Shown here: positions 1-58,974 of the stretch, piece by piece | How positions within the stretch are numbered: position 1 is the stretch's first letter | Layout of the letters: each line of letters begins with the position of its first letter | Assembly (NCBI GenBank): GCA_030699565.1 | Contig: JAUYLV010000053.1 | Location: forward strand, 1 to 58,974 | DNA: 58,974 nt | Direction: 5' to 3' | From: a bacterium | GTDB taxonomy: Bacteria; Patescibacteriota; Minisyncoccia; JAUYLV01 | Program-made: the position numbers and the translations under genes | The notes under the pieces: generated by a model | Database searches by the model: none | Told to the model about the DNA's origin: nothing | Seen by the model: the letters and a program-made list of their open reading frames with translations, nothing else

Positions 1-578
1 AGACTCGTAATGAAAACGAACCAAATCAGCGCAATAGGCCCAAAGCATTTACCGACGCCGGCAGTACCTCTCCGTTGAAACGCGAAGAGCGCCAGAAGAA
101 TCACAATCGATATATGCACGGAATAAGGAACGAGGGTCGAAGTTACGTGGCGCAAACCTTCTATGGCGGCCATAACCGAAATGGCAGGCGTCAGAATGCT
201 CTCGGCAAATAGCAGCGATGCGGATCCCAGCAGAATAATAATAAGGATCGAAGTTCCGGGCACCGCATGGCGCCGCAGTAGTCCCATGAGCGCAAACGGT
301 CCACCTTCGCCCCGGTTATCCGCGCGTAGCACCAGAAGCATATACTTGAAAGATGTTATCAACGTTAGCGTCCATATGAGGAGGCTGATGACGCCGATGA
401 TGCTTTCGGGATTCTGCGCCACGTTCGCCGATCCGAAGAATAGTTCATTGACTGCATAGAGAACGGATGTGCCGATATCGCTGAATACGATGCCAAGCGC
501 AATAAGCACAAGATTGAGATCTTTGCGATTCAAAGCAAGTTTCAGGGGATAGCATACGGAACGAATGTCTCGGATCAT
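1..578 (-). CDS. kup: Kup/HAK/KT potassium uptake protein, N-terminal part (runs off the window)
   Basis: Not in the ORF track. My reverse-complement translation from the ATG at 578-576 reads MIRDIRSV...VFSDIGTSVLYA...LRADNRGEGGPFAL...ILTPAISVMAAIEGL, which matches Kup N-terminal motifs. Confidence 0.85.
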   Translation of the reverse strand, partial: MIRDIRSVCYPLKLALNRKDLNLVLIALGIVFSDIGTSVLYAVNELFFGSANVAQNPESIIGVISLLIWTLTLITSFKYMLLVLRADNRGEGGPFALMGLLRRHAVPGTSILIIILLGSASLLFAESILTPAISVMAAIEGLRHVTSTLVPYSVHISIVILLALFAFQRRGTAGVGKCFGPIALIWFVFITS

Positions 579-654
579 TACGTACTCCTTTGTATATAAG
601 TTTTAAAGGAAGCCAAGAGTTTGTTATATCACACTTTGCAGATTTTGTGTAGAA

Positions 655-683
655 ACGAAAAACCCCGCCGCAAGGCGGGGTTT
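655..683 (-). terminator. Intrinsic terminator after the PEGA-domain gene
   Basis: Stem AACCCCGCC / GGCGGGGTT with a GCAA loop. The minus strand has a T-run, 30 nt downstream of the stop at 714. Confidence 0.7.
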
Positions 684-713
684 GGCGGTATAAAACCCCA
701 ATTGCCCTAAGGA

Positions 714-2204
714 TTATTTTATTTCTCCCGGTACCGGCGCTACTTTCGGATCCGGCGTCAGATTGAAGCGCGCAAGCCGATTCTGCATGATTATGAATGC
801 CGCCTCTTCCGTAATATGCTCAACGCGAACCGTGCCGTCACGCACCAGCTGCGCGTTATTGCGCACCGATCCGCGATCGTCAAGCTCTATGGCGAATAGT
901 CCCTCGGTAATAACGTAGAAAATGTAATCATTTGAGGCGGGATGCCATCGCGCATCCTTGATGCGGGTGCCGAATCGCGCGACAAGCACCTGCTCGCCCC
1001 GTTTATGAATCGGTTGCACCAGTACATCATCGAGGTAGTAGATCCAAAGTTCATGCATGCTGCGCATCAGGAGTTTCTTACCGTCCGGTGAACGGCTGAT
1101 TGCCGTAACATGTTCGCGGAGCATCTGTCTTCTGCCATCCTCATCGACAAGCCAAACCGTTCCGGATTGGGCATTGGGAGGCGCGATAAGCACCGCATAT
1201 CTTCGGCCGGCAGGTTCAACCGAAAATACCGGCATACCATCGGCAGCATCCGTAAACGGATCGACCGCAAGCTGCCGGGATGAAATCTGGCCGATCGGGC
1301 GCGATGCAAGGAGGGGCGGCACCCCCTCTATCGTAATGATGTTCCCGCCTCCGATCGCCACAGTCCAGGCGGAGGCGGTAATTAGCTGCTGCGGCAGATT
1401 TTGGCGATATGGCCATTCCCAAAGCGCGTAATCCGCATCTTTCCAAAGCACCAGATTTTCATCCGCAAAGAGCAGGGGATTGCCGCCGGCTATGGCGGGT
1501 TTGAGCGAAGTAGCCGAAACCGCCAAGGAATTGGCGGGATTTCTAAGATCGATCTGCCGCATATTTAGCACGGTACCTCCGCGCCGGGCTTCAACGACGA
1601 GCTTGCGGTTATTGTCGAAAAAGCGATGTAGGGTGAGGGCTGTCTGCGAATACACCCCTCGGCGGTTCTTTTCTTCGGTAATAGCGAATGCGGTATCCGA
1701 CTGGCGGGTTGTTGTATCGATGATCGCGATCCAGCTGGTTGCATCGCTGCGCGACGCAACCGCCGCGAGGCTTCCGTCCGGCGAAATCAGCACATCTTCG
1801 GGGGTGGTGAAATAGAGCGTCTTAGGCTCGTTTCCCTCCGGAAATAAAAATATATTCCGGGCCTCGGTTACCTCACGGGCGCGTACGAGTAGTTTTTTTA
1901 CCCACGGCTTATAACCGGTACGCTCGACGCGAATGTCGTATTCACCAGGAATGATGTTGGCGATAAGGCCGGGCTTGGTAAGGGCGTCCTGAAAAGGACT
2001 TGCGGTTATGCCGCGCCGCACGCCATTTATGGAAATGACCGCACCCGAAGGTTCCGATTTTATGAAAATCGCGCCCGTGGAGACGAACCGTTTCTTGGCG
2101 ATGTCGAACCGGTATCCACGCGCATATAACACCGCCATTGGGGAGACGGTAATGAACACCATAAAAAGCGCCCAAAACATGAATTGCCGGACTTTTCGTG
2201 TCAT
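714..2204 (-). CDS. Membrane-anchored PEGA-domain protein, function unknown
   Basis: 496 aa. N-terminal TM helix, then a PEGA-like segment (IKSEPSGAVISINGV...IIPGEYDIRVERTGYKPW). The rest is unassigned. Confidence 0.6.
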   Translation of the reverse strand: MTRKVRQFMFWALFMVFITVSPMAVLYARGYRFDIAKKRFVSTGAIFIKSEPSGAVISINGVRRGITASPFQDALTKPGLIANIIPGEYDIRVERTGYKPWVKKLLVRAREVTEARNIFLFPEGNEPKTLYFTTPEDVLISPDGSLAAVASRSDATSWIAIIDTTTRQSDTAFAITEEKNRRGVYSQTALTLHRFFDNNRKLVVEARRGGTVLNMRQIDLRNPANSLAVSATSLKPAIAGGNPLLFADENLVLWKDADYALWEWPYRQNLPQQLITASAWTVAIGGGNIITIEGVPPLLASRPIGQISSRQLAVDPFTDAADGMPVFSVEPAGRRYAVLIAPPNAQSGTVWLVDEDGRRQMLREHVTAISRSPDGKKLLMRSMHELWIYYLDDVLVQPIHKRGEQVLVARFGTRIKDARWHPASNDYIFYVITEGLFAIELDDRGSVRNNAQLVRDGTVRVEHITEEAAFIIMQNRLARFNLTPDPKVAPVPGEIK

Positions 2205-2281
2205 GCGTTTAATGATACGCTATGCATAGATAATCGTCTAAGGAATTATATGTTGCGAGGAATCCCGTTATTCCTCAATTA

Positions 2282-2437
2282 CATTGAATTATGAAACTTG
2301 GCTAGTTGTCATTCCCGCCCCCGATAGCTCGAGGGTAAACTATGGCGGGAATCTATATAAACCAGGATAATTCTGGATTCCCGCCTCCGTGGGAATGACA
2401 CAGATAAAGAGTTTCATGCTACACAGCAATTAACATG
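2282..2437. mobile_element. MITE-like element, family A copy 1
   Basis: Left end CATTGAATTATGAAAC, right end GTTTCAT..AATTAACATG. Interior holds GTCATTCCCGCC...GGCGGGAATC and GATTCCCGCC..GGGAATGAC modules. Same ends and modules as 31160-31282. Confidence 0.6.
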
Positions 2438-2493
2438 TTGAAGGGTGAAATAACGCGGCAATTGTTACTCAAAATGTTCAAGATTGAAGACAT

Positions 2494-3852
2494 ATGACCC
2501 AAGATCAGCAATTCATCATACGCGGCGGCCGGATTCTTTCCGGGACCGTTCGGGTCGGCGGGGCAAAAAACGCCGCGCTCAAAGTGATTGCCGCCTCGCT
2601 TTTAAGCAAAGAGCCGTGGCGAATCGAGCGCCTTCCCTTGGTGGAGGATGTTTTACGCGTTGTGGAACTTGTGCGCAGTTTAGGCGTTGCGGTTTCGGGT
2701 CCCCAGGTGGATGGCACGGTTATTCTGCACGCTGAAGGTGAAGTTGTTTCCGATTTGGATACGGAGATCGCCAAACGCATTCGGGCATCGATCGTGCTGA
2801 CGGGGCCGATACTTGCCAGGCAGGGTCGCGTTTCGTTCCCGCATCCGGGAGGCTGCGTTATCGGGGAGCGGCCCATCGATGTGTTTCTGAAGGGCTATCG
2901 GGCGATGGGCGCTGAAGTCGCCGAAGAAAATGATCGCTATGTCGTTACCGCCTTGGGCGGCCTTCGCGGAGCAGATATATTTTTTCCGGTCGTATCGGTA
3001 ACGGGAACGGAAACACTGATGATGGCCGCAACCCTCGCCAAGGGAACGACGGTGTTGCGTAATGCGGCCATGGAGCCGGAGGTCGCATCGCTTGCGGATT
3101 TTCTCAATGCTTGCGGTGCCAGAATTTCAGGTCATGGCACGCCGACAATTCGTATCGAAGGCGTAGATGCGCTCGGTGGCGGCACGTATCGCACCATGCC
3201 CGATCGTATCGAAACCGGTTCTTTTGCGCTTATGGCCGCCGCCACCAGAAGCAAAATTGCCATCGAGGCATGCGAACCGTCCCATCTTGACGCCCTGTGG
3301 GATTTGCTTCAGTATGCGGGTGTATTGGTCGAAAAACGCGAACAATCCGTGCTGATCGACGCGACGGGTTCCGCCCCCCTTGCCCCAAAAAATATCACTA
3401 CGCACGAATACCCGGGCTTTGCCACCGATTTGCAGGCGCCAGCGGTTGTGTTCCTTACCCAATGTTCGGGTGCGGCGCGCGTGCATGAGACGATCTTCGA
3501 GGGACGCCTGCAGTGGACGGGCGATCTGGTGCGCATGGGCGCTTCCATTGAAATGGCCGATCCGCATCGCGTATTCGTGCACGGTCCGGCGTCCCTGCGT
3601 GGACGCAGCATTAAAAGTCCGGATATCAGGGCGGGTATGGCGTTCGTGATAGCGGCGCTGGTGGCGGAGGGAGAAACGACCATTCATAATATATATCAGA
3701 TCGACCGTGGTTATGAAAAACTGGAGGAACGGCTTCGGCGCATCGGGGCGGATATCAGACGCGTAACCGGTAACCAGGAACCCGTAATTAGCACTTCGTC
3801 GGTGGCTGATGACGCATCATATGCTCTTTCAGGAAGAACCGGAAAATTTTAA
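2494..3852 (+). CDS. murA: UDP-N-acetylglucosamine 1-carboxyvinyltransferase
   Basis: 452 aa. FIIRGGRILSGTVRVGGAKNAALK N-terminus and active-site loop HPGGCVIGERPID. About 30 aa of C-terminal tail beyond the usual end. Confidence 0.9.
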   Translation: MTQDQQFIIRGGRILSGTVRVGGAKNAALKVIAASLLSKEPWRIERLPLVEDVLRVVELVRSLGVAVSGPQVDGTVILHAEGEVVSDLDTEIAKRIRASIVLTGPILARQGRVSFPHPGGCVIGERPIDVFLKGYRAMGAEVAEENDRYVVTALGGLRGADIFFPVVSVTGTETLMMAATLAKGTTVLRNAAMEPEVASLADFLNACGARISGHGTPTIRIEGVDALGGGTYRTMPDRIETGSFALMAAATRSKIAIEACEPSHLDALWDLLQYAGVLVEKREQSVLIDATGSAPLAPKNITTHEYPGFATDLQAPAVVFLTQCSGAARVHETIFEGRLQWTGDLVRMGASIEMADPHRVFVHGPASLRGRSIKSPDIRAGMAFVIAALVAEGETTIHNIYQIDRGYEKLEERLRRIGADIRRVTGNQEPVISTSSVADDASYALSGRTGKF

Positions 3853-4252
3853 ACCGAATGCCGAAGTGGTCGGTTGCTACTGCGAACATGACGGCAGAAT
3901 ACTCATGGTGCACCGGAACGATTCCGCCGGCACCGAAGATGCATGGGGATTGCCCGCGGGGCATGTTGAGCGCGGAGAAGTTTTAGAGGAGGCGCTTTGC
4001 AGGGAATTATTCGAAGAGCTCGGATGGCGGGTTTCGGCGGAACAATGCGCATACATCGGCAAAGTGTTTGTGCGCCGCGATGAAGATTGGATTTTTCATA
4101 TATATCGCTTGACGCTGGATACCGAACCGACCGTGACGCTGAATGAGGAGAATAAACACTACGCATGGGTGACACCGCAAGAGGCACTCGGCATGAAGCT
4201 GGTTCCGCACGGGGCCGATTGCATACGGATGTACTATCCGGAAGAAATGTAA
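3809..4252 (+). CDS. NUDIX hydrolase
   Basis: Nudix box GHVERGEVLEEALCRELFEELG. The start is uncertain (3809 or 3821) and overlaps the murA tail. Confidence 0.75.
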   Translation: MTHHMLFQEEPENFKPNAEVVGCYCEHDGRILMVHRNDSAGTEDAWGLPAGHVERGEVLEEALCRELFEELGWRVSAEQCAYIGKVFVRRDEDWIFHIYRLTLDTEPTVTLNEENKHYAWVTPQEALGMKLVPHGADCIRMYYPEEM

Positions 4253-4254
4253 AG

Positions 4255-4348
4255 TGTAAATCTCAAAATGAAAAATTATGGAGTGAAAGTTTTATTAAAA
4301 ACTTTCACGATAATCCTAAATTTTGATTTTTGACTTTTGAATTTTACA
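4255..4348. repeat. AT-rich palindromic intergenic element upstream of mreB
   Basis: Central perfect hairpin GTGAAAGTTTT-ATT-AAAACTTTCAC (4283-4308). It is nested in outer imperfect arms TGTAAATCTCAAAATGAAAAAT / ATTTTTGACTTTTGAATTTTACA. Confidence 0.6.
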
Positions 4349-4357
4349 TTTTCTATT

Positions 4358-5362
4358 ATGCCAAAGAAGTTAGGTATCGATCTGGGAACCGCAAATACCC
4401 TTGTTTTCATCCCGAAGAAGGGGGTGATTATTAACGAACCTTCGGTGGTTGCGGTTTCAAAAGACGAAAACCGCATCGTTGCGGTCGGCAATGAAGCAAA
4501 AGAGATGCTTGGCCGGTCCCCCGATTTCATTGTGGTTACCCGGCCCATGCGTGACGGGGTCATTGCGGATTATCGTGTTACGGAGGCGATGCTCCGGTAT
4601 TTTATCCGTAAAGCATCGGGTGCCATCAGTATTTTCAGACCCGAGGTCATTATATCGGTTCCTGCGGGCATTACCTCAACGGAACGCAGGGCCGTCATTG
4701 AGGCGGCGCTGTCGGCGGGCGCTAAGGCGGCATATATCGTCAAAGAGCCGCTGCTGGCGGCGATCGGCGCGGGGCTTGCGGTGCAGCAGCCGAGCGGACA
4801 TTTGGTGGTGAACATCGGAGGTGGCACGTCGGAAGTCGCGGTCATATCGCTTTCCGGCATTGTCACGTGGGCATCGGTGCGCGTGGCGGGCGACAAGCTT
4901 GATCGGGCGATCGTGGAGTACGTAAAACACACCCATAACGTGGCGATAGGTGATCGCACGGCCGAGGAGATTAAGATGCTCATCGGCGCGGCCGTCGAGG
5001 GGGTTGAAGAGCAAGCCGCGCAATTCCGCGGACGCGATCTGGTGTCGGGCCTTCCCAAAACCATCGAAATCACCACCAATGAAGTCGTACGGGCGATTTC
5101 CGAGGAGTTGTACGATATTCTGCGCGCGGTAAAACAGGTGCTCGGGCAGACACCGCCGGAACTGGCCGCCGATATTCTCGAAAAAGGCATGACGCTCTCG
5201 GGCGGAGGCGCCCTGCTGCGCGGCATCGACCAATTCTTGTCGCGCGGCACGGGGATTCCGGCCATGGTGGCCTCCGAGCCGCTCTTCTGCGTTGCCAAAG
5301 GCACGGGCGAAGTTTTGAATAATCTTGATCTCTACAAGCGCGCGGTGATGACGAAGAGATAG
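4358..5362 (+). CDS. mreB: Rod shape-determining actin homologue MreB
   Basis: GIDLGTANTLVF phosphate-1 motif and MreB-like sequence over the full length. Start chosen at MPKKLGIDLG. Confidence 0.9.
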   Translation: MPKKLGIDLGTANTLVFIPKKGVIINEPSVVAVSKDENRIVAVGNEAKEMLGRSPDFIVVTRPMRDGVIADYRVTEAMLRYFIRKASGAISIFRPEVIISVPAGITSTERRAVIEAALSAGAKAAYIVKEPLLAAIGAGLAVQQPSGHLVVNIGGGTSEVAVISLSGIVTWASVRVAGDKLDRAIVEYVKHTHNVAIGDRTAEEIKMLIGAAVEGVEEQAAQFRGRDLVSGLPKTIEITTNEVVRAISEELYDILRAVKQVLGQTPPELAADILEKGMTLSGGGALLRGIDQFLSRGTGIPAMVASEPLFCVAKGTGEVLNNLDLYKRAVMTKR

Positions 5363-5364
5363 AG

Positions 5365-5398
5365 CTAGTAACTCGTAACTAGTAATCAGTAACTAGTA
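5365..5398. repeat. GTAAC-type short-period repeat directly after the mreB stop
   Basis: CTAGTAACTCGTAACTAGTAATCAGTAACTAGTA. A related run occurs at 22160-22196. Confidence 0.5.
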
Positions 5399-5547
5399 TG
5401 TTGAGCCGCTTGAGCGGTTTTTTTTGTATTCTCTGTTTGTCTCGTGCGTATCAAAAAACTCCCCGATGGTGATTGAGGAGGGATTTTCCGCAGTGAAAGC
5501 TTGGGTTTACTTAGAAGTGCAAAGCGTCAATTTGTCGGATTAAGCCC

Positions 5548-5575
5548 TACCCTATTACAGCCATGTAATAGGGTA
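5548..5575. repeat. 28-nt perfect hairpin element, copy 1
   Basis: TACCCTATTACA-GCCA-TGTAATAGGGTA. The exact reverse complement occurs at 52081-52108. Confidence 0.8.
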
Positions 5576-5635
5576 AAGACGTAGTGATACATTTTCCCGT
5601 GCGGCATTGAACGCTTTGCCGTAAACTACCTCTAT

Positions 5636-6907
5636 ATGCATCTCGAATTCCCAAAAGGATTTTTATGGGGAGCGGCAACTGCGGCGCATCAGGTTGAAGG
5701 GAATACTCACAACGATTGGACGGAATGGGAGCGGATGAATGCCGAACGGCTTGCAAAAGAAGCCCAAAAGCGCCACAACGGTGATGCATCGTGGCGCTTT
5801 CCCGAAGCGTTTAACCCACAAAACTACATTTCAGGCCGTGCTTGCGACCATTACAACCGCTTTGCCGAAGATTTTGATATCGCCAAGTCCCTTGGCCACA
5901 ACGCGCATCGGTTTTCCATTGAATGGTCGCGCGTGGAGCCAGAGGAAGGCGTGTTCGACGAAAAGGCCATCGCGCATTACCGCGAGGTTCTTTTGGCGTT
6001 GCGCCAGCGCGGCATCGAGCCTTTTGTGACGTTGTGGCATTTTACCAATCCGTCGTGGTTTGCAAAAAAAGGCGGCTGGGAGCGAAAAGAGAACATCGAT
6101 GCCTTTTTGAGATATGTTGCCCGGGTTGTGGATCGTTTGGACGGCGTACGGTATTGGATCGTCATCAATGAGCCGACCGTATATACGGGAGCCGCATATA
6201 TCGGCGGCTTGTTTCCGCCCCAAAGGAAAAGCCTTTTTACGGCTTTTTTGGTGTTGAAGAATTTACTTACGGCGCACCGACGGGCATATGCATTACTGCA
6301 TCGAAGGCGCGAGGAGCGCATATATGTAGGCACTTCGCATAATCTGCATTATTTTGTTCCTTATCGACGTTGGTGGATTCCCGACCATCTGGCGGTCGCG
6401 TTCGTAACTTATATCGCCGATCTTTACCAGTTGCGAATCGTCCGGAGGCATTGCGATTTTATCGGATTGAACTATTATTTTCGCGATGTGATCAAGTTCG
6501 TGCTTGGTGGTGGCGCCTATGGTTTGGCGGATCGGGTCAATCCGAATCAAATCGTGTCCGACTTGGGGTGGGATATGTACCCGCGCGGGATATATCAGGT
6601 GCTGATCAGGCTTCGGAGGTACCAAAAACCCATCTATATTACCGAAAACGGCGTTGCCGATGCGTATGACGAAAAGCGCGCAGATTTCATTCATGAGCAT
6701 CTGCAATGGGTACACAAAGCCATTGCCGAAGGCGCGGATGTGCGGGGATATTTCCACTGGTCGCTTCTGGATAACTTCGAATGGGATAAAGGCTTTTGGC
6801 CGCGCTTCGGTCTGGTTGAAATGGACTATAAAACGCTTGAGCGGAAGATCAGACCATCGGCGAGGGTATATCAGAGGATTTGTGCGATGAACGCATTGCC
6901 GGAGTAA
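5636..6907 (+). CDS. Glycoside hydrolase family 1 beta-glucosidase
   Basis: 423 aa. Acid/base motif WIVINEPTVY and nucleophile motif IYITENGVAD. Confidence 0.85.
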   Translation: MHLEFPKGFLWGAATAAHQVEGNTHNDWTEWERMNAERLAKEAQKRHNGDASWRFPEAFNPQNYISGRACDHYNRFAEDFDIAKSLGHNAHRFSIEWSRVEPEEGVFDEKAIAHYREVLLALRQRGIEPFVTLWHFTNPSWFAKKGGWERKENIDAFLRYVARVVDRLDGVRYWIVINEPTVYTGAAYIGGLFPPQRKSLFTAFLVLKNLLTAHRRAYALLHRRREERIYVGTSHNLHYFVPYRRWWIPDHLAVAFVTYIADLYQLRIVRRHCDFIGLNYYFRDVIKFVLGGGAYGLADRVNPNQIVSDLGWDMYPRGIYQVLIRLRRYQKPIYITENGVADAYDEKRADFIHEHLQWVHKAIAEGADVRGYFHWSLLDNFEWDKGFWPRFGLVEMDYKTLERKIRPSARVYQRICAMNALPE

Positions 6908-6929
6908 AAGGACTATAAAGGAACATGTT

Positions 6930-7064
6930 GTCATCGCGAACCCCGATGCATTTGATCGGGGTGCGGCGATCTATTCGATAATCATTTTGAAGTGATGGGG
7001 AAAAGATTGCTTCGTCATCCCGCTATATAAAATGAATTAAATGGTTGGGATTTCTCGCAATGAC
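6930..7064. repeat. GTCAT..ATGAC hairpin modules (dispersed family)
   Basis: GTCATCGCGAACCCCGATGCATTTGATCGGGGTGCGGCGATC and GTCATCCCGC...GGGATTTCTCGCAATGAC. Confidence 0.6.
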
Positions 7065-7120
7065 GTGCAGATTCATGAAAAATTCTGGACAGGCGTCGGA
7101 CGTAGCGCTATACTGGCCTC

Positions 7121-7615
7121 ATGTTCAGCGAGTCTTCACGCTTCATAAGTCCAACCAAAGGTGAGATGAGCTTCGGCGAGGTAGTGGGTGATGTTTCAGC
7201 CTTCATTGAGGCTGAACCTGCCCGCTATAACCTGATTGTAGGCACGGATTCTGAAGACGGAACTGAAGTGGATTTTGTGAGTGTCATTGTTATACACCGT
7301 GTTGGCAAGTGCGCGCGGTATTTTTGGCTGCGCCGCACCGAACCCCGCATGCCTTCGTTGCGCCAGCGCATCTACCACGAAGCCGCGCTTTCGCTGGCGC
7401 TGGCGCAGCAATTGACGCACGGCGTCGGAGAAATCCTTAACGGCTATTTGACGAGCGGCGTCTGCCAGCTGGAGGTGCATGTGGATATCGGCCAGTTCGG
7501 GGCTACGCGCGATATGATCAAAGAGATCGTCGGCATGATCCACGGCAGCGGTTTTGCGGTAAAGATCAAGCCGGAATCGTACGCGGCAAGCGCGGTTGCC
7601 GACAAACACGTGTAA
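7121..7615 (+). CDS. YkuK/DUF458-like RNase H-fold protein
   Basis: 164 aa. The pattern FIEAEP..YNLIVGTDS......VSVIVIHRVGKCARYFW resembles the B. subtilis YkuK family as I recall it. Confidence 0.55.
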   Translation: MFSESSRFISPTKGEMSFGEVVGDVSAFIEAEPARYNLIVGTDSEDGTEVDFVSVIVIHRVGKCARYFWLRRTEPRMPSLRQRIYHEAALSLALAQQLTHGVGEILNGYLTSGVCQLEVHVDIGQFGATRDMIKEIVGMIHGSGFAVKIKPESYAASAVADKHV

Positions 7616-7624
7616 AAAGTTGCG

Positions 7625-7728
7625 GAGTGACAGAGTGACAATGTGACAGAGTGAAAGGTGTAGATAGTATTTAAAAAAAATTCTACTCCGATTACTTCGT
7701 CACTTCGTCACAAGGTCACTTCGTCGTT
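7625..7728. repeat. GTGAC/GTCAC short-period inverted repeat element
   Basis: GAGTGACAGAGTGACAATGTGACAGAGTGA ... CTTCGTCACTTCGTCACAAGGTCACTTCGTC. It fills the ykuK-exonuclease spacer. Confidence 0.6.
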
Positions 7729-7731
7729 CGT

Positions 7732-8304
7732 ATGAGTGAGATCGTTCTGGATCTGGAAACAAAAAAATCATTCGATGACGTCGGTGGACGCACTAATTTT
7801 CATTTGCTGGAAGTATCGCTTGTGGGTGTCTATGATTACGCGTCGGATCGGTTCATGACCTTCCAGGAACACCAACTAGGAGAGTTGGAAAAACTTTTGC
7901 AGCGCGCCCAGCGCATTATCGGCTTCAACACGAAGAATTTTGATTATGCGGTGCTACAGCCTTATGTGGCCACCAATCTTAAGGCTTTGCCCTCGCTCGA
8001 TATTTTGGAGGAGATCGCAAAAATACTCGGGCATCGCGTCAGCCTCGATAGCCTTGCTACATCGACTTTGAAGATGCAAAAAAGCGGCGATGGCTTGAAG
8101 GCCATTCGGCTTTATCGGGAAGGCAAGATCGATGAACTTGCCGATTATTGCCTGCAGGATGTCCGGCTAACGCGCGATATTTACGAATACGGCGCTACGC
8201 ATGGCAAATTAATGTACGAAAGCCGCTATGGCGGGCCGGGAGAAGTTGCCGTGACATGGAAGCGTCTTGCGCCCAGCGAGGCGCCGCTGCGGCTGGCGCT
8301 CTAA
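7732..8304 (+). CDS. DEDD-type 3'-5' exonuclease-like protein (RNase H fold)
   Basis: 190 aa. Exo motifs IVLDLET, GFNTKNFDYAVL and YCLQDVRLTRDIY. Confidence 0.55.
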   Translation: MSEIVLDLETKKSFDDVGGRTNFHLLEVSLVGVYDYASDRFMTFQEHQLGELEKLLQRAQRIIGFNTKNFDYAVLQPYVATNLKALPSLDILEEIAKILGHRVSLDSLATSTLKMQKSGDGLKAIRLYREGKIDELADYCLQDVRLTRDIYEYGATHGKLMYESRYGGPGEVAVTWKRLAPSEAPLRLAL

Positions 8305-8341
8305 GCTATAAAGAAGCTTGCGATGACTTAATTTTGCGACA

Positions 8342-8372
8342 GAAAAACCCGGCTAGGAGCCGGGTGTTTTGT
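8342..8372. terminator. Bidirectional intrinsic terminator
   Basis: Stem ACCCGGCT-AGG-AGCCGGGT flanked by A-run and T-run. It lies between convergent genes and overlaps the minus-strand stop at 8353. Confidence 0.7.
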
Positions 8373-8958
8373 TTGAAACGGTTTTGAACGTAAGCGTTCG
8401 CAACCATTTTGTCATGGCTACGATGGCCAACGGGCCCAGGACGGCCCATAAACACCATTCAATGACCGAAAGCAAGGGAAGTGTCTGGGTGATGCGAGGA
8501 TCGTTTCGTGAGAGGATTCCCGCAAATTGCGAATTGGTCAGGGGCCAAAAGTAGCGATGGGCGTTATCGGTATGCGTTAGGTAATCGATTGCGATGTGGC
8601 CTATGAGCCATCCGACGGCAAGCGGCAGCATATAGGGACGCAGGCGTTTTGCGAGGGCCAGGGTTCCGATAACGGCAAGCGCGATCGGAATCGAATGGAA
8701 TATCATTGTCGGTATGATCACCCACCATGTCGCAAACAGATTCCAGTGCACGGGCGAGCCGATCAGGCTTTCGATCTGGATCTTCTTGATGTACGCGTAA
8801 ATCATGACGTAATCGGGAAGCGTCGCTCCCAAAACGGCAAGAGAAAAAGCGATGATGATCGAAAGGGGAGAGGTGAAGTATTCGCGCACGCGCTCTTTGG
8901 CATACCATATCCAAAGCCAAAGATTGAAGGCGATCAAGCCATGGGTATGGGTATCCAC
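8353..8958 (-). CDS. Membrane-bound metal-dependent hydrolase-like protein (YdjM/DUF457-like)
   Basis: GTG start preceded by AAGGAG. The N-terminus is VDTHTHGLIA, followed by several TM helices. The longer 241-aa ORF start is probably spurious. Confidence 0.5.
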   Translation of the reverse strand: MDTHTHGLIAFNLWLWIWYAKERVREYFTSPLSIIIAFSLAVLGATLPDYVMIYAYIKKIQIESLIGSPVHWNLFATWWVIIPTMIFHSIPIALAVIGTLALAKRLRPYMLPLAVGWLIGHIAIDYLTHTDNAHRYFWPLTNSQFAGILSRNDPRITQTLPLLSVIEWCLWAVLGPLAIVAMTKWLRTLTFKTVSNKTPGS

Positions 8959-9159
8959 GTGATTTCTCCTTATTGAGAACTTATGTATTCGGCGCATTTC
9001 GTCGTTGTGCGCTGCGATGCTCAATGCCGTACGATCAGTACGCCTTTTTCCGCTTCTCACGCACGCCTCGAACTGCATCCAAATACATAAGTCCTCACTC
9101 CAAACTTATGCGGTTTTCCTATTATCGATTTATTAAAGAACCAATGTTCAACAAGCGTA

Positions 9160-10158
9160 TCAAACCAAAACACTTCCCACAATATCGGGGTATCCGTTCA
9201 AAAATTCCTTTGGGGATGCGGGCGATTTACCTTCCAATTGCACCAGTCGCGGGGCAAAAAGCCCTTCCGCCGTCACGATGCCAAAGCCGTTTTCATACGC
9301 GATGACAGTACCGAATGTCGGCGCGTTTTCGTCATCGGGCATATCATAAGGCACCGCATCGGCTTCAAGGATCTTGAGACGTTTCTGTTCATCGCCGCGC
9401 TTCCATATGGCGTAGATGCCCGGCCATGGGGTGAGCGCGCGCAGTTTCCGTTCCAGCGCCGCCGCGCTTTCTGCGAACGAAATTTTTCCGTCCTGGCGGC
9501 TCATTAATTTGGTGAAAGTCGCCTGCTCGTGATCTTGCGGTTTTCCCTGCATATTTTTTTCGATAATACGGGGAAGGGTCCGCACGAGCGCCAGCGCGCT
9601 CATGCGGGCAAGGCGCTTGGTTAACATGCCGGCGGTTTCTTTTTGCCGGATCTTAGTTCGGCGCTGCACCAAGAGCGGGCCATGATCAAGTTGCGCATCC
9701 ATGCGCATAATGGTAATGCCGGTTGCCTCCTCTCCGGCTAGGAGCGCTCCTTCAATGGGCGTGGCGCCACGGTATTTGGGCAACAGGGAAGGATGCATGT
9801 TGATGAATCCGTATTTAGGCACATTGAGCACCGCTTGCGGCACAATATAGCCGTAATCGGCGAGGATCGCGATGTCGGGCTGGGCTTTCCTGAATTCGCC
9901 CAGAAAGGCTTCGTCGAGTCGTTCCGGTTGCCATAGAGGCGTATGCGGCGATACGTGTGCCAGCTCCGCTTTTATGGGAGGAGGCGTCAGTTCCTGTTCG
10001 CGTCCCGCTTTGGCATCGGGAGCGGTCACGATCGCAAGAGGCCTGGCGCCCACCGCAAAAAGCGCGCGCAAGGGCGCTACGGCAAAGTCGCCGGTACCGA
10101 AATAGACAAATCGGAGATTTGCGTAAAACTGTTTTAGTTGGTCGGAAAGCTTAAGCAT
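9160..10158 (-). CDS. fmt: Methionyl-tRNA formyltransferase
   Basis: 332 aa. VYFGTGDFAVAPLRAL and HPSLLPKYRGATPI motifs. Confidence 0.9.
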   Translation of the reverse strand: MLKLSDQLKQFYANLRFVYFGTGDFAVAPLRALFAVGARPLAIVTAPDAKAGREQELTPPPIKAELAHVSPHTPLWQPERLDEAFLGEFRKAQPDIAILADYGYIVPQAVLNVPKYGFINMHPSLLPKYRGATPIEGALLAGEEATGITIMRMDAQLDHGPLLVQRRTKIRQKETAGMLTKRLARMSALALVRTLPRIIEKNMQGKPQDHEQATFTKLMSRQDGKISFAESAAALERKLRALTPWPGIYAIWKRGDEQKRLKILEADAVPYDMPDDENAPTFGTVIAYENGFGIVTAEGLFAPRLVQLEGKSPASPKEFLNGYPDIVGSVLV

Positions 10159-10228
10159 GAAATCTCATGAAGCATGAAGCGTGAAGCATATAACATATGT
10201 TTCAAGTATCATGTTTCATGTTTCAAGA
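10159..10228. repeat. TGAAGCA/TGTTTCA intercistronic hairpin element, family C copy 1
   Basis: CATGAAGCATGAAGCGTGAAGCATA..TATGTTTCAAGTATCATGTTTCATGTTTCAAG. It exactly fills the def-stop to fmt-start gap. Confidence 0.7.
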
Positions 10229-10693
10229 TCATAGCCGATCAATAAAAAGCTTTCCATTGAGGTGATCTATTTCGTGCTGCAGCACCCGCGCCAAAAGCCC
10301 CTTTGCTTCTATGCGAAACGGCTCGCCCTGGCCGTCGAGTGCCGAGACGGTGATCTGGGCCGGGCGCCGTACATCGGCGAATTTTCCGGGAACCGAGAGG
10401 CACCCCTCTTCCATAACGGCGAGTTTTTGCGAAAGGTCTTCGATGACCGGATTGATAAATACATCGGAAATTTTCGCTTCACGCGCAAGCTGCCTGTCGA
10501 TGGTGAATATCTGAAGGTCTTTGCCGACCTGATTACCCGCAAGCCCAATACCCTGCGCGGCTACCATGGTGACCCGCATGTCTTCGATCAGGGTTTGGAT
10601 CGCGGGACTCGCGATATCCATAAGCGAAAGCTCCGCAAGGCGCTTGCGGAGGATCGGTTCGGGATTAAGCGTAAGTTGAAGAATAGTGGCCAT
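10229..10693 (-). CDS. def: Peptide deformylase
   Basis: GLAGNQVG, EGCLSVPG and HEIDHLNG motifs. Start chosen at MATILQLTLNPEPILRK. Confidence 0.9.
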   Translation of the reverse strand: MATILQLTLNPEPILRKRLAELSLMDIASPAIQTLIEDMRVTMVAAQGIGLAGNQVGKDLQIFTIDRQLAREAKISDVFINPVIEDLSQKLAVMEEGCLSVPGKFADVRRPAQITVSALDGQGEPFRIEAKGLLARVLQHEIDHLNGKLFIDRL

Positions 10694-10748
10694 ACAATGC
10701 AGCCATAATACTGCGATTTCAAAGGTTTGCAAAGGCTAAAGATCCAAA

Positions 10749-12689
10749 CTAAAGCAGCTCCTTTGGATTCACATGCACCTGCCAAGATGGCGGCACATGT
10801 TCCAATAAGAGAGAGCGCGTCTCGCCGTCCACATCGGGGGGCAATTTCAATAGCAAGACATATTTCCACTTGCCCCGCTCACGCGGAATAAATGCCGGAC
10901 TTGGACCTAGTATATCAGCTTTTAACTTATCGCTTATAGCTTTCAGCTTTGCGGAAAGTTCATTAAAAAGCACTTTTGCCTCGTACGCGGCGCGCCCTTT
11001 GTCGGGGTGGGCAAAGGTTAGGCGAATTAATTCGCCAAAGGGCGGGTAGCCGAATGATTTGCGCCGCTCAATTTCTTCCTCGAAAAATGCCTTTTCATTT
11101 CCATCCGAAAAAAATTTCAACGCGGGCGTTTCCGGATCCAGTGTTTGAATAAAAAACCTTTCGGTCGCCTTGGCGCGCAGAAGCGAAAGCGTGCGCCATG
11201 CATCGGTCGCCGCGTCATAGGTGGGAAAAATAAAAAACTGATCCGCATTGACGACGACGGCGATAGCCGCCCGGTCAAGCAGCGCGTCTTTGAGCATCAT
11301 CTGCGTGCCGATGAGGATATCGGTCTTTTTTTCCCGGAAAGCGGCCAGCGCGGATTCGAGGTCCGATTCTTTTTTAATGCGGTCGCTGTCGATCCGCGCA
11401 ATGCGGGCTTCGGGAACGAGTTTTTTCAGGTCGGCCTCGATCTGCACGGTTCCGGATCCGATCGGCCAGATCCGGTAACTTTTGCATTTCGGGCATTGCT
11501 TCGGCGGCGAAACTTCCTTGTAGCAATGATGACAGCGAAGGGATCCGAGAGCGGTTTGGGAAAATGTCTTTGACGGATGCAGCGCAAGCGCCACATTGCA
11601 ATCCGCGCATCGCGGGATATAGCCGCAGGCATGGCATACCAAGGCGCCCGCGACACCCTTTCGGTTCATAAGAATGATGGCCTGCTTACGGGATGCGGTA
11701 TCCGCGCTTTGGTCGAATGGCCGCTCTCCACGAATTGCTCGCCGCAACGCATCCTTGACCGGGGTGGTAAGCGGATGTCGCGATCCCCAGTATTTCTGGT
11801 ATCGCAGATCGATAAGTTCGATTGAGGGAGTGTTCCCTGCAGCCTCGGAAGCCGTGGGCGACGAGATGGTCTTGGACGGATGGGAGATCGTCGGCGCAAC
11901 ATCTCCGAAGATGATTTTAGCGCCATGCAGTTTTGCAAGTTTTTTTGCCGTCTCCACGGCATCGTATCGCGGCGTACGCCCCCATGCTTCATATCCGGGC
12001 GCGCCTGCCTGCTCAACAATGACAAGCTCCAGGCGTCTGAAGGGAAGGAACAAAGCCGAGCGGGTTCCTATGACAAGCAGGGGATTGGCCTGATGGAGCT
12101 TGTCTGAAATTTGCAGGCGCGCTTTTTTACTTGTACTGCTCTTAAAGAGTGAAATCTGCGATCCGATTTCCGAATCGGCGGAGAGTTCTTTGGCGTATGC
12201 TTTTGCCGTAAGCACGTCCGGACACAGCAGAAGCGCCTGCATGCCCTCCGCCAAGGATTGTTTTACTTGCACGCGGTATTCCGAAAGGCGGTCCGGCCCT
12301 TCGGCGAAGTGTGTCAAACCGGAAGGGGCATGCATAATATTGTTTTCGGTGGTGGTGCTTGCCTGCGGTATGCATAATCCCATCGTTTTACCCAATGAGG
12401 CCCAGTACCGTTTTGATATCCAGAGCGCAAGCGCGATTTCTTGCTCCGTATATGCGGCTTGTTCCGATATGACTTTTCGAATGCTTTTGAATAAAACGGC
12501 GCTTTTGCGAATTTCAAATTTAGAACCGCCTATCGGCCGTGTTTCAAGCGCTACGGCTTCGATAGTGCGCCGACCCATGGGAACCTCCACTAAAGCTCCC
12601 TTCGCCAGGATGCGCGGACTGAAATACGAATACACCTGCGGATGCGGCCGCGGAATGGTTGCCAAAGGTATGACGTCGACGATATGCAT
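10749..12689 (-). CDS. priA: Primosomal protein N' (PriA) homologue with degenerate ATPase motifs
   Basis: 646 aa. Collinear with E. coli PriA (LVIGTRSALFLPF, ILIGTQMMLKD, Zn-binding CHACGYIPRCADC..CHHC..CPKC). Walker A reads GPDRLSEY and DEEH reads VEQAG. Confidence 0.8.
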   Translation of the reverse strand: MHIVDVIPLATIPRPHPQVYSYFSPRILAKGALVEVPMGRRTIEAVALETRPIGGSKFEIRKSAVLFKSIRKVISEQAAYTEQEIALALWISKRYWASLGKTMGLCIPQASTTTENNIMHAPSGLTHFAEGPDRLSEYRVQVKQSLAEGMQALLLCPDVLTAKAYAKELSADSEIGSQISLFKSSTSKKARLQISDKLHQANPLLVIGTRSALFLPFRRLELVIVEQAGAPGYEAWGRTPRYDAVETAKKLAKLHGAKIIFGDVAPTISHPSKTISSPTASEAAGNTPSIELIDLRYQKYWGSRHPLTTPVKDALRRAIRGERPFDQSADTASRKQAIILMNRKGVAGALVCHACGYIPRCADCNVALALHPSKTFSQTALGSLRCHHCYKEVSPPKQCPKCKSYRIWPIGSGTVQIEADLKKLVPEARIARIDSDRIKKESDLESALAAFREKKTDILIGTQMMLKDALLDRAAIAVVVNADQFFIFPTYDAATDAWRTLSLLRAKATERFFIQTLDPETPALKFFSDGNEKAFFEEEIERRKSFGYPPFGELIRLTFAHPDKGRAAYEAKVLFNELSAKLKAISDKLKADILGPSPAFIPRERGKWKYVLLLKLPPDVDGETRSLLLEHVPPSWQVHVNPKELL

Positions 12690-12717
12690 AGGGGCATTGT
12701 AGCAGATTGTATTTTGA

Positions 12718-12747
12718 TTGACGAAGTCGGTTTTGACGTGCTAGATT
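12718..12747 (+). promoter_or_regulatory. Candidate sigma70-type promoter
   Basis: TTGACG, 18-nt spacer, TAGATT, about 40 nt upstream of the AAGGAGG SD of the 12790 gene. Confidence 0.4.
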
Positions 12748-12789
12748 TAACGCCAAATTAAACGGTCTTTTACATAAAAAGGAGGCAGT

Positions 12790-13269
12790 ATGTATCGTTT
12801 CGGCGATAAGTCGCTGCACGATCTGACGCCAACGCAACTTGTTGAGTCGCGTATTCCCAATCAACAAGTCACGTGCATTTGGGTCGGTTTTTCCAGCGAA
12901 CACGAGCGGCATTATGAAGCGGTATTCGTCTTCGAGCCTCATTCTGCCATACGCAGTACGCCCTATATTTTGTTAAGCAGTAAAGACGGTGATGCTCCGG
13001 ATCTGATTCAAGTCGCAAAAATTTTGGCAAAAGATCTTCGCTGCCGCCTCGAAGGTCGTGTCACGAATCGGCCAGGCGATATCTGCACCACGATCGAAAT
13101 CCGCAATATTCCCGACAATCGCCAATTATGGCTTGCGACAAAATGTATCACGCTCTTCGCAAAACACTTTTTCAAAGTGAAGATTATCTCTGCTTACTAT
13201 AATACCGCGCTACCGGATCGACTCATCGGGACGTGTCGGGCCAAAGAGACTTCGCCGCTGTCAAAATAA
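12790..13269 (+). CDS. Hypothetical protein
   Basis: 159 aa with a strong SD (AAAAGGAGG 6 nt upstream of the ATG) and a terminator downstream. I recognise no family motif. Confidence 0.6.
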   Translation: MYRFGDKSLHDLTPTQLVESRIPNQQVTCIWVGFSSEHERHYEAVFVFEPHSAIRSTPYILLSSKDGDAPDLIQVAKILAKDLRCRLEGRVTNRPGDICTTIEIRNIPDNRQLWLATKCITLFAKHFFKVKIISAYYNTALPDRLIGTCRAKETSPLSK

Positions 13270-13276
13270 TAAACTC

Positions 13277-13304
13277 AACCGCTTTCATCACTGGCGGTTT
13301 TTTC
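13277..13304 (+). terminator. Weak intrinsic terminator
   Basis: AACCGC..GCGGTT stem followed by TTTTTTC. Confidence 0.45.
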
Positions 13305-13328
13305 TTAAGCGAATTATCTGTACAAGAT

Positions 13329-13357
13329 AAAAGAAAAACCGTCTCCTCGGAGACGGT
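13329..13357 (-). terminator. Intrinsic terminator for the tdk / small-ORF unit
   Basis: ACCGTCTCC/GGAGACGGT stem with a T-run on the minus strand, 5 nt after the stop of the 13363-13590 ORF. Confidence 0.7.
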
Positions 13358-13362
13358 ACATA

Positions 13363-13590
13363 TCAACAACGGTCAACAACGGCAATTGCCCAATCTACGC
13401 GCCTGCATTGCAAGCGCCTTTCGAGTGTTCGTAACTTTTTTATGACAAGCTTTATTTTCCAGCTTGGAAGAAACAACACATGCCCGTGCAAGATCACATA
13501 GCTGTCGAGAACGCGATTTCGCAAGTGGGTGATGCGCCTTTCGATACAGCTGATTTTCAAAGAAAGCAGAAAAACTTTTATGCGTCCCAT
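13363..13590 (-). CDS. Small hypothetical protein (75 aa) co-transcribed with tdk
   Basis: SD AAAGGAGA 4 nt upstream of the ATG. It starts 22 nt after the tdk stop and is followed directly by a terminator. No recognisable motif. Confidence 0.4.
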   Translation of the reverse strand: MGRIKVFLLSLKISCIERRITHLRNRVLDSYVILHGHVLFLPSWKIKLVIKKLRTLERRLQCRRVDWAIAVVDRC

Positions 13591-13614
13591 AGGTCTCCTT
13601 TCAGTATTTTCATT

Positions 13615-14229
13615 TCAAATCATCGCCGGTTTTCCCGGCAGCTTGAAGCATGCATAGCATCTTGGCTCGTACGAATCTTTGCCGCCTACCAAAATTTCTG
13701 GAGAATCGAATGGCGCGGGTTCCCCGTCGATGATGCGCTGGGGAATGGATGCTTCGGCACCGCATTGCGCGCATCGGGAATTCAAGATAATGATGTCGTT
13801 GATGCCGCTGCATAATCCTACGAGCGATAGCGTGCAGCCGAAGGGCTTGCCGCGAAAGTTGAGCCGCAAACCCGCCGCAATGACGTCGTAACCGTGCGCC
13901 AACAGGTCATCCACGATATCGAAACCCGCAGGGAAAAACTGGACTTCGTCTATGACGATGACGTGATAGGCTTCTCCCGCCTTCTGTTCCTCGTCTCGGA
14001 TGCGCTTAAAGACGGCTTTTGGATCGGCTGCGGGCACTTCGAGCGCGGGCATCTGCTTGCCGTGAAAGTTGCGAAGCATGCCCTTCGGACTTCGCGTGTC
14101 CACGTCGGGTTTTACCACCAAAATCCGCTTGCGCCCGAATTCGCGCAGCGTTTCGATCTCGTGGATCAAAAATCCCGTCTTATTGGCGAACATATTGCCG
14201 ATGATGAGGCGTAATTTTCCGCGATGCAT
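13615..14229 (-). CDS. tdk: Thymidine kinase
   Basis: 204 aa. P-loop-like GNMFANKT, VIVIDEVQFF, and C-terminal zinc ribbon CAQCG...CYAC. Confidence 0.85.
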   Translation of the reverse strand: MHRGKLRLIIGNMFANKTGFLIHEIETLREFGRKRILVVKPDVDTRSPKGMLRNFHGKQMPALEVPAADPKAVFKRIRDEEQKAGEAYHVIVIDEVQFFPAGFDIVDDLLAHGYDVIAAGLRLNFRGKPFGCTLSLVGLCSGINDIIILNSRCAQCGAEASIPQRIIDGEPAPFDSPEILVGGKDSYEPRCYACFKLPGKPAMI

Positions 14230-14308
14230 AGCCTGTCTATTTAATCATGCCGACAGACTTCGTCAAGGAAAATATTTCGGCTTGACCCCGTATTGGTTAT
14301 AGAAATAA

Positions 14309-14340
14309 AAAAACGCTTATCATCTCGTGAGCGTTTTTAT
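14309..14340 (-). terminator. Intrinsic terminator
   Basis: AAACGCT...AGCGTTT stem with TTTTTT on the minus strand, downstream of the 14379 stop. Confidence 0.6.
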
Positions 14341-14378
14341 GAATGGAAAATTTAAATCCCCGTAACCAATGGCATGCA

Positions 14379-14567
14379 TTATGCAGAATATGCCTGCCGC
14401 ATGCTTCCGTCGGGAAAGATCACCAGCCACGCCAATTGAGCGCCTGGTGCGATGACTCGCTGCGCTCTTTTTGTGGCGCGCGCTCTTCTTCGCAATGTCT
14501 CCAGCCTCCGGTTTGTTAATCTGCGACAGCTACACACGATGGTATCAGGATCTTTTTTGCATCTCAT
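14379..14567 (-). CDS. Small basic Cys-containing hypothetical protein (62 aa)
   Basis: MRCKKDPDTIVCSCRRL..., with AAGGGGT 8 nt upstream of the ATG and a terminator after the stop. No known motif. Confidence 0.3.
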   Translation of the reverse strand: MRCKKDPDTIVCSCRRLTNRRLETLRRRARATKRAQRVIAPGAQLAWLVIFPDGSMRQAYSA

Positions 14568-14694
14568 GATATGCACCCCTTTTTTTAAGAACCATGATGA
14601 AGATACCAAGGAATTAAAGGGCGGTCAAAGGATACATGCGAGGCGATTGCCTTTTGACGCATTACACGATTGCGGAACATAAAAACGCTCAATG

Positions 14695-15303
14695 TCACAT
14701 TGAGCGTTGGCGGCGGATTATTTCGGCGGCTTCCAAAAGATCTATGGCGCGCGCATCGGCGTACGTTGTGGTTTTTTGCGTCTCCCAAAAGGGTGGCTGG
14801 CGAAGCTGGATGCAGAACATCTGCGGATGGCGCAATTTCATCTTTTCGATCTCACGCGGGGCATCATCCAAAAAGAAGTCTTCGTTGGATGGCGCATCCA
14901 GAGAGTCCGCTTTGTGGCCGATGGTGACGTGGATTCGGCTGAAATAGGCATCCAGGTCATTCGCCTGGATCTTGAGCATCTGAAATTCGGGATCTCCGCT
15001 CGTCAGAATGGCGAGGATTGACCTGTCGAAGTTGAACAAAAAATCATGTACATCGGGGAAGACGATGCCGCCCTCTTCCGCGCATTCGATTATTTTATGG
15101 ACAAACGCTTCGCCGATAGTAAGATGTCGCGCAAGCACCGCATGATGGTTTTGGGGAGAATAATAGCCGAATTCTTTCATGACGATTCGGGCGGTTTCTT
15201 CGTAGAGCGCCTGCGGAACGCCAAGGGCTTCGGTCGCATCCTGCTGGCGTTTGGCCAGGCGGAGTGAATCAATGAGGACGTTATCAAGATCGCAATAGAT
15301 CAT
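14695..15303 (-). CDS. HAD-superfamily hydrolase
   Basis: 202 aa. Motif I MIYCDLDNVLIDS (DxD). Confidence 0.7.
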   Translation of the reverse strand: MIYCDLDNVLIDSLRLAKRQQDATEALGVPQALYEETARIVMKEFGYYSPQNHHAVLARHLTIGEAFVHKIIECAEEGGIVFPDVHDFLFNFDRSILAILTSGDPEFQMLKIQANDLDAYFSRIHVTIGHKADSLDAPSNEDFFLDDAPREIEKMKLRHPQMFCIQLRQPPFWETQKTTTYADARAIDLLEAAEIIRRQRSM

Positions 15304-15495
15304 TGCCTACTCCTTGTGGCTTGATTCGCTTTTTTGCATGGTAATGAGCATTTGCATTGTAGCACGGAAAAGCACGATTCCGTCAAAGGCTTCAAATCAT
15401 CCGCTATCGCGCATTATTGAAGCCATGCGATTTTACACCTCTTTGTCTATGCCTCTTTGTTTGCTGCGGCGGGAGCCGTGCGGTATGCTTGAGGC

Positions 15496-16113
15496 ATGTC
15501 GAAACATCGAATTTTTATCGCCATTACCGTTCCCGAAAATGTCCGGCGCAGGCTTATGAAGGAAGTTGAGCCGTGGCGCGATTTGCCGATCCGGTGGGCG
15601 GCGCCTGCAAATATCCATGCGACGCTTCTTTTCATCGGCAATGTCGATGAGGATGAGTTGGCGCGCATCGCTTTGATGTTGCCGGGGGCGGTAGAGGGTG
15701 TTGAGATATTTGATGTCACATTGCATAAGATCGGTATCGGACCGAATGCGCGCATGCCGCGCATGGTATGGGCGGAAGGGGAAACGTCGCAAGAGCTTGT
15801 GGAACTCCAAAAGCGTATTCAGGAGGTTGTGGTAGGCGATCGGACCGTGTACGACGATGACGGCTTTCAAGATAGCGATGTCGAGGATCGCGGGTTGAAA
15901 GCAAAAAAAGGAATGTCCGGCGATAAATCGTTTCGCCTCCATGTTACGCTCGGACGGATGATACCGTTTAAGTGGCAAAAACTTGACCCAAAACCCGATA
16001 TCGGAAAAGACGCGCATATCTCATTTCCCATACGTTCCGTTGAACTCATGGAGAGCGATCTGGGGCCGGAGGGACCGGCATATACCATTCTGCAATCAAT
16101 ACCATTCGATTAG
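15496..16113 (+). CDS. thpR: RNA 2',3'-cyclic phosphodiesterase (2H phosphoesterase, LigT/ThpR)
   Basis: 205 aa. Two HxT motifs (IHATLLF and LHVTLGR). Confidence 0.8.
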   Translation: MSKHRIFIAITVPENVRRRLMKEVEPWRDLPIRWAAPANIHATLLFIGNVDEDELARIALMLPGAVEGVEIFDVTLHKIGIGPNARMPRMVWAEGETSQELVELQKRIQEVVVGDRTVYDDDGFQDSDVEDRGLKAKKGMSGDKSFRLHVTLGRMIPFKWQKLDPKPDIGKDAHISFPIRSVELMESDLGPEGPAYTILQSIPFD

Positions 16114-16115
16114 CT

Positions 16116-16350
16116 ATAAGGTCTGTTGCCGAATGTCAACCCGCTCCAACCACATCCTTTCGGGCTATATGCTCCGGTGGAGCATATAGCGGGAAGCTAC
16201 CATGTTTCTGAAATATGATACGGCTTCCCGGGATGCAAACCGCTCATCGCTCCTCAACATATTTTAGTCAAATATGCTTCGTCGCGCTTTGCGGACTCGC
16301 CCAAAAGGATGCGATTTGGCTACGAAAGCAAATTCAGTAACAGACCTTAT
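16116..16350. mobile_element. MITE-like element with 14-bp terminal inverted repeats
   Basis: ATAAGGTCTGTTGC (16116-16129) versus GTAACAGACCTTAT (16337-16350), 13/14 complementary. Interior has a perfect 12-bp hairpin GCTATATGCTCC-GGT-GGAGCATATAGC (16164-16190). Confidence 0.6.
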
Positions 16351-16354
16351 TATT

Positions 16355-17062
16355 ATGCGTTATTCCATTTGTTCCGTTCCCGTCGATGCGGCAACGAAAA
16401 AAGAAGCGCTCGAACGCTGCCGCGGATTTTTACGCGACGGCGCGCAGCATTATGTTGTCACGATCAATCCGGAGATTGCCGTTGAAGCGGAAAATAATAT
16501 TGCGTTCTACGATGTTCTTCGACGAAGCGATTTGGCGCTGGCGGATGGCGCGGGCATCGCGCTTGCGGCGCGATGGCTAGAGAGCGTTTCACTCGAGCGC
16601 ATAACGGGTGTCGATTTTATGCAGGATCTTTGCGCGCTCGCCCAGGACGAAGGCGCGAAGGTATTTTTTCTTGGCGGGAGGAAAGGTGTAGCCGCAAAGA
16701 CGGCCGAAGCGATGCAAAAGCGGTTTCCGCGGTTGCGCATCGCCGGATGGAGCGACGAGCCAGCTGGCGATCTTGCGATTCGGCATGTCGATGTGCTTTT
16801 TATCGCCTTCGGCGCGCCAAAGCAGGAGCTGTGGATCGCCGAAAACCTGCCGAAATTGCCCGAGATTAAAATAGCCATGGGGGTGGGAGGCGCTTTCGAC
16901 ATGATTTCGGAAAACAAAAAACGAGCTCCGCATATCATGCGAAAACTCGCTTTGGAATGGCTGTGGCGCCTCATACGGGAACCGTCGAGGATTCGCCGCA
17001 TGTTTCGCGCGCTTATCGTGTTTCCGTTGCTTGCGATCCGGTATCGTCGGGCAGCGCGGTGA
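16355..17062 (+). CDS. WecB/TagA/CpsF-family glycosyltransferase (GT26)
   Basis: Start chosen at MRYSICSVPVD, after the repeat element. Motif LFIAFGAPKQELWIAEN. Confidence 0.75.
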   Translation: MRYSICSVPVDAATKKEALERCRGFLRDGAQHYVVTINPEIAVEAENNIAFYDVLRRSDLALADGAGIALAARWLESVSLERITGVDFMQDLCALAQDEGAKVFFLGGRKGVAAKTAEAMQKRFPRLRIAGWSDEPAGDLAIRHVDVLFIAFGAPKQELWIAENLPKLPEIKIAMGVGGAFDMISENKKRAPHIMRKLALEWLWRLIREPSRIRRMFRALIVFPLLAIRYRRAAR

Positions 17063-17666
17063 CCGCCGCAATGCGCTTGCGCAGTTGGCGATGGAGCGAT
17101 GGCTCCTCCGTGACGCGCGTCGAGGCGAGCGCGTTGCGAAGCAAGGCAAGGATATGCTCTTTTCTGCCGAACCGGGCCACATAGCAATCGATCGCGATAT
17201 CTTCTTGGACCGGTTTCCAGAGCAGGCGATATCCGGACATGATGAAGAGCCAATGCTGCAGGAGTGGACGCCACCGGTACCGCCTTCGATAAAAAGCTAT
17301 CTGGCGCATGAGCACTATTTCAAGATCTTCCGTGGAATATTCCACGCACTCGGGTGTGACAACGATGGAATAGTGGACGGAGAATATATCGTGAAAAGAT
17401 CCGATGCCCGATCCCTCTTTCATAAAAGTAATTCTGGGCATGGGAACCTTGCAGCGTTCGGTGAGCGCGGGAAGGATTCGGTTCAAGTTTTGGAATAATT
17501 GCCAGCCAAATGCGGCATCAAAACGGAGGAGTCTTTCGGGATGCTCCGCTTTGCGCATTTGGGGCTTAAATACGCTCAGATGGTATAGGGTTGCATATCC
17601 GATGAAAAGTCCGATGGTTAAAGCCGATATGTAGCCCAATAACCAAGGCATGGTCTGGTTAAGCAT
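17013..17666 (-). CDS. Hypothetical membrane protein
   Basis: Start chosen at MLNQTMPWLLGY, because the longer ORF would overlap murC. One N-terminal TM. Its end overlaps the convergent GT26 gene by 50 nt. Confidence 0.45.
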   Translation of the reverse strand: MLNQTMPWLLGYISALTIGLFIGYATLYHLSVFKPQMRKAEHPERLLRFDAAFGWQLFQNLNRILPALTERCKVPMPRITFMKEGSGIGSFHDIFSVHYSIVVTPECVEYSTEDLEIVLMRQIAFYRRRYRWRPLLQHWLFIMSGYRLLWKPVQEDIAIDCYVARFGRKEHILALLRNALASTRVTEEPSLHRQLRKRIAAVTALPDDTGSQATETR

Positions 17667-17729
17667 GGTGCGCGCCTCCTCGGTGTTATATGATTGTAAA
17701 AGAAGATTAAGCAAGCATATACTTTTTTC

Positions 17730-19169
17730 ATGAAGCAGCGCAAGACGGCATATCTTATCGGTATCAAGGGGGTCGGCATGACCGCATTGGCGCAATTGCT
17801 TCAAGCGCGAGGTTTTAACGTCTCCGGATCCGATATGCCCGAAACATTTTTCACGGATGCGGTGCTCAAGCGGCATGGTATTAAGGTCTACGAAGGATTC
17901 AATGCCGGACGCATTGCGGGGCTGGTGAGAGGCGATCGGCAGTCGGCAGCCGGCGATATCATGCTGATCGCTTCTTCGGCATATACGGATAAAAATCCCG
18001 AAGTTGCCGAAGCAAAAAAACTAAAGCGCAAAGTCCATTCCTATGCCGAGGCGCTTTCCCTGCTTTTTAATCAGCGGCATGGCATAGCCGTATGCGGTTC
18101 CCATGGAAAGACGACGATATCGGCGCTCTTAGGATACGTGTTTAGGAGCGCGGGGTTTAAACCCACCGTTGTCGTGGGGTCCGAAGTCCCTCAGTTCGGC
18201 GGAAACAATATTGCGGGCGACGGTAGGTATTTTATTGCCGAACTCGACGAATACCAGAATAAGCTTCGGCATTTCAAGCCTGACGCGGCGCTTTTGACGA
18301 GCATCGATTATGATCATCCGGACTTTTTTAAAACGCGACGTGCCTATCGGAATGTTTTCAATGAATTCATTGCGCGTCTTGGGCGCAACGGGTTATTGGT
18401 AGCTTGCGCCGACGATCTAGAGGTGCGCAATGCGGCCAAGAAGTCAAAGGCAAAAATAATCTGGTATGGTATCGCGGAAAACGGATCCCTCCCACCCGCA
18501 AGTCCGTTCTGGACCGGACGCGCCATCCGCGTCATTCGCGGCCGCTGGCAATTCGATGCGTATCGGGGCGATAAAAAATTTGGATCGTTCGGGCTGCGCC
18601 TCGCCGGACGCCATAACGTGCAGAATGCGTTGGGCGTCATCGCATTGGCGCATGCATACGGCATTAAGCGAGCGGTACTACGAAAGGCCTTGGCGGCGTT
18701 TAGCGGCACGCGCAGACGGTTCGAATATATCGGAACCTATCGGGGCGCGGTCCTGATCGATGACTACGCGCATCATCCGACCGAAATCCGCTCGACGCTT
18801 GCCGCCGCGCGGGAGCTTTTTGCGGGCAAGCGCATCGTTGCGGTATTCCATCCGCATACGTATACGCGCACCAAGGCGCTTCTGAAGGAATTTGCCCGGT
18901 CATTTGCGGATGCGGATGCGGTGATCGTGTTGGATATTTACGGCTCGGCTCGGGAGAAGATCGGCGGCGTCTCAAGCGGGGACTTGGTTAAAATAGCCGC
19001 CAAGCATCATGCTGCCGTTCGTCATATTCCCACGATCGCAAAAACCATTGCGTATCTGAAAAAAGCATTGCACTCTGATGATGTGGTCATTGCGTTGGGT
19101 GCGGGGGATGTATGGAAGGTGGTGAGTACATTGGCAAAATTCAAACATCGTGGCGGAGTCATCCGTTGA
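17730..19169 (+). CDS. murC: UDP-N-acetylmuramate--L-alanine ligase
   Basis: 479 aa. GIKGVGMTALAQLL N-terminus and ATP-binding GSHGKTT. Confidence 0.9.
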   Translation: MKQRKTAYLIGIKGVGMTALAQLLQARGFNVSGSDMPETFFTDAVLKRHGIKVYEGFNAGRIAGLVRGDRQSAAGDIMLIASSAYTDKNPEVAEAKKLKRKVHSYAEALSLLFNQRHGIAVCGSHGKTTISALLGYVFRSAGFKPTVVVGSEVPQFGGNNIAGDGRYFIAELDEYQNKLRHFKPDAALLTSIDYDHPDFFKTRRAYRNVFNEFIARLGRNGLLVACADDLEVRNAAKKSKAKIIWYGIAENGSLPPASPFWTGRAIRVIRGRWQFDAYRGDKKFGSFGLRLAGRHNVQNALGVIALAHAYGIKRAVLRKALAAFSGTRRRFEYIGTYRGAVLIDDYAHHPTEIRSTLAAARELFAGKRIVAVFHPHTYTRTKALLKEFARSFADADAVIVLDIYGSAREKIGGVSSGDLVKIAAKHHAAVRHIPTIAKTIAYLKKALHSDDVVIALGAGDVWKVVSTLAKFKHRGGVIR

Positions 19170-19202
19170 CGTTATACAAAAGTCATTTACACTAAATACG
19201 TT

Positions 19203-19622
19203 ATGAATCGTTTCAGCTTACGGTATCGAAAATTATGCGGCACCAGCGTGGTATTACTCATCGTCAGCATGACGATGTATTCAATGGTTAATGCCGCGGG
19301 TGATACCGCCGGGTCCGAAGCGTCGGGACCCTTGGCATGTACCATCCTTTCAAATATGTGCGCCAATGAAGCGGCCGGATTTTGTAATGCCCTTATCAGT
19401 CGCCAGTGCGGAGCCATGGAGCCGTCTCCTTGGACGGATCTTGAGTCGGGAGAGCGGGCGACGTTTTTTTATGCGTTAGCTTTCATATTCCTTGCGGTGG
19501 CGTGGCTGGCGCAAAATGTGTCTGGCGGTTCTTTCGGCCCATCGCATGCACCGGGGGGACGGGCGACCATGCGACATAGGCCGGGGTTGCTTTCGCATAA
19601 TCTGGTTGCCATGCGATGCTGA
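19203..19622 (+). CDS. Possible Cys-rich secreted/membrane protein
   Basis: Signal-like VVLLIVSMTMYSMVNA, four Cys in CTILSNMCANEAAGFCNALISRQC, and a later TM segment. No SD seen. Confidence 0.3.
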   Translation: MNRFSLRYRKLCGTSVVLLIVSMTMYSMVNAAGDTAGSEASGPLACTILSNMCANEAAGFCNALISRQCGAMEPSPWTDLESGERATFFYALAFIFLAVAWLAQNVSGGSFGPSHAPGGRATMRHRPGLLSHNLVAMRC

Positions 19623-19675
19623 CATGTGACCTCTGTTGCGGTTCTCATATAATCTTAATCTTTTCTATCCAATCT

Positions 19676-20503
19676 ATGACAGTACATGATGATATAAAAA
19701 AAGTTGAACAAGAGCTTAACGAGTTGAAGCGGCAAGCGTCGATGGAAGGCGTGCGCGTCGAGGAAGTCCATGAAGACGTGCATCGCATGGCTGTCGCTCC
19801 GAAGCAATCATGGATGCTTCCGGCAGCGATCGTCTTTGCGGCGCTCGTGCTGGGGGGAGCCATCGTATTCAGGGGCGGAGGATTGGGAACCAGCCTACTT
19901 GCGGGTGCGCAGAATCCGGGAGCTACGCTTGCACCGGCTGCACCCCAAGCGCCGCAAGCGCCGGCAGCACGGCAAGACGTAACCTGGGGCAATACGCCGA
20001 TCGTGAACAAGAATGCCAAAGTTGCGCTTATTGAATTCGGGGATTTCCAGTGTCCATTCTGCGGAAGGTTCTTTTCCGACACGTGGCCGCAGATCAAAAA
20101 GGAATATATCGATTCCGGAAAGGTGGCCTATCAGCATCGGGATTACCCTTTGCCGTTCCATCAATTTGCGCAAAAATCTCATGAAGCATCCCGCTGCGCG
20201 CTTGAGCAATCGGAGCAGAAGTACTGGGAATTGCACGACTGGATGTATCTGAATCAGACCACGCTCGACGTTCCCCAGCTGAAAAATGCCGCCAAGACCA
20301 TCGGGTTGAATACTTCGAAATTCGACCAGTGTCTTGATTCGGGCAAGCATGCTGCCGCGGTAAAAGCGGATTACGATGCCGGTTCTTCTTATGGAGTTTC
20401 GGGAACGCCATCGTTCTTCGTCAACGGAGAGATTGTGGTCGGCGCACAGCCGTTTTCGACGTTCAAACAGAAATTGGACGCCGCATTGGCGGCAGCAAAA
20501 TAA
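19676..20503 (+). CDS. DsbA-like thiol:disulfide oxidoreductase, membrane-anchored
   Basis: Thioredoxin-fold CxxC motif GDFQCPFCGRF and an N-terminal TM. Start chosen at MTVHDDIKK. Confidence 0.8.
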   Translation: MTVHDDIKKVEQELNELKRQASMEGVRVEEVHEDVHRMAVAPKQSWMLPAAIVFAALVLGGAIVFRGGGLGTSLLAGAQNPGATLAPAAPQAPQAPAARQDVTWGNTPIVNKNAKVALIEFGDFQCPFCGRFFSDTWPQIKKEYIDSGKVAYQHRDYPLPFHQFAQKSHEASRCALEQSEQKYWELHDWMYLNQTTLDVPQLKNAAKTIGLNTSKFDQCLDSGKHAAAVKADYDAGSSYGVSGTPSFFVNGEIVVGAQPFSTFKQKLDAALAAAK

Positions 20504-20526
20504 CACAGCATTGCGATTACAGACAA

Positions 20527-20570
20527 GACGATCGCTATATCCTTGCGATATGGCGATCGTCGGCCTTTTT
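20527..20570 (+). terminator. Intrinsic terminator after the DsbA-like gene
   Basis: GACGATCGCTATATC-CTTGC-GATATGGCGATCGTC (15 bp including one G.U), followed by GGCCTTTTT. Confidence 0.65.
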
Positions 20571-20614
20571 GGGAGAAAGCACTGCTTGCGTTAATTCGTA
20601 TTATTGCAAACGCT

Positions 20615-21121
20615 ATGAAAAAAATTTGGATCGGTATTGTTATCGTTATCATTGCCGGTGTGGCTGCGTATGCTTTTTGGCAGCCGCAACCGCAACACAC
20701 GCCATCGCCAACCGCATTAAACGCCATGATTGAGGAGACGCCTACGGCGTCACCCGCGCCAAGCGAAGCGCCTCTGGCGAGTATAGAGCCGTCCGGTACG
20801 GCAATGCCTTCCCCTACGCCTAAACCAACGGATACACCGCAGACGGGAATTAAGGAGTTCACCGTCACGGCTCGGCAATTTTCATTCGAACCCGGAACGA
20901 TTCGCGTTAACGTTGGCGACCGCGTGAAGTTGCGCGTTACCAGTATCGATGTCGAACATGGCTTGGCCATTCCCGAATTTAGCGTCAACGAACAGTTGCC
21001 GCCCAATACGGAGCGCGTAGTAGAATTCACTGCCGATAAAGCGGGAACCTTCACCATCTTCTGTTCGGTATTCTGCGGTTCAGGGCACGGGTCAATGCGG
21101 GGCACGCTCATCGTCGAATAA
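20615..21121 (+). CDS. Membrane-anchored cupredoxin-domain protein (COX2/CuA-like)
   Basis: DVEHGLAIPEF ... FCSVFCGSGHGSMRG gives an H...CxxxCxxxHxxM ligand pattern. Start chosen at MKKIWIGIVIVII. Confidence 0.7.
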   Translation: MKKIWIGIVIVIIAGVAAYAFWQPQPQHTPSPTALNAMIEETPTASPAPSEAPLASIEPSGTAMPSPTPKPTDTPQTGIKEFTVTARQFSFEPGTIRVNVGDRVKLRVTSIDVEHGLAIPEFSVNEQLPPNTERVVEFTADKAGTFTIFCSVFCGSGHGSMRGTLIVE

Positions 21122-21156
21122 TAGCGGTGCGTAGGCAGGGGCTGATAAAACGTTTT

Positions 21157-21196
21157 GCAGCGGCTAACCTGCCATAGGCGGCAGGTTAGCCGCTGC
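21157..21196. other. 17-bp perfect hairpin between the cupredoxin and HMA genes
   Basis: GCAGCGGCTAACCTGCC-ATAGGC-GGCAGGTTAGCCGCTGC. No T-run follows. Confidence 0.8.
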
Positions 21197-21209
21197 CATT
21201 CTCATATCT

Positions 21210-21428
21210 ATGAAGTCCATTCTGAAAATTCAGGGTATGCATAGCGCTTCGTGCAAAGCGCTGATCGAAGATGTCGCCTCCGAAATTCCCGGCATTCAAT
21301 ATGCCAAGGTAGACGTCGAGGGTGGTGTGGCGGAAGTGGTTTATGACGAATCCGATGCCGTCGAGCGCCTGCGCAAAGAGATCGATGATCTTGGCGAGTA
21401 CCGGGTTATCTCTGTTGAGAGTGCATAG
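21210..21428 (+). CDS. Heavy-metal-associated (HMA) domain protein with a variant metal motif
   Basis: 72 aa with a ferredoxin-like HMA pattern. The motif is GMHSASC instead of GMTCxxC. Confidence 0.65.
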   Translation: MKSILKIQGMHSASCKALIEDVASEIPGIQYAKVDVEGGVAEVVYDESDAVERLRKEIDDLGEYRVISVESA

Positions 21429-21465
21429 AAAAAGTTTCTATCGGGAAAATCACTTCTGGAGACTC

Positions 21466-21494
21466 TTGCAGATTTAAGGATATTCCGCTAGAAT
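21466..21494 (+). promoter_or_regulatory. Sigma70-type promoter, probably giving a leaderless or near-leaderless mRNA
   Basis: TTGCAG, 17-nt spacer, TAGAAT. Only 9 nt separate the -10 box from the ATG at 21504, and there is no SD. Confidence 0.5.
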
Positions 21495-21503
21495 AGCATT
21501 CGT

Positions 21504-22157
21504 ATGTCGGATAACGAGCAAAATAAGGAACAGCAGGAATTGTCGCGCTATGAGCGCAAGCGGCTGGAGCGGGATGAAAAAGAACAAAACCGCCAGCGCG
21601 CGATCCGAGCGCGGAAAATTCGCAGTTATCTTGCCTGGTCGCTGGTGCCGATCGTTTTTTTCGGTCTGATCGGGTTGTGGGTACGCTCGGCAAACAAAAA
21701 ATCTGCCGAGGTCGAATCGAATCTTCATGCCGAAACGTTTGCAAGCGAAGGCCAGGAGCATGTGACGGAAGTATCGCTTGACGACTACAAAACGGTGCCG
21801 CCGACCTCCGGCCCACATTATGCGCAACAGACCAATTGGGGCAATCATGTCGAATCCGTTCCGGAAGGATATCAGATCCACAATCTGGAACACGGCGGCG
21901 TCATTATCCACTATAAGCCGGATCTCGATACTTCAATTGTCGACAAGCTTAAAGCCATTGGAGAGCGCTATAACTGGTCGAAGATCATTGTGCATCCGTA
22001 CCCTGCGCTTGATACGAACATTGCGCTAACGGCTTGGACAAAACTTGATAAATTCGGTGAATATGACGAGGAGCGCATCTTGGCGTTCATCGAAGCGTTC
22101 CGCAACCATGGTCCCGAAAACGTTCCCGACAACATGCAGTCGGTGCAATTGCCATAA
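21504..22157 (+). CDS. DUF3105-domain membrane-anchored protein
   Basis: 217 aa. PPTSGPHY and NLEHGGVIIHYKP motifs as I recall them for DUF3105, plus an N-terminal TM. Confidence 0.6.
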   Translation: MSDNEQNKEQQELSRYERKRLERDEKEQNRQRAIRARKIRSYLAWSLVPIVFFGLIGLWVRSANKKSAEVESNLHAETFASEGQEHVTEVSLDDYKTVPPTSGPHYAQQTNWGNHVESVPEGYQIHNLEHGGVIIHYKPDLDTSIVDKLKAIGERYNWSKIIVHPYPALDTNIALTAWTKLDKFGEYDEERILAFIEAFRNHGPENVPDNMQSVQLP

Positions 22158-22204
22158 CGAGGCGAGTAACCAGTAACTCGTAACGTATAACGAATAATGC
22201 GCTC

Positions 22205-22234
22205 GTCATTCCCGCGAAGGCGGGAATCTTTTTT
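22205..22234 (+). terminator. Intrinsic terminator built from a GTCATTCCCGC module
   Basis: GTCATTCCCGC-GAAG-GCGGGAATC followed by TTTTTT. Confidence 0.7.
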
Positions 22235-22266
22235 AATACTTGAATATACGGTTGATTTCCACTATC

Positions 22267-22980
22267 ATGAGGATCATGCGCGATGTTATTGTCATCCCCA
22301 CCTATAATGAACGCGAATCGATCGCGGGCTTATTGGAAGCCGTGTTCGCGGCAGTGCCGGCGGCGCACGTGCTGGTGATCGACGATTCTTCGCCCGATGG
22401 CACCGCGAAAATCGTAGTAGATCTGCGTATGCGCTATCCGCAGCTTGATCTTTTGGTTCGACCAAAAAAAAGCGGTCTTGGCAGCGCTTATATCGAAACG
22501 TTCAAGAGGCTTGTCGGCGACGATACCATTCGAACGATTACCACGATGGATGCCGACTGGTCGCATAATCCGGCATATTTGCCCCGGCTTTTCGGCGAAC
22601 ACGACAATGGCTACGATGTCGTTATTGGATCGCGATACATTGCGGGAGGCGGCGTACCGCGCTGGGAGGCCTGGCGCCGCTTTTTATCGTTCGGGGGAAA
22701 TATGTATGCGCGGCTTGTGACCGGTGCGCCCATCCGTGACCTTACGGCGGGATTCGTATCGTTCCGTCGCCAGTTGCTTGCACGGATGGATTTGGATCGG
22801 ATCAGTTCCGAAGGATATGCATATACGATCGAATCAAAGTGTCTGGCGCATCGCGCCGGAGCGCGCATTAAGGAAATTCCGATTATATTCGAGGAGCGCC
22901 GGGGAGGTGAGTCGAAGCTTTCGCGGCATATCATTCGCGAAGGCATCATGGCGCCTTTGCGCATACGGCTCCGTTTCTAG
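22267..22980 (+). CDS. GT2 polyprenol-phosphate mannosyl/glycosyltransferase
   Basis: VIPTYNERESI and VIDDSSPDGT motifs. The start is uncertain (22267 or 22276). Confidence 0.8.
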   Translation: MRIMRDVIVIPTYNERESIAGLLEAVFAAVPAAHVLVIDDSSPDGTAKIVVDLRMRYPQLDLLVRPKKSGLGSAYIETFKRLVGDDTIRTITTMDADWSHNPAYLPRLFGEHDNGYDVVIGSRYIAGGGVPRWEAWRRFLSFGGNMYARLVTGAPIRDLTAGFVSFRRQLLARMDLDRISSEGYAYTIESKCLAHRAGARIKEIPIIFEERRGGESKLSRHIIREGIMAPLRIRLRF

Positions 22981-23056
22981 GCTCTGTTGAAAAATAACTT
23001 CAGCATCTCGCCTTCATCTTCACCCCATCTCGCGAACTTATTTTCCAACAGAGCCT
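22979..23056. mobile_element. MITE-like element, family B, short copy
   Basis: Arms AGGCTCTGTTGAAAAATAACTT / AACTTATTTTCCAACAGAGCCT. The interior matches one end of the 181-bp copy at 29731-29911 in opposite orientation. Confidence 0.7.
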
Positions 23057-23073
23057 TAAAAAACTTTCCGAAA

Positions 23074-23943
23074 ATGCCAACGTGTTTAGCCTGCCGGGGC
23101 GCCGGAGCATTCTACGCAAAAAAAAACGGCTACAACGTGTACCGGTGCGATGCCTGCCGGTCGCTTTTTGTTTTCCCCATGCCTTCCATCGCCGAAATCG
23201 CTGCGGTCTATGATACGGCGGAATATTTTTTTGGCGGCAGCGCGCATGGCGGCTATGCGAATTACGACGAAGATAAAGAGCCGATGCGTAAAACATTCTT
23301 AAACATCCTCGGGCTTTTAAAAGGATATGCGGGTGGAACGCAAACGCTTCTGGACGTTGGAGCCGCAACGGGATATTTCGTGGCTTTGGCGCGTCAGAAT
23401 GGCTGGGATGCCTCGGGTATTGAACTTTCCTCGCATGCCGTGGAAATTGCGCATAAAAAAAACATTCCCGTAACGCAGGGAGCGCTTGTATCGGCTGCGC
23501 TTGGCGGATCGTATGATGTAGTGACATTATGGGATGTCATAGAGCACGTTCCCGATCCCGATCAAAATCTTGATGTAGTTTTCCGGCTATTAAAGCCCGG
23601 AGGCGTTGCGGCATTTATTACTCCAAAGGCGGATGCGTGGTGGGCGCGCCTTATGGGGCCGCGTTGGCACTTACTTGTTCCGCCCGAGCATCTTGCCTGT
23701 TTTACGACCTCGGCAATGCGAATCATGCTTGCACGGCACGGTCTTGATGTCGTCGGCGTCCGCTCGGTGGCCAAGCGGTTTACGCTTCCGTATATTTTGC
23801 ATACGGCCGCAAATTGGCTGTCCGTGCCCATGCTGCGTTCTGCCGCCAATGCGGCAAAAAAATGGCCATGGGCGGGCACTGCGGCCATTCCGCTCAACTT
23901 TCACGACAATATGCTGGTCATTGCCCAAAAGAACCGCTCATGA
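23074..23943 (+). CDS. Class I SAM-dependent methyltransferase with an N-terminal zinc ribbon
   Basis: MPTCLACRG...YRCDACRS, then LLDVGAATGYFV (motif I). The upstream 29 codons of the ORF are repeat-derived. Confidence 0.75.
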   Translation: MPTCLACRGAGAFYAKKNGYNVYRCDACRSLFVFPMPSIAEIAAVYDTAEYFFGGSAHGGYANYDEDKEPMRKTFLNILGLLKGYAGGTQTLLDVGAATGYFVALARQNGWDASGIELSSHAVEIAHKKNIPVTQGALVSAALGGSYDVVTLWDVIEHVPDPDQNLDVVFRLLKPGGVAAFITPKADAWWARLMGPRWHLLVPPEHLACFTTSAMRIMLARHGLDVVGVRSVAKRFTLPYILHTAANWLSVPMLRSAANAAKKWPWAGTAAIPLNFHDNMLVIAQKNRS

Positions 23944-25676
23944 ATAAAAAAGATCTCCTCATTATTCCCATCAGTCTTGTATTTGCGGCGCTTATGCTTT
24001 TGCCGCATTTGCTTATGGTCCGGTCGCTTGGAGCCGACTACGGCGGTATTCGGCACTTTGTCGATGACGATGCGGCATATTATGTTGCACGCGTTCAGGA
24101 CGTGCTCGATGGCCATTGGTTCCTGGGTAATCCGTATCTAGCCGAACACAAGGCCAAGCCGTCCATGCAATTCTTTTTTCCGGATTGGATTGCGGCATTG
24201 CCGTCCTGGCTTTTCGGCGTCGGAGCTCCCGCGGGCGTTTTCTGGTCTACGCTGTTTTGGATCCCGGTCTTGGCGTCTCTTGCCTATGCGGGCATGCGCA
24301 TACTCACCGGTTCCCGCTTTTGGGCCTATGCCGGAACGATCGGGTTGCTTGCCGGACCGTTTTTGCGGTATTGGAACCGTCCGGTTAGTCCGCAGACAAT
24401 GCTGCCTTTTTGGTTCTTATTTTTTATCGTGATGGCATTATGGATGCGGCGGCTCGCTAATGCTTCAGATAACGGCAACGAACGCGCCGGATGGTATCCG
24501 GTTTTGGCGATGACAGCTTTTGGTTCGCTGTTTTACGTATATCCCTACGGGTGGACATTTTTTACGATCGTACTTTGCCTTTTAATGGCTGCCTCGATCG
24601 TGCGGATTTTTCCGATGCGTCCCAAGGCTATACTCATGGTATTGGTGGGAGGATGCCTGCTCGGAAGCTTTTACTTTCTTACGATATTTAAGGCTGCGGG
24701 ACTTCCCGAATATGGCCAGTCCCTTACGCGTCTTGGGCTCATCGACACGCATTTTCCTTCCGGTATCCGAATCGTCGTCCCGGCAATAACACTTCTTGCC
24801 GTATATGGATTCGCCTTGTGGAAGCGGTGGATGCCGTGGAATGCGGCAACCGCTTTTGTGGTGAGTGGATTTTTCGGGCTCGTGATCGCGGTGAACCAGC
24901 ATATTATCACCGGAAAGAATCTTGAATTCTCAAGCCATTATATCGATACATCTCGTATATGGACCATGATCGGGGCTGCGTATTTTTTTGCGGCATGGGA
25001 AGCGCGCGTACGCAGCGTGCGTACGTTCCGGATTATTGCGGTGGTTGTGATGATCGCAATATTTATGCCGATGGCGCGGAATATTATGCGCCAAACCGTC
25101 TCGGGCGTGTCGGGTACGGTTCATCTCCAGCGATACAGCCAGGTTTTGGACACGTTGAAGGATCGTGTCATGCCCGATCAGGTGGTTTTTGCCGGCGATG
25201 AGTTGTCGCTGCTCATTCCCATGTATACATCGGCGAATATTTATTACGACCGACACGCAAACCTTTTTTTCATATCCGACCATGAAGTCGAGGAGCGATT
25301 CCTTGCTCAGCATTATTTTGACAATATCGACGAGAAATTTCTGAAGATGTACGAGCGCAGTATCTGGGGTGTGCGATATATCGATCAGGCGGGGCATATA
25401 CGTCAGCGTAATAAATTGTTTTCGCTGTTCGGGCTTGAGCCGCTTCCGGTGCCCGATGTTCCGCAAGAAGAAATCGATCGCATGCTTGCGCGATCGGCGG
25501 GGGTGAAGGCGGTGGATTTTGGGGATGCGGTGAAGCAATACCGGGCCGATTGGCTGGTATGGGATACAGTACGAGATCCACACTGGCAGGGAATCGAGGC
25601 GATGCCTTTTCTGGAGCTTGCCACAACCGTTGGAGATTTTCGCATTTACCGTGTCAAACTGGCGCCGACCGAATAA
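23940..25676 (+). CDS. Large polytopic membrane protein, possibly a GT-C type glycosyltransferase
   Basis: 578 aa. The ATG overlaps the methyltransferase stop (ATGA). More than 10 predicted TM helices. The function is inferred only from its neighbours. Confidence 0.5.
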   Translation: MNKKDLLIIPISLVFAALMLLPHLLMVRSLGADYGGIRHFVDDDAAYYVARVQDVLDGHWFLGNPYLAEHKAKPSMQFFFPDWIAALPSWLFGVGAPAGVFWSTLFWIPVLASLAYAGMRILTGSRFWAYAGTIGLLAGPFLRYWNRPVSPQTMLPFWFLFFIVMALWMRRLANASDNGNERAGWYPVLAMTAFGSLFYVYPYGWTFFTIVLCLLMAASIVRIFPMRPKAILMVLVGGCLLGSFYFLTIFKAAGLPEYGQSLTRLGLIDTHFPSGIRIVVPAITLLAVYGFALWKRWMPWNAATAFVVSGFFGLVIAVNQHIITGKNLEFSSHYIDTSRIWTMIGAAYFFAAWEARVRSVRTFRIIAVVVMIAIFMPMARNIMRQTVSGVSGTVHLQRYSQVLDTLKDRVMPDQVVFAGDELSLLIPMYTSANIYYDRHANLFFISDHEVEERFLAQHYFDNIDEKFLKMYERSIWGVRYIDQAGHIRQRNKLFSLFGLEPLPVPDVPQEEIDRMLARSAGVKAVDFGDAVKQYRADWLVWDTVRDPHWQGIEAMPFLELATTVGDFRIYRVKLAPTE

Positions 25677-25726
25677 ATTTATTTTGCCGATTCTCGATAT
25701 TTTCTATCCACATATCACCAATTTCT

Positions 25727-25749
25727 AAGTTGACTAATTTAGTCAACTT
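25727..25749. promoter_or_regulatory. IscR-type operator O1 (perfect 11-1-11 palindrome) overlapping a TTGACT-17-GATAAT promoter
   Basis: AAGTTGACTAA-T-TTAGTCAACTT. -35 TTGACT at 25730-25735 and -10 GATAAT at 25753-25758. Confidence 0.65.
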
Positions 25750-25761
25750 TAAGATAATGGT

Positions 25762-25787
25762 GTCATTCCTGCCTTCGCGGGAATGAC
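25762..25787. repeat. GTCATTCC..GGAATGAC hairpin module
   Basis: GTCATTCCTGCCTTCGCGGGAATGAC, between operator O1 and the regulator ATG. Confidence 0.7.
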
Positions 25788-25824
25788 AAACGATACAGCA
25801 ATCCATTATCCTCACGCAGCAATC

Positions 25825-26244
25825 ATGAAAATAAGCACTAAAGGATTTTATGCGGTCGAGATACTGCAGGCGCTTGCCGCCTGGCCGCATCGCGCCGGGA
25901 AGCGAGAAGCAAATAATCTTCCCATGACGCTTGCCGATATCGAAGACGGACTGAAAATTCCCCGCGATTATGCCGAGCGAATTTTATTGCGCCTTAAGCG
26001 CGCGGGCATCACGGGAAGCCTGCGGGGAAACGCCGGAGGGGTATGCCTTGCAAAAAAGAACCGCGACATATCGCTTGCCGATGTGTTTGCGGCAGTGGGG
26101 GAGGATATCGCCCCGTGGCGGGCGGCGGCTCCGAAGAAGAACGCAAAGCGACCTATGATCTGCCCCGCGCATCCCGTCTGGCGAAAACTCTACGAGCATA
26201 ACGCGCAATTTTTAAAGCGCACAACGCTTGCGGATTTTATGTGA
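25825..26244 (+). CDS. Rrf2-family transcriptional regulator (IscR-like)
   Basis: 139 aa starting MKISTKGFYAVEIL. Winged-HTH region and GGVCLAK wing. C113-P-A-H116 aligns with IscR C104/H107. Confidence 0.8.
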   Translation: MKISTKGFYAVEILQALAAWPHRAGKREANNLPMTLADIEDGLKIPRDYAERILLRLKRAGITGSLRGNAGGVCLAKKNRDISLADVFAAVGEDIAPWRAAAPKKNAKRPMICPAHPVWRKLYEHNAQFLKRTTLADFM

Positions 26245-26280
26245 GGGGTGGGATTTTACATGATCCGTAGCTGCCACGCC

Positions 26281-26309
26281 TCAAAGTTGACTAAATTAGT
26301 CAACTTTGA
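26281..26309. promoter_or_regulatory. IscR-type operator O2 (perfect 14-1-14 palindrome)
   Basis: TCAAAGTTGACTAA-A-TTAGTCAACTTTGA. It ends 27 nt upstream of the ATG at 26337. Confidence 0.65.
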
Positions 26310-26336
26310 AGGATCGGCCGTATAGGACGGTCTTTT

Positions 26337-26639
26337 ATGAAATACAACAAACTGGTCAGGGATAATATTCCGGAGCACATCAAAGGCAAGGGTGGGATTC
26401 CGGTAACGCATATCGCCGATGACAAAGAGTATTGGCAAAAACTAAAAGAAAAACTCCGCGAAGAAGTTGACGAATTTATAAAAGATGAATCCGCAGAAGA
26501 AATGGCCGATGTATTCGAGGTCATCACGGCCATACTCGAGCATGAGAATTGGACAATCGAGCAGATCGTCGATCTGCAGAAAAAGATGCGCGAGGATCGC
26601 GGTGCATTCAAAAAGCGCATCATATTGGATGAGTCGTAG
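26337..26639 (+). CDS. MazG-like all-alpha nucleoside triphosphate pyrophosphohydrolase (HisE/MazG superfamily)
   Basis: 100 aa. [12 protein letters not shown] start and the acidic helix EEVDEF...EEMADVFEV, typical of the small MazG-like family. Confidence 0.6.
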
Positions 26640-26711
26640 AGTTTTAGAGTGTTTGGAACCTCGATGAAATAAAAAGCGCCCGTTGATACGGGCGATGGAA
26701 TGACGGTTTAT

Positions 26712-26945
26712 TTACTTGGGCAGGATGAGAGAGGCGATCGCGATTATGCCCCAGATGACTTGAAGTGCAACCGCAGGCCAGGCTTTTTTGTGGAACACGT
26801 TAATGCCGACGCCAATGGCACCGATCAGGTTCATGAGTTGATAGACATCGCTTTGCGCCGTTACCTGCTGGCGGGATACAAGCCAGTATGCAAGAACGAT
26901 CAGTATGGTGCCGATCCAGCCGGCAGCCTGGATGAATATTTTCAT
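26712..26945 (-). CDS. Small 3-TM membrane protein (resembles the CBU_0592-type family)
   Basis: MKIFIQAAGWIGTILIVLAYWLVS...YQLMNLIGAIGVGINVF..WPAVALQVIWGIIAI. The family assignment is from memory only. Confidence 0.5.
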   Translation of the reverse strand: MKIFIQAAGWIGTILIVLAYWLVSRQQVTAQSDVYQLMNLIGAIGVGINVFHKKAWPAVALQVIWGIIAIASLILPK

Positions 26946-27035
26946 GGGAGCATCCTCCGAATGTTCAAGCTCTGTCGACAGCATAGCAGACATGTTGTAA
27001 ATGGCAATATAAGGCTAGTCGGCAGTTGTTTCGGC

Positions 27036-27064
27036 TCAAAGTTGACCAAATTAGTCAACTTTGA
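27036..27064. promoter_or_regulatory. IscR-type operator O3 (14-1-14 palindrome, one mismatch)
   Basis: TCAAAGTTGACCAA-A-TTAGTCAACTTTGA. It ends 26 nt upstream of the sufC ATG and faces the divergent small membrane gene. Confidence 0.65.
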
Positions 27065-27090
27065 AACCCAACTTATAAATAAAAGCATAT

Positions 27091-27870
27091 ATGCAAAAAT
27101 CTTTTCTTGCGATTAAAAATCTTGCCGTAACCGTTGAAGGTAAAGCGGTCGTGCGCGATTTTTCGCTTTCTGTCGAGAAAGGTTCCATCCATGCGCTTAT
27201 GGGTCCAAACGGGTCGGGCAAATCGTCGCTGGCATATGCGGTCATGGGGCATCCGGCGTATGCCGTCACACGAGGCAAGATTATTTTTGAAGGCAAGGAT
27301 TTGGCAAAACTGAAACCCGAGGAGCGCGCACGTAAAGGCATCTTTTTGTCGTTTCAGGAACCGCCAGAGGTCGGCGGCGTAGCGCTGGGCACGTATTTGC
27401 GTTCTATCGCAAAAAAACAGTGGTCGCTGCCCGATGTGGATGTGTTGAAGGATGCGGCGGGACGGCGGGCGCAGGTGCGCGAGTCTTCGCTTGCCATGCG
27501 AACCATTAAGGAGTTTGCGCCTTCTTTGGGTATTGCGGAAACGTTTTTTGACCGCGCGCTCAATGAGGGGTTTTCGGGCGGCGAGAAGAAAAAAAGCGAG
27601 ATCCTGCAGATGCTCGCATTAAAGCCAAAGCTTGCCATTATCGACGAGATAGATTCTGGGCTGGATTTCGATTCGCTCAAAGCTATCACTGCGGCATTAA
27701 AAAAAGCCGTCAAAGACGGCATGGGATTGATCCTGATCAGTCATTATACGCGGATCTTCAAGTCGTTGAAGCCGAAGTATGTGCACGTGCTGCGGGACGG
27801 CGAGTTGATTAAAGAGGGCGGTGCCGCATTATTGAAGAAGTTAGACAAAGGTGGATATAGGGATATTTAA
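27091..27870 (+). CDS. sufC: Fe-S cluster assembly ATPase SufC
   Basis: 259 aa. Walker A GPNGSGKSS and ABC signature FSGGEKKK. Confidence 0.9.
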   Translation: MQKSFLAIKNLAVTVEGKAVVRDFSLSVEKGSIHALMGPNGSGKSSLAYAVMGHPAYAVTRGKIIFEGKDLAKLKPEERARKGIFLSFQEPPEVGGVALGTYLRSIAKKQWSLPDVDVLKDAAGRRAQVRESSLAMRTIKEFAPSLGIAETFFDRALNEGFSGGEKKKSEILQMLALKPKLAIIDEIDSGLDFDSLKAITAALKKAVKDGMGLILISHYTRIFKSLKPKYVHVLRDGELIKEGGAALLKKLDKGGYRDI

Positions 27871-27886
27871 ATGTGACTTCGTAAAT

Positions 27887-28026
27887 GTTGTCATCTCCGC
27901 GAAGGGTGAAATGCAATTGTCTTTGCATTTCACGGGCATCTTCCCCGCTTCTAATGAACGAATGACTACCCAGGAGGGGATTCAGATTAAATGTTTTATA
28001 TAGATTCCCGCTTTCGCGGGAATGAC
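27887..28026. repeat. Composite hairpin repeats in the sufC-sufB spacer
   Basis: GTCATCTCCGCGAAGG..., an 11-bp hairpin GTGAAATGCAA-TTGTCT-TTGCATTTCAC, and GATTCCCGCTTTCGCGGGAATGAC. Confidence 0.65.
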
Positions 28027-28041
28027 AGATAACAATTCGCA

Positions 28042-29436
28042 ATGCCATCCAATCAACTCAAAGCTCAGTACCGCTACGGTTTTCACGATAGCGCCGCGCC
28101 TCTCTACCAAATAAAACCGGGTTTATCCGAGCGTGTCGTGGAAGAAATTTCGTCCATAAAAAATGAACCCGCCTGGATGCGGGAATTTCGCTTACGCGCG
28201 TTGAAGGTTTTCGAATCCAAGCCCATGCCGCCATGGGGAGGAGATTTGTCGAATATCAATTTCAACAACATCACATATTATGCAAGAGCGACCGATAAAC
28301 AGTCGCGCACATGGGACGACGTGCCGGCCGAAATTAAAAATACCTTCGATCGCCTGGGTGTGCCCGAAGCGGAACGTAAAATGTTCGCGGGGGTCGGCGC
28401 GCAATATGATTCCGATGTTATTTATCACAACGTCCGTAAAGATTTGGAAAAGCAGGGCGTCATCTTCTGCGACACGGACACGGCGGTGCGCGAATATCCC
28501 GATTTGGTAAAAAAATATTTCGGCACGGTGGTGCCGGTCGGCGACAATAAATTTGCCGCGCTTAATACCGCCTGCTGGTCCGGCGGCAGTTTCATCTATG
28601 TACCCAAGGGCGTTAAAGTGGCCATGCCGCTGCAAGCATACTTTCGTATTAATTCAAAAAATTTCGGACAGTTCGAGCGCACGCTTATCATCGCCGATGA
28701 GGGCAGTGATCTGCACTACATAGAAGGCTGCACCGCACCCGTGTATTCCACGGATTCACTGCATGCGGCCGTCGTGGAAATTATTGTGCATAAAAACGCG
28801 CATGTACGCTATACCACGATTCAGAATTGGTCGAATAATGTGTATAACCTCGTTACTAAACGCGCACGGGCCGAGGAAGGCGCATACGTGGAGTGGATCG
28901 ACGGAAACCTTGGATCAAAACTCACCATGAAATACCCCTCGGTGTTCATGTTCGGGCGGGGTGCGCGGGCGGACGTACTTTCCGTGGCACTTGCCGGTCC
29001 CGGGCAGCATCAGGATGCGGGTGCGAAAGTCGTTCACTTGGCGCCGGATACGGTTTCATCCATCGTCTCAAAATCCGTTTCGTTCGGCGGCGGACGCACC
29101 AGCTACCGCGGGCTTGCCAAAGTCATAAAGGGAGCCGAACGTTCCCGCATCAAGACCCAGTGTGACGCGTTGATTTTAGACCCACAGTCGCGATCAGACA
29201 CGTATCCTACCATGGCTATCGAAGAAGAAAATGTGCGCGTGGAGCACGAAGCTACGGTTTCGCGCATTGGCGACAAAGAGATATTTTATCTGCAATCGCG
29301 GGGCTTGAAGCCAGTGGAGGCGACCAGCATGATCGTTGCGGGATTTTTCGAGCCGTTGGCAAAAGTGCTGCCCATAGATTACGCCATCGAATTAAACAGG
29401 TTAATTGAGATGGAAATGGAGGGAAGCGTTGGATGA
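28042..29436 (+). CDS. sufB: Fe-S cluster assembly scaffold SufB
   Basis: 464 aa, SufB-like throughout (e.g. [27 protein letters not shown]). Confidence 0.9.
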
Positions 29437-29439
29437 ACT

Positions 29440-29697
29440 CCGTTAGAGAACTTATGCGGGGTATGAGACTCTGTGCCGTATAGGAGGAATACCCCACAGC
29501 AAGCCCCGTTAGAGATAAGCCACACGCAGCAAGTAATAATGCCTAGTACCGTTACAAATTAGTTTCGCATGATTAATACGCTTAAGAATGTCTATTTCAA
29601 GCCTCTTTTTATCTCACCGTGGTTGCAGAATTAATTTATAACGGCACTAGGGGCTGAGAAACTCTAAGGGGGCAAGAGGCGGGATATTCTCTAACGG
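29440..29697. repeat. Nested inverted repeats downstream of sufB
   Basis: Outer pair CCGTTAGAGAA (29440-29450) / TTCTCTAACGG (29687-29697), 11/11. Inner pair CCTAGTACCGTTACAAATT (29542-29560) / AATTTATAACGGCACTAGG (29633-29651), 17/19. Confidence 0.6.
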
Positions 29698-29730
29698 GGT
29701 AAACGAAAAACCCCGAACGAATCCGGGGTT

Positions 29731-29911
29731 AGGCTCTGTTGAAAAATAAGTTCTCCAGATTCGGTTTCAGATTTGCTCCAGATTCGGTTTTTCCGATTGA
29801 GTGGAATCCGAGCCGTAGCAGGGCTACGGTGAGGATTTCCGCGATTGAGGAAAAGCCGAAGATGGAGTGAATGTGGAAGCGAGATGCTGAAGTTATTTTT
29901 CAGCAGGGCCT
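29731..29911. mobile_element. MITE-like element, family B, long copy
   Basis: Arms AGGCTCTGTTGAAAAATAAGTT / AAGTTATTTTTCAGCAGGGCCT. Internal CTCCAGATTCGGTTT duplication. Related to 22979-23056. Confidence 0.7.
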
Positions 29912-30126
29912 TAGAGAAAGGCCGTCCCACCCGTCATTATAAAGTCGAAATACTGGACGGTGAGATTGATCATCGAGTGGATGAACCAAGCCGATGCGGC
30001 AACAAAAACGAAGAATATTGTTCCCAAAAGCGTCACCGAGAGGATCTCTTCGTCTCGCGTTTCGGGGACTTTTCCGATCATTTCCGCCTGCGCATTCCGG
30101 TATAGCTGGCGACAGATGGTTCGCAT
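29911..30126 (-). CDS. Small membrane protein (71 aa), antisense to the suf operon
   Basis: AAGGAG SD 7 nt upstream of the ATG. One clear TM (ILSVTLLGTIFFVFVAASAWFIHSMI). Confidence 0.45.
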   Translation of the reverse strand: MRTICRQLYRNAQAEMIGKVPETRDEEILSVTLLGTIFFVFVAASAWFIHSMINLTVQYFDFIMTGGTAFL

Positions 30127-30200
30127 GCATTTACTCCTTTCTTTGATGAAACCGTATCAGGGTAAAGGCCGCGATTTCGCGGCCTTTGGGATGTCTCGGC

Positions 30201-30422
30201 TCAAAAATGGCCGATCATGATCGCAGCTTGCGCCGCATCGAGCGCGGACTGCGTGAATTGAAAGAACTTCAGCAGGGTTTGCTCAAATCCTGCGAAGACT
30301 TCGGACATGAGCAACTGCAGGCCAATGATGAGTAAAACGATACCCACCGCTCGTAAAATCTTCATGGATTTTAGCGAGGAGAGGTTCTTATCGCATGCCG
30401 ACTTTTCATGCGAGCAGCTCAT
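30201..30422 (-). CDS. Small membrane protein (73 aa; or 54 aa from MKILRAVG), antisense to the suf operon
   Basis: TM AVGIVLLIIGLQLLMSEVF. AGGAGGG lies 14 nt upstream of the 30422 ATG. A hairpin AGGCCGCG-ATTTC-GCGGCCT (30164-30190) follows the stop. Confidence 0.4.
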   Translation of the reverse strand: MSCSHEKSACDKNLSSLKSMKILRAVGIVLLIIGLQLLMSEVFAGFEQTLLKFFQFTQSALDAAQAAIMIGHF

Positions 30423-30512
30423 TATTGGCTGCGTTTCCCTCCTGATATCGAAGTTCGTAAAGCGCCGATAGCAGAAGGGAAACGCATATTTCAAGTAGCA
30501 TTTAACTATACC

Positions 30513-31100
30513 ATGGATAAAATAAAACTGTCAAGTTCAAATGAAAATCTATTTCTCTCCGGAGCCGACTTTGCCGGAGGCAGAAAAAATCGCGATATTA
30601 TTCTAAAAAAAAGCGGCGAATCTAGGCGCGTGTTTATTTCGCTTGATGCGGCAGCACCCGAAGCTATATCGCTTGCGATCCGCCTTGCCGGACGCGGCTC
30701 GCGTGCAGAAGTTTTTATCATGCATAGGGGATGGGGAGTTGCGCGCAGTAGTATGCGTGTGATGCTTTCACACGAAGCTGAGGATACGTATGCCCGCGCG
30801 ACATTCCGCTCGGCGCTGCGCGATGCATCCCGTGTAGATTTTGACGGAATGCTGTATATTGCCAAAGGCGCCGACGGCAGCGATTCGTATCTTTCCGCAA
30901 AGGCGCTTATGCTGTCCGATAAAGCCATTGCGCGCATCGATCCGAAGCTTGAAATTCTGGCCAATAGCGTCAAAGCCTCGCATGGCGCCACCGTTGGACG
31001 CTTAAGCGATCAGGATCTATTTTATTTTCAGTCGCGAGGCGTAGACCGTAATGCGGCCGAGAGGATTTTGGTTGAAACATTTTTACGCGAAGCAATGTAG
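30513..31100 (+). CDS. sufD: Short SufD-like Fe-S assembly protein
   Basis: 195 aa from MDKIKLSS. C-terminal SufBD motif region ...KASHGATVGRLSDQDLFYFQSRG. Confidence 0.75.
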   Translation: MDKIKLSSSNENLFLSGADFAGGRKNRDIILKKSGESRRVFISLDAAAPEAISLAIRLAGRGSRAEVFIMHRGWGVARSSMRVMLSHEAEDTYARATFRSALRDASRVDFDGMLYIAKGADGSDSYLSAKALMLSDKAIARIDPKLEILANSVKASHGATVGRLSDQDLFYFQSRGVDRNAAERILVETFLREAM

Positions 31101-31159
31101 AGTTTAATACGTCATGTCGGACTTGATCCGGCATCCACTATGACAGAATGATCAAAGTA

Positions 31160-31282
31160 CTTTGAATTACGAAACTCTCTTTTCTGTCATCCCGGCGAAA
31201 GCCGGAATCCAGGATGCGCGGAAGAATCTTTATCCCGGCTTTCGCCGGGATGACGCTGGGAGCGGGTTTCATAATTCAATGG
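31160..31282. mobile_element. MITE-like element, family A copy 2
   Basis: Ends TTGAATTACGAAAC / GTTTCATAATTCAATGG. Interior GTCATCCCGGCGAAAGCCGGAATCC and ATCCCGGCTTTCGCCGGGATGAC. It ends 4 nt before the sufS ATG. Confidence 0.65.
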
Positions 31283-31286
31283 AAGC

Positions 31287-32501
31287 ATGAATATTAAAGG
31301 CATTAAAAATGATTTTCCGATTTTTCGCGAGCATCCGGGGCTCGTCTATTTGGATTCGGCTGCGACATCACAGAAGCCAAAAGCGGTTATAGACGCCGTA
31401 GCCAATCACTATCGAACACGGAATGCAAACATCCATCGCGGTATTTACAAAATATCCGAGGAGGCTACGGCTGCTTATGATGCTGCTCGGGATGCGGTGG
31501 CAAAATTCATCAATGCGCCGTCATCGCGCAATATCATCTTCGTACGTAATGCAACGGAGGGAATTAATCTTGTCGCGCATGCGTTTGCTCGATCCCGCCT
31601 GAAGAAGGGCGACGTAATTCTTGCAACGCTCATGGAGCACCATGCCAATATTGTGCCATGGCATATGCTGGCGAAAGATCGGGGTATAAAAGTGGCATTT
31701 ACGAACGTAACGTTGGAAGGATATCTTGATGAAGAGGATTTTAAAAAAAAGTTGACGTCAAATGTAAAATTGGCTGCGTGTACCCATGCGTCAAATGTTC
31801 TGGGTACGATTAATCCAGTAAAGCGACTTGTCGCGTATGCCAATAAGAAGGGCATTCCGGTTTTGGTAGATGGCGCGCAGGCCGCTCCGCATCTGCCGGT
31901 CGATGTGCACGATATGGGTTGTGATTTTTATGTGCTTTCCGGGCATAAGATGCTTGCGCCTTCGGGTATTGGTGCGTTATATATGTCAGATGAAATGATT
32001 GATGCGCTGCCACCGTTTATGGGCGGAGGGGACATGATCGAGGCGGTAACCACTGAAGGCTTTACATATCAGCCCGCACCCTTAAAGTTCGAGGCCGGAA
32101 CGCCGGCTATCGAGGCTGCCATCGGATTTGGCGAGGCGATCGTCTATTTGCAAAAGATCGGGATGAAAGCGATTCGAAAACACGAAATTGAACTTACCAA
32201 GTATGCATTGCACCAGATGCGAAAGATCAGGGGGGTTACCGTGTACGGCCCAAAAAAAGCGGAAGACCGCACGGGAGCGATTGCCTTCAGCGTGGACGGT
32301 ATTCATCCGCACGACCTGGCATCGCTATTCGATGCGGAAAATATCTGCGTCCGGGCCGGAAACCATTGCACCATGCCCTTGCATGAGAACGTGCTTGGCG
32401 TAAACGCCACCACCCGCATGAGTTTCTATATATATAATGACATGCAAGACATAGACAAAGCGATACGCGTTTTAAATAATATCATTCGCACGTTGAAGTA
32501 A
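31287..32501 (+). CDS. sufS: Cysteine desulfurase SufS
   Basis: 404 aa. PLP lysine motif LSGHKMLAPSG and active-site loop RAGNHCTMP. Confidence 0.9.
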   Translation: MNIKGIKNDFPIFREHPGLVYLDSAATSQKPKAVIDAVANHYRTRNANIHRGIYKISEEATAAYDAARDAVAKFINAPSSRNIIFVRNATEGINLVAHAFARSRLKKGDVILATLMEHHANIVPWHMLAKDRGIKVAFTNVTLEGYLDEEDFKKKLTSNVKLAACTHASNVLGTINPVKRLVAYANKKGIPVLVDGAQAAPHLPVDVHDMGCDFYVLSGHKMLAPSGIGALYMSDEMIDALPPFMGGGDMIEAVTTEGFTYQPAPLKFEAGTPAIEAAIGFGEAIVYLQKIGMKAIRKHEIELTKYALHQMRKIRGVTVYGPKKAEDRTGAIAFSVDGIHPHDLASLFDAENICVRAGNHCTMPLHENVLGVNATTRMSFYIYNDMQDIDKAIRVLNNIIRTLK

Positions 32502-32516
32502 TTTAATCATTTTACC

Positions 32517-32972
32517 ATGAGGAAAATAATGACCCTCTGTATTATTCAAGATGGCGGTCGCGTGCTTTTGGGAATGAAAAAGCGCGGATTTGGCGTGGGG
32601 CGATGGAATGGATTCGGTGGGAAAGTCGAGGGAAGCGAGACGCCTTTTGACGCCGCGCTTCGCGAAGTTCAGGAAGAGATCGGCGTTTCGGTGCAGGATG
32701 CCAAAAAGCGAGGCAAGCTTGAATTCTTTTTCGAGAAAACGGGAGAGGAGATCGAGGTGCATGTCTACGGCGCCAGCCGCTATGAAGGCGAACCCAAGGA
32801 AGGCGAGGAGATGGCGCCGCAATGGTTTTTGCATGCGGATATTCCCTTCGACAAGATGTGGCCGGATGACAAGCATTGGTTTCCGCTGTTTCTGGCCGGT
32901 AAGAATTTTGAGGGAAAATTTTATTTCACGGATTACGATACGTTCGTAAAACACGAGCTTTACGAAATATGA
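32517..32972 (+). CDS. MTH1/NUDT1-like Nudix oxidised-purine-nucleotide triphosphatase
   Basis: 151 aa. LLGMKKRGFGVGRWNGFGGKVEGSETPFDAALREVQEEIG and IPFDKMWPDDKHWFPL closely parallel human MTH1 as I recall it. Confidence 0.7.
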   Translation: MRKIMTLCIIQDGGRVLLGMKKRGFGVGRWNGFGGKVEGSETPFDAALREVQEEIGVSVQDAKKRGKLEFFFEKTGEEIEVHVYGASRYEGEPKEGEEMAPQWFLHADIPFDKMWPDDKHWFPLFLAGKNFEGKFYFTDYDTFVKHELYEI

Positions 32973-33412
32973 GCAAAGAAGATCTTGAAACATTTAGGCG
33001 CATATGGGAATTAAGCAAGGACTCGCCATACATGGCGAAGATGGAAAAACCCGACCTGGCATTTACCGGTAATAATGCCGTCTGTGGTGACTGGATCGAG
33101 ATAGCCTTCCGAATGAAAGGGAAAAAGATCGTCGAAGCGCGTTTTTTGCACAAAGGCTGCGCTTTGAGCGCCGTTGGGGCTTCGGTGTTTTCGGAATTTG
33201 CGGAAGGGAAGACGCTGGAGGCGGTGAGGAAACTTACCCCGCAAAAACAGCTTGAACTTTTTGGGGCTCCCGTAAGCCCGGCTCGCTCAAAATGCGTTAT
33301 GCTTCCGTTGGAGATTATAAAGAAAAACCCGAGTCAAACTCGGTCATTGAAAGGCGAGGGCGAAGTCAAACTTCGCTCCTATAAAATAAACCCGAGTCAA
33401 ACTCGGTCTTAG
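32969..33412 (+). CDS. sufU: SufU/IscU-like Fe-S scaffold or sulfur acceptor
   Basis: NAVCGDWIEI, HKGCALS and SKCVMLPLE Cys motifs. The last ~29 codons run through the 63-bp tandem repeat. Confidence 0.75.
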   Translation: MSKEDLETFRRIWELSKDSPYMAKMEKPDLAFTGNNAVCGDWIEIAFRMKGKKIVEARFLHKGCALSAVGASVFSEFAEGKTLEAVRKLTPQKQLELFGAPVSPARSKCVMLPLEIIKKNPSQTRSLKGEGEVKLRSYKINPSQTRS

Positions 33413-33450
33413 TAAGGTGAGGGCGAAGTCAAACTTCACTCCTATAAAAA
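33325..33450. repeat. 2 x 63-bp tandem repeat, each unit with two GT-CAA-AC hairpins
   Basis: Units 33325-33387 and 33388-33450. Hairpins CCGAGT-CAA-ACTCGG and GCGAAGT-CAA-ACTTCGC. Confidence 0.85.
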
Positions 33451-33473
33451 AACCCGCTGATGCGGTCGGCGGG

Positions 33474-34433
33474 TCAAAGATTACTTCTCAATTCCTCAAG
33501 GAGCGGAAGCAGCTGCAAAGGATCGCGCGAAGGAGCTACCAGGTACACTCCCTGCGCTTTTTTGGATTTCCGTATCGTCTCCACGAGATTTTCTGCATGA
33601 GCCAAACCCCATGCGGAAAGTTTTTTCGAGTCTTCTCCATGTGCGCTTGCCGCGGCGTAGAGGTCTTTGGGAATGAGAACTCCGTCTACGCGTCCGTTCC
33701 GGATCCGCTCTATTGTCTTTTGGGAAACAAGCGGCCAGATGCCCACCATGAGCGGGGGACGGGAGGCTCTTTTTCCCGGACGGCTTGCGAATGCGGCGTC
33801 ATACATGGCAAGCAGGCGCATGAATTGCTTTTCCGAGAACACCGGCTGGCTCATGAAAAAGTCCGCGCCTGCTTTTCGTTTGCGGCCGACCCGGGTAATC
33901 TCGTAGGATCGCTTTGTTGCGTTCTGATTTATCGCCGCACCCAGCGCCACATCAAGTTCCAAAGCTTTCCGCAATTGAAAACTCATAAAGCCCAGCGCCT
34001 TGATGATGTTGATTTTCGGAACATTCAGGAGCGGCATTACATTCTTCGGCATGCGATGCGGGTCTCCCGTGATGATGAGAAAATTTCGCATATCCTGCCA
34101 TGCGTATGCCGCAAGGATCTGGTTGAGAATTCCGGAGAGCGCGCTATCCCGCAGGGTTACGTGCGAAATGGTATCGAATCCCAACTCCGCAAGATTCGAG
34201 GCAAGGTGGATCGAATCGTGAGAGATGTGTCCGTTGCTGTTGATCTTGCTTGAGTTGACATCGAGCAGGGAAACCCCGGCTTTTTTCAGTTGCCGGACGA
34301 CATTGGTAATGTCGGAGGCATTTGCGGATTTTGGCGGATCGATCTGTACGCTTACGACGAAATCGCCATCGCGCATAGCCTTGGCAAGGTTTTTTCGGGA
34401 ACGCCTCATGTACTTTCTCCATTCATTTTTCAA
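33474..34433 (-). CDS. Methylenetetrahydrofolate reductase (MetF)-family protein
   Basis: 319 aa. VSVQIDPP..., DVNSS..., ISHVTLRD and IITGDP segments resemble the MTHFR TIM-barrel family. Confidence 0.6.
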   Translation of the reverse strand: MKNEWRKYMRRSRKNLAKAMRDGDFVVSVQIDPPKSANASDITNVVRQLKKAGVSLLDVNSSKINSNGHISHDSIHLASNLAELGFDTISHVTLRDSALSGILNQILAAYAWQDMRNFLIITGDPHRMPKNVMPLLNVPKINIIKALGFMSFQLRKALELDVALGAAINQNATKRSYEITRVGRKRKAGADFFMSQPVFSEKQFMRLLAMYDAAFASRPGKRASRPPLMVGIWPLVSQKTIERIRNGRVDGVLIPKDLYAAASAHGEDSKKLSAWGLAHAENLVETIRKSKKAQGVYLVAPSRDPLQLLPLLEELRSNL

Positions 34434-34483
34434 AGATGTATTCTTGTGCGATTGTTGAAATTACGGTATCATGCCGTATTCGT

Positions 34484-35662
34484 ATGCGCAAATCCGTTAG
34501 ATATATATACCTCGATTGCGCCGCATCCACGCCGCTGGACCCAAAGGTCGAACGCGCCATGGCGCCGTTTTGGCGCAAAAACTTTGAGAATCCATCGGCA
34601 TTGTACGGCGGAAGCGTTCGGGCGCGCCGCGCGATCGATGACGCCCGCAAGCGTGTCGCTGTTATATTAAATGCCACATCCACGGAAATCACCTTCGTGC
34701 CCGGCGGGACTGCGGGGAATAATCTGGCAATTATGGGTATAGCGAGGGCAGCGGGGAACGGACACATCATTATATCCGCTATCGAACATGAGTCGGTGCT
34801 TGAGCCGGTTCGCCAACTTGAACGTGAGGGTTTTGGGGTGACTTATATAAAACCCGATCGTGACGGGGTCATTCCTATTGAATCGTTAAAAAAATCTCTG
34901 CGACCCGATACTATTCTCGTATCTGTCATGTATGCCAATAATGAAGTCGGCACCATCCAGCCGATCCGTGAAATTACAAAGATGATTCGCGATCATCGCC
35001 GCCGGTCACCGGTTGCCGGTCACCGGTTGCCATACTTCCATACCGATGCCTGCCAGGCTGCAAATTATCTCGATCTGAATGTCCAAAAACTCGGCGTCGA
35101 TCTTATGACGATTAACGGATCAAAGATCTATGGTCCAAAAATGTCCGGATGTCTTTATGTAAGGAATGGGATTTCTATCCGTCCCATAGTAACGGGGGGT
35201 GGCCAGGAAAAAAGCCTTTGGAGCGGCACCGAGAACGTTTCGGGCATCGTCGGCTTTGCCACGGCGCTTGCGATCACGGAACAAAAAAAAGAAAAGGAGA
35301 AGGCGCGCCTTACGGCGCTCAGGGATTATTTCATCGAAAAACTGTTGACGGAAATCCCCGGAACGGCATTGAATGGCCACGCGATAGACCGCTTGCCGAA
35401 CAATATCCACATTTCCATTCATAACATCGATGGAGAAGCCGCCGTATTGTACCTTGATGCGGCTGGTATTGCCTGTGCGATCGGATCGGCATGTACCTCG
35501 CATAGCGTTACCCCATCGCATGTGCTTCGGGCCATGGGATTTTCCGAAAAGCGTTCCAAATCTTCACTGCGTCTGACCATGGGGCGCGGTACGGGAAAAA
35601 AAGATTGCGGCCGAGTTATTCAGGAGCTTACAAGGATTATTCCCTTGATTCGAAATAGCTGA
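34484..35662 (+). CDS. NifS/IscS-type cysteine desulfurase (second copy in the window)
   Basis: IYLDCAASTP, SAIEHESV, FHTDACQA, active-site GSACTS. The PLP lysine context is GSKIYGPK rather than GHK. Confidence 0.8.
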   Translation: MRKSVRYIYLDCAASTPLDPKVERAMAPFWRKNFENPSALYGGSVRARRAIDDARKRVAVILNATSTEITFVPGGTAGNNLAIMGIARAAGNGHIIISAIEHESVLEPVRQLEREGFGVTYIKPDRDGVIPIESLKKSLRPDTILVSVMYANNEVGTIQPIREITKMIRDHRRRSPVAGHRLPYFHTDACQAANYLDLNVQKLGVDLMTINGSKIYGPKMSGCLYVRNGISIRPIVTGGGQEKSLWSGTENVSGIVGFATALAITEQKKEKEKARLTALRDYFIEKLLTEIPGTALNGHAIDRLPNNIHISIHNIDGEAAVLYLDAAGIACAIGSACTSHSVTPSHVLRAMGFSEKRSKSSLRLTMGRGTGKKDCGRVIQELTRIIPLIRNS

Positions 35663-35729
35663 TTATTCAAATACTTGACTTAATGGTTATATTGATGTAT
35701 AATGGTTAGCACTATTTAAATTAGTATCT

Positions 35730-35993
35730 ATGCAACCATCAGATCTCGCCAACAATGGTCTTAATTACTTAGCGAATATTCTCAACCAGGGCATTGCCTG
35801 GCTCGTTGCGTTTGCCATGCTCATTGCGGTTATCATGGTTATTGTTTCGGGTATTAAATTTATGATTGCCGGGGGAGATGAGGAGAAGCGCCATGGAGCC
35901 AAGCGAACGCTTATTTTCGCTTTAGTGGGTGTGGCGGTAGTGATCTTGGCGCAGAGCATGGTGCAGACGGTGATTAATTTCTTTGGCGTATAA
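35730..35993 (+). CDS. TrbC/VirB2-like small two-TM protein
   Basis: 87 aa. Two hydrophobic helices separated by a charged loop (IAGGDEEKRHGAKR), the pattern of pilin-like VirB2 proteins common in CPR genomes. Confidence 0.45.
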   Translation: MQPSDLANNGLNYLANILNQGIAWLVAFAMLIAVIMVIVSGIKFMIAGGDEEKRHGAKRTLIFALVGVAVVILAQSMVQTVINFFGV

Positions 35994-36131
35994 AAATCGG
36001 CGATACTGCACGTAGTATTCTATTGTCCGGCGTAATCCGTCGGATTTTATGTTTTTCCCCCGTTTGCCTGGCGCTACGTGCCATGAGCACTTTCCCCAGC
36101 AAAAAAGCATTTACTGTGGTAGAATGGCATC

Positions 36132-37034
36132 ATGAATGAACGCGACCTTGTACAGCCGATCCCCGGCGCGGCTTTGACTCTTGTCCGCAATCCCAAGTTG
36201 AAGGAATTTCACGATTTGGCGCACACCGAAGGATTCCTTAAACTTGACCTTGAGGATTCCGGCAATGCCCGGCGGCTTCCTAAAACCATAGAACGAAACG
36301 GTCATATTTTTATGGTTGCGAAAGTTGCCTATCCGCAGAATAAAGCGGGACTCGCAACCTTTTACACCATAGATCTTTTTATAAAACCATCCGGCGTGAT
36401 CATGGTTGCTCCCGAAAATCCGGAAAAGCTTGTTGATCGCATAAAACAGCGGCTTGGAGGCGAGGGGGAGGGGAACGGCTTTCGTTTGGCGCATGCGGTG
36501 CTCGACGAAATCGTCGATGGGTATTTGGCGGCGCTCGACGCCATGGGCGAAACCATTCAGCATCTTGAGGCCCAAACACTAAAGCGTCCCGCCACACACA
36601 CCATCGCCCACATTTTTCAGATGAAAAAGACCCTTAGTGATTTCAGGCGAAACAGCTCTACGATGCGCGAAGCGGTGAATACCATGGCAAGAAGCAAGAC
36701 CGTTCAAGAGCAGGGTGATCTTGCCATATATCTTCATGACGTGGCTGAACATCTCATGCAGGCCATCGAACTTGTCGAAACCTACAGGGATGCGCTAAGC
36801 GAAGCGCTTGATCTTTATCTTTCCGTCTCAACAAATCGAATCAATGACATTGTGAAAGTGCTGGCGGTGTACGGAACGATTGCGCTTCCCTTGGTGGTTA
36901 TAACCAGCATGTACGGCATGAACGTTGCGTTGCCGTTAGCCAAAGAACCGGCTGCATTTTGGATTGTCATGGGAGCGGCAGCGGTGCTTACGGCAGGAAT
37001 GCTGGTGTATTTCAGAAAACGGCATTGGTTTTAA
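36132..37034 (+). CDS. corA: CorA-family magnesium transporter
   Basis: 300 aa. YGMNV (GMN) signature followed by two C-terminal TMs. Confidence 0.85.
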   Translation: MNERDLVQPIPGAALTLVRNPKLKEFHDLAHTEGFLKLDLEDSGNARRLPKTIERNGHIFMVAKVAYPQNKAGLATFYTIDLFIKPSGVIMVAPENPEKLVDRIKQRLGGEGEGNGFRLAHAVLDEIVDGYLAALDAMGETIQHLEAQTLKRPATHTIAHIFQMKKTLSDFRRNSSTMREAVNTMARSKTVQEQGDLAIYLHDVAEHLMQAIELVETYRDALSEALDLYLSVSTNRINDIVKVLAVYGTIALPLVVITSMYGMNVALPLAKEPAAFWIVMGAAAVLTAGMLVYFRKRHWF

Positions 37035-37043
37035 GATCCACTT

Positions 37044-37487
37044 TTGCGTATGAAGAAAATTTTTAAATTCATAGCAAAGTATTTTTTCGTGGGCATTCTG
37101 CCGTCCGCGATACTTTCGGTAGTGGTAAAAAAACTCGAGGGCGCCCATAAGAACCCCGCTGAACATGCCGATGAGGTATTGTTGAATGCCGCGCTGACGG
37201 CGATCGTTGCTATTTTAACGCTGGGCGCCACGCTGGTGCTGGTGCGATGGCTGGTTGTATCACGCGGAGTGGAGTCGGGGCTTCTCGTCCTGATTGTGGC
37301 GTGGCTTGCCGGCATCGCCATCATGTCGTTTGTTGTGCTGCCGTCATACTGGTCGTGGAAAAAATATGGATTTCATTATGGGATTTTGATGGCGGTGGCA
37401 ACGGTGCTCGGTATGCTGGTGCTGGGCGCCATTCTCGTCATTATGCTGATATTTTTCGGATTCGGACTTAAACTTCTCGTATCTTGA
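37044..37487 (+). CDS. Hypothetical membrane protein (4 TM)
   Basis: 147 aa, hydrophobic throughout, no recognised motif. Confidence 0.5.
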   Translation: MRMKKIFKFIAKYFFVGILPSAILSVVVKKLEGAHKNPAEHADEVLLNAALTAIVAILTLGATLVLVRWLVVSRGVESGLLVLIVAWLAGIAIMSFVVLPSYWSWKKYGFHYGILMAVATVLGMLVLGAILVIMLIFFGFGLKLLVS

Positions 37488-37550
37488 AGCATGAAGCTTG
37501 AAGCATGGCGGTGTTTCAAGTTTCATGGTTTATGATCCATGTTTTATGAT
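37485..37550. repeat. TGAAGCA/TGTTTCA intercistronic hairpin element, family C copy 2
   Basis: TGAAGCATGAAGCTTGAAGCATG...GTGTTTCAAGTTTCATGGTTTATGA. It spans from the upstream TGA stop to the rpiB ATG. Confidence 0.7.
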
Positions 37551-37998
37551 TTACCTAGGCGCCGATCACGGCGGATTTGCATTGAAGGAGCGTATTAAAG
37601 CTTTCCTTACCGGAAAGGGACTTGAAGTTGCCGATAAAGGAAATGTCATTCTTGATCCGGATGACGATTATCCGGATTTTGCGCTCGATGTTAGCGAGGC
37701 AGTTGCAAAAAATCCGTCCCTGCACCGCGGAATCTTGGTTTGCCGAAATGGCATTGGCATGAGCGTTGTGGCCAATAAAGTAAAAGGCGTGCGCTGTTCG
37801 CATGCCGAGAGTGTTGAAGTCGCCCGCACTTCCCGGCTCGATGACGATACCAACGTGTTGGCGCTGCCGGCCGATCATTTTGAGGAGTCCGAAGCGCTTA
37901 AGGTCGTTGAAACGTGGCTGGAAACGCCCTTTTCGGGCGCGGATCGCCATAAGCGTCGCCTGAAAAAGATAGATGATATCGAAAGAAAGTCTTTATGA
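37546..37998 (+). CDS. rpiB: Ribose-5-phosphate isomerase B
   Basis: MIYLGADHGGFALKE start and GILVCRNGIGMSVVANK. Confidence 0.85.
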   Translation: MIYLGADHGGFALKERIKAFLTGKGLEVADKGNVILDPDDDYPDFALDVSEAVAKNPSLHRGILVCRNGIGMSVVANKVKGVRCSHAESVEVARTSRLDDDTNVLALPADHFEESEALKVVETWLETPFSGADRHKRRLKKIDDIERKSL

Positions 37999-38387
37999 CC
38001 AATGGATCAGAAATTATCGACGTCAGATTGTGTCGTGTCGGGCAGATAAACGATCTATGGATCGGTGGAGGAAACTCGACCCATTGTCGAATATTTTCCG
38101 GCAATGCCGGCTATTACACGCAGGTATGCGATATTCCCCGGCGTCTGGGAGAGGTGCAAATTGGCGGTATCAGCGGGCAGTACTGCCGGGATCTGGCAAT
38201 TCCGCCGTATCTGCACATTCTGACATCGCCTTCGTTTCCCATCGCGGTATTTGCCACGATCATTTTGTATTTTTTCCTGCGCTATATTATGCGGCTTGCG
38301 GAAAGCCCGAAGGTGGATTTTAAGGAAGAGCTGTATAAGCCGCCGTCGAAAAAAGATCTTCGGTTTCCACCAACTCACGCAGCATGA
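37995..38387 (+). CDS. Hypothetical protein with a C-terminal TM
   Basis: 130 aa. The ATG overlaps the rpiB stop (ATGA). Four Cys, one TM, no motif recognised. Confidence 0.4.
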   Translation: MTNGSEIIDVRLCRVGQINDLWIGGGNSTHCRIFSGNAGYYTQVCDIPRRLGEVQIGGISGQYCRDLAIPPYLHILTSPSFPIAVFATIILYFFLRYIMRLAESPKVDFKEELYKPPSKKDLRFPPTHAA

Positions 38388-38471
38388 ATCATGAGGCATG
38401 AAGCACCATAGAAATCAATAGATGATCAAACGGGTGTTTTATGTTTCAAGTTTCATGTTTCATGTTTTGTG
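38383..38471. repeat. TGAAGCA/TGTTTCA intercistronic hairpin element, family C copy 3
   Basis: CATGAATCATGAGGCATGAAGCA...GTTTTATGTTTCAAGTTTCATGTTTCATGTTTTGTG. It spans from the upstream TGA stop to the nuoD GTG start. Confidence 0.7.
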
Positions 38472-39587
38472 ACTTCCATAAATTTCGGTCCCCAGCATCC
38501 CTCCACTCATGGTGTTTTAAACCTCAAAACTGTCATTGAGGGCGATACCGTTTTGTCCGTGGAGCCGAATCTCGGATTTTTGCATCGCGGAGTGGAAAAA
38601 GCCGCCGAAGAGAGGCGGTATATTCAGTTTTTGCCGATGATCGAGAAGACCGATTACGTTGCGGCATTCTCCTGGGATAATTTATATATGACGATCCTGG
38701 AAGACGGATTGAAGATCCAGGTTCCGCCGCGCGCGCAATTTATTCGGACGATTCTGCTTGAGATGCAGCGCATCATGTCGCACCTGGTGTGGCTTGCGGC
38801 GTTCGGGCAGGATCTGGGGCAGCCGACGGTTTTTTTGTGGGCGTTCCGCGAGCGCGAGCCGTACGTGGAGCTCTTTGAGGAGCTTTCCGGCGGGCGTCTG
38901 CATTATTACTACGGACGCATTGGCGGTGTGAAGCGCGACTTTCTGCCCGATACGGCGGACAAGCTGTTGCATTATCTGAAGGGCTTTGAGGAACGGCTGC
39001 GCGAGATCGAGGGCATGACGGTTGATAATATCATTTTTCAAAAACGCACCAAGGACGTCGGAACGCTTACGAAAGAAAAAGCCGTTGAATTAGGTGCGAC
39101 AGGACCGATGCTGCGTTCGTGCGGCATCAATCACGACCTTCGCAAAGTGGAGCCGTATCTAGTATACAAAGAAGCGGAATTCGATGTACCGGTGGCAGAA
39201 GAGGGGGATTGCTGGGCGCGTACGAAGGTGCGGGTCGAGGAGATGCGCCAGAGCGTAAAGATCATCCGGCAGCTTTTGGCAAAAATGCCAGAAGGCGAGA
39301 TCGTATCCGGCCCGTTCTTGGAGGACCGCACCGGAAACCAGATGCTCAAGGCCTATACGATGCGCCTGCCGGCGGGGGAATACTTTGCGCGGCAGGAACT
39401 GCCAAGGGGCGAGGGGGCTATTTATCTTATTTCCGACGGCGGCATGAAGCCATATCGGTTTCGCATGCGTTCGCCCGCGTTCTGCAACCTATCGCTGGTG
39501 ACGCATCTGGTGCGGAATGTGAAGATCGCGGACATGATCGCGATACTTGGCAGCCTCGACTTGGTATACGGCGAGATTGACCGTTGA
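38469..39587 (+). CDS. nuoD: NuoD-like subunit (complex I 49-kDa family, no NiFe cysteines)
   Basis: 372 aa. INFGPQHPSTHGVLNL, GFLHRGVEK, IEKTDY and C-terminal LGSLDLVYGEIDR. GTG start; shorter N-terminus than canonical NuoD. Confidence 0.8.
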   Translation: MTSINFGPQHPSTHGVLNLKTVIEGDTVLSVEPNLGFLHRGVEKAAEERRYIQFLPMIEKTDYVAAFSWDNLYMTILEDGLKIQVPPRAQFIRTILLEMQRIMSHLVWLAAFGQDLGQPTVFLWAFREREPYVELFEELSGGRLHYYYGRIGGVKRDFLPDTADKLLHYLKGFEERLREIEGMTVDNIIFQKRTKDVGTLTKEKAVELGATGPMLRSCGINHDLRKVEPYLVYKEAEFDVPVAEEGDCWARTKVRVEEMRQSVKIIRQLLAKMPEGEIVSGPFLEDRTGNQMLKAYTMRLPAGEYFARQELPRGEGAIYLISDGGMKPYRFRMRSPAFCNLSLVTHLVRNVKIADMIAILGSLDLVYGEIDR

Positions 39588-39594
39588 TAGTAAT

Positions 39595-39673
39595 GTCATT
39601 GCGAGCGAAGCGTGGCAATCTTGATTGTCATTCCCATCTCTGCCCCCCGTCATTCCCGCGAAGGCGTGAATCC
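39595..39673. repeat. Three tandem GTCATT... modules
   Basis: GTCATTGCGAGCGAAGCGTGGCAATC, GTCATTCCCATCTCTGCCCC, GTCATTCCCGCGAAGGCGTGAATCC. Confidence 0.7.
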
Positions 39674-39707
39674 ATGATGAGCTGCTTACTAATTTGCAAA
39701 AATAGCA

Positions 39708-40046
39708 ATGGATATTACACAACCAGAAAATCAAAAAAAGGTCACTTTAAGACGAGATATTGTTTACGGAATTTTTGGTATTCTTCTTTTTTGGGTGGGG
39801 TTTTTTGTCGAACTATTTTATTGGCAATTTTATGTAAATTGCGGTTGGGATAATCATCCCTACTGTAGCTTTGTTGAGAACATAATGCTCGTCGGCATCA
39901 TATTTATATTTATCGGGCTCTTTTTAATTGGCTATTCTGTTCGTAAGTCAAGGAAACTTTTTAGCTTACTTATGATCATGATTGGATTGATTATTTTGTC
40001 TCCTGTTATTGCTCTAGGTTTTAAGTTGTTACTTAGAAATTTGTAA
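39708..40046 (+). CDS. AT-rich small membrane protein (3 TM) inserted between nuoD and nuoH
   Basis: 112 aa. Visibly lower GC than both neighbours. No recognised motif. Confidence 0.5.
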   Translation: MDITQPENQKKVTLRRDIVYGIFGILLFWVGFFVELFYWQFYVNCGWDNHPYCSFVENIMLVGIIFIFIGLFLIGYSVRKSRKLFSLLMIMIGLIILSPVIALGFKLLLRNL

Positions 40047-40052
40047 GCAACA

Positions 40053-40991
40053 ATGTTACTCCAACTTCTCCTCATCTCCATCGCCGCAATTCTTATCTCC
40101 GCGTTCGTCGGGGCGTTTGCGGCATTTGGGGGATTAGCCGAACGCAAGATCATCGGCCGCATCCACTCGCGCTATGGCCCGACCGAAACCGGTCCATACG
40201 GGCTTTTGCAGACGATTGCCGATGCCATAAAATTCATTGCGAAACAACCCCTCATTCCGCGCCTTGCCGACAAGCCCATCTATATCATCATTCCCATTTT
40301 GATGGTTGCCCTGCCCTTTACGATCCTTGTGGTGCTGCCGTGGGGGCACATTCCGGTCTGGTCGTTTAAATACGATCTCTTGTTCATTATCTCGCTTCTT
40401 GCCTTAAATCCCATTCTTATCTTGCTCGGTGCTTGGGCGGGGAACAGCAAATATACGACGCTTGGGGGATTGCGTGCCGCCACGCAGATTCTTGCCTATG
40501 AAGGGGTGCTCTTTTTGTCGCTTGCGCCTTTGGTTTATGCCGCCGGATCGTTTTCGGTAGCCGATATCGTAGCGTATCAGCGCGAGCATCTGTGGCTTGC
40601 GGTGTTGCAGCCATTATCGTTTCTTCTTTTTATTTTTGCGCTTATCGGCATCTCCGAGCGCCAACCCCTGGATCTGCCGGAAGCCGAGTCGGAATTGGTG
40701 CAGGGATGGATGACGGAATACGGCGGCGTATTCTTTGCGATGATACTCTTGGCTCAATACATTACGCTTTGGATCGGCGCGGTTTCGCTTGGAGCGCTCT
40801 TTTTTGGCGGATGGGGTGATATAACCGGAATATTCGGATTTTTGGCCAAGATTATATTTGGCATCTTGCTTTTTATTTACTTCCGAGCGACCTATTTTCG
40901 CCTGCGGCTCGACCAGCTTTTGGCATTTACCTGGAAGGGACTCATTCCGCTTGGCATCGTAAATCTACTACTGATGATTCTACTGTATTAG
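40053..40991 (+). CDS. nuoH: NuoH-like membrane subunit (ND1 family)
   Basis: 312 aa. LAERKIIGRIHSRYGPTETGPYGLLQTIADAIKF matches the NuoH N-terminal signature. 8 TM. Confidence 0.85.
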   Translation: MLLQLLLISIAAILISAFVGAFAAFGGLAERKIIGRIHSRYGPTETGPYGLLQTIADAIKFIAKQPLIPRLADKPIYIIIPILMVALPFTILVVLPWGHIPVWSFKYDLLFIISLLALNPILILLGAWAGNSKYTTLGGLRAATQILAYEGVLFLSLAPLVYAAGSFSVADIVAYQREHLWLAVLQPLSFLLFIFALIGISERQPLDLPEAESELVQGWMTEYGGVFFAMILLAQYITLWIGAVSLGALFFGGWGDITGIFGFLAKIIFGILLFIYFRATYFRLRLDQLLAFTWKGLIPLGIVNLLLMILLY

Positions 40992-41172
40992 GGTGTAGCA
41001 TGATACAATCATCGTCGCCTCAACACCCCTTCTTTCAAAGCAGGGGAGTTTTACATCCCTCTCCTCTTCGAGGAGAGGTTAGGAGAGGTGTGTTGCGGTT
41101 TTTCAGCGAACCATGATAGGGTAACGTGTACTAATAGATCCTTTAAATTTTCAATACGAAAGAGTGGTTTCC

Positions 41173-42153
41173 ATGAAAAAGCACTTTCTGATTTTCCTGT
41201 TTTTTCTGATTTACGCTGCGGGCATGAATTCCGCGTACGCAAAGACATGCGATGCGGAACTTCCAGTAAATGATATTCGCGCCATGGTGGATATTTTGTC
41301 GCATCCGGCGCTAGGCGGTAGGGGAACGGAGCAGGTAGGATTCGATGTCGCGGGACTCATACTGGCGCGCGAGCTGCGCAATGTCGGTCTTCAGCCATTG
41401 CCCGGAATCGGCGGCTATATGCAGCCGTTCTCATTTTCTGATCACGGCCAAACGATTCGTTCGCGAAATATCATCGGTTATGCGCAAGGAATGATACCCG
41501 ACGAGTATATCATTATCGGCGCTCATTACGATCATGAAGGCATTAAAAACGGCAAAATGTATCCGGGCGCAGATGATAACGCATCGGGTACCGCAGGGGT
41601 GCTTGCCATCGCACAGCAGCTTGCCGCATGTGTTGCCTCGGGGAGAAAACTCAATCGGAGTGTTATTATTGGGTTTTGGGGCGCAGAGGAGTGGGGTCTT
41701 CACGGCTCGGCCTATTTTGTCAAAAGCGGCATTGTACCGCTTGACCAGATCGTTGCCGTGCTGAACCTCGATATGATCGGGCGCAATGATCCGCAAGCGC
41801 TTTCTGCCATCGGTACGGAGTATCCGCCGGAATTTCCGCAAAAGAGTCCGTTGCTCGAAAAAATATTACGCGATGAGAACGCGAAGCTGGATGAGCCGTT
41901 TACGATCGAATACTCGGCACAAGATATGGGGTATTTTTCCGCAACAGATAGTTATTCGTTTTTCGAGGCAAGCCCGTCTCATCGACGGATCCCCATCTTA
42001 TTTTTGACGTCGGGCGCTCATGCGGATTATCACCGGCCAACAGATACCGCCGACAAGATTGATGTAGAAAAGCTGCAAAATGTCGCTCGGCTTATGTACC
42101 GGGTCGCCATGCGCGTCATAACAAGTCCGGTCTGGCCCGTCTATTTACCATAG
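41173..42153 (+). CDS. Secreted M28-family aminopeptidase
   Basis: Signal peptide MKKHFLIFLFFLIYAAGMNSAYA. Motifs GAHYDH, GADDNASG and GAEEWGLHGS. Confidence 0.8.
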   Translation: MKKHFLIFLFFLIYAAGMNSAYAKTCDAELPVNDIRAMVDILSHPALGGRGTEQVGFDVAGLILARELRNVGLQPLPGIGGYMQPFSFSDHGQTIRSRNIIGYAQGMIPDEYIIIGAHYDHEGIKNGKMYPGADDNASGTAGVLAIAQQLAACVASGRKLNRSVIIGFWGAEEWGLHGSAYFVKSGIVPLDQIVAVLNLDMIGRNDPQALSAIGTEYPPEFPQKSPLLEKILRDENAKLDEPFTIEYSAQDMGYFSATDSYSFFEASPSHRRIPILFLTSGAHADYHRPTDTADKIDVEKLQNVARLMYRVAMRVITSPVWPVYLP

Positions 42154-42166
42154 GCAAGTGATGAAG

Positions 42167-42190
42167 CCCTCGAATTGACGAGGGTTTTTT
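42167..42190 (+). terminator. Intrinsic terminator
   Basis: CCCTCG-AATTGA-CGAGGG followed by TTTTTT. Confidence 0.7.
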
Positions 42191-42252
42191 ACATGGTCAA
42201 GCCATGTTGATATGTAGCGGAAATTCGGATAGAATTAATGGCGTCGCTTTTT

Positions 42253-42370
42253 GGGCCGCCAGCTCAATTGGGCAGATGCTCTGGGAGAGCATCTGCGGGT
42301 AGTTCAATGAAGTTTAATTTCGACTACCCCGGATAGAGCACCCGCCTTGTTCACCCCGTTACAAATTTAT
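42253..42370 (+). pseudogene. tRNA-Ala-derived partial copy 1 with a ~62-nt D-loop insertion
   Basis: GGGCCGCCAGCTCAATTGG + hairpin 42272-42296 + GGGTAGT..ACTACCC stem + TAGAGCACCCGCCTTG. It then diverges at the anticodon, with no T-arm or 3' acceptor. Confidence 0.6.
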
Positions 42371-42600
42371 GGGCCCGTAGCTCAATTGGGCGAGTCCTCT
42401 GGGAGAGGACTCGCGGGCAGTTCCTTTTGATTCATCAGAATGGGCCGGTAGCTCAATTGGCTAGAGCACCCGCCTTGCACGCGGGAGGTTGCGGGTTCAA
42501 GCCCCGCCCGGTCCACTGGCCCGTTCTGATAAATTTATATCGACTACCCGGGATAGAGCACCCGCCTTGCACGCGGGAGGTTGGGATTCTGAACCGAATC
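42371..42600 (+). pseudogene. tRNA-Ala-derived partial copy 2, interrupted by the intact tRNA
   Basis: GGGCCCGTAGCTCAATTGG + hairpin 42390-42414 ... [tRNA 42442-42515] ... CGACTACCCGGGATAGAGCACCCGCCTTGCACGCGGGAGGTT. An aberrant T-arm follows and there is no 3' acceptor strand. Confidence 0.55.
42442..42515 (+). tRNA. tRNA-Ala (anticodon UGC)
   Basis: Hand-folded cloverleaf. Acceptor GGGCCGG/CCGGTCC with G3:U70, D-arm GCTC..GAGC, anticodon arm CCCGC-CTTGCAC-GCGGG, T-arm GCGGG-TTCAAGC-CCCGC, discriminator A. CCA is not encoded. Confidence 0.9.
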
Positions 42601-42639
42601 ATGGATTTTGACATCCTTACAAACTTGAGAATGTGAGGA

Positions 42640-43107
42640 TGTTATTGGAGGTTATCTTTGAAAACACGTGCCGCATTCAAGGTTCTGCGCCAAGACCTTA
42701 CTTCGGTCGGCTTGCTTGGCGCTCCGCGCAAACGATACCATTTTGATATCTGGAATAGGCCGGATGAGCCGATCTCCCGTCATCCGCGAAAAGGGTGAAA
42801 TTCTCCAGTGGAGAATTTCACGGGCGAGTACGATGTTTCCAATTAATGAAGGCTCGCCCAGGGGGAGGGACTGTGGGTTGCGCCAACGCTGGCGGATGCA
42901 CGGTCGCTGCAGCGATATGCGTTAATGAAGCACGGCATCAAAACGCGGATATTCCGGAGCCGTATTGGCAGAGTGCTTCACCGTACGTCTTGCAGGGTCA
43001 AGACCGATGGAGTTTATTTTACGAAGAGCGACGAGGTGTGCATTTACACCTCCCCCGCGTCAAACGCGGCTTCGCAAGCCCCCTCAATGAGGAGGGGATG
43101 TCCGGTG
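42640..43107. other. Hairpin-dense non-coding region (structured RNA or stacked palindromic units)
   Basis: No credible ORF on either strand. Stems include 42687-42722 (8 bp), 42761-42786 (7 bp), 42795-42821 (12 bp perfect), 42822-42859 (7 bp), 43033-43052 and 43055-43069. Confidence 0.5.
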
Positions 43108-43111
43108 AAAT

Positions 43112-43147
43112 CAAAAACCTCAACGATTGTACGTTGAGGTGTTTTTT
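43112..43147. terminator. Bidirectional intrinsic terminator
   Basis: ACCTCAACG-ATTGTA-CGTTGAGGT flanked by AAAAA and TTTTTT. It overlaps the stop of the minus-strand DUF1653 gene. Confidence 0.75.
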
Positions 43148-43391
43148 AGATTGCAATGACGAATGTGAAGCGCGGCCCTAGGTATCCGTCACGATCAACG
43201 CGCTCGGTGAACATGGACAAAGGCCTTATCAGGAATTCATGATCCGAATAATACAGCCTGGCCGGCCGATATACGACCATTTTTTCCTGCGTTTCGGTGT
43301 GGGTGGCTATGCCGATAACCTCATACAGGTTGCCTTCGAAGTGCCGCCAAATGCCGGGCTTGATATCGGCTGCTTGAGCCTTCGCCATCAA
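43146..43391 (-). CDS. DUF1653-domain protein
   Basis: 81 aa. WRHFEGNLYEVIGIATHTETQEKMVVYR...IRPLSMF matches my recollection of DUF1653. Overlaps the guaB stop. Confidence 0.65.
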   Translation of the reverse strand: MMAKAQAADIKPGIWRHFEGNLYEVIGIATHTETQEKMVVYRPARLYYSDHEFLIRPLSMFTERVDRDGYLGPRFTFVIAI

Positions 43392-44902
43392 TTTTCCTCC
43401 TTCGGAGTGATCCGGTAATTTGGCGGCTCTTTGGTGATGATCACATCGTGTGGATGCGATTCCTGCATGTCGACCGGCGAACAGAAGTCGGCCTTTTCCT
43501 TCAACTCCTTAATGGTCGCGGCCCCCACGTATCCCATACCTTTGCGCAATCCCCCCAAAAGTTGAATCAGCACTTCACGAATCTCGTCCTTATAAGGAAC
43601 CATGCCTTCTACGCCTTCGGGTACGATCCTGTCCTTGGGCTGCGGCTCTTTCTGTCCGTAACGGTCGTTGCTTAGGTTGCTTTGCAGCGCGCCTATCGAG
43701 CCCATTCCCCGGTAAGATTTATAGCGCATGCCCCGATAGGTGGTAATCTCTCCCGGCGCTTCTTTTGTTCCGGCAAGTAGGTTTCCCAACATGACCGAGT
43801 CCGCACCCGCACCTATCGCAATGGGAATATCGCCCGAATGCCGTATGCCGCCATCGGCGATGAGTGGGACGCCGGATCCGCGGATCGCTTTCTCACACTG
43901 GTAAATTGCGGTCACTTGTGGGCAGCCGATTCCGGCGATGACCCGGGTGGTGCAGATCGAACCGGGGCCTTGGCCGATCTTTATGGCGTCGGCACCCGCG
44001 TCGACAAGCCGCCGGGCCGATGCTCCTTCCGAAACGTTTCCTACGACAACGTCGAGATCCGGATAGTGCCTTTTGATCTCGCGCAAAGTTTCATGCACGG
44101 ACCTTGAATCGCCGTGGGCTGTATCGATGCAGACGGCATCAATCTTTTTGCGGGCCAGAAGCTCGACCCGCTCAAGAGCCTTGTCTCCCACGCCGATGGC
44201 CGCACCCACGCGCAGATTGCCGTTTTTGTCGACGTTGTGCGGGAGTCCGCTTCCGGTCTTTATGCGAAGCACATCTTGCCAGACATACATGCCGCAAAGC
44301 CTGCCATTGTCGTCGATGAGCGGCAGCACTTTCTTCTTGCTTCTGCGCATGAGGTTGTATGCCTCATCAATGGTTGTTTCGCACCGGGCGGTTACCAGTT
44401 CCCGCGACATGACTTCGGAGACGACGAGCGAAGGGTCAGTGCAAAATTCAAAATCTGTTTTTGTGAGCATGCCCGCGAGTTTTTCATCGCCGTCCAGCAC
44501 CGGAAACGTATCGAATGCAAACTTCTTTTCTCTGATATACGCAAGCACCCGCTCGATTGTGTCGGTGGTTTTGACGGTTCGTGGGCGATCAATGCGGCCG
44601 TTCAGATGCAACTTCACTTGGGCAACCTGAAAGGCCTGTTCTTCCGGTGGAAGATTACGGTGGATGAATCCGATGCCGCCCCATTTCGCTATTTCGATGG
44701 CAAGGCGGTATTCGGTAACAGTGTCCATCGCTGCACTTACGATAGGGGAACGCAGCGGAATATTGCGCGAAAGCCGTGTATGCAGTGAAACATCATCCGG
44801 CATCACTTCCGAGTACCCGGTTTTGAGCCGTACGTGATCGAATGAAACCGCCTTACCCAATGCATCCATTTTTTCAAAGAACGCGTCTTTGCGTAGCGTC
44901 AC
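43388..44902 (-). CDS. guaB: IMP dehydrogenase
   Basis: 504 aa. Catalytic loop [11 protein letters not shown], a CBS pair, and GGIRHSGDI. Confidence 0.9.
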
Positions 44903-44970
44903 GGTATTCCTCCTATGAGTTTGGTTGGATCAGAAGTCGTGACTATACAATAAAATAAAATATTGCGCAA

Positions 44971-45106
44971 TAGATGTTGTTAAGAGTCTTAAATTAATAC
45001 ACCTCCCCAAGCCCCTCCTTAAAGAGGAGGGGGTAAAGAAGAGAATCCCTCCTTAGGAGGGGATACAGAGAAACCCCCTCATCATAAGAGGAGGGGGTTA
45101 AATGTG
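44971..45106. mobile_element. 136-bp hairpin-array insertion flanked by 10-bp direct repeats
   Basis: TATTGCGCAA at 44961-44970 and 45107-45116. The interior has three CCCTCC/GGAGGG-type hairpins. Confidence 0.55.
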
Positions 45107-45144
45107 TATTGCGCAACTGCTACAATTGCGATAGTCTAATTTCC

Positions 45145-45840
45145 ATGACATTCGAACTGCTTTTGCTTTGGATCGCGCTGATTTCAGCCTTCGGCGTCGG
45201 CGGGGCATGGTACGCACGCCATACGGGGCGGGCGGACGCGCTGATCGCGCTTTATGTCGCCTTCGTGGTCTTTTCCAATATTGCCGCATCAAAAACCATC
45301 GCATTTGATCTTGGTTTTGCCACATTCTTCGCTCCTGCCGCCGTACTCATATTTTCGGTAACGTTCCTGTTCACCGATATCGTCAACGAACGATTCGGCA
45401 GGAGCGAGACGCAGCGCATGATCCTGATCGCGCTTGCCTCACAGATCGCCATGATGCTCTTTTCGTATCTGGTGGTGCATGCGGTGCCCGCGCCGTTCTT
45501 TGCGAACCAGGAAGCGTTCGTGTTCGTGTTCGGCAGCGTGCCTCGCCTGGTTGTGGCGAGTCTTATCGCATTTTACCTAAGCGAAAACGCTGACGCGTAT
45601 TTATTCCATTGGTTCCGCAATCTGACCGGTGGGCGGCATCTTTGGATGCGCAATGCGTTCAGTTCCCTGCCTTCCATGGCGCTCGACAGCGTATTGTTCG
45701 TGACGATCGCGTTCTGGGGTGTTATGCCTGTCATGCCGCTCATCGGCGGACTCATTGTTATCAAGTGGCTTGTCGGCATCGTAGATATTCCTTTTATGTA
45801 TCTTGCGCGTGCGGTATTGGGGAGATCGCAAAATTCATAG
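45145..45840 (+). CDS. yhhQ: YhhQ/DUF165-family queuosine-precursor transporter-like membrane protein
   Basis: Start at MTFELLLLW. Motifs VFSNIAASK and VTFLFTDIVNERFG. Confidence 0.7.
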   Translation: MTFELLLLWIALISAFGVGGAWYARHTGRADALIALYVAFVVFSNIAASKTIAFDLGFATFFAPAAVLIFSVTFLFTDIVNERFGRSETQRMILIALASQIAMMLFSYLVVHAVPAPFFANQEAFVFVFGSVPRLVVASLIAFYLSENADAYLFHWFRNLTGGRHLWMRNAFSSLPSMALDSVLFVTIAFWGVMPVMPLIGGLIVIKWLVGIVDIPFMYLARAVLGRSQNS

Positions 45841-45856
45841 CACATTATAAAACGAG

Positions 45857-45885
45857 CCCCCTTTTTTGAGGGGGATTTTTATTAT
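45857..45885. terminator. Bidirectional terminator between convergent genes
   Basis: CCCCCT-TTTTTG-AGGGGG followed by ATTTTTATT. Confidence 0.6.
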
Positions 45886-45897
45886 CGATATCTTTGA

Positions 45898-47214
45898 TTA
45901 TGCCGCCACGGCAATGGATGATATGAGATAATCCTGAACCTTGGCGGCGACTTTTGGATCGCTTAATACTTTTCGGTGTTCCTCGAAGGTGCAAATGCGC
46001 AAGCTTGCGTATGCGCGGCCCTCTTCTTCCAGCGCTTTAAAGTGATCGGCATAATAATCGCTCATATTTGCGGCTTTACCGCCGCGCATATAGATCTTGA
46101 TATCTTGCGGTACGAAGCGCTCGGGCGAGAACGGCGGCACAATGACGATGGATCCGGCCGGAAGTCCAACGAGTTTTTCGACTTCGGATTCTACCGCCTC
46201 CAGTTTGGATGGAGTGATGAATTCATCGGCATCGCTGATGCGCTGCATCTCGGTTTCGGACAAGCCCATGATGCGCAGGGGCTTGGTGTCGGTGGCCGAT
46301 AACGTGAACTGTTTTCCGCGGAATTCAATTGCTGTCCTAGGAAGGTTCCGATCAAGAAAACGCCGGTATAGGCTTTGAAGCGCAGGGCTTCCCGATGTCT
46401 CAAAAAGCCCCATAAGGCCGAAATCCGTAAGCGCCCAAAAATCATTTTCATGCATGGGTGAGTTGCGCAAAAGTTCCGCGGTCATTTTTTGCACCAGCCG
46501 CTGCGCGATGGCCGAATTTTTTCGCAGGTATACGTTCTTGAACATTTTGACATAAAATTCCTGGATGGCCTTTGCCTGATCGATCGCTTTTTCGTCGATC
46601 ATGATCTCGCCGTCGATGAAATACGTGTAACGCGCCAGGTATTCAACGCCCGGAATCTCGCCCAGCGTATAGTAGGCATCTCGCGCCAAGTAATCGAGCT
46701 TTTCGGCGCCGAGATTTTTGTCGTGCACGCCGCGATAGAGGGGATTTTCGTGCGTGAAGAATTTTTTAAATTCTGCAAAATCGATACCGACCGCTCCGAC
46801 CGCATCTTGCAAGGAATCAATGATAATGGCTCCGTTTTGGTCATGATCGCGGCCATAAAGCTCGCGGGTGACCGCTTCCACCACATGCGAAAAGGGTCCG
46901 TGGCCGATGTCGTGCCACAGGGCGAAGGCGATGAGCATGTGTGCCTCGTTTTTTGTGATCATGCCCCAATGCAGCCAGCGGTCGGCAAGTTCCTGCGTGC
47001 GCCTAAACGCTCCGAAGGAATGCTGCTTGCGGGTGTGGGTTGCGGACGGAAAAAGAATATTCGTGACCCCAAGCTGGTACTTGAATCCCAGTGCCTGAAA
47101 GGGCGGCACGTCGATCATGGGAAGGTAATCGGTAATGTCGATCAAGCCCCACAACGGATCGCAGACTATTTTGACGTTTTTGACGTGTTCGGTTTCCATA
47201 GCTATCGCCACCAT
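45898..47214 (-). CDS. HD-domain phosphohydrolase (dGTPase/SAMHD1-like)
   Basis: HSFGAF...LWHDIGHGPFSH motif. The start is uncertain (47214, 47199, or the TTG at 47280). Confidence 0.7.
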   Translation of the reverse strand: MVAIAMETEHVKNVKIVCDPLWGLIDITDYLPMIDVPPFQALGFKYQLGVTNILFPSATHTRKQHSFGAFRRTQELADRWLHWGMITKNEAHMLIAFALWHDIGHGPFSHVVEAVTRELYGRDHDQNGAIIIDSLQDAVGAVGIDFAEFKKFFTHENPLYRGVHDKNLGAEKLDYLARDAYYTLGEIPGVEYLARYTYFIDGEIMIDEKAIDQAKAIQEFYVKMFKNVYLRKNSAIAQRLVQKMTAELLRNSPMHENDFWALTDFGLMGLFETSGSPALQSLYRRFLDRNLPRTAIEFRGKQFTLSATDTKPLRIMGLSETEMQRISDADEFITPSKLEAVESEVEKLVGLPAGSIVIVPPFSPERFVPQDIKIYMRGGKAANMSDYYADHFKALEEEGRAYASLRICTFEEHRKVLSDPKVAAKVQDYLISSIAVAA

Positions 47215-47346
47215 AGCATTATCAGGGGTTTTTCGCAAAATGGCCTTAAAATATCGGCGTAATTGCGTTGCTTGCCTCAAAATTTAGCCTGCTGTACCAT
47301 GGCGTCAATGATCCTTTAAATATTTTATGGTTTTTATGGAGGTCTT

Positions 47347-49488
47347 ATGGAAAATGACATTATCCGGCCTAAAGTTATGGCCTGCGGAAGGTGGAATCGG
47401 CACTCGTCACAGCACCAAGAGGCGCGAGCGCTATGGAAAATCCGCAACGCGCATGATGTCGGCAAGGCATCGGACGCCGAACTTGCAGCGGCACAGGATG
47501 ATCTGGCTAAGTTGGTTATTCGGGAGCTTGAGTCCTGCGGAGTTGACTATATTGAGGATGGGGGTATTCGTCTCGACTCGATTTTTGATATCGCGCGACG
47601 CATCGGAGGCTGCGAAGGCTTTGCCATGCTATCGCGCATTCCCGAGACGAACCACTTCCATCGTCAGGCGGTAGCCCGGTTGCCGCTTATGCATAATGAA
47701 TCTTTGCGCGGTGACGATCTCGCTTTTGCTCGGCAACACACGAAAAAATCCGTGGTCATGAGTCTTGTGGGACCCTATACGCTGGCGCGACAAACTCGCA
47801 ATGTCCATGAGGTTGGCTTGGAACGATTTGCGCTCGCATACGCAACGGCACTGCGCGTCGAAGTCGAAGCCCTTGTTTCGGCGGGGGCGGTGTATGTGCG
47901 GATCGAAGAGCCCCAGATCCTGACGCATCCGCTTGATCGCGACCTGTTTGAGCGGGTGATGCATCAGTTGACCGAGGGGGTTAGGCAAGATCGGCTGATG
48001 CTCGCTTCCTGGTTCGCTGATGTTCCCGATGTCAAAACGTATTTTTCGCTGCCGTTCGGTTCGTTCTGGGTTGATGTTGTGGAAGGCCGCGGAGCGCTGG
48101 ATGCAATGAAGTATTTTCCGGAAGGCAAGATGTTTGTCGCGGGCATTGTAGACGCGCGGCAGCCTATCGCCGAATCGATCGAGCTTTTGGAGACGCGATA
48201 TGGGTACTTGCGCCGGTTTCTGCCGACGGAACGTATTGTGTTGGCGCCGAACGCGGACTTGGATTTTTTACCCTGGAACGAAGCGGTGGCAAAGGTTAAG
48301 ACGCTTGTGGCGTTTGCCAGTCTATGCGAGGCGCCGTTTTCGGCGGCGCATCATCTGCGGGAGCCGCTTTATAAGCGCATACAGGTTGCGATCAAATATC
48401 CCGTACACGAGCCGCATGCCATTCCCGCTTCCGTATCATCGGCTGCAAAGCCGTATGATGTCTCCAGGATCCTTGCGCATACGGACTTTCCCACCTCCAC
48501 CGTCGGGAGCTTTCCTCAGCCTCAAGAGGTTCGCAGTGCTCGCGTGGCATTGCGCAAAGGGGAGATGGCCGCCGATGCATATCGCCGGCTGGTCGAGGAA
48601 TACACGCTTCGCTGGATCATTGCGCAGGAAGAGCTTGATATTACGGTGCCGGTCGGTGGCGAGATCTTGCGTGAAGATATGGCGGCCTATTTCGGTATCA
48701 AGCTTGGCGGTGCGCTCGGTGACTTCGTGCCGTCGTATGAAAACCGACGGTATCGGCCGGTCATATACGACAAACCTATCGTGGACGCGGGAGCCATGAT
48801 CATCGACGACTTTTCGTTTTTACAATCATTGACGAGGCTGCCGATGAAAGAAACGTTGACGGGACCGGCTACGCTCGCCGATTGGGGCCTTTTGAAGCTG
48901 TCGGAGTATTGGCGCGACAGGGGACTATTCAAACGCGATCTGGCAGCCGCTTTGCGGTGCGAGATTGGTCGGCTGATCGATGCGGGCGCCAGGATCATTC
49001 AAATCGACGAGCCGGCGCTTACCACCAAGATGCGTGGTTTTGAAAGCGACATTGCGGCCATCCGCCAATCGTTCGAGGGCTTCGAGGATCGGGCGTACTT
49101 CATTCTCCATATTTGCTATTCGGATATGGAGGCGCTTGATGCGGCGTTTCCCGAAATGCTGAAGTTGCCATTCCATCAAATTCACATGGAAATGGCCAAT
49201 CGCGGCTACGCGCTCATATCCCTCATCGAAAAATACGGTTTCGGCGGCAAGGATATCGGCCTTGGGGTGACCGATGTGCATACGGATCGCATCGAGACGG
49301 TCGACGAGATCGTCGCGGGCGTCGAGCGGACGCTTACGATCCGGCATGACGGCAAGAAGGTATTTGCACCAAGGCAACTATGGCTTACGCCGGATTGCGG
49401 CCTCAAGGAGCGCAGCGACAAGGTGACGCTCGCAAAACTGCATGTCATGTGCGAGGCGGCGCGCATCTTGCGAAAGCGCTACGCCTAG
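47347..49488 (+). CDS. metE: Cobalamin-independent methionine synthase (two-domain MetE type)
   Basis: 713 aa. C-terminal catalytic motifs HICYSD and WLTPDCGLK. Confidence 0.8.
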   Translation: MENDIIRPKVMACGRWNRHSSQHQEARALWKIRNAHDVGKASDAELAAAQDDLAKLVIRELESCGVDYIEDGGIRLDSIFDIARRIGGCEGFAMLSRIPETNHFHRQAVARLPLMHNESLRGDDLAFARQHTKKSVVMSLVGPYTLARQTRNVHEVGLERFALAYATALRVEVEALVSAGAVYVRIEEPQILTHPLDRDLFERVMHQLTEGVRQDRLMLASWFADVPDVKTYFSLPFGSFWVDVVEGRGALDAMKYFPEGKMFVAGIVDARQPIAESIELLETRYGYLRRFLPTERIVLAPNADLDFLPWNEAVAKVKTLVAFASLCEAPFSAAHHLREPLYKRIQVAIKYPVHEPHAIPASVSSAAKPYDVSRILAHTDFPTSTVGSFPQPQEVRSARVALRKGEMAADAYRRLVEEYTLRWIIAQEELDITVPVGGEILREDMAAYFGIKLGGALGDFVPSYENRRYRPVIYDKPIVDAGAMIIDDFSFLQSLTRLPMKETLTGPATLADWGLLKLSEYWRDRGLFKRDLAAALRCEIGRLIDAGARIIQIDEPALTTKMRGFESDIAAIRQSFEGFEDRAYFILHICYSDMEALDAAFPEMLKLPFHQIHMEMANRGYALISLIEKYGFGGKDIGLGVTDVHTDRIETVDEIVAGVERTLTIRHDGKKVFAPRQLWLTPDCGLKERSDKVTLAKLHVMCEAARILRKRYA

Positions 49489-49498
49489 TGTCATAATC

Positions 49499-49580
49499 CC
49501 GGACTTGACCCGTTAGAAGTTACGCCCCGCTTAGCGGGACTACTTCTGGCGGGTCTGGAAAATAGTCCGGGTTTTTTATA
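49499..49580 (+). terminator. Long compound hairpin with T-run after metE
   Basis: Outer CCCGGACT/AGTCCGGG, inner GACCCGTTAGAAGT/ACTTCTGGCGGGTC, followed by TTTTTTA. Confidence 0.6.
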
Positions 49581-49724
49581 TTATACTGGGTAGGGTAGGG
49601 GCGCGGTTTGGTGTGCGTAGCGTGATACTGTAGCATACTTCGCCATCGCCAAGCGCCTTTCCATTGATGTCTCGGGTGTAAGGAATGCGCTGCGATAACG
49701 TCTTCTTTCATACTTCTTACTATT

Positions 49725-51506
49725 ATGCGCAATTTAACCCAACAAACACTGAAGACTTTTTGGCATTTCAGCAAAAAATACCCCTGGCAGGTGGCTTTTT
49801 TGATTTTTGGGGTTATCGGGCTTACGGGTCTGTCGATCTATATTCCGCTTGTCTATCGGGATCTGATCAATGTTCTGGCTTCGGGCGCTCCCCGGGAGCA
49901 TTTTTCGGCGGCCGTGGATTTGATTGTTTTGATCCTGGTCCTGAATATTTCGCGGATCGCGTTATGGCGCACGGCAAATTTCGTCAATAATAATTTTCAG
50001 CCGGCAGTGATGCGGGATCTGATTAACGCCTGCTACCGTTATCTTAACAAGCATTCCACGAGTTTTTTCAGTTCAAATTTTGTGGGAAGCCTGGTGACGA
50101 AAGTGAAGCGGTATGAGCGGGCATATGAGCAGATCTCCGATCAGATCGTGCATGATCTGGGCCGATCGTTGCTTGAGATCGGCATGGTGCTGGCCGTGCT
50201 TTTATGGCAATACCCCAGGCTTGGATTGGTTGCGCTCGCATGGTGCGTGATCTTTTTGGTGACCTCATACGCATACTCGCGCTTTAAATTGCCCTATGAC
50301 GTGCAAAAGGCAAAATCCGACACGCTGAGCACCGCGCAGCTTGCCGACAGCATTACCAACAACGGCAACATCAAGTTGTTTTCGAACTGGCGTCTGGAGA
50401 ATGACCGATTCGGCAATGTCACGCAGCAGCAATTTCTGCTTCGCAGGAAAAGCTGGAATCTTGGAACGGTGGGAGATCTAGCCCAGGGATCCCTCATGCT
50501 GATACTCGAGTTCTACGTGATGTATCTTGCCCTGACGCTTTGGCGCGCCGATGCCATCGGTGTTGGCGATGTGGCCTTATTGCAGGCGTATCTTGTGCGC
50601 ATCTTCGATAAACTGTGGGGTACGGGAAGGAATATCAGAAATATTTACGAGGCGCTTGCCGATGCCAATGAAATGACCGAGATGCTTCTTACGCCGCACG
50701 AAGTGCAAGATGCAGCCGATGCCGCAACGCTGCGGGTGCAAAAAGGCCAAATCGTATTCGATGAGGTCGCATTCGGGTATCACAAAGAAACTTCCATATT
50801 GAAAGATTTCAATCTTGCGATCGCTCCGGGGGAACGCATTGCGCTCATCGGGCCTTCCGGTGGCGGAAAATCCACTATCATAAAATTGCTTTTCAGGTTT
50901 TATGATGTTACCGGGGGCAGTATTTACATTGACGGGCAAGACATCGCTCGCGTAACCCAGGATTCCCTGCGCGATGCGCTCTCACTCGTGCCGCAGGAGC
51001 CCATTCTTTTTCATCGCACGCTTATGGAGAATATCCGTTACGCCAAGCCCCATGCGACGGATGAGGAGATAATTAGGGCTTCATCGCTTGCTCATGCCCA
51101 TGAATTCATTTCGGAATTTCCCGGCGGTTATAATACGCTTGTCGGCGAGCGCGGCATAAAGCTTTCGGGCGGCGAACGGCAACGGGTGGCGATCGCCCGG
51201 GCGATATTGAAAGATGCGCCGATTCTGGTGCTGGACGAGGCAACCTCGTCGCTCGACAGCGAAAGCGAACTTTTCATTCAGGATGCGCTCAAAAACCTTA
51301 TGCAGAATCACACCACGATCGTTATTGCGCACCGGCTTTCCACCATTATGCAGATGGACCGCATCATCGTTATAGATGACGGAGGGATCATCGAGGAGGG
51401 TAAACATGAGGAACTTCTGCATTTGGAGGAGGGCGTCTATCAGAAACTTTGGGGCATACAGGCTGGCGGCTTTGTGTCGGCCGCTAATGCTGCCGATATG
51501 TATTAG
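49725..51506 (+). CDS. ABC exporter, fused permease/ATPase (MsbA-like)
   Basis: 593 aa. Six N-terminal TMs, Walker A GPSGGGKST, signature LSGGERQR, Walker B ILVLDEATS. Confidence 0.85.
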   Translation: MRNLTQQTLKTFWHFSKKYPWQVAFLIFGVIGLTGLSIYIPLVYRDLINVLASGAPREHFSAAVDLIVLILVLNISRIALWRTANFVNNNFQPAVMRDLINACYRYLNKHSTSFFSSNFVGSLVTKVKRYERAYEQISDQIVHDLGRSLLEIGMVLAVLLWQYPRLGLVALAWCVIFLVTSYAYSRFKLPYDVQKAKSDTLSTAQLADSITNNGNIKLFSNWRLENDRFGNVTQQQFLLRRKSWNLGTVGDLAQGSLMLILEFYVMYLALTLWRADAIGVGDVALLQAYLVRIFDKLWGTGRNIRNIYEALADANEMTEMLLTPHEVQDAADAATLRVQKGQIVFDEVAFGYHKETSILKDFNLAIAPGERIALIGPSGGGKSTIIKLLFRFYDVTGGSIYIDGQDIARVTQDSLRDALSLVPQEPILFHRTLMENIRYAKPHATDEEIIRASSLAHAHEFISEFPGGYNTLVGERGIKLSGGERQRVAIARAILKDAPILVLDEATSSLDSESELFIQDALKNLMQNHTTIVIAHRLSTIMQMDRIIVIDDGGIIEEGKHEELLHLEEGVYQKLWGIQAGGFVSAANAADMY

Positions 51507-51532
51507 GATTTGTGAATCGGCGTTTTGCAACA

Positions 51533-51562
51533 AATAGACCGCCAGAGAACTGGCGGTCTATT
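51533..51562. terminator. Bidirectional terminator
   Basis: 13-bp perfect stem AATAGACCGCCAG-AGAA-CTGGCGGTCTATT between convergent genes. Confidence 0.7.
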
Positions 51563-51583
51563 ACTTTCATATTGGAAACTCCG

Positions 51584-51976
51584 CTATTCTTCGGTAGGTT
51601 CTGCCGGAGTTGACGTTCCGCTTTCCACGAATGTGGCGCCGGCGAGCAAGCACTCGCCGATGATAGCGTTGTCGTCGGGAGAGGGGATGAACGTTTCACC
51701 TTTCAAGATCTCGTTCAGCCGCTCTTCGCCGAAGAGCTCGCGGAAACATTCTTGCTTGGCGGGCTTAAGATTTTCGAACAGCTTGGCGAATTCCAGAGGA
51801 TTAGCCGGAGCATTGCCGTCTTTATCGCGATTCAAAAGCCCCGCAGGAACGGACTCCTGGGGAGGCGGGCGGCGCGCTTCAAGCTCGGGAAGCCGCTTTT
51901 GCTGTTGCCATGCCGCAAGCGCAATGATGCCTGCGGTTGAAAGAATGATTATGCCGATGATCCATTTTGTTGGCAT
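51584..51976 (-). CDS. Membrane-anchored hypothetical protein
   Basis: 130 aa. N-terminal TM WIIGIIILSTAGIIALAAW. No motif recognised. Confidence 0.5.
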   Translation of the reverse strand: MPTKWIIGIIILSTAGIIALAAWQQQKRLPELEARRPPPQESVPAGLLNRDKDGNAPANPLEFAKLFENLKPAKQECFRELFGEERLNEILKGETFIPSPDDNAIIGECLLAGATFVESGTSTPAEPTEE

Positions 51977-52080
51977 GATGAGTATCGTACCACGTCAGAC
52001 CGCGAACGCAATATTCATTAGGGCTCCCTCTTTTCGAATGAAGAGGATCATGTGTCGAGTGCATATTTCTATAAAACACT

Positions 52081-52108
52081 TACCCTATTACATGGCTGTA
52101 ATAGGGTA
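52081..52108. repeat. 28-nt perfect hairpin element, copy 2 (reverse complement of 5548-5575)
   Basis: TACCCTATTACA-TGGC-TGTAATAGGGTA. Confidence 0.8.
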
Positions 52109-52345
52109 GGACGACAAGCGCAAGGTCATTGTTATTATGTCACCTGGCGCATATACTGATATCATGACGTCTTCTTTCGGCAGTAAAGTAAAAAAATTCC
52201 TGTTTTGGTCGCTGGTGTTTGGTGCCGCTATCATGATTGTTGAACTTGTTATTTTGAAGGTTTCCGGGTTGCTATAATGAGACTCCAGAACAATGCAGTC
52301 GATGTTATACTGATGCAATGGTTGTGCCATAACAGAAGCATCTTA

Positions 52346-52439
52346 AAATCCCTCCCCCTGCGGGTACTCCCTTTATGAAAGGGAGAATAAATCCCTCCCC
52401 CTGCGGGTACTCCCTTTATGAAAGGGAGAATGAGGGATT
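52346..52439. repeat. 2 x 43-bp tandem repeat plus an inverted partial end
   Basis: Unit AAATCCCTCCCCCTGCGGGTACTCCCTTTATGAAAGGGAGAAT at 52346-52388 and 52389-52431, then GAGGGATT. Confidence 0.85.
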
Positions 52440-52611
52440 CTTCCTTCATGTTTTTAATCAAGGTATCAGAATGACCAGTAAAAGCAGTTCTTCTATAGTC
52501 TCAAAACGGTTAAATCTGGATCCCGGACGATTAATGATTAAGATTTAATTCTTCGGGATGACAGAAACAAAAAAGAAAAACGCCCCGTTATGAACGGGGC
52601 GCTGTTTGGTG

Positions 52612-54828
52612 TTACCAATCAAGGAGCGCTTCGATCGCTGCTTTGACCTTTCGGGCCGTGGGCAGATGCGCTTCTTCCAACTCCTTGGAGGCCGGAACGG
52701 GCGTGTTGGCAGCGGCCAGACGACGCACCGACGCTTCCAGGTGGTCGAAAACGCGTTCCTGGATGTGTGCGGCGATCGTATTGCCGAACGATCCGGTCAG
52801 AGGAGCTTCCCACGTCACGAGGCATTTATGCGTTCGTCGCACGGACTCCTCGATGTATGTGGCATCGAACGGAATGATCGTGCGCAGATCGATCACCTCG
52901 ATGGAGCAATCTTTGCGTTCATGCTCTATGGCATGCACCGCCTCGAGCGCGCGGATCACCTGCGATCCCCATGTGACGATCGTGGCGTCTTTGCCGGGTT
53001 TTACGATGCGCGCCTTGCCGATCGGCACGACATAGTCATATGACGGCACAAGCGTTGCCAGCTCCGGCGGAAGATTTTCGAATGTCGTGCGATAGTGCGC
53101 CTTATACTCCAAAAAGAGCACCGGATTGGGGTCGCGCAGCGCGGCCTTCAGGAGTCCTTTGGCGTCGAAGGCGGTTATGGGAGCGACGATCTTGAGGCCC
53201 GGGGTCGATGCGAACCATGATTCCGGATTGACCGTATGATACGGTCCGCCGCCGGGAACCCAGCCCGCCGGACCGCGGAAGGTGATCGGCATAGGACCCA
53301 TGTTCTTTGCCGTCATCGTCGCGATAAGGTTTACGATCTCCGCGAATGCCCGCGAGCCGAAGTCGAAATATTGAAACTCGATGCACGGGTGGAGTCCGGC
53401 CTGCGCCGCACCCGCCGCAACATCGGTGAATCCCGCCTCGGAAAGTGGCGCATCCACAACGCGGCGCTGGCGGAACGCTTTCGGATCGCTCCAGAATTCT
53501 TCCGGAGTAAAATTATCGAATTGGCGGCTAAAACCCGCGGTGATCTTAAACGGGCCGTCGGAGAGGCCGATGTCTTCTCCCATCAGGAAGATGTCCTGAT
53601 TTCGGATCATCTCCTCCTTTAGCGCTTCCTGGATGGCGGTATGATACGAGATGCGGCGACCTTCTGTCGGCGGATCTGTATATGCGCGAATATGGACGGG
53701 GGAAGGCGTGAATATCTTTGACTCGATATCCGTTGCATCCGGCGGAGGGGATTTTTCTGCAAAGTCCACCGCCGAACGAACCTCGTCCTCCGCTTTCACC
53801 TCCAGGCGCTCAAGTTCCTTCTCGTCGGTGCCCGCGACCGTAAGGAGGAATGCGCGATGGGTTTCGATGGGATCCTTGGCGCGCCATGCCTCGAAATGCT
53901 CTTTCGGAACGTAAGACTTCGGGTTGTCCGCCATGGAGTGTCCTACAAGACGCATGGAGCGGGCTTCGATGACGGAAATGATGCGTTCATGCCGGGCGCG
54001 TTCAAGTGCGTTGTGCACGGTCTGGTAAACCGCACGCGCATTGGTGCCGTCGATCAGCCAGCCTTCAATGTGCCGGCCATAGCCGAGGGCGCGAAGCGCG
54101 GGTGTCGGGACGGCGAATTGCAGCGCGTTCGGTGTACCGAATGCCCATTGATTGTTTTCAATGAGCAGTACCAAGGGAAGATGCATGACCGCGGCAATAT
54201 TCAATGCCTCGTGCACGTTGCCGACGCTCGTTGCCCCGTCGCCGATAATGGCCAAAGCCACGCCGTCATGGCCGTCTTCGCCATGTGCTCGGTATATTTC
54301 GGCAAGAGCGTGTCCGGCGGCAAGGCCAATGTTCGTGCCCAAGTGGCTGATGTTGATGCCGATCGTTTTCAGATCGATCCGACCCATATGCGTTCCGTAA
54401 TCCCAGCCGCGGGTTGTGCCATCTGCGCGTCCGCACGCATGGGCAATGAGTTCACCCAGGTCCATGCCGCGCATGGGAAAGGCTCCGATATCGCGAATGC
54501 CCATCGAAAGCCAGTCATGGGATTTTAGCCCGTATGCGGAGCCGACGACGGTCGCTTCGTTTCCCATACCTTCCAAGTGCTTGCCGATCGCGGCACCCCG
54601 CTTCCAAAGGTTTTCGATCGCCTTGTCGATTTTGCGCATCTTCACCATGTGGTAATAGATTTCGCAAAGCTGCCGGGGCGCAAGACCCCCGTTTTCCTTA
54701 TCGGAAAATTCGAGGATTTCCATGCCGTTAGGAAGGGTGGGGGATATGTGTATGCGTTGCGTATCAAGGCCGTGTACCGGATCAAGCGTTTCCAAAAAGG
54801 TGTAAAGTCCGCCAAAGTTGTTGTCCAT
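52612..54828 (-). CDS. Fused alpha/beta E1 component of a 2-oxoacid (pyruvate/acetoin-type) dehydrogenase
   Basis: 738 aa. The N-terminal half has TPP motif IIGDGATSVGN...LLIENNQWA. The C-terminal half resembles the transketolase-like beta subunit. Confidence 0.8.
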   Translation of the reverse strand: MDNNFGGLYTFLETLDPVHGLDTQRIHISPTLPNGMEILEFSDKENGGLAPRQLCEIYYHMVKMRKIDKAIENLWKRGAAIGKHLEGMGNEATVVGSAYGLKSHDWLSMGIRDIGAFPMRGMDLGELIAHACGRADGTTRGWDYGTHMGRIDLKTIGINISHLGTNIGLAAGHALAEIYRAHGEDGHDGVALAIIGDGATSVGNVHEALNIAAVMHLPLVLLIENNQWAFGTPNALQFAVPTPALRALGYGRHIEGWLIDGTNARAVYQTVHNALERARHERIISVIEARSMRLVGHSMADNPKSYVPKEHFEAWRAKDPIETHRAFLLTVAGTDEKELERLEVKAEDEVRSAVDFAEKSPPPDATDIESKIFTPSPVHIRAYTDPPTEGRRISYHTAIQEALKEEMIRNQDIFLMGEDIGLSDGPFKITAGFSRQFDNFTPEEFWSDPKAFRQRRVVDAPLSEAGFTDVAAGAAQAGLHPCIEFQYFDFGSRAFAEIVNLIATMTAKNMGPMPITFRGPAGWVPGGGPYHTVNPESWFASTPGLKIVAPITAFDAKGLLKAALRDPNPVLFLEYKAHYRTTFENLPPELATLVPSYDYVVPIGKARIVKPGKDATIVTWGSQVIRALEAVHAIEHERKDCSIEVIDLRTIIPFDATYIEESVRRTHKCLVTWEAPLTGSFGNTIAAHIQERVFDHLEASVRRLAAANTPVPASKELEEAHLPTARKVKAAIEALLDW

Positions 54829-54959
54829 GGGACGCCACCTCGTATGATTTTTTTAAAATACAATATGCAATCGCACTATATCGCTTTTGGCGCAAAATGC
54901 AACATCCTTTGAGTTTGATAAAATCATTCTTGGGTTACGATCAGAATGGAATAAATAGT

Positions 54960-55360
54960 GGTTATTATCAGTAATCTTGATCGATATAACTCAGCGAGGT
55001 ATTCGCTTTTTAGAGCGCTGTGCGAACGAGTTGCAAATTGCAAGGCGTTTGAAGCCGCAAGCGGGTATCCCGAGCTTGTCTTTAAAAACTTCGAGCGAGG
55101 TATTGCCAACTCGTCACGCGTTACAAAAACGAGTTACAAACCAAGGAGTGGTTCGCAAAATGAGCGGGTGTCGCGTCAAACGCGGCTTCTCTATAGTGAG
55201 GGCAGCGTCTGACGCTGCTTTCATATATCGCGTTCGACGCGATGCCCCGAGGCTGAAAGCCGAATTGGGCGATCGTTTTGCGCAGAACCACGACGAGGAT
55301 TTGCCGAGGTTTTGTACAGCGTGCGAATGGCAATACCGAGCGCAATCCATTGCAATTTTA
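54960..55360. repeat. Hairpin-array non-coding region
   Basis: Successive short hairpins (CGCGT-CAA-ACGCG, GCAGCGTC-TGA-CGCTGC, ATCGCGT-TCG-ACGCGAT). It shares the 18-mer CGCGTCAAACGCGGCTTC with 43056-43073. Confidence 0.6.
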
Positions 55361-55388
55361 AAGGGTGTATGCGACACTCAGGATTGCT

Positions 55389-56141
55389 ATGCGGCGACTT
55401 TTTTCGCTTATCGCTATATTCGTCATAGGAGGCGTGGGCGGCATTTTTTTTGACCGGCTCGCCATACCGTACCTTGCCGAGACGCGTCTGGGCGAACGGT
55501 TTCCCGCATTACGCAGAACGTCGGAACGTACTACGATCGTAAATCGCACCGAAGTGGTGCGTATCGAAGAAAGCCAGGCTATACCGGATCTTGCCGACCG
55601 GGTAAAAAATACCGTCGTACCCGTGGAGATCGCAAAAAAAGCCAAAAACCGCTCGCGAGGGGGTGTGGCGCCCTCAATGCTTTTTGAGACCGGACTGGCG
55701 CTGACCAATGACGGCTTGATCCTGGTGCATGCGGATCCCGAGTCGGTTGCAACCGATACGGCCGTCATGATCGACGGCGACCGCCGCATCGCGCTTGAGT
55801 ACGTGGCTTCCGATACCTCGACGCGTTTTACAATCTTCCGTTCGTCCGAACGGCATTTTACAATCCTGCCGTTTGCGGATGGCGCTCCGCGTCTTGGCGA
55901 TCGCCTGTTTGCCGTATCGGCAACGCGCATTGGCGAGAGGGTAACGCAGAGATTTCAAGCAAGCATGCTTGCCGCGCTTGGCGGAGAGGCATTGACGCTC
56001 GCGGATGCGGTGGAGTCAAGCGCGGTGATCGTGAACTTTGCCGGGAACGTGGTGGGAATGAATATTGTTGACGAAGATGAGGGCGTTGCGATAATCTCGG
56101 CAGGGGAATTGAGAAAGATCACGGAGAAGCTGTTGCAGTAA
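55389..56141 (+). CDS. Membrane-anchored divergent trypsin-like (HtrA/S1C-like) protein
   Basis: N-terminal TM LFSLIAIFVIGGVGGIFF. Weak similarity in TNDGLILVH and SAVIVNFAGNVVGMNI. Catalytic residues are not confidently assignable. Confidence 0.4.
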   Translation: MRRLFSLIAIFVIGGVGGIFFDRLAIPYLAETRLGERFPALRRTSERTTIVNRTEVVRIEESQAIPDLADRVKNTVVPVEIAKKAKNRSRGGVAPSMLFETGLALTNDGLILVHADPESVATDTAVMIDGDRRIALEYVASDTSTRFTIFRSSERHFTILPFADGAPRLGDRLFAVSATRIGERVTQRFQASMLAALGGEALTLADAVESSAVIVNFAGNVVGMNIVDEDEGVAIISAGELRKITEKLLQ

Positions 56142-56150
56142 AAATATATA

Positions 56151-56230
56151 CAAATCACAAACCACACAAATCACAAACAAACATTAGTAATGTATTCCCT
56201 TTGTGATTTGTGCAGTTTGTGCGGTTTGTG
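56151..56230. repeat. CACAAA/TTTGTG short-period inverted repeat element
   Basis: CAAATCACAAACCACACAAATCACAAAC ... GTGATTTGTGCAGTTTGTGCGGTTTGTG. Confidence 0.6.
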
Positions 56231-56238
56231 TTTAAGCT

Positions 56239-57018
56239 GTGCTTGAGGAACGATCATGCTTATCGAGCGATGCCATGCTGCGGCACCTGAAGGCCGAGCG
56301 TCTTTTTATTCTGCCGTTCAATCGCCGCAATATGGGTACCAGCCAGTACGATGTCCGGCTTGGCTCGTTCTATTTTCGCGAATCGTTGAACGGAGCCCGT
56401 TCGGAGGTGTTTAATGTATACCGTAAAGACGATGTCGACCGGGTCTGGGGCTCGCAGTGGCACGAGGCCGAGCTGCATAGCCAGTGGGCCGATCGCGAGA
56501 ATCGCGGACGGCTTTTGGAGAATATCGCTCCTAATGAGCGGATTATTATGATGGAACCCGGCGAGACGATTTTGGGGCATACGATCGAATTCATCGGCGG
56601 CAACGATAACCGCATTACCACCAAAATGCAGGCGCGCAGTTCCCTCGGGCGCAGTTACATTGAAGTATGCAAATGCGCGGGTATGGGTGATGTGGGTTTC
56701 TGCAGCAGGTGGACAATGGAAATAACCAATAACAGTCGTTCCCAGCGCATTCCTTTGATCGTTGGCATGCGGATCGCGCAGATTACTTTTTTTGAAACGG
56801 AGGGGGTTACGGGCAAGACCTATCGCGACGGGGGCAAATACCAGTCAAACGAGTCCTTGGCCGATATGGTGCGGGGCTGGAACCCCGAGATGATGAAGCC
56901 GAAATTATATAAGGATTGGGAATTGCGGGAGGGTTTTGGGTACCGTCATTTCGCCCAGGAATACAACGAGCAGGTGGAGAATTTTCTGCGCACGGGAAAA
57001 GTTCTCATAGGCGATTAA
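56239..57018 (+). CDS. dCTP deaminase / dUTPase-superfamily protein
   Basis: 259 aa, GTG start. LSSDAMLRHLKAERLFILPF and QARSSLGRSYIEV...GDVGFCSRWTMEITNNS resemble Dcd-family motifs. Confidence 0.65.
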   Translation: MLEERSCLSSDAMLRHLKAERLFILPFNRRNMGTSQYDVRLGSFYFRESLNGARSEVFNVYRKDDVDRVWGSQWHEAELHSQWADRENRGRLLENIAPNERIIMMEPGETILGHTIEFIGGNDNRITTKMQARSSLGRSYIEVCKCAGMGDVGFCSRWTMEITNNSRSQRIPLIVGMRIAQITFFETEGVTGKTYRDGGKYQSNESLADMVRGWNPEMMKPKLYKDWELREGFGYRHFAQEYNEQVENFLRTGKVLIGD

Positions 57019-57047
57019 TAATGGAAGTGGTATACTTACAGTTGTTT

Positions 57048-57153
57048 GTCATCGCGAGTCGCGACGCATTCGGTCGGGACGTGGCGATCCTTACACAGGT
57101 TATTTTAGAGCGATAAATGAAAGGATTACTTCATCGTTCCTCCTCGTAATGAC
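57048..57153. repeat. GTCATCGCGAG.../...GTAATGAC hairpin modules
   Basis: GTCATCGCGAGTCGCGACGCATTCGGTCGGGACGTGGCGATCC ... CTCGTAATGAC. Confidence 0.55.
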
Positions 57154-57194
57154 AAATAAGCTAAGGAAGCTTTTTAAGCAATAAGCTGTTTTTC

Positions 57195-58241
57195 ATGACC
57201 CAACGCCAGGTACAAGCTATTTTCTTCTTCTCCGTCATGGTGATCGTGGGGGCGATCGCGTTTTTCATTCTGCGTGATTACTTACTTATTCTAGGTGTGG
57301 CACTTACGCTCGCCATACTCTTCAGACCGCTCTTCAACTGGTTTAGGCGCGTGTTACACCTCCATTTGGGAGGATCGGCCGCTCTTACCACGATTGTCAT
57401 GTTCTTTATTTTTGCGGTACCGCTGACGGGATTTATTATCCTTCTTGGTACTGAAGTCCGCGAAGTATACGGCCGCGTACTTGGGTTTTTGGATGCGGAG
57501 CGGCAAGGAACGATTGCTGCCTCACCCTTAATGCATTGGTTTGCGGAAAACATTCGCGAGCGTATAGCCAATAACGGCAGCATCGTATCCATCGTCGAAT
57601 TTTTGTCGCGGAACGTGGCGACCGTTTTTTCGAATGCCGGCGACTTCTTCTTCTCGACATTCCTGTTCTTCATCGCATTCTATTATTTTACAAAAGACGG
57701 GAATATTTTCCGCCAAAAATTGTTTGGTATCAGCCCGTTGTCGGACGCGTCCGAGCAGAAGATCTATCAGCGCGTGATCGATGCGATCAACGCAGTCATG
57801 CGCGGGGCCATCATCGTGGCGGTGGTGCAGGGGACGCTCGCCGGGCTTGGCTTTTGGATGTTCGGCGTCGGCGCCCCGGTGCTCTTGGGCGTATTTACCA
57901 CCATCGCATCACTCATTCCCATGGTGGGGACGTCATTGGTGCTGGTTCCTACCATTGCATATCTCTTTATTACCGGGTCTACCGCTTCCGGAATTGGGCT
58001 TGCCATTTGGGGTGGTATTGCGGTGGGACTCATCGACAATATTTTGAAGCCTAAACTTATCGAGCAGCGCCTGAAGATCCATCCGTTACTTATCCTGCTT
58101 TCCATTATCGGTGGAATCGACGTATTCGGCTTTTTGGGCTTTATTGTTGGCCCCTTGATCCTTTCGGTGTCATGGGCATTAGTGGAGATTTATCGAGAAG
58201 AATTCCATCCGTATTTGGCTTCAACGTTCATGAATGAATAG
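57195..58241 (+). CDS. AI-2E family transporter (PerM/UPF0118)
   Basis: 348 aa. 7-8 TMs with family-typical segments FIAFYYFTKDG and IPMVGTSLVLVP. Confidence 0.75.
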   Translation: MTQRQVQAIFFFSVMVIVGAIAFFILRDYLLILGVALTLAILFRPLFNWFRRVLHLHLGGSAALTTIVMFFIFAVPLTGFIILLGTEVREVYGRVLGFLDAERQGTIAASPLMHWFAENIRERIANNGSIVSIVEFLSRNVATVFSNAGDFFFSTFLFFIAFYYFTKDGNIFRQKLFGISPLSDASEQKIYQRVIDAINAVMRGAIIVAVVQGTLAGLGFWMFGVGAPVLLGVFTTIASLIPMVGTSLVLVPTIAYLFITGSTASGIGLAIWGGIAVGLIDNILKPKLIEQRLKIHPLLILLSIIGGIDVFGFLGFIVGPLILSVSWALVEIYREEFHPYLASTFMNE

Positions 58242-58425
58242 CCCGTCTAAATTTTAGTCAGATTGTGGCTCATACGGTGTAATTACGCATCATACAGCTT
58301 CCTTGGGCATCTGCGTTAACTGTAAACATTGCAAAAACTTGGGCGGGTTTGTTGATAAGTTTTATAACCATAAATAACGGCTTTATTAAGTCATAAATCG
58401 CCACATTTTACGGGCGGTTTTTTGC

Positions 58426-58454
58426 TTGTAAATCGGGGTATTTTTTGCTATACT
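58426..58454 (+). promoter_or_regulatory. Sigma70-type promoter upstream of pheS
   Basis: TTGTAA, 17-nt spacer, TATACT, 66 nt upstream of the GTG start. Confidence 0.5.
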
Positions 58455-58520
58455 TTACGCGCTTACGCTTGACGCGAATATGCAAATCCTTTCGCGAATA
58501 ATGCGAATTGCAAATAACCT

Positions 58521-58974
58521 GTGGAAATCATCAAACAACTCAAAAAAGATGCGCTGGAGACGCTTGAAAGGGTGAGCGACGCCAAGAGCCTGGAGGAATT
58601 TCGCAATGCATACCTTGGGCGAAAAGGGGCGCTTTCGCTTTTTTTGCGTTCACTGGGAAGTCTTGCGCCCGATAAGCGTAAAGCCGCAGGCATGGCGGGA
58701 AATGAGTTGCGAAAGGCGCTCGAGGAGCGCGTTGGCGAACTGGAAAAGAAAATTGCCGGCAAGGGTGCCACCAAAACAGGTGCGAAAAAAGAACTCGATA
58801 TATCGCGTCCGGGAAGCCGCCTTCCGCGCGGTCACATTCATCTGCTTTCACAGACTCTTTCAAATATTCGCGGAATTTTTACATCCATGGGATTTGAGGT
58901 GGTTGAGGGGCCCGAGATCGAAAACGAGTGGTATAACTTCGATGCGCTGAACAGTCCCAAAGACCATCCGGCGC
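58521..58974 (+). CDS. pheS: Phenylalanine--tRNA ligase alpha subunit, N-terminal part (runs off the window)
   Basis: Not in the ORF track. My translation from the GTG at 58521 reads ...LEEFRNAYLGRKGALS...GHIHLLSQTL..GFEVVEGPEIENEWYNFDALNSPKDHPA, the PheS signature. Confidence 0.85.
   Translation, partial: MEIIKQLKKDALETLERVSDAKSLEEFRNAYLGRKGALSLFLRSLGSLAPDKRKAAGMAGNELRKALEERVGELEKKIAGKGATKTGAKKELDISRPGSRLPRGHIHLLSQTLSNIRGIFTSMGFEVVEGPEIENEWYNFDALNSPKDHPA

Follow-up and report, generated by a model that had tools for sequence, protein, structure and literature searches.

The question raised by this locus is what reads three copies of one palindrome within a single gene cluster, what is controlled through them, and how the protein in charge receives its signal. 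The window, by which we mean the whole stretch of 58,974 nucleotides that was analysed, contains the predicted operators O1 (25727..25749), a perfect 11-1-11 palindrome reading AAGTTGACTAA-T-TTAGTCAACTT; O2 (26281..26309), a perfect 14-1-14 palindrome reading TCAAAGTTGACTAA-A-TTAGTCAACTTTGA; and O3 (27036..27064), a 14-1-14 palindrome with one mismatch, which equals O2 except for one C in place of T. No strand is assigned to any of them. An earlier note on this DNA had pointed them out, and direct reading of the sequence confirms both their positions and their palindromy. All three share the 19-mer core GTTGACYAAWTTAGTCAAC. On the plus strand between O1 and O2 (25825..26244) there is a gene for a 139-aa Rrf2-family, IscR-like regulator, recognized by Pfam, NCBIfam, and PDB sequence and fold searches. 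Sequence comparison makes it very probable that this adjacent repressor binds at O1, O2 and O3.

The core had been reported to occur nowhere else in the window, and scans with the 19-mer, a 17-mer, the consensus and a weight matrix all agree. With up to 3 mismatches allowed, the 19-mer has three matches in the 59 kb, which are O1, O2 and O3, where 0.02 are expected, and this count is reached in 0 of 100 shuffles; the 17-mer core search returns the same three and only those. The weight matrix, trained exclusively on sites from other contigs, gives 41.4 bits to O1, 41.4 to O2 and 37.5 to O3, as against 15.7 for the runner-up site in the window and 13.7 for the top score across shuffles. The E. 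coli IscR type-1 consensus was quoted correctly in the earlier note and is printed verbatim as ATASYYGACTRWWWYAGTCRRSTAT in PMC3899308. The match claimed at 23 of 25 positions holds for O2, and O1 and O3 agree at 22 of 25. Searched with up to 3 mismatches, this consensus also matches the three operators only (expected 0.00). Their pattern can be written GTTGAC-N7-GTCAAC, with TT in both half-sites at the place of CC in type-2 sites; the IscR type-2 motif was searched for in the window and not found.

The promoter-like TTGACT-17-GATAAT of the Rrf2 gene (25730..25758, plus strand), already pointed out in the earlier note, scores 10/12 matches with the promoter scanner, its hexamers lying at 25730-35 and 25753-58. 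The -35 hexamer is inside the left half of O1, and most of the spacer is within O1 as well, so that bound regulator would shut out RNA polymerase; binding there may thus give negative autoregulation. O2 begins 36 nt past the regulator stop codon and ends 27 nt ahead of the ATG of a MazG-like gene (26337), and the end of O3 is 26 nt from the sufC ATG (27091), both distances being those given before. No sigma-70-type promoter could be assigned at O2 or O3 by the promoter scan and the alignment of sites. The 26-27 nt to the start codons leave no space for a promoter that would escape O2 or O3, so binding at these two would be expected to repress through occlusion or as a roadblock.

Other elements are found in the same intergenic DNA. 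A GC-rich hairpin repeat (GTCATTCC...GGGAATGAC; 25762..25787, plus strand) stands in the regulator's 5' leader; it is one of a small family, D3, with more copies at 28004-28027 and 31232-31255, and probably does not belong to the operator system. Other small hairpin repeats are present in the window too. A DnaA-box-like element upstream of O1 shows no enrichment in the window. A terminator-like hairpin that separates O2 from the MazG-like start (26316-26332) was considered as a terminator for rrf2 and rejected: it is not conserved in the 89% identical relative (L208), where an AGGA Shine-Dalgarno is conserved at the offset of the hairpin, and for this lack of conservation we treat it as chance.

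Palindromes of this kind might instead be RNA hairpins, serving as terminators or attenuators, or members of a dispersed family of repeats or MITEs. In a transcript they would fold stably, with -12 to -27 kcal/mol at z-scores of -4 to -6.5, O2 sits just past the regulator stop codon, and the other small hairpin repeats show that such families exist in this DNA. On the other side, the palindromes are followed by no T-run, and three copies in 59 kb is few, each of them in a promoter-proximal gap of the same gene cluster. Two further observations, documented below, also speak against this reading: what is conserved across regulators 46-89% identical is the sequence and not merely the pairing, and the sequence is a known protein-binding consensus that adjoins iscR genes in unrelated taxa. 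We therefore consider it very improbable that the palindromes are anything of this sort, and return to them as operators.

The palindrome is found upstream of the Rrf2 ortholog in five other lineages, with regulators 46-89% identical, the orthologous site being present in L208, L001, L210, L211, L002 and L004. In the conserved set of 14 sites from 6 lineages the core is almost invariant, and a TTGACT-16..18-TAnnnT promoter overlapping the palindrome is readable in 7/7 aligned regulator-upstream sites. Four of the five other lineages have a second palindrome downstream of the regulator. Among these, the next gene is known in two, L001 and L004, and in both the palindrome is directly ahead of sufC (L001 2139-2155, L004 1065-1081), so the site upstream of suf is kept in relatives; L208/L209 have a counterpart of O2 with the same spacing. 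In L004, both operators have undergone a symmetric change to CTTGAC...GTCAAG, and the recognition helix of the L004 regulator is altered as well (PRD to SYN, R to K). The regulator adjoins sufCBDS in every contig of sufficient length, namely the window, L001, L002, L004 and L219. The last of these (member P0010) has at the expected place a degenerate palindrome, CTTGCTCAAAAAGGTCAAG, which with 6 mismatches lends weak support.

Outside these lineages, about 35 of 120 metagenome contigs have the exact 19-mer a short way ahead of a canonical iscR or suf gene. In 23 metagenome loci an IscR-like gene follows it at 10-26 nt, and elsewhere sufB comes directly after it; three of the regulators beside it share 61-68% identity with E. 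coli IscR. In this survey the same 19-mer is used by 3-Cys, 2-Cys and 1-Cys regulators, and so has the character of a widely shared IscR box. It also turns up in unrelated contexts, for example in 40-nt palindromes of Bacteroidetes-like contigs, and hence the sequence by itself is not diagnostic of IscR. A SufB search of genome contigs finds only matches at about 63-68% identity in many phyla, the best being a Saccharibacteria MAG, and none of the matches carried the operator. A Melainabacteria-like locus from the SufB search has a 3-mismatch site adjoining a canonical IscR. Conservation of the palindrome with the regulator, with suf and with iscR genes argues for an autoregulated SUF regulon of the IscR type.

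The genes at stake are of unequal standing as targets. The SUF cluster (27091..33412, plus strand) is defined by gene and domain searches and by the same gene set beside orthologous regulators; it comprises, all on the plus strand, sufC (27091-27870), sufB (28042-29436), a short sufD (30408-31100), sufS (31287-32501), a NUDIX gene (32517-32972) and a SufU/NifU_N-like gene (32969-33412). That the Rrf2 protein represses itself and suf through the palindromes, as the earlier note predicted, is supported by the conserved sites in the five orthologous lineages. The MazG-like gene (26337..26639, plus strand, 100 aa), also a target in that prediction, is placed under the operator only in the window and in one 89% identical relative, and in other Patescibacteria the gene is unlinked to it; we would call it a probable, lineage-specific member of the regulon. 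The ORF has no above-threshold match in Pfam, NCBIfam or PDB sequences, and the name MazG-like comes from the source annotations of its homologs at JGI and NCBI (house-cleaning non-canonical NTP pyrophosphatase, MazG superfamily). The third proposed target, a small membrane protein gene of the CBU_0592 family divergent from sufC (26712..26945, minus strand; NF047864, 47 bits vs cutoff 25), has its likely start at 26945 with GGAGG ahead. O3 is about 30 bp upstream of the best promoter-like site of this gene and the arrangement is kept in none of the orthologous loci, leaving its control by O3 unsupported.

Putting these together, we are fairly confident that a dimer of the Rrf2 (IscR-like) protein from 25825-26244 uses the three palindromes as operators and represses its own gene and suf. 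It is from the sites and their company that we infer binding, the sign of the regulation and the signal. One dimer would read one 25-bp palindrome, aAaGTTGACTAAnTTAGTCAACTTt, and the output would be a co-ordinated de-repression of the regulator, of sufCBDS-NUDIX-sufU and, in this lineage, of the NTP pyrophosphatase.

As a circuit this is ordinary, an autoregulated Rrf2/IscR-type repressor of Fe-S assembly. E. coli IscR has its type-1 sites in the iscR promoter (Giel et al. 2006/2013). With that system the present one shares the Rrf2 winged-helix fold, the 25-bp palindromic box at 22-23 of 25 positions, a site over the regulator's own promoter for negative autoregulation (here predicted), and Fe-S biogenesis targets; O3 and the E. 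coli iscRB site (PMC12594620) have the same left half, AGTTGACCA. There are differences in layout. Here a type-1 box is placed at suf, whereas in E. coli suf is activated via a type-2 site; each promoter has one perfect palindrome rather than two or three imperfect sites; and, as far as the window DNA shows, there is SUF only. Another known parallel is the IscR of Thermincola potens (PDB 4CIC/4CHU), a representative of SUF-only Gram-positives, which is also encoded beside a suf operon and regulates it. Its sequence and fold similarity to the window regulator is on par with that of E. coli IscR. Unlike the window regulator, T. potens IscR retains three cysteines.

The main point of interest is then the regulator itself, in which the loss of two of the three IscR cluster cysteines had been passed over by the earlier note. 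Its match to Pfam PF02082 at 1e-22 indicates an Rrf2-type winged helix-turn-helix fold, and it scores 84.4 bits against the TIGR00738 superfamily, above the cutoff of 73.3. The best PDB sequence matches are to IscR (4HF0/4HF1), and the structure model has its best fold matches to IscR and CymR with TM about 0.7. It falls far under the IscR equivalog cutoffs (73.7 bits vs 207.55 for TIGR02010, 55.1 vs 275 for NF008110), and is also below that of TIGR02944, the SUF regulator of Xanthomonas type (43.3 vs 110.65). At the positions of IscR Cys92, Cys98, Cys104 and His107 it has Ala, Ala, Cys and His, so two of the three cluster cysteines are gone, and it is not a canonical IscR. The equivalents of Cys104 and His107 are C113 and H116 inside a CPxHPVW motif, and these, together with Glu43, are what it keeps in common with E. 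coli IscR.

The tiny clade to which it belongs numbers about 10 sequences, probably comes from a Patescibacteria-like lineage, and has the motif RPxxCPxHPVW. A profile search of the family over 185,579 species representatives returned zero relatives. Cys98 is missing in all members and Cys92 in 9/10, while the Cys104 equivalent is C in 10/10 and the His107 equivalent is H in 9/10 and D in one. The closest homologs outside the clade are CCC(H/R), that is, Cys3 IscRs. Glu12 and Glu93 are invariant across the family, and Glu43 is replaced in 2/10 clade members. A Cys-Pro might be read as a heme-regulatory motif, which we disfavor because canonical 3-Cys neighbors share the Cys-Pro at the same position.

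With the Cys92 and Cys98 equivalents missing, the signal cannot be sensed via canonical Cys3His ligation. In E. coli, type-1 sites are bound by the cluster form only (PMC12594620; PMC5411485). Our leading proposal, held tentatively and with slightly more doubt than belief, is that the signal is an oxidant- and iron-labile Fe-S cluster held non-canonically, with Cys113, His116 and carboxylates as ligands, for which Glu12 of the partner subunit and Glu93 would be candidates. A single available Cys means that a cluster is not assured. There are precedents for unusual ligation. RsrR and NsrR have clusters with fewer than 4 Cys, in which a Glu, His or Asp on the partner's helix 1 serves as a ligand, the NsrR ligand being Asp8' (PMC5411485) and the RsrR ligands being Cys, Glu and His (as cited in PMC9338935). 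The family-invariant Glu12 is located on helix 1, the counterpart of that partner-ligand helix. We take its position number to agree with the numbering of the RsrR ligand. RsrR and NsrR have two or three Cys and differ in both operator and regulon, and the window regulator matches them only distantly (E about 0.007-0.009). The other precedent is the IscR of Rhodobacteraceae (R. sphaeroides RSP_0443; D. shibae, PDB 7ZPN, sequence match 4.9e-10), which likewise is a single-Cys IscR-like repressor of an isc-suf operon. The R. sphaeroides protein is reported still to bind an Fe-S cluster, for which it uses a single Cys, and to repress when cluster-bound (PMC4618611). There, however, the cysteine is C142 at a non-canonical C-terminal position and the His are not ligands, whereas here the canonical Cys104/His107 pair is kept; the Rhodobacteraceae regulon is one of iron uptake under an Iron-Rhodo-box, which is set apart by its description from the type-1 box found here.

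The lone cysteine could also work without any cluster. With the same operators and the same repressor, oxidation, persulfidation or electrophile/quinone alkylation of C113 would make the protein let go of DNA, which is how SifR, a monothiol sensor of the Rrf2 family, works. The clade lacks two of the three cluster cysteines throughout, and the single invariant Cys is near the N-terminus of helix 5, just ahead of the helix that begins at residue 117 in the structure model; in Rrf2 proteins of the SifR/YwnA type, the one Cys used is at the helix 5 N-cap (PMC9218516). These quinone sensors are repressors released by a chemical signal, as the window protein would be in this reading, and their accessory genes also have a redox/electrophile flavor. 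Here that flavor is given by the MazG-like NTP pyrophosphatase, by the NUDIX genes that L001, L002 and L004 share with the window, and by a glyoxalase and a flavodoxin-like reductase in L211. The likeness ends there. SifR/YwnA (SSN cluster 6, PMC9218516) have the signature HxxPNPxC in place of RPxxCPxHPVW, the operator TGTAA-N9-TTACA in place of an IscR type-1 box, and no suf link, whereas Fe-S assembly is the main target here. His116 is co-conserved with the Cys as expected of a metal ligand pair, and all nearest sequence neighbors are Cys3 IscRs. We regard such a switch as doubtful, though worth keeping in mind. That the protein is a natural IscR with two cysteines deleted, acting on perfect type-1 operators either by a Cys/His/carboxylate cluster, perhaps via Glu12', or by a cluster-free thiol switch, is the statement toward which we lean, if modestly.

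A last reading is an IscR locked in the apo form, with its helix adapted to type-1 DNA, which would bind without a cluster, independently of a signal or in dependence on a partner, and would buffer suf by autoregulation. The turn between Cys92 and Cys98, thought to shift the recognition helix when the protein is in its holo form (PMC5411485), is lost, the recognition helix departs from that of E. coli IscR at L39R, S40D and Q44R, and E43 is substituted in the two clade members mentioned above. A precedent is CymR, a cluster-less Rrf2 under the control of a partner protein (PMC9338935). But it is hard to see why C113, (H/D)116 and E12 should be so strictly conserved if they had no role in ligation or sensing, and stress-inducible pathways such as SUF are normally under signal control, for which reasons we find this improbable.

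What is new, then, is a regulator without two of its cluster cysteines, and the locus gives a clean, comparatively validated pair of operator and regulator in a lineage that is probably Patescibacteria-like and has been sampled very sparsely, of the kind in which almost nothing is known about transcriptional control. A non-canonical cluster or a thiol switch, if true, would be a way of sensing that has not been described for the control of suf, and the protein could join the few Rrf2 proteins whose cluster ligands are unusual. It keeps the type-1 operator while lacking the Cys92/Cys98 turn, which is believed to link the cluster with the recognition helix. No holo-IscR structure exists (PMC9338935). 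This 139-aa regulator could show whether type-1 recognition requires the Cys3His cluster at all and, if our reading is true, could reveal the minimal element that lets an IscR read type-1 DNA.

The three palindromes lie exactly where the earlier note had placed them: O1 (25727-25749) reads AAGTTGACTAA-T-TTAGTCAACTT, O2 (26281-26309) reads TCAAAGTTGACTAA-A-TTAGTCAACTTTGA, and O3 (27036-27064) is the O2 sequence with a single T-to-C change. They stand far above chance expectation. The 19-mer GTTGACYAAWTTAGTCAAC, allowing up to 3 mismatches, is found in the window only at these sites (0.02 expected; 0 of 100 shuffles matched the observed count), the 17-mer core returns the same three places, and a weight matrix built from sites in other contigs only scores O1 and O2 at 41.4 bits and O3 at 37.5 bits, all in agreement with the claim that the core is confined to them. 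The runner-up in the window is a lone half-site, AAGTTGACGAATTT at 26464-26486 within the MazG-like ORF, whose 15.7 bits are slightly over the shuffled-sequence maximum of 13.7. Two further perfect palindromes with a 1-nt centre, at 42795-42821 and 14684-14708, read GTGAAATTCTCCA-T-TGGAGAATTTCAC and AACGCTCAATGT-n-ACATTGAGCGTT and are candidate operators of other regulators.

The core had been said to fit the E. coli IscR type-1 consensus at 23 of 25 positions. That consensus, ATASYYGACTRWWWYAGTCRRSTAT, is printed letter for letter in PMC3899308; 23 of its 25 positions are matched by O2, and 22 by O1 and by O3. Only O1-O3 in the window come within 3 mismatches of it (0.00 expected), and O3 shares its left half, AGTTGACCA, with the E. 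coli iscRB site quoted in PMC12594620. No IscR type-2-like motif is present in the window. The window and its relatives supply 14 sites with the consensus aAaGTTGACTAAnTTAGTCAACTTt. The earlier note would have given up its reading had the motif proved scattered at unrelated sites. A scan of metagenome contigs finds the exact 19-mer in at least 120. Among the contigs listed, tblastn places an IscR-like gene in the locus for 32, nearly all directly adjoining the motif, with 3 of these regulators 61-68% identical to E. coli IscR; 4 more have sufB directly after the motif, and in 23 loci an ORF starts 10-26 nt past it. This outcome favours the earlier note's reading and marks the 19-mer as an IscR box in wide use. 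IscR is not its only context, however: some Bacteroidetes-like contigs have it in the middle of ~40-nt palindromes, GGTAAACYAAGTTGAC...GTCAACTTRGTTTACC (L075 at 5221 and 6110, L108 at 1099 and 1983, L123 at 708 and 1596), which flank a 241-aa secreted-protein gene on both sides, with an 854-aa outer-membrane-receptor-like gene adjacent, and which may be another regulator's site.

O1 precedes the gene of the 139-aa Rrf2-family regulator (25825-26244; Pfam 1e-22). Downstream of the regulator gene is a 100-aa ORF with its ATG at 26337, then a divergent gene for a 77-aa CBU_0592-family membrane protein, whose start is probably 26945 with GGAGG before it, and past O3 the order is sufC, sufB, a short sufD, sufS, a NUDIX gene and a SufU/NifU_N-like gene. 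For the 100-aa ORF, nothing in Pfam, NCBIfam or PDB scores above threshold; its name comes from ~1,500 homologs, the closest named ones in Parcubacteria, called house-cleaning non-canonical NTP pyrophosphatase (MazG superfamily) by JGI/NCBI, so "MazG-like" is a homology-based annotation and the function is predicted. Only three PriA sequences share at least 46% identity with that of the window, after which the named matches are Patescibacteria at ~30%, and the best SufB among species representatives is from a Saccharibacteria MAG (68%); the window is taken to come from a very sparsely sampled and probably Patescibacteria-like lineage.

Several features of the SUF cluster may be recorded here. 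A MutT-like NUDIX hydrolase gene lies inside or beside it in all 4 lineages with enough sequence (window 32517-32972, L001 7235-7690, L002 2015-2509, L004 4115-4588), and is an unusual, conserved SUF companion. The window SufD (230 aa) has the core domain only and is also short at orthologous loci (198-214 aa), where there are insertions between suf genes, such as a GIY-YIG gene in L002; the ~970-bp sufB-sufD gap of the window (29437-30407) has no convincing ORF. A GC-rich hairpin repeat family, ATTCCNGCNTTCGCGGGAATGACA, sits in the regulator 5' leader (25762-25787), the sufC-sufB gap (28004-28027) and the sufD-sufS gap (31186-31208 and 31232-31255), with spurious ORFs over it that encode "...IPAKAGI...". 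At 33320-33445 a 63-nt unit is repeated in tandem (two copies, 89% identity), overlapping the SufU-like ORF at its 3' end; the C-terminus annotated for this ORF (..NPSQTRS x2) therefore probably derives from the repeat.

The best promoter-like site of the region is the one previously reported to overlap O1, TTGACT (25730-25735), 17 nt, GATAAT (25753-25758), and its -35 hexamer is within the left half of O1. The reported spacings are also correct, with 27 nt from the end of O2 to the ATG at 26337 and 26 nt from the end of O3 to the sufC ATG at 27091. Relatives of the regulator are few: a set of 5.8 billion proteins contains just seven others, and of 1.84 billion cluster representatives no more than two match it better than 1e-30, after which there is a drop to ~1e-23, the level where canonical IscRs start. 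Every relative's contig with enough upstream DNA has the palindrome. Upstream of the regulator or its operon it is at 406-422 in L208/L209 (regulator 89% identical), 722-738 in L001 (73%), 717-733 in L210 (60%), 47-63 in L211 (60%), 1312-1328 in L002 (59%) and 387-403 in L004 (46%). A second site is found past the regulator, in the O2 position, in L208/L209 (941-957), upstream of sufC in L001 (2139-2155) and L004 (1065-1081), and at 1232-1248 in L210 and 1864-1880 in L211; none was found in L002. Because all 7 regulator-upstream sites have TTGACT in the left half-site and TAnnnT 16-18 nt after it, the operator/promoter overlap is conserved, unlike the flanking DNA. In L004 both operators have the symmetric change CTTGAC...GTCAAG and the regulator has an altered recognition helix (PRD to SYN, R to K), paired changes that suggest direct, cognate readout; in L219, the contig of clade member P0010, which likewise carries the Tyr/Lys variant, the palindrome where an operator would be expected is no more than a degenerate CTTG...CAAG. 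A T-run and then (T/C)(A/C)TCCACA is kept in six lineages, 8 or 17 nt upstream of the regulator-proximal operator (window 25699-25712, L208 ~373-385, L001 ~689-701, and upstream of the first operator in L210, L211 and L004). L208 and L001 have a perfect DnaA-box sequence here, TTATCCACA, and the window has CTATCCACA; this DnaA-box-like element is not enriched in the window and may be bound by a second factor or act as an UP-like element.

The best PDB matches of the regulator are E. coli IscR 4HF0/4HF1 (~1e-11), and its AlphaFold model (pLDDT 78) adopts the Rrf2 fold and is closest in the PDB to IscR and CymR (TM ~0.7). Aligned with E. coli IscR, the protein has Ala in place of Cys92 and Cys98 and retains Cys104 and His107 as C113 and H116. 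The ten-member clade has the pattern x-x-C-(H/D) within an invariant RPxxCPxHPVW, with Cys92 retained in 1 of 10; the nearest outgroup sequences are nearly all C-C-C-(H/R). Lacking the Cys3His ligands and scoring 73.7 bits against the IscR equivalog, below the cutoff of 207.55, the protein falls short on two defining tests and is therefore not filed as IscR proper. Many of the IscR-like genes adjoining the exact 19-mer encode 2-Cys variants (Cys92 and Cys104, with Tyr at 98), directly downstream of it in L018, L020, L033, L034, L058, L059, L078, L088 and others, so ligand sets differ among users of the box, with the window's clade at the extreme. R. sphaeroides IscR has a single Cys too, but at another position, and a different operator (PMC4618611).

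An Rrf2 dimer would bind each of O1-O3. Bound at O1, it would cover the spacer and -35 hexamer and so repress the regulator's own gene (negative autoregulation); bound at O2 and O3, it would stop transcription of the MazG-like gene and the suf cluster at initiation or during elongation, a block proposed because no promoter fits downstream of these sites. In E. coli, type-1 sites are bound only by [2Fe-2S]-IscR, and apo-IscR is kept off them by Glu43 against T-T steps, an effect relieved in E43A (PMC12594620; PMC5411485). Since both half-sites carry TT and 8 of the 10 members retain Glu43, the protein would have to adopt a "holo-like" conformation if E. coli rules apply. Cluster binding is proposed to be relayed to the recognition helix by the Cys92-Cys98 turn (PMC5411485), and both cysteines of this turn are absent in the window regulator. 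A DNA binder that is signal-independent or depends on a partner ranks third among the explanations, and we consider it improbable. In the AlphaFold model, loop 98-116 has low confidence and helix 5 runs from residue 117, right behind H116. Glu12, in helix 1 of the regulator, and Glu93 are invariant in the clade; helix 1 supplies inter-subunit ligands in NsrR and RsrR. Ranked first of three, at nearly an even chance, is non-canonical Fe-S ligation by C113, H116 and carboxylates, with R. sphaeroides IscR (PMC4618611), RsrR and NsrR as precedents for unusual ligation. A SifR-like thiol switch at C113, the one ligand cysteine retained, ranks second and seems to us rather unlikely.

Conservation of the site at both the regulator gene and suf upholds the predicted autoregulation and suf co-regulation, and argues well for these two as members of the regulon. 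Membership of the MazG-like gene is supported in the window and the 89% relative only; in other Patescibacteria the gene is in NUDIX/ITPase clusters and the operator is absent. The proposed control of the membrane gene is unsupported, O3 being ~30 bp upstream of that gene's best promoter-like site in an arrangement that is not conserved. In L211 (781-1781), genes for a glyoxalase-fold protein and a flavodoxin-like/FMN reductase come after the regulator and ahead of the next operator, an order that in outline resembles electrophile or quinone response regulons. The accessory genes near the operator (NUDIX in L002; glyoxalase and flavodoxin-like reductase in L211) hint at an oxidative-stress flavour.

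The overall interpretation of the earlier note is essentially right, and the finding is real. The regulatory design, an IscR-type autoregulated Fe-S regulon, is already known and the circuit is expected; what is new, judging from sequence, is a regulator variant outside IscR by both ligands and equivalog score. With a 1-Cys regulator and perfect type-1 operators together in a barely sampled lineage, a specific biochemical question becomes testable.

Follow-up and report, generated by a model that had tools for sequence, protein, structure and literature searches.

The tRNA-Ala locus described here, from an uncultivated bacterium, raises the question of what surrounds its one intact tRNA-Ala(UGC) gene, which is flanked on both sides by pieces of further tRNA-Ala sequence carrying a hairpin-forming insertion in the D-loop. 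The first-pass annotation had compared this arrangement with intron or split-tRNA architecture and had suggested selection on RNA structure. We found that the outer units are truncated, dead tRNA-Ala copies, in which the D-loop is interrupted after G18G19 by a two-hairpin repeat of ~65-75 nt, here called X, and that X forms a dispersed family. The analysis covered the window, i.e. the whole stretch of 58,974 nucleotides (59 kb), which encodes MurA, MurC, MreB, PriA, Fmt and SufB, so that the host is a bacterium.

Organization of the tRNA-Ala locus

Both tRNA-Ala-like 5' pieces noted earlier are present (a1 and a2, Table 1), a1 comprising the acceptor 5' strand, the D-stem 5' strand and the D-loop up to G18G19. 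Behind the inserts, tRNA sequence starts again at 42334 and at 42554, correcting the previously given positions 42335 and 42555 by one nucleotide each. In the first unit, b1 holds the D-stem 3' strand and the anticodon stem 5' strand, and homology ends within the anticodon loop; in the second, b2 runs from the D-stem 3' strand through the whole anticodon arm and the variable loop before homology ends abruptly, and the sequence past 42349 and past 42583 is unrelated to tRNA. An internal repeat search returned the b2 repeat family with 97% over 33 nt. As had been described, the outer copies lack the 3' acceptor strand, and the T-arm is missing too.

Each insert begins with a perfect 11-bp hairpin (P1). 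The originally proposed 10-bp hairpin with a TGGGA loop is the same structure, read here as perfect arms of 11 bp around a 3-nt GGG loop, and the four stem positions that differ between the hairpins at 42272-42296 and 42390-42414 are all compensated (4/4). The second stem (P2) pairs as GGGTAGT/ACTACCC in copy 1, where the reported 19-nt loop, which is AT-rich, was found; in copy 2 the proposed pairing of GGGCAGT with ACTACCC contains one C·A mismatch. The P2 loop of copy 2 holds the intact tRNA-Ala(UGC) at 42442-42516, the one tRNA of the locus that is functional, called by ARAGORN and matched by the Rfam tRNA model with 70.1 bits over the full model length. The ends of this cargo pair with each other (ATCAGAA, 42434-42440, with TTCTGAT, 42524-42530), in agreement with the earlier description, and the near-repeats TTTTGAT (42425-42431) and TTCTGAT (42524-42530) lie on either side of it.

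The window contains exactly two occurrences of CTCTGGGAGAG, and two of the junction motif TCGACTACCCNGGATAGAGC versus 0.02 expected for the latter, indicating that these features are not due to chance. An assembly error is unlikely as well, because L003, a Logan assembly made independently from run SRR13727534, matches positions 41001-44000 with 100% identity and the internal repeats at the locus do not exceed 33 nt. The tRNA-derived flanks show three differences from the live gene in 84 nt, and X1 and X2 differ by ~20%. A tandem duplication of the whole a-X-b-tail unit, based only on a 19-nt match of 74%, is not relied on. Judged by its sequence, the promoter-like site upstream of copy 1 is likely the promoter of the whole tRNA-Ala transcript.

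Table 1 Features of the tRNA-Ala locus and X copies in the window
Feature	Position	Strand	Remarks
X4	16160..16234	+	R1 42.8 bits, E ~1e-9 (X4 outside R1 build)
X6, degenerate	27902..27976	+	R2 26.7 bits, E 2e-4 (X6 outside R2 build)
Promoter-like site TTGATA-17-TAGAAT	42207..42235	+	~17 nt upstream of copy 1; consensus match only
a1, tRNA-Ala positions 1-19	42253..42271	+	GGGCCGCCAGCTCAATTGG; 2 differences from intact gene
X1, 'empty' repeat copy	42272..42333	+	P1 42272-42296, P2 42297-42329, tail CGGA
b1, tRNA-Ala positions ~20a-35	42334..42349	+	16/16 identical to intact gene
a2, second tRNA-Ala 5' fragment, positions 1-19	42371..42389	+	GGGCCCGTAGCTCAATTGG; 1 difference from intact gene
X2 left part	42390..42433	+	P1 hairpin 42390-42414, P2 5' strand GGGCAGT 42415-42421, start of P2 loop
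Cargo in X2 P2 loop	42434..42530	+	Intact tRNA-Ala(UGC) 42442-42516 with short leader and trailer
X2 right part	42531..42553	+	End of P2 loop, P2 3' strand ACTACCC 42543-42549, tail GGGA
b2, tRNA-Ala positions ~20a-48	42554..42583	+	30/30 identical to intact gene
X5, divergent	42791..42864	+	R1 25.3 bits; R2 60.3 bits (X5 in R2 build)

The outer units are not tRNA genes

ARAGORN called no tRNA in six in-silico spliced versions of the outer copies, even at a relaxed threshold, and in intron mode reported only the inner tRNA-Ala on the + strand; the sole match of the Rfam tRNA model at the locus lies at 42442-42515. T-arm- or acceptor-like sequence matching a1 or a2 is absent from the 59-kb window. 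By inspection, no 3-4-3 bulge-helix-bulge (BHB) can be drawn at 42271/42272, at 42333/42334 or at the copy 2 junctions, and a BHB-type tRNA intron is rejected on this ground and because the host is bacterial, not an archaeon or eukaryote. A group I or II intron was discarded likewise, the insert of X1 measuring only 62 nt versus a core of typically >200 nt, and Rfam intron and ribozyme families gave no match at E<=10 in 42100-43400 and 16050-16330.

X is a dispersed family of two-hairpin repeats

The architecture of X is GG, P1, directly followed by P2, and nGGA, with a short local helix often closing the module. In P1, 11-12 bp pair perfectly around a loop of 3-6 nt; P2 has a 7-bp stem (GGGnnnn/nnnnCCC), and its AT-rich loop is 19-25 nt long. 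As the first-pass annotation had proposed, a covariance model of the insert was built and run. Model R1, made from the three tRNA-embedded copies only (X1, X2 and X3, the latter from another contig, see below), scored X1 with 89.3 bits and the left part of X2 with 48.7 bits; the build of a second model, R2, includes X5 and excludes X6. Three further copies were found in the window (X4, X5 and X6, Table 1), all on the + strand and intergenic between ordinary genes, demonstrating that the D-loop insertion is not tRNA-specific. Altogether six copies are known from two contigs, five of them in the window, corresponding to ~1 per 12 kb.

X4, located between a LigT-like ORF (15496-16113) and a WecG/TagA-family ORF (16274-17062), has a 12-bp P1 (GCTATATGCTCC-GGT-GGAGCATATAGC), the P2 GGGAAGC/GCTTCCC, the tail GGGA and the closing helix CATCC/GGATG. 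X5, in a gene-free stretch downstream of the tRNA cluster, consists of P1 GTGAAATTCTCC-AGT-GGAGAATTTCAC, P2 GGGCGAG/CTCGCCC and the tail AGGG. X6 lies between a sufC-like ABC ATPase ORF and sufB; its P1 is GTGAAATGCAA-TTGTCT-TTGCATTTCAC, its P2 3' strand together with the tail is GACTACCCAGGA, shared with X1-X3, and P2 pairing has decayed. The bases 5' of P1 in the six copies are TTGG, TTGG, GTGG, TCGG, AAGG and AAGG, and on the other strand CCC precedes P1. Conservation is found at the junctions and the apex (GG, CTCY/RGAG, C-GGG, CCC-nGGA), and the stems are variable. The copies within this one genome are highly divergent, arguing against a recent burst.

A homologous arrangement was found on an unrelated metagenome contig of another genetic background (L013), whose X module (X3) is 88.9% identical to X1 over 45 nt and sits at the same D-loop position as X1 and X2, here inside a tRNA-Ser-like relic. 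Once a single base is put in place of the module, annotated phage tRNA-Ser genes align to the relic without a break at 86-91% identity. X1 and X3 have P2 loop sequence in common, the loop starting with TTCAAT, which is T-loop-like and lies beside a GGG loop. The second loop of X3 holds an IS5-family element of ~1.1 kb (DDE_Tnp_1 and DUF772) with 18-19-bp terminal inverted repeats and a TTAA duplication. The AT-rich P2 loop, empty in X1 but occupied by the tRNA-Ala gene in X2 and by IS5 in X3, tolerates large inserts.

At the gathering threshold, Rfam 15 returned only tRNA for the whole window, and at E<=10 nothing credible around X1, X2, X5 and X4.

Both helices covary

Pairs were counted in an alignment of five copies, the sixth being left out. 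Both sides change at 11 out of 19 base pairs of the two helices and 98.9% of the cells are paired, values that none of 500 shuffles reached, and slid registers were 35-52% paired. A change on one side alone was seen at none of the 19 pairs, and no G·U occurs among 91 paired cells, this complete absence pointing to a constraint at the DNA rather than the RNA level. P1 is a perfect palindrome in six out of six copies, X4 and X5 each have an extra base pair, with both arms matching, and P2 covaries too, though its arms are 19-25 nt or more apart. Of the previously suggested selection on RNA structure, it holds that the hairpin is constrained to stay paired, whereas the lack of G·U favours the DNA over the RNA level. 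X1, X4 and X5 fold into closed three-way junctions with z-scores of -5.95, -6.08 and -3.59, respectively, X1 being closed by the D-stem. The window contains 16 perfect palindromes with arms of at least 10 nt, of several kinds, versus 0.23 expected.

Searches beyond the window

The contigs of the five closest M28-peptidase homologues (49-58% identity) contain neither the tRNA-Ala locus nor X, no IMPDH relatives above 61% identity were found, and a cluster look-up returned no further strain. Scanning 185,579 species genomes with the hairpin pattern gave four matches, all of them non-palindromic chance matches with no tRNA near. Viral contigs yielded none with the strict hairpin pattern and six chance matches with a looser one; the only match of a D-loop-gap pattern there was a phage array of tightly packed tRNAs, rejected as a pattern artefact. 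With copy 1 as BLAST query, phages and plasmids gave tRNA-fragment or chance matches only, and for an ORF fragment downstream of X3 no homologues were found. Full-text literature searches yielded no account of an element inserted in bacterial D-loops, and the X hairpin repeat family was found neither there nor in Rfam 15.

Discussion

We give even chances to the explanation that X represents small hairpin repeats of a new family, REP/REPIN-like and probably mobile as single-stranded DNA. X would then be non-autonomous mobile DNA of the REP/REPIN/MITE kind, propagating via a folded single-stranded intermediate, from which hairpins that remain perfectly paired despite sequence drift would follow. 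The subfamily of X1, X2 and X3 would have landed repeatedly at one tRNA spot, the D-loop right after G18G19, where insertion would destroy the tRNA. On this reading the locus consists of a single promoter with one functional tRNA-Ala behind it and, around that gene, two X-disrupted, 3'-truncated pseudogene fragments, which would be transcribed only as leader and trailer, with RNase P and 3' processing predicted to release a single mature tRNA-Ala. The data establish X as a family, together with its architecture, covariation and positions, and the outer copies as non-tRNAs; mobility, the single-stranded DNA intermediate and the order of events are inferred. Several observations speak against mobility: no transposase, RAYT or recombinase genes were seen among the ~40 larger window ORFs scanned, X has no terminal inverted repeats, and five out of five window copies are oriented with flanking transcription, which fits an RNA role equally well. 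GG stands on both ends of X, followed by A in five out of six copies, and no clear target-site duplication is seen; this is ambiguous, as the GG looks like part of the element. In addition, the exact D-loop position common to the Ala and Ser hosts could reflect function instead of targeting, and the mobile-repeat model accounts neither for the intact tRNA gene inside the X2 loop nor for near-identical tRNA flanks next to more divergent X1 and X2.

Among known systems, REPs and REPINs resemble X in being short, extragenic, multi-copy and hairpin-forming, and REPs are often transcribed within operons; outside the tRNA relics, the X copies are likewise extragenic palindromic stem-loops with compensatory changes. 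Group 3 REPs are perfect palindromes interrupted by 3 nt, or 3-4 nt in some families (PMC8266576), and in REPINs compensatory hairpin changes are common and a single-stranded intermediate has been proposed (PMC3116915). However, the REP-defining GTAG head 5' of P1 is absent in all six X copies, which instead have GG before and GGG after P1. X carries a second, different stem-loop whereas a REPIN is an inverted REP doublet, its copies diverge within one genome far beyond what is typical of REPs, and it inserts within tRNA coding sequence, with no RAYT gene seen in the window.

Other candidates fit less well. A MITE was rejected because the ends of X (GC... and ...nGGA) are not inverted repeats and a clear target-site duplication is lacking, and IS200/IS605-derived palindrome elements because P1 and P2 are unlike and P1 begins right at the flank junction. 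An integron attC site would show R''/L''...L'/R' boxes (RYYYAAC...GTTRRRY), which are absent from X with its two separate perfect helices, and there is no cassette array. Sequence inspection further led us to reject hammerhead and other small ribozymes, T-box, Y-RNA-like tRNA mimic, retron, a dif/Xer site, an oriT-like hairpin and a CRISPR or omega-RNA guide, as it did attC; Rfam gave no match at E<=10, and the window holds no partner gene. Small selfish palindromic repeats inside functional genes, including RNA genes, at tolerated positions are known from the Rickettsia palindromic elements (RPEs) and similar repeats; RPEs are ~100-150 bp long, Rickettsia-specific and usually leave the host gene functional, whereas the host tRNAs of X are truncated and dead. 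Bacterial 23S rRNA intervening sequences are, like X, inserted stem-loops, occurring sporadically at helix tips with variable sequence and conserved hairpin; RNase III excises them from an rRNA that remains functional, in contrast to the incomplete tRNA copies hosting X. Tyrosine-integrase islands and phages share with X the recurrent landing in tRNAs and the partial copies beside an intact gene, but what they duplicate is the tRNA 3' part, and they cross over within the anticodon or T-loop or at its 3' end, whereas 5' parts are duplicated here and the site is the D-loop; such elements also span kilobases and encode an integrase, compared with the 62 nt of X1.

A possible but clearly less favoured alternative takes X for a structured RNA module acting in cis, in which closing helix, P1 and P2 meet at a three-way junction and which would work in transcripts, e.g. 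as a processing, stability or protein-binding element. The D-stem would serve as closing helix in the tRNA-embedded copies, and the extra domain would be sterically tolerated since D-loop position 20 is solvent-exposed. This is consistent with the uniform sense orientation to neighbouring genes, with the positions of X4, X5 and X6 at 40-66 nt upstream of the next start codon (X6 within the suf operon), with variable stems between conserved junction and apex nucleotides, with the low fold z-scores of the closed junctions, and with the T-loop-like start of the P2 loop in X1 and X3. Yet zero G·U in ~100 paired cells would be unusual for RNA helices under selection, and the P2 loop accepts a 1.1-kb IS and a whole tRNA gene. 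The neighbours share no function (glycosyltransferase, sufB, tRNA, unknown small ORF), each tRNA-embedded copy sits in a broken tRNA, P2 has decayed in X6, and Rfam offers no match.

It seems rather doubtful that X is a structure-guided mobile module homing to D-loop nucleotide 20 in different tRNA types and organisms and able to carry cargo in its P2 loop, among it a replacement for the disrupted tRNA; if true, bacteria would have an equivalent of tRNA-targeted insertion that makes good its own damage. Similarly, we regard it as unlikely that X represents the ends of a miniature integrative or cargo element homing to the tRNA D-loop, with its cargo between the P2 strands. X2 would then carry a replacement tRNA-Ala, so that disruption of the target costs nothing, and empty copies would be deletion derivatives. 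The cargo of X2 is indeed of the same type as the gene X2 disrupts, one insertion point is used in two tRNA types and two organisms, and near-repeats flank the cargo. However, the empty form is common and conserved, X1 and X3 even sharing loop sequence, the L013 copy contains no tRNA-Ser but as its sole insert an IS with its own duplication, X4-X6 lie outside tRNAs, and no recombinase gene was found nearby.

Very unlikely, in our view, is a purely local origin, in which duplications and deletions within a tRNA-Ala tandem array left scars belonging to no element family and having no function, and intrastrand template switching (palindrome correction) would keep their hairpins perfect. The window is palindrome-rich, and template switching gives 'compensated' changes and no G·T pairs in the absence of selection; against this, P2 covaries over its long arm distance, and the same architecture and junction bases recur at three unlinked intergenic sites and in the tRNA-Ser relic of another organism, so that L013 and X4-X6 already weaken this reading. 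Finally, intron-containing or split outer tRNA genes, with the insert removed or the halves joined at the RNA level, are hardly credible: the insert does lie in a loop closable by the flanking D-stem, a LigT-like '2'-5' RNA ligase' ORF adjoins X4, and non-canonical D-loop introns and permuted or split tRNAs, helix-closed like X, are known from archaea and a red alga (PMC4090602, PMC3978253), but archaeal and eukaryal tRNA introns need a BHB and EndA and yield a complete tRNA, whereas this genome is bacterial, offers no drawable BHB and no ARAGORN intron call other than the inner tRNA-Ala, has X also outside tRNAs, and the flanks of X do not add up to one tRNA, the missing T-arm and 3' acceptor strand, and the lack of a complementary 3' half in the window, already contradicting the idea.

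In conclusion, the odd 'intron-bearing' tRNA cluster of an uncultivated bacterium is one live tRNA gene among relics, and such relics can mislead tRNA and intron annotation of metagenome-assembled genomes. X is of interest for its very clean two-helix covariation, its occurrence at one structural position in two tRNAs and two backgrounds, and its insert-accepting second loop. If mobile, X would be a tRNA-D-loop-seeking addition to the REP/MITE world and a marker for a very poorly sampled lineage, the best protein matches of which are 58-61% identical.

The tRNA-Ala locus

Direct reading of 41900-43000 recovered every element of the nested arrangement that the first-pass annotation had described at 42253-42600, that is, two tRNA-Ala-derived outer copies, each interrupted by an insert (X1 in copy 1, X2 in copy 2), with motifs that occur in the window far above chance. 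The hairpin opening each insert (P1) is perfect in both, as claimed, and is reported here with 11-bp arms and a GGG loop instead of 10 bp and TGGGA. 3' of P1 follow a 7-bp second stem (P2; GGGTAGT or GGGCAGT with ACTACCC, one C·A mismatch in copy 2), a four-base tail and then tRNA sequence again, whose restart at 42334 (copy 1) and 42554 (copy 2) lies one base 5' of the positions first stated. The P2 loop of copy 2 houses an intact tRNA-Ala(UGC), bracketed by ATCAGAA/TTCTGAT and with the near-repeats TTTTGAT and TTCTGAT on either side; at 42442-42516 (70.1 bits), it is the sole tRNA called in the whole window by ARAGORN and Rfam. Misassembly, raised earlier as a possible refutation, was rejected as an explanation, because an independent Logan assembly from another run is identical across 3 kb and repeats internal to the locus reach at most 33 nt.

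The comparison of the outer copies with intron-bearing or split tRNAs is not supported. ARAGORN called nothing once the inserts were deleted in silico, whether or not a filler base took their place; tRNA homology ends abruptly, in the anticodon loop of copy 1 and after 30 of 30 identical bases in copy 2, and neither 3' of the copies nor elsewhere in the window was a T-arm or complementary acceptor strand found. We therefore rejected them as functional tRNAs, and also as intron-bearing genes, since no bulge-helix-bulge could be drawn at the insert junctions, Rfam at E<=10 gave no family besides tRNA around the locus, and the exons lack their 3' parts.

The locus is chromosomal. Upstream lie nuoD, nuoH and then an M28 peptidase gene with a terminator-like hairpin and T-run, a promoter-like site (42207-42235) precedes the cluster, and downstream a stretch of about 550 nt in which no gene is called leads to DUF1653 and IMPDH on the opposite strand. 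This stretch (42584-43146 in the Logan annotation) holds X5, an unannotated 70-aa ORF without Pfam match (42925-43137) and a bidirectional terminator-like hairpin (43117-43140), and the motif (C)CATKTTGAYAT, which includes TTGAYA, is repeated at 42202, 42603 and 42738. Judged from the encoded MurA, MurC, MreB, PriA, Fmt and SufB, the host is a bacterium. Best non-self identities of 58% (M28 peptidase) and 61% (IMPDH) indicate a very isolated lineage, and the locus is not kept beside these neighbour genes in any relative examined. The lineage is very poorly sampled, its genome being absent from the species representatives searched; the M28 peptidase similarity points to other uncultivated bacteria, and the closest homologues of IMPDH (43388-44902, minus strand; ~60% identity) come from Patescibacteria and DPANN archaea.

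Dispersed copies of the insert

Covariance models of the insert X, one built from three tRNA-embedded copies (R1) and a second (R2), revealed X4, X5 and X6, none in a tRNA and all in the same orientation.

Parts of the tRNA-Ala outer copies and dispersed copies of X
Feature	Position	Strand	Evidence and context
tRNA-Ala 5' piece, copy 1	42253-42271		read in sequence
P1 hairpin, copy 1 (X1)	42272-42296		perfect; 11-bp arms, GGG loop (inverted-repeat search)
tRNA-Ala 5' piece, copy 2	42371-42389		read in sequence
P1 hairpin, copy 2 (X2)	42390-42414		perfect; 11-bp arms, GGG loop (inverted-repeat search)
X4	16160-16234	+	R1, 42.8 bits; between LigT-like ORF and WecG-family ORF
X5	42791-42864	+	R1 with filters off, 25.3 bits; gene-free stretch after tRNA cluster
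X6	27902-27976	+	R2, 26.7 bits; between sufC-like ORF and sufB

The common architecture is GG, P1 (11-12 perfect pairs, 3-6-nt loop), directly followed by P2 (GGGnnnn ... nnnnCCC) with a 19-25-nt AT-rich loop, and a tail nGGA. X1, X4 and X5 fold into three-way junctions (z-scores -6.0, -6.1 and -3.6) closed by a short local helix, which in the tRNA copies is the D-stem. The LigT-like 2H phosphoesterase ORF ('2'-5' RNA ligase' family; 15496-16113, plus strand) ends 47 nt upstream of X4; a link to tRNA-half ligation is tempting and probably coincidental.

The first-pass annotation had suggested searching related genomes for the hairpin beside tRNA-Ala; a stringent pattern, made of the hairpin and the beginning of P2, gave no genuine hit among 185,579 species genomes or in viral contigs, and in metagenomes matched one contig, L013, at a tRNA-Ser relic. 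Its minus-strand module, X3 (GCGTATGCTC-TGGGA-GAGCATACGC GGGTAGT ... ACTACCC GGGA), matches X1 across 45 nt at 88.9% identity and shows two more compensated pairs; X1 is closer to it than to its neighbouring copies. The flanks are tRNA-Ser-like and, once a single base stands in for the module, their alignment to annotated tRNA-Ser genes (86-91%) runs unbroken through the junction, which places X3 at the D-loop position seen in the Ala copies, after G18G19, in a different tRNA type. This host lacks proper T-stem and acceptor strands, and 3' parts are missing in all three host tRNAs (two Ala, one Ser). An IS5-family insertion sequence (L013 159-1431, minus strand; 317-aa transposase with DDE_Tnp_1 and DUF772, terminal inverted repeats of 18-19 bp, TTAA duplication) splits the P2 loop of X3. 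Around the relic lie a tRNA 3' end upstream and an AT-rich ORF without homologues downstream.

Covariation and other palindromes

The structural selection claimed for the hairpin is supported by an alignment of five copies registered by hand (loops partly masked; N standing for the additional pair in X4 and X5), in which 11 of 19 pairs changed on both sides (18 cells) and 98.9% of cells are paired, figures from few, related sequences whose structure was derived from the same sequences. No shuffle attained the observed percentage paired, double changes or covariation score, and slid registers gave 35-52% paired. Because one-sided (G·U-type) changes occur in no cell and the P1 palindrome is free of mismatches in each of the six copies, a DNA-level constraint (e.g., through single-strand folding) or palindrome correction would fit, and ordinary RNA-level selection would fit less well.

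Perfect hairpins with arms of at least 10 nt number 16 in the window versus 0.23 expected from block shuffles, among them 5548-5575, 52081-52108, 51533-51562, 14684-14708 and 21157-21196, the last with 17-bp arms. In addition to the copies of X, they include a second repeat, TACCCTATTACA-NNNN-TGTAATAGGGTA, in two copies of opposite orientation. Three palindromes (25727-25749, 26281-26309, 27036-27064) with common arms (TCA)AAGTTGAC...GTCAACTT(TGA) lie upstream of and inside the suf region; since these arms are conserved, they look like putative operator sites of a regulator, not covarying hairpins. The small hairpin ATTCCyGCyTTCGCGGGAATGACA is present at ~25765-25790 and ~27995-28020, one copy lying between X6 and sufB, close to the downstream side of X6.

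Discussion

X is most likely akin to REP/REPIN-type repeats, which are small, hairpin-forming and non-autonomous and for which perfect 3-nt-interrupted palindromes and compensatory changes, both shared by X, have been described (PMC8266576, PMC3116915). Unlike these, X has no GTAG head and carries a second stem that differs from the first, and no transposase was found in the window among about 40 of its larger ORFs that were scanned; for these reasons we file it as an element that would work like REP/REPIN without assigning it to that family. The tRNA-Ala locus would then comprise one live gene, co-transcribed from the upstream promoter with two truncated relics broken by X. The main rival explanation, that X is a cis-acting RNA module, draws on the sense orientation of its copies, their spacing of 40-66 nt from the following start codon and the conservation of bases at the junctions, and has to accommodate the purely two-sided changes.

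On a more novel but much less likely reading, X might be a D-loop-homing, cargo-carrying element, given the intact tRNA in the P2 loop of X2, the common position in Ala and Ser hosts, the truncation of all three hosts and the affinity of X1 to the L013 copy, together with tRNA-derived flanks that are nearly identical to the live tRNA-Ala gene, yet enclose inserts differing by ~20% (X1 versus X2). Overall, the locus adds to the known kind of small dispersed hairpin repeats, its unusual part being the association with the tRNA D-loop.
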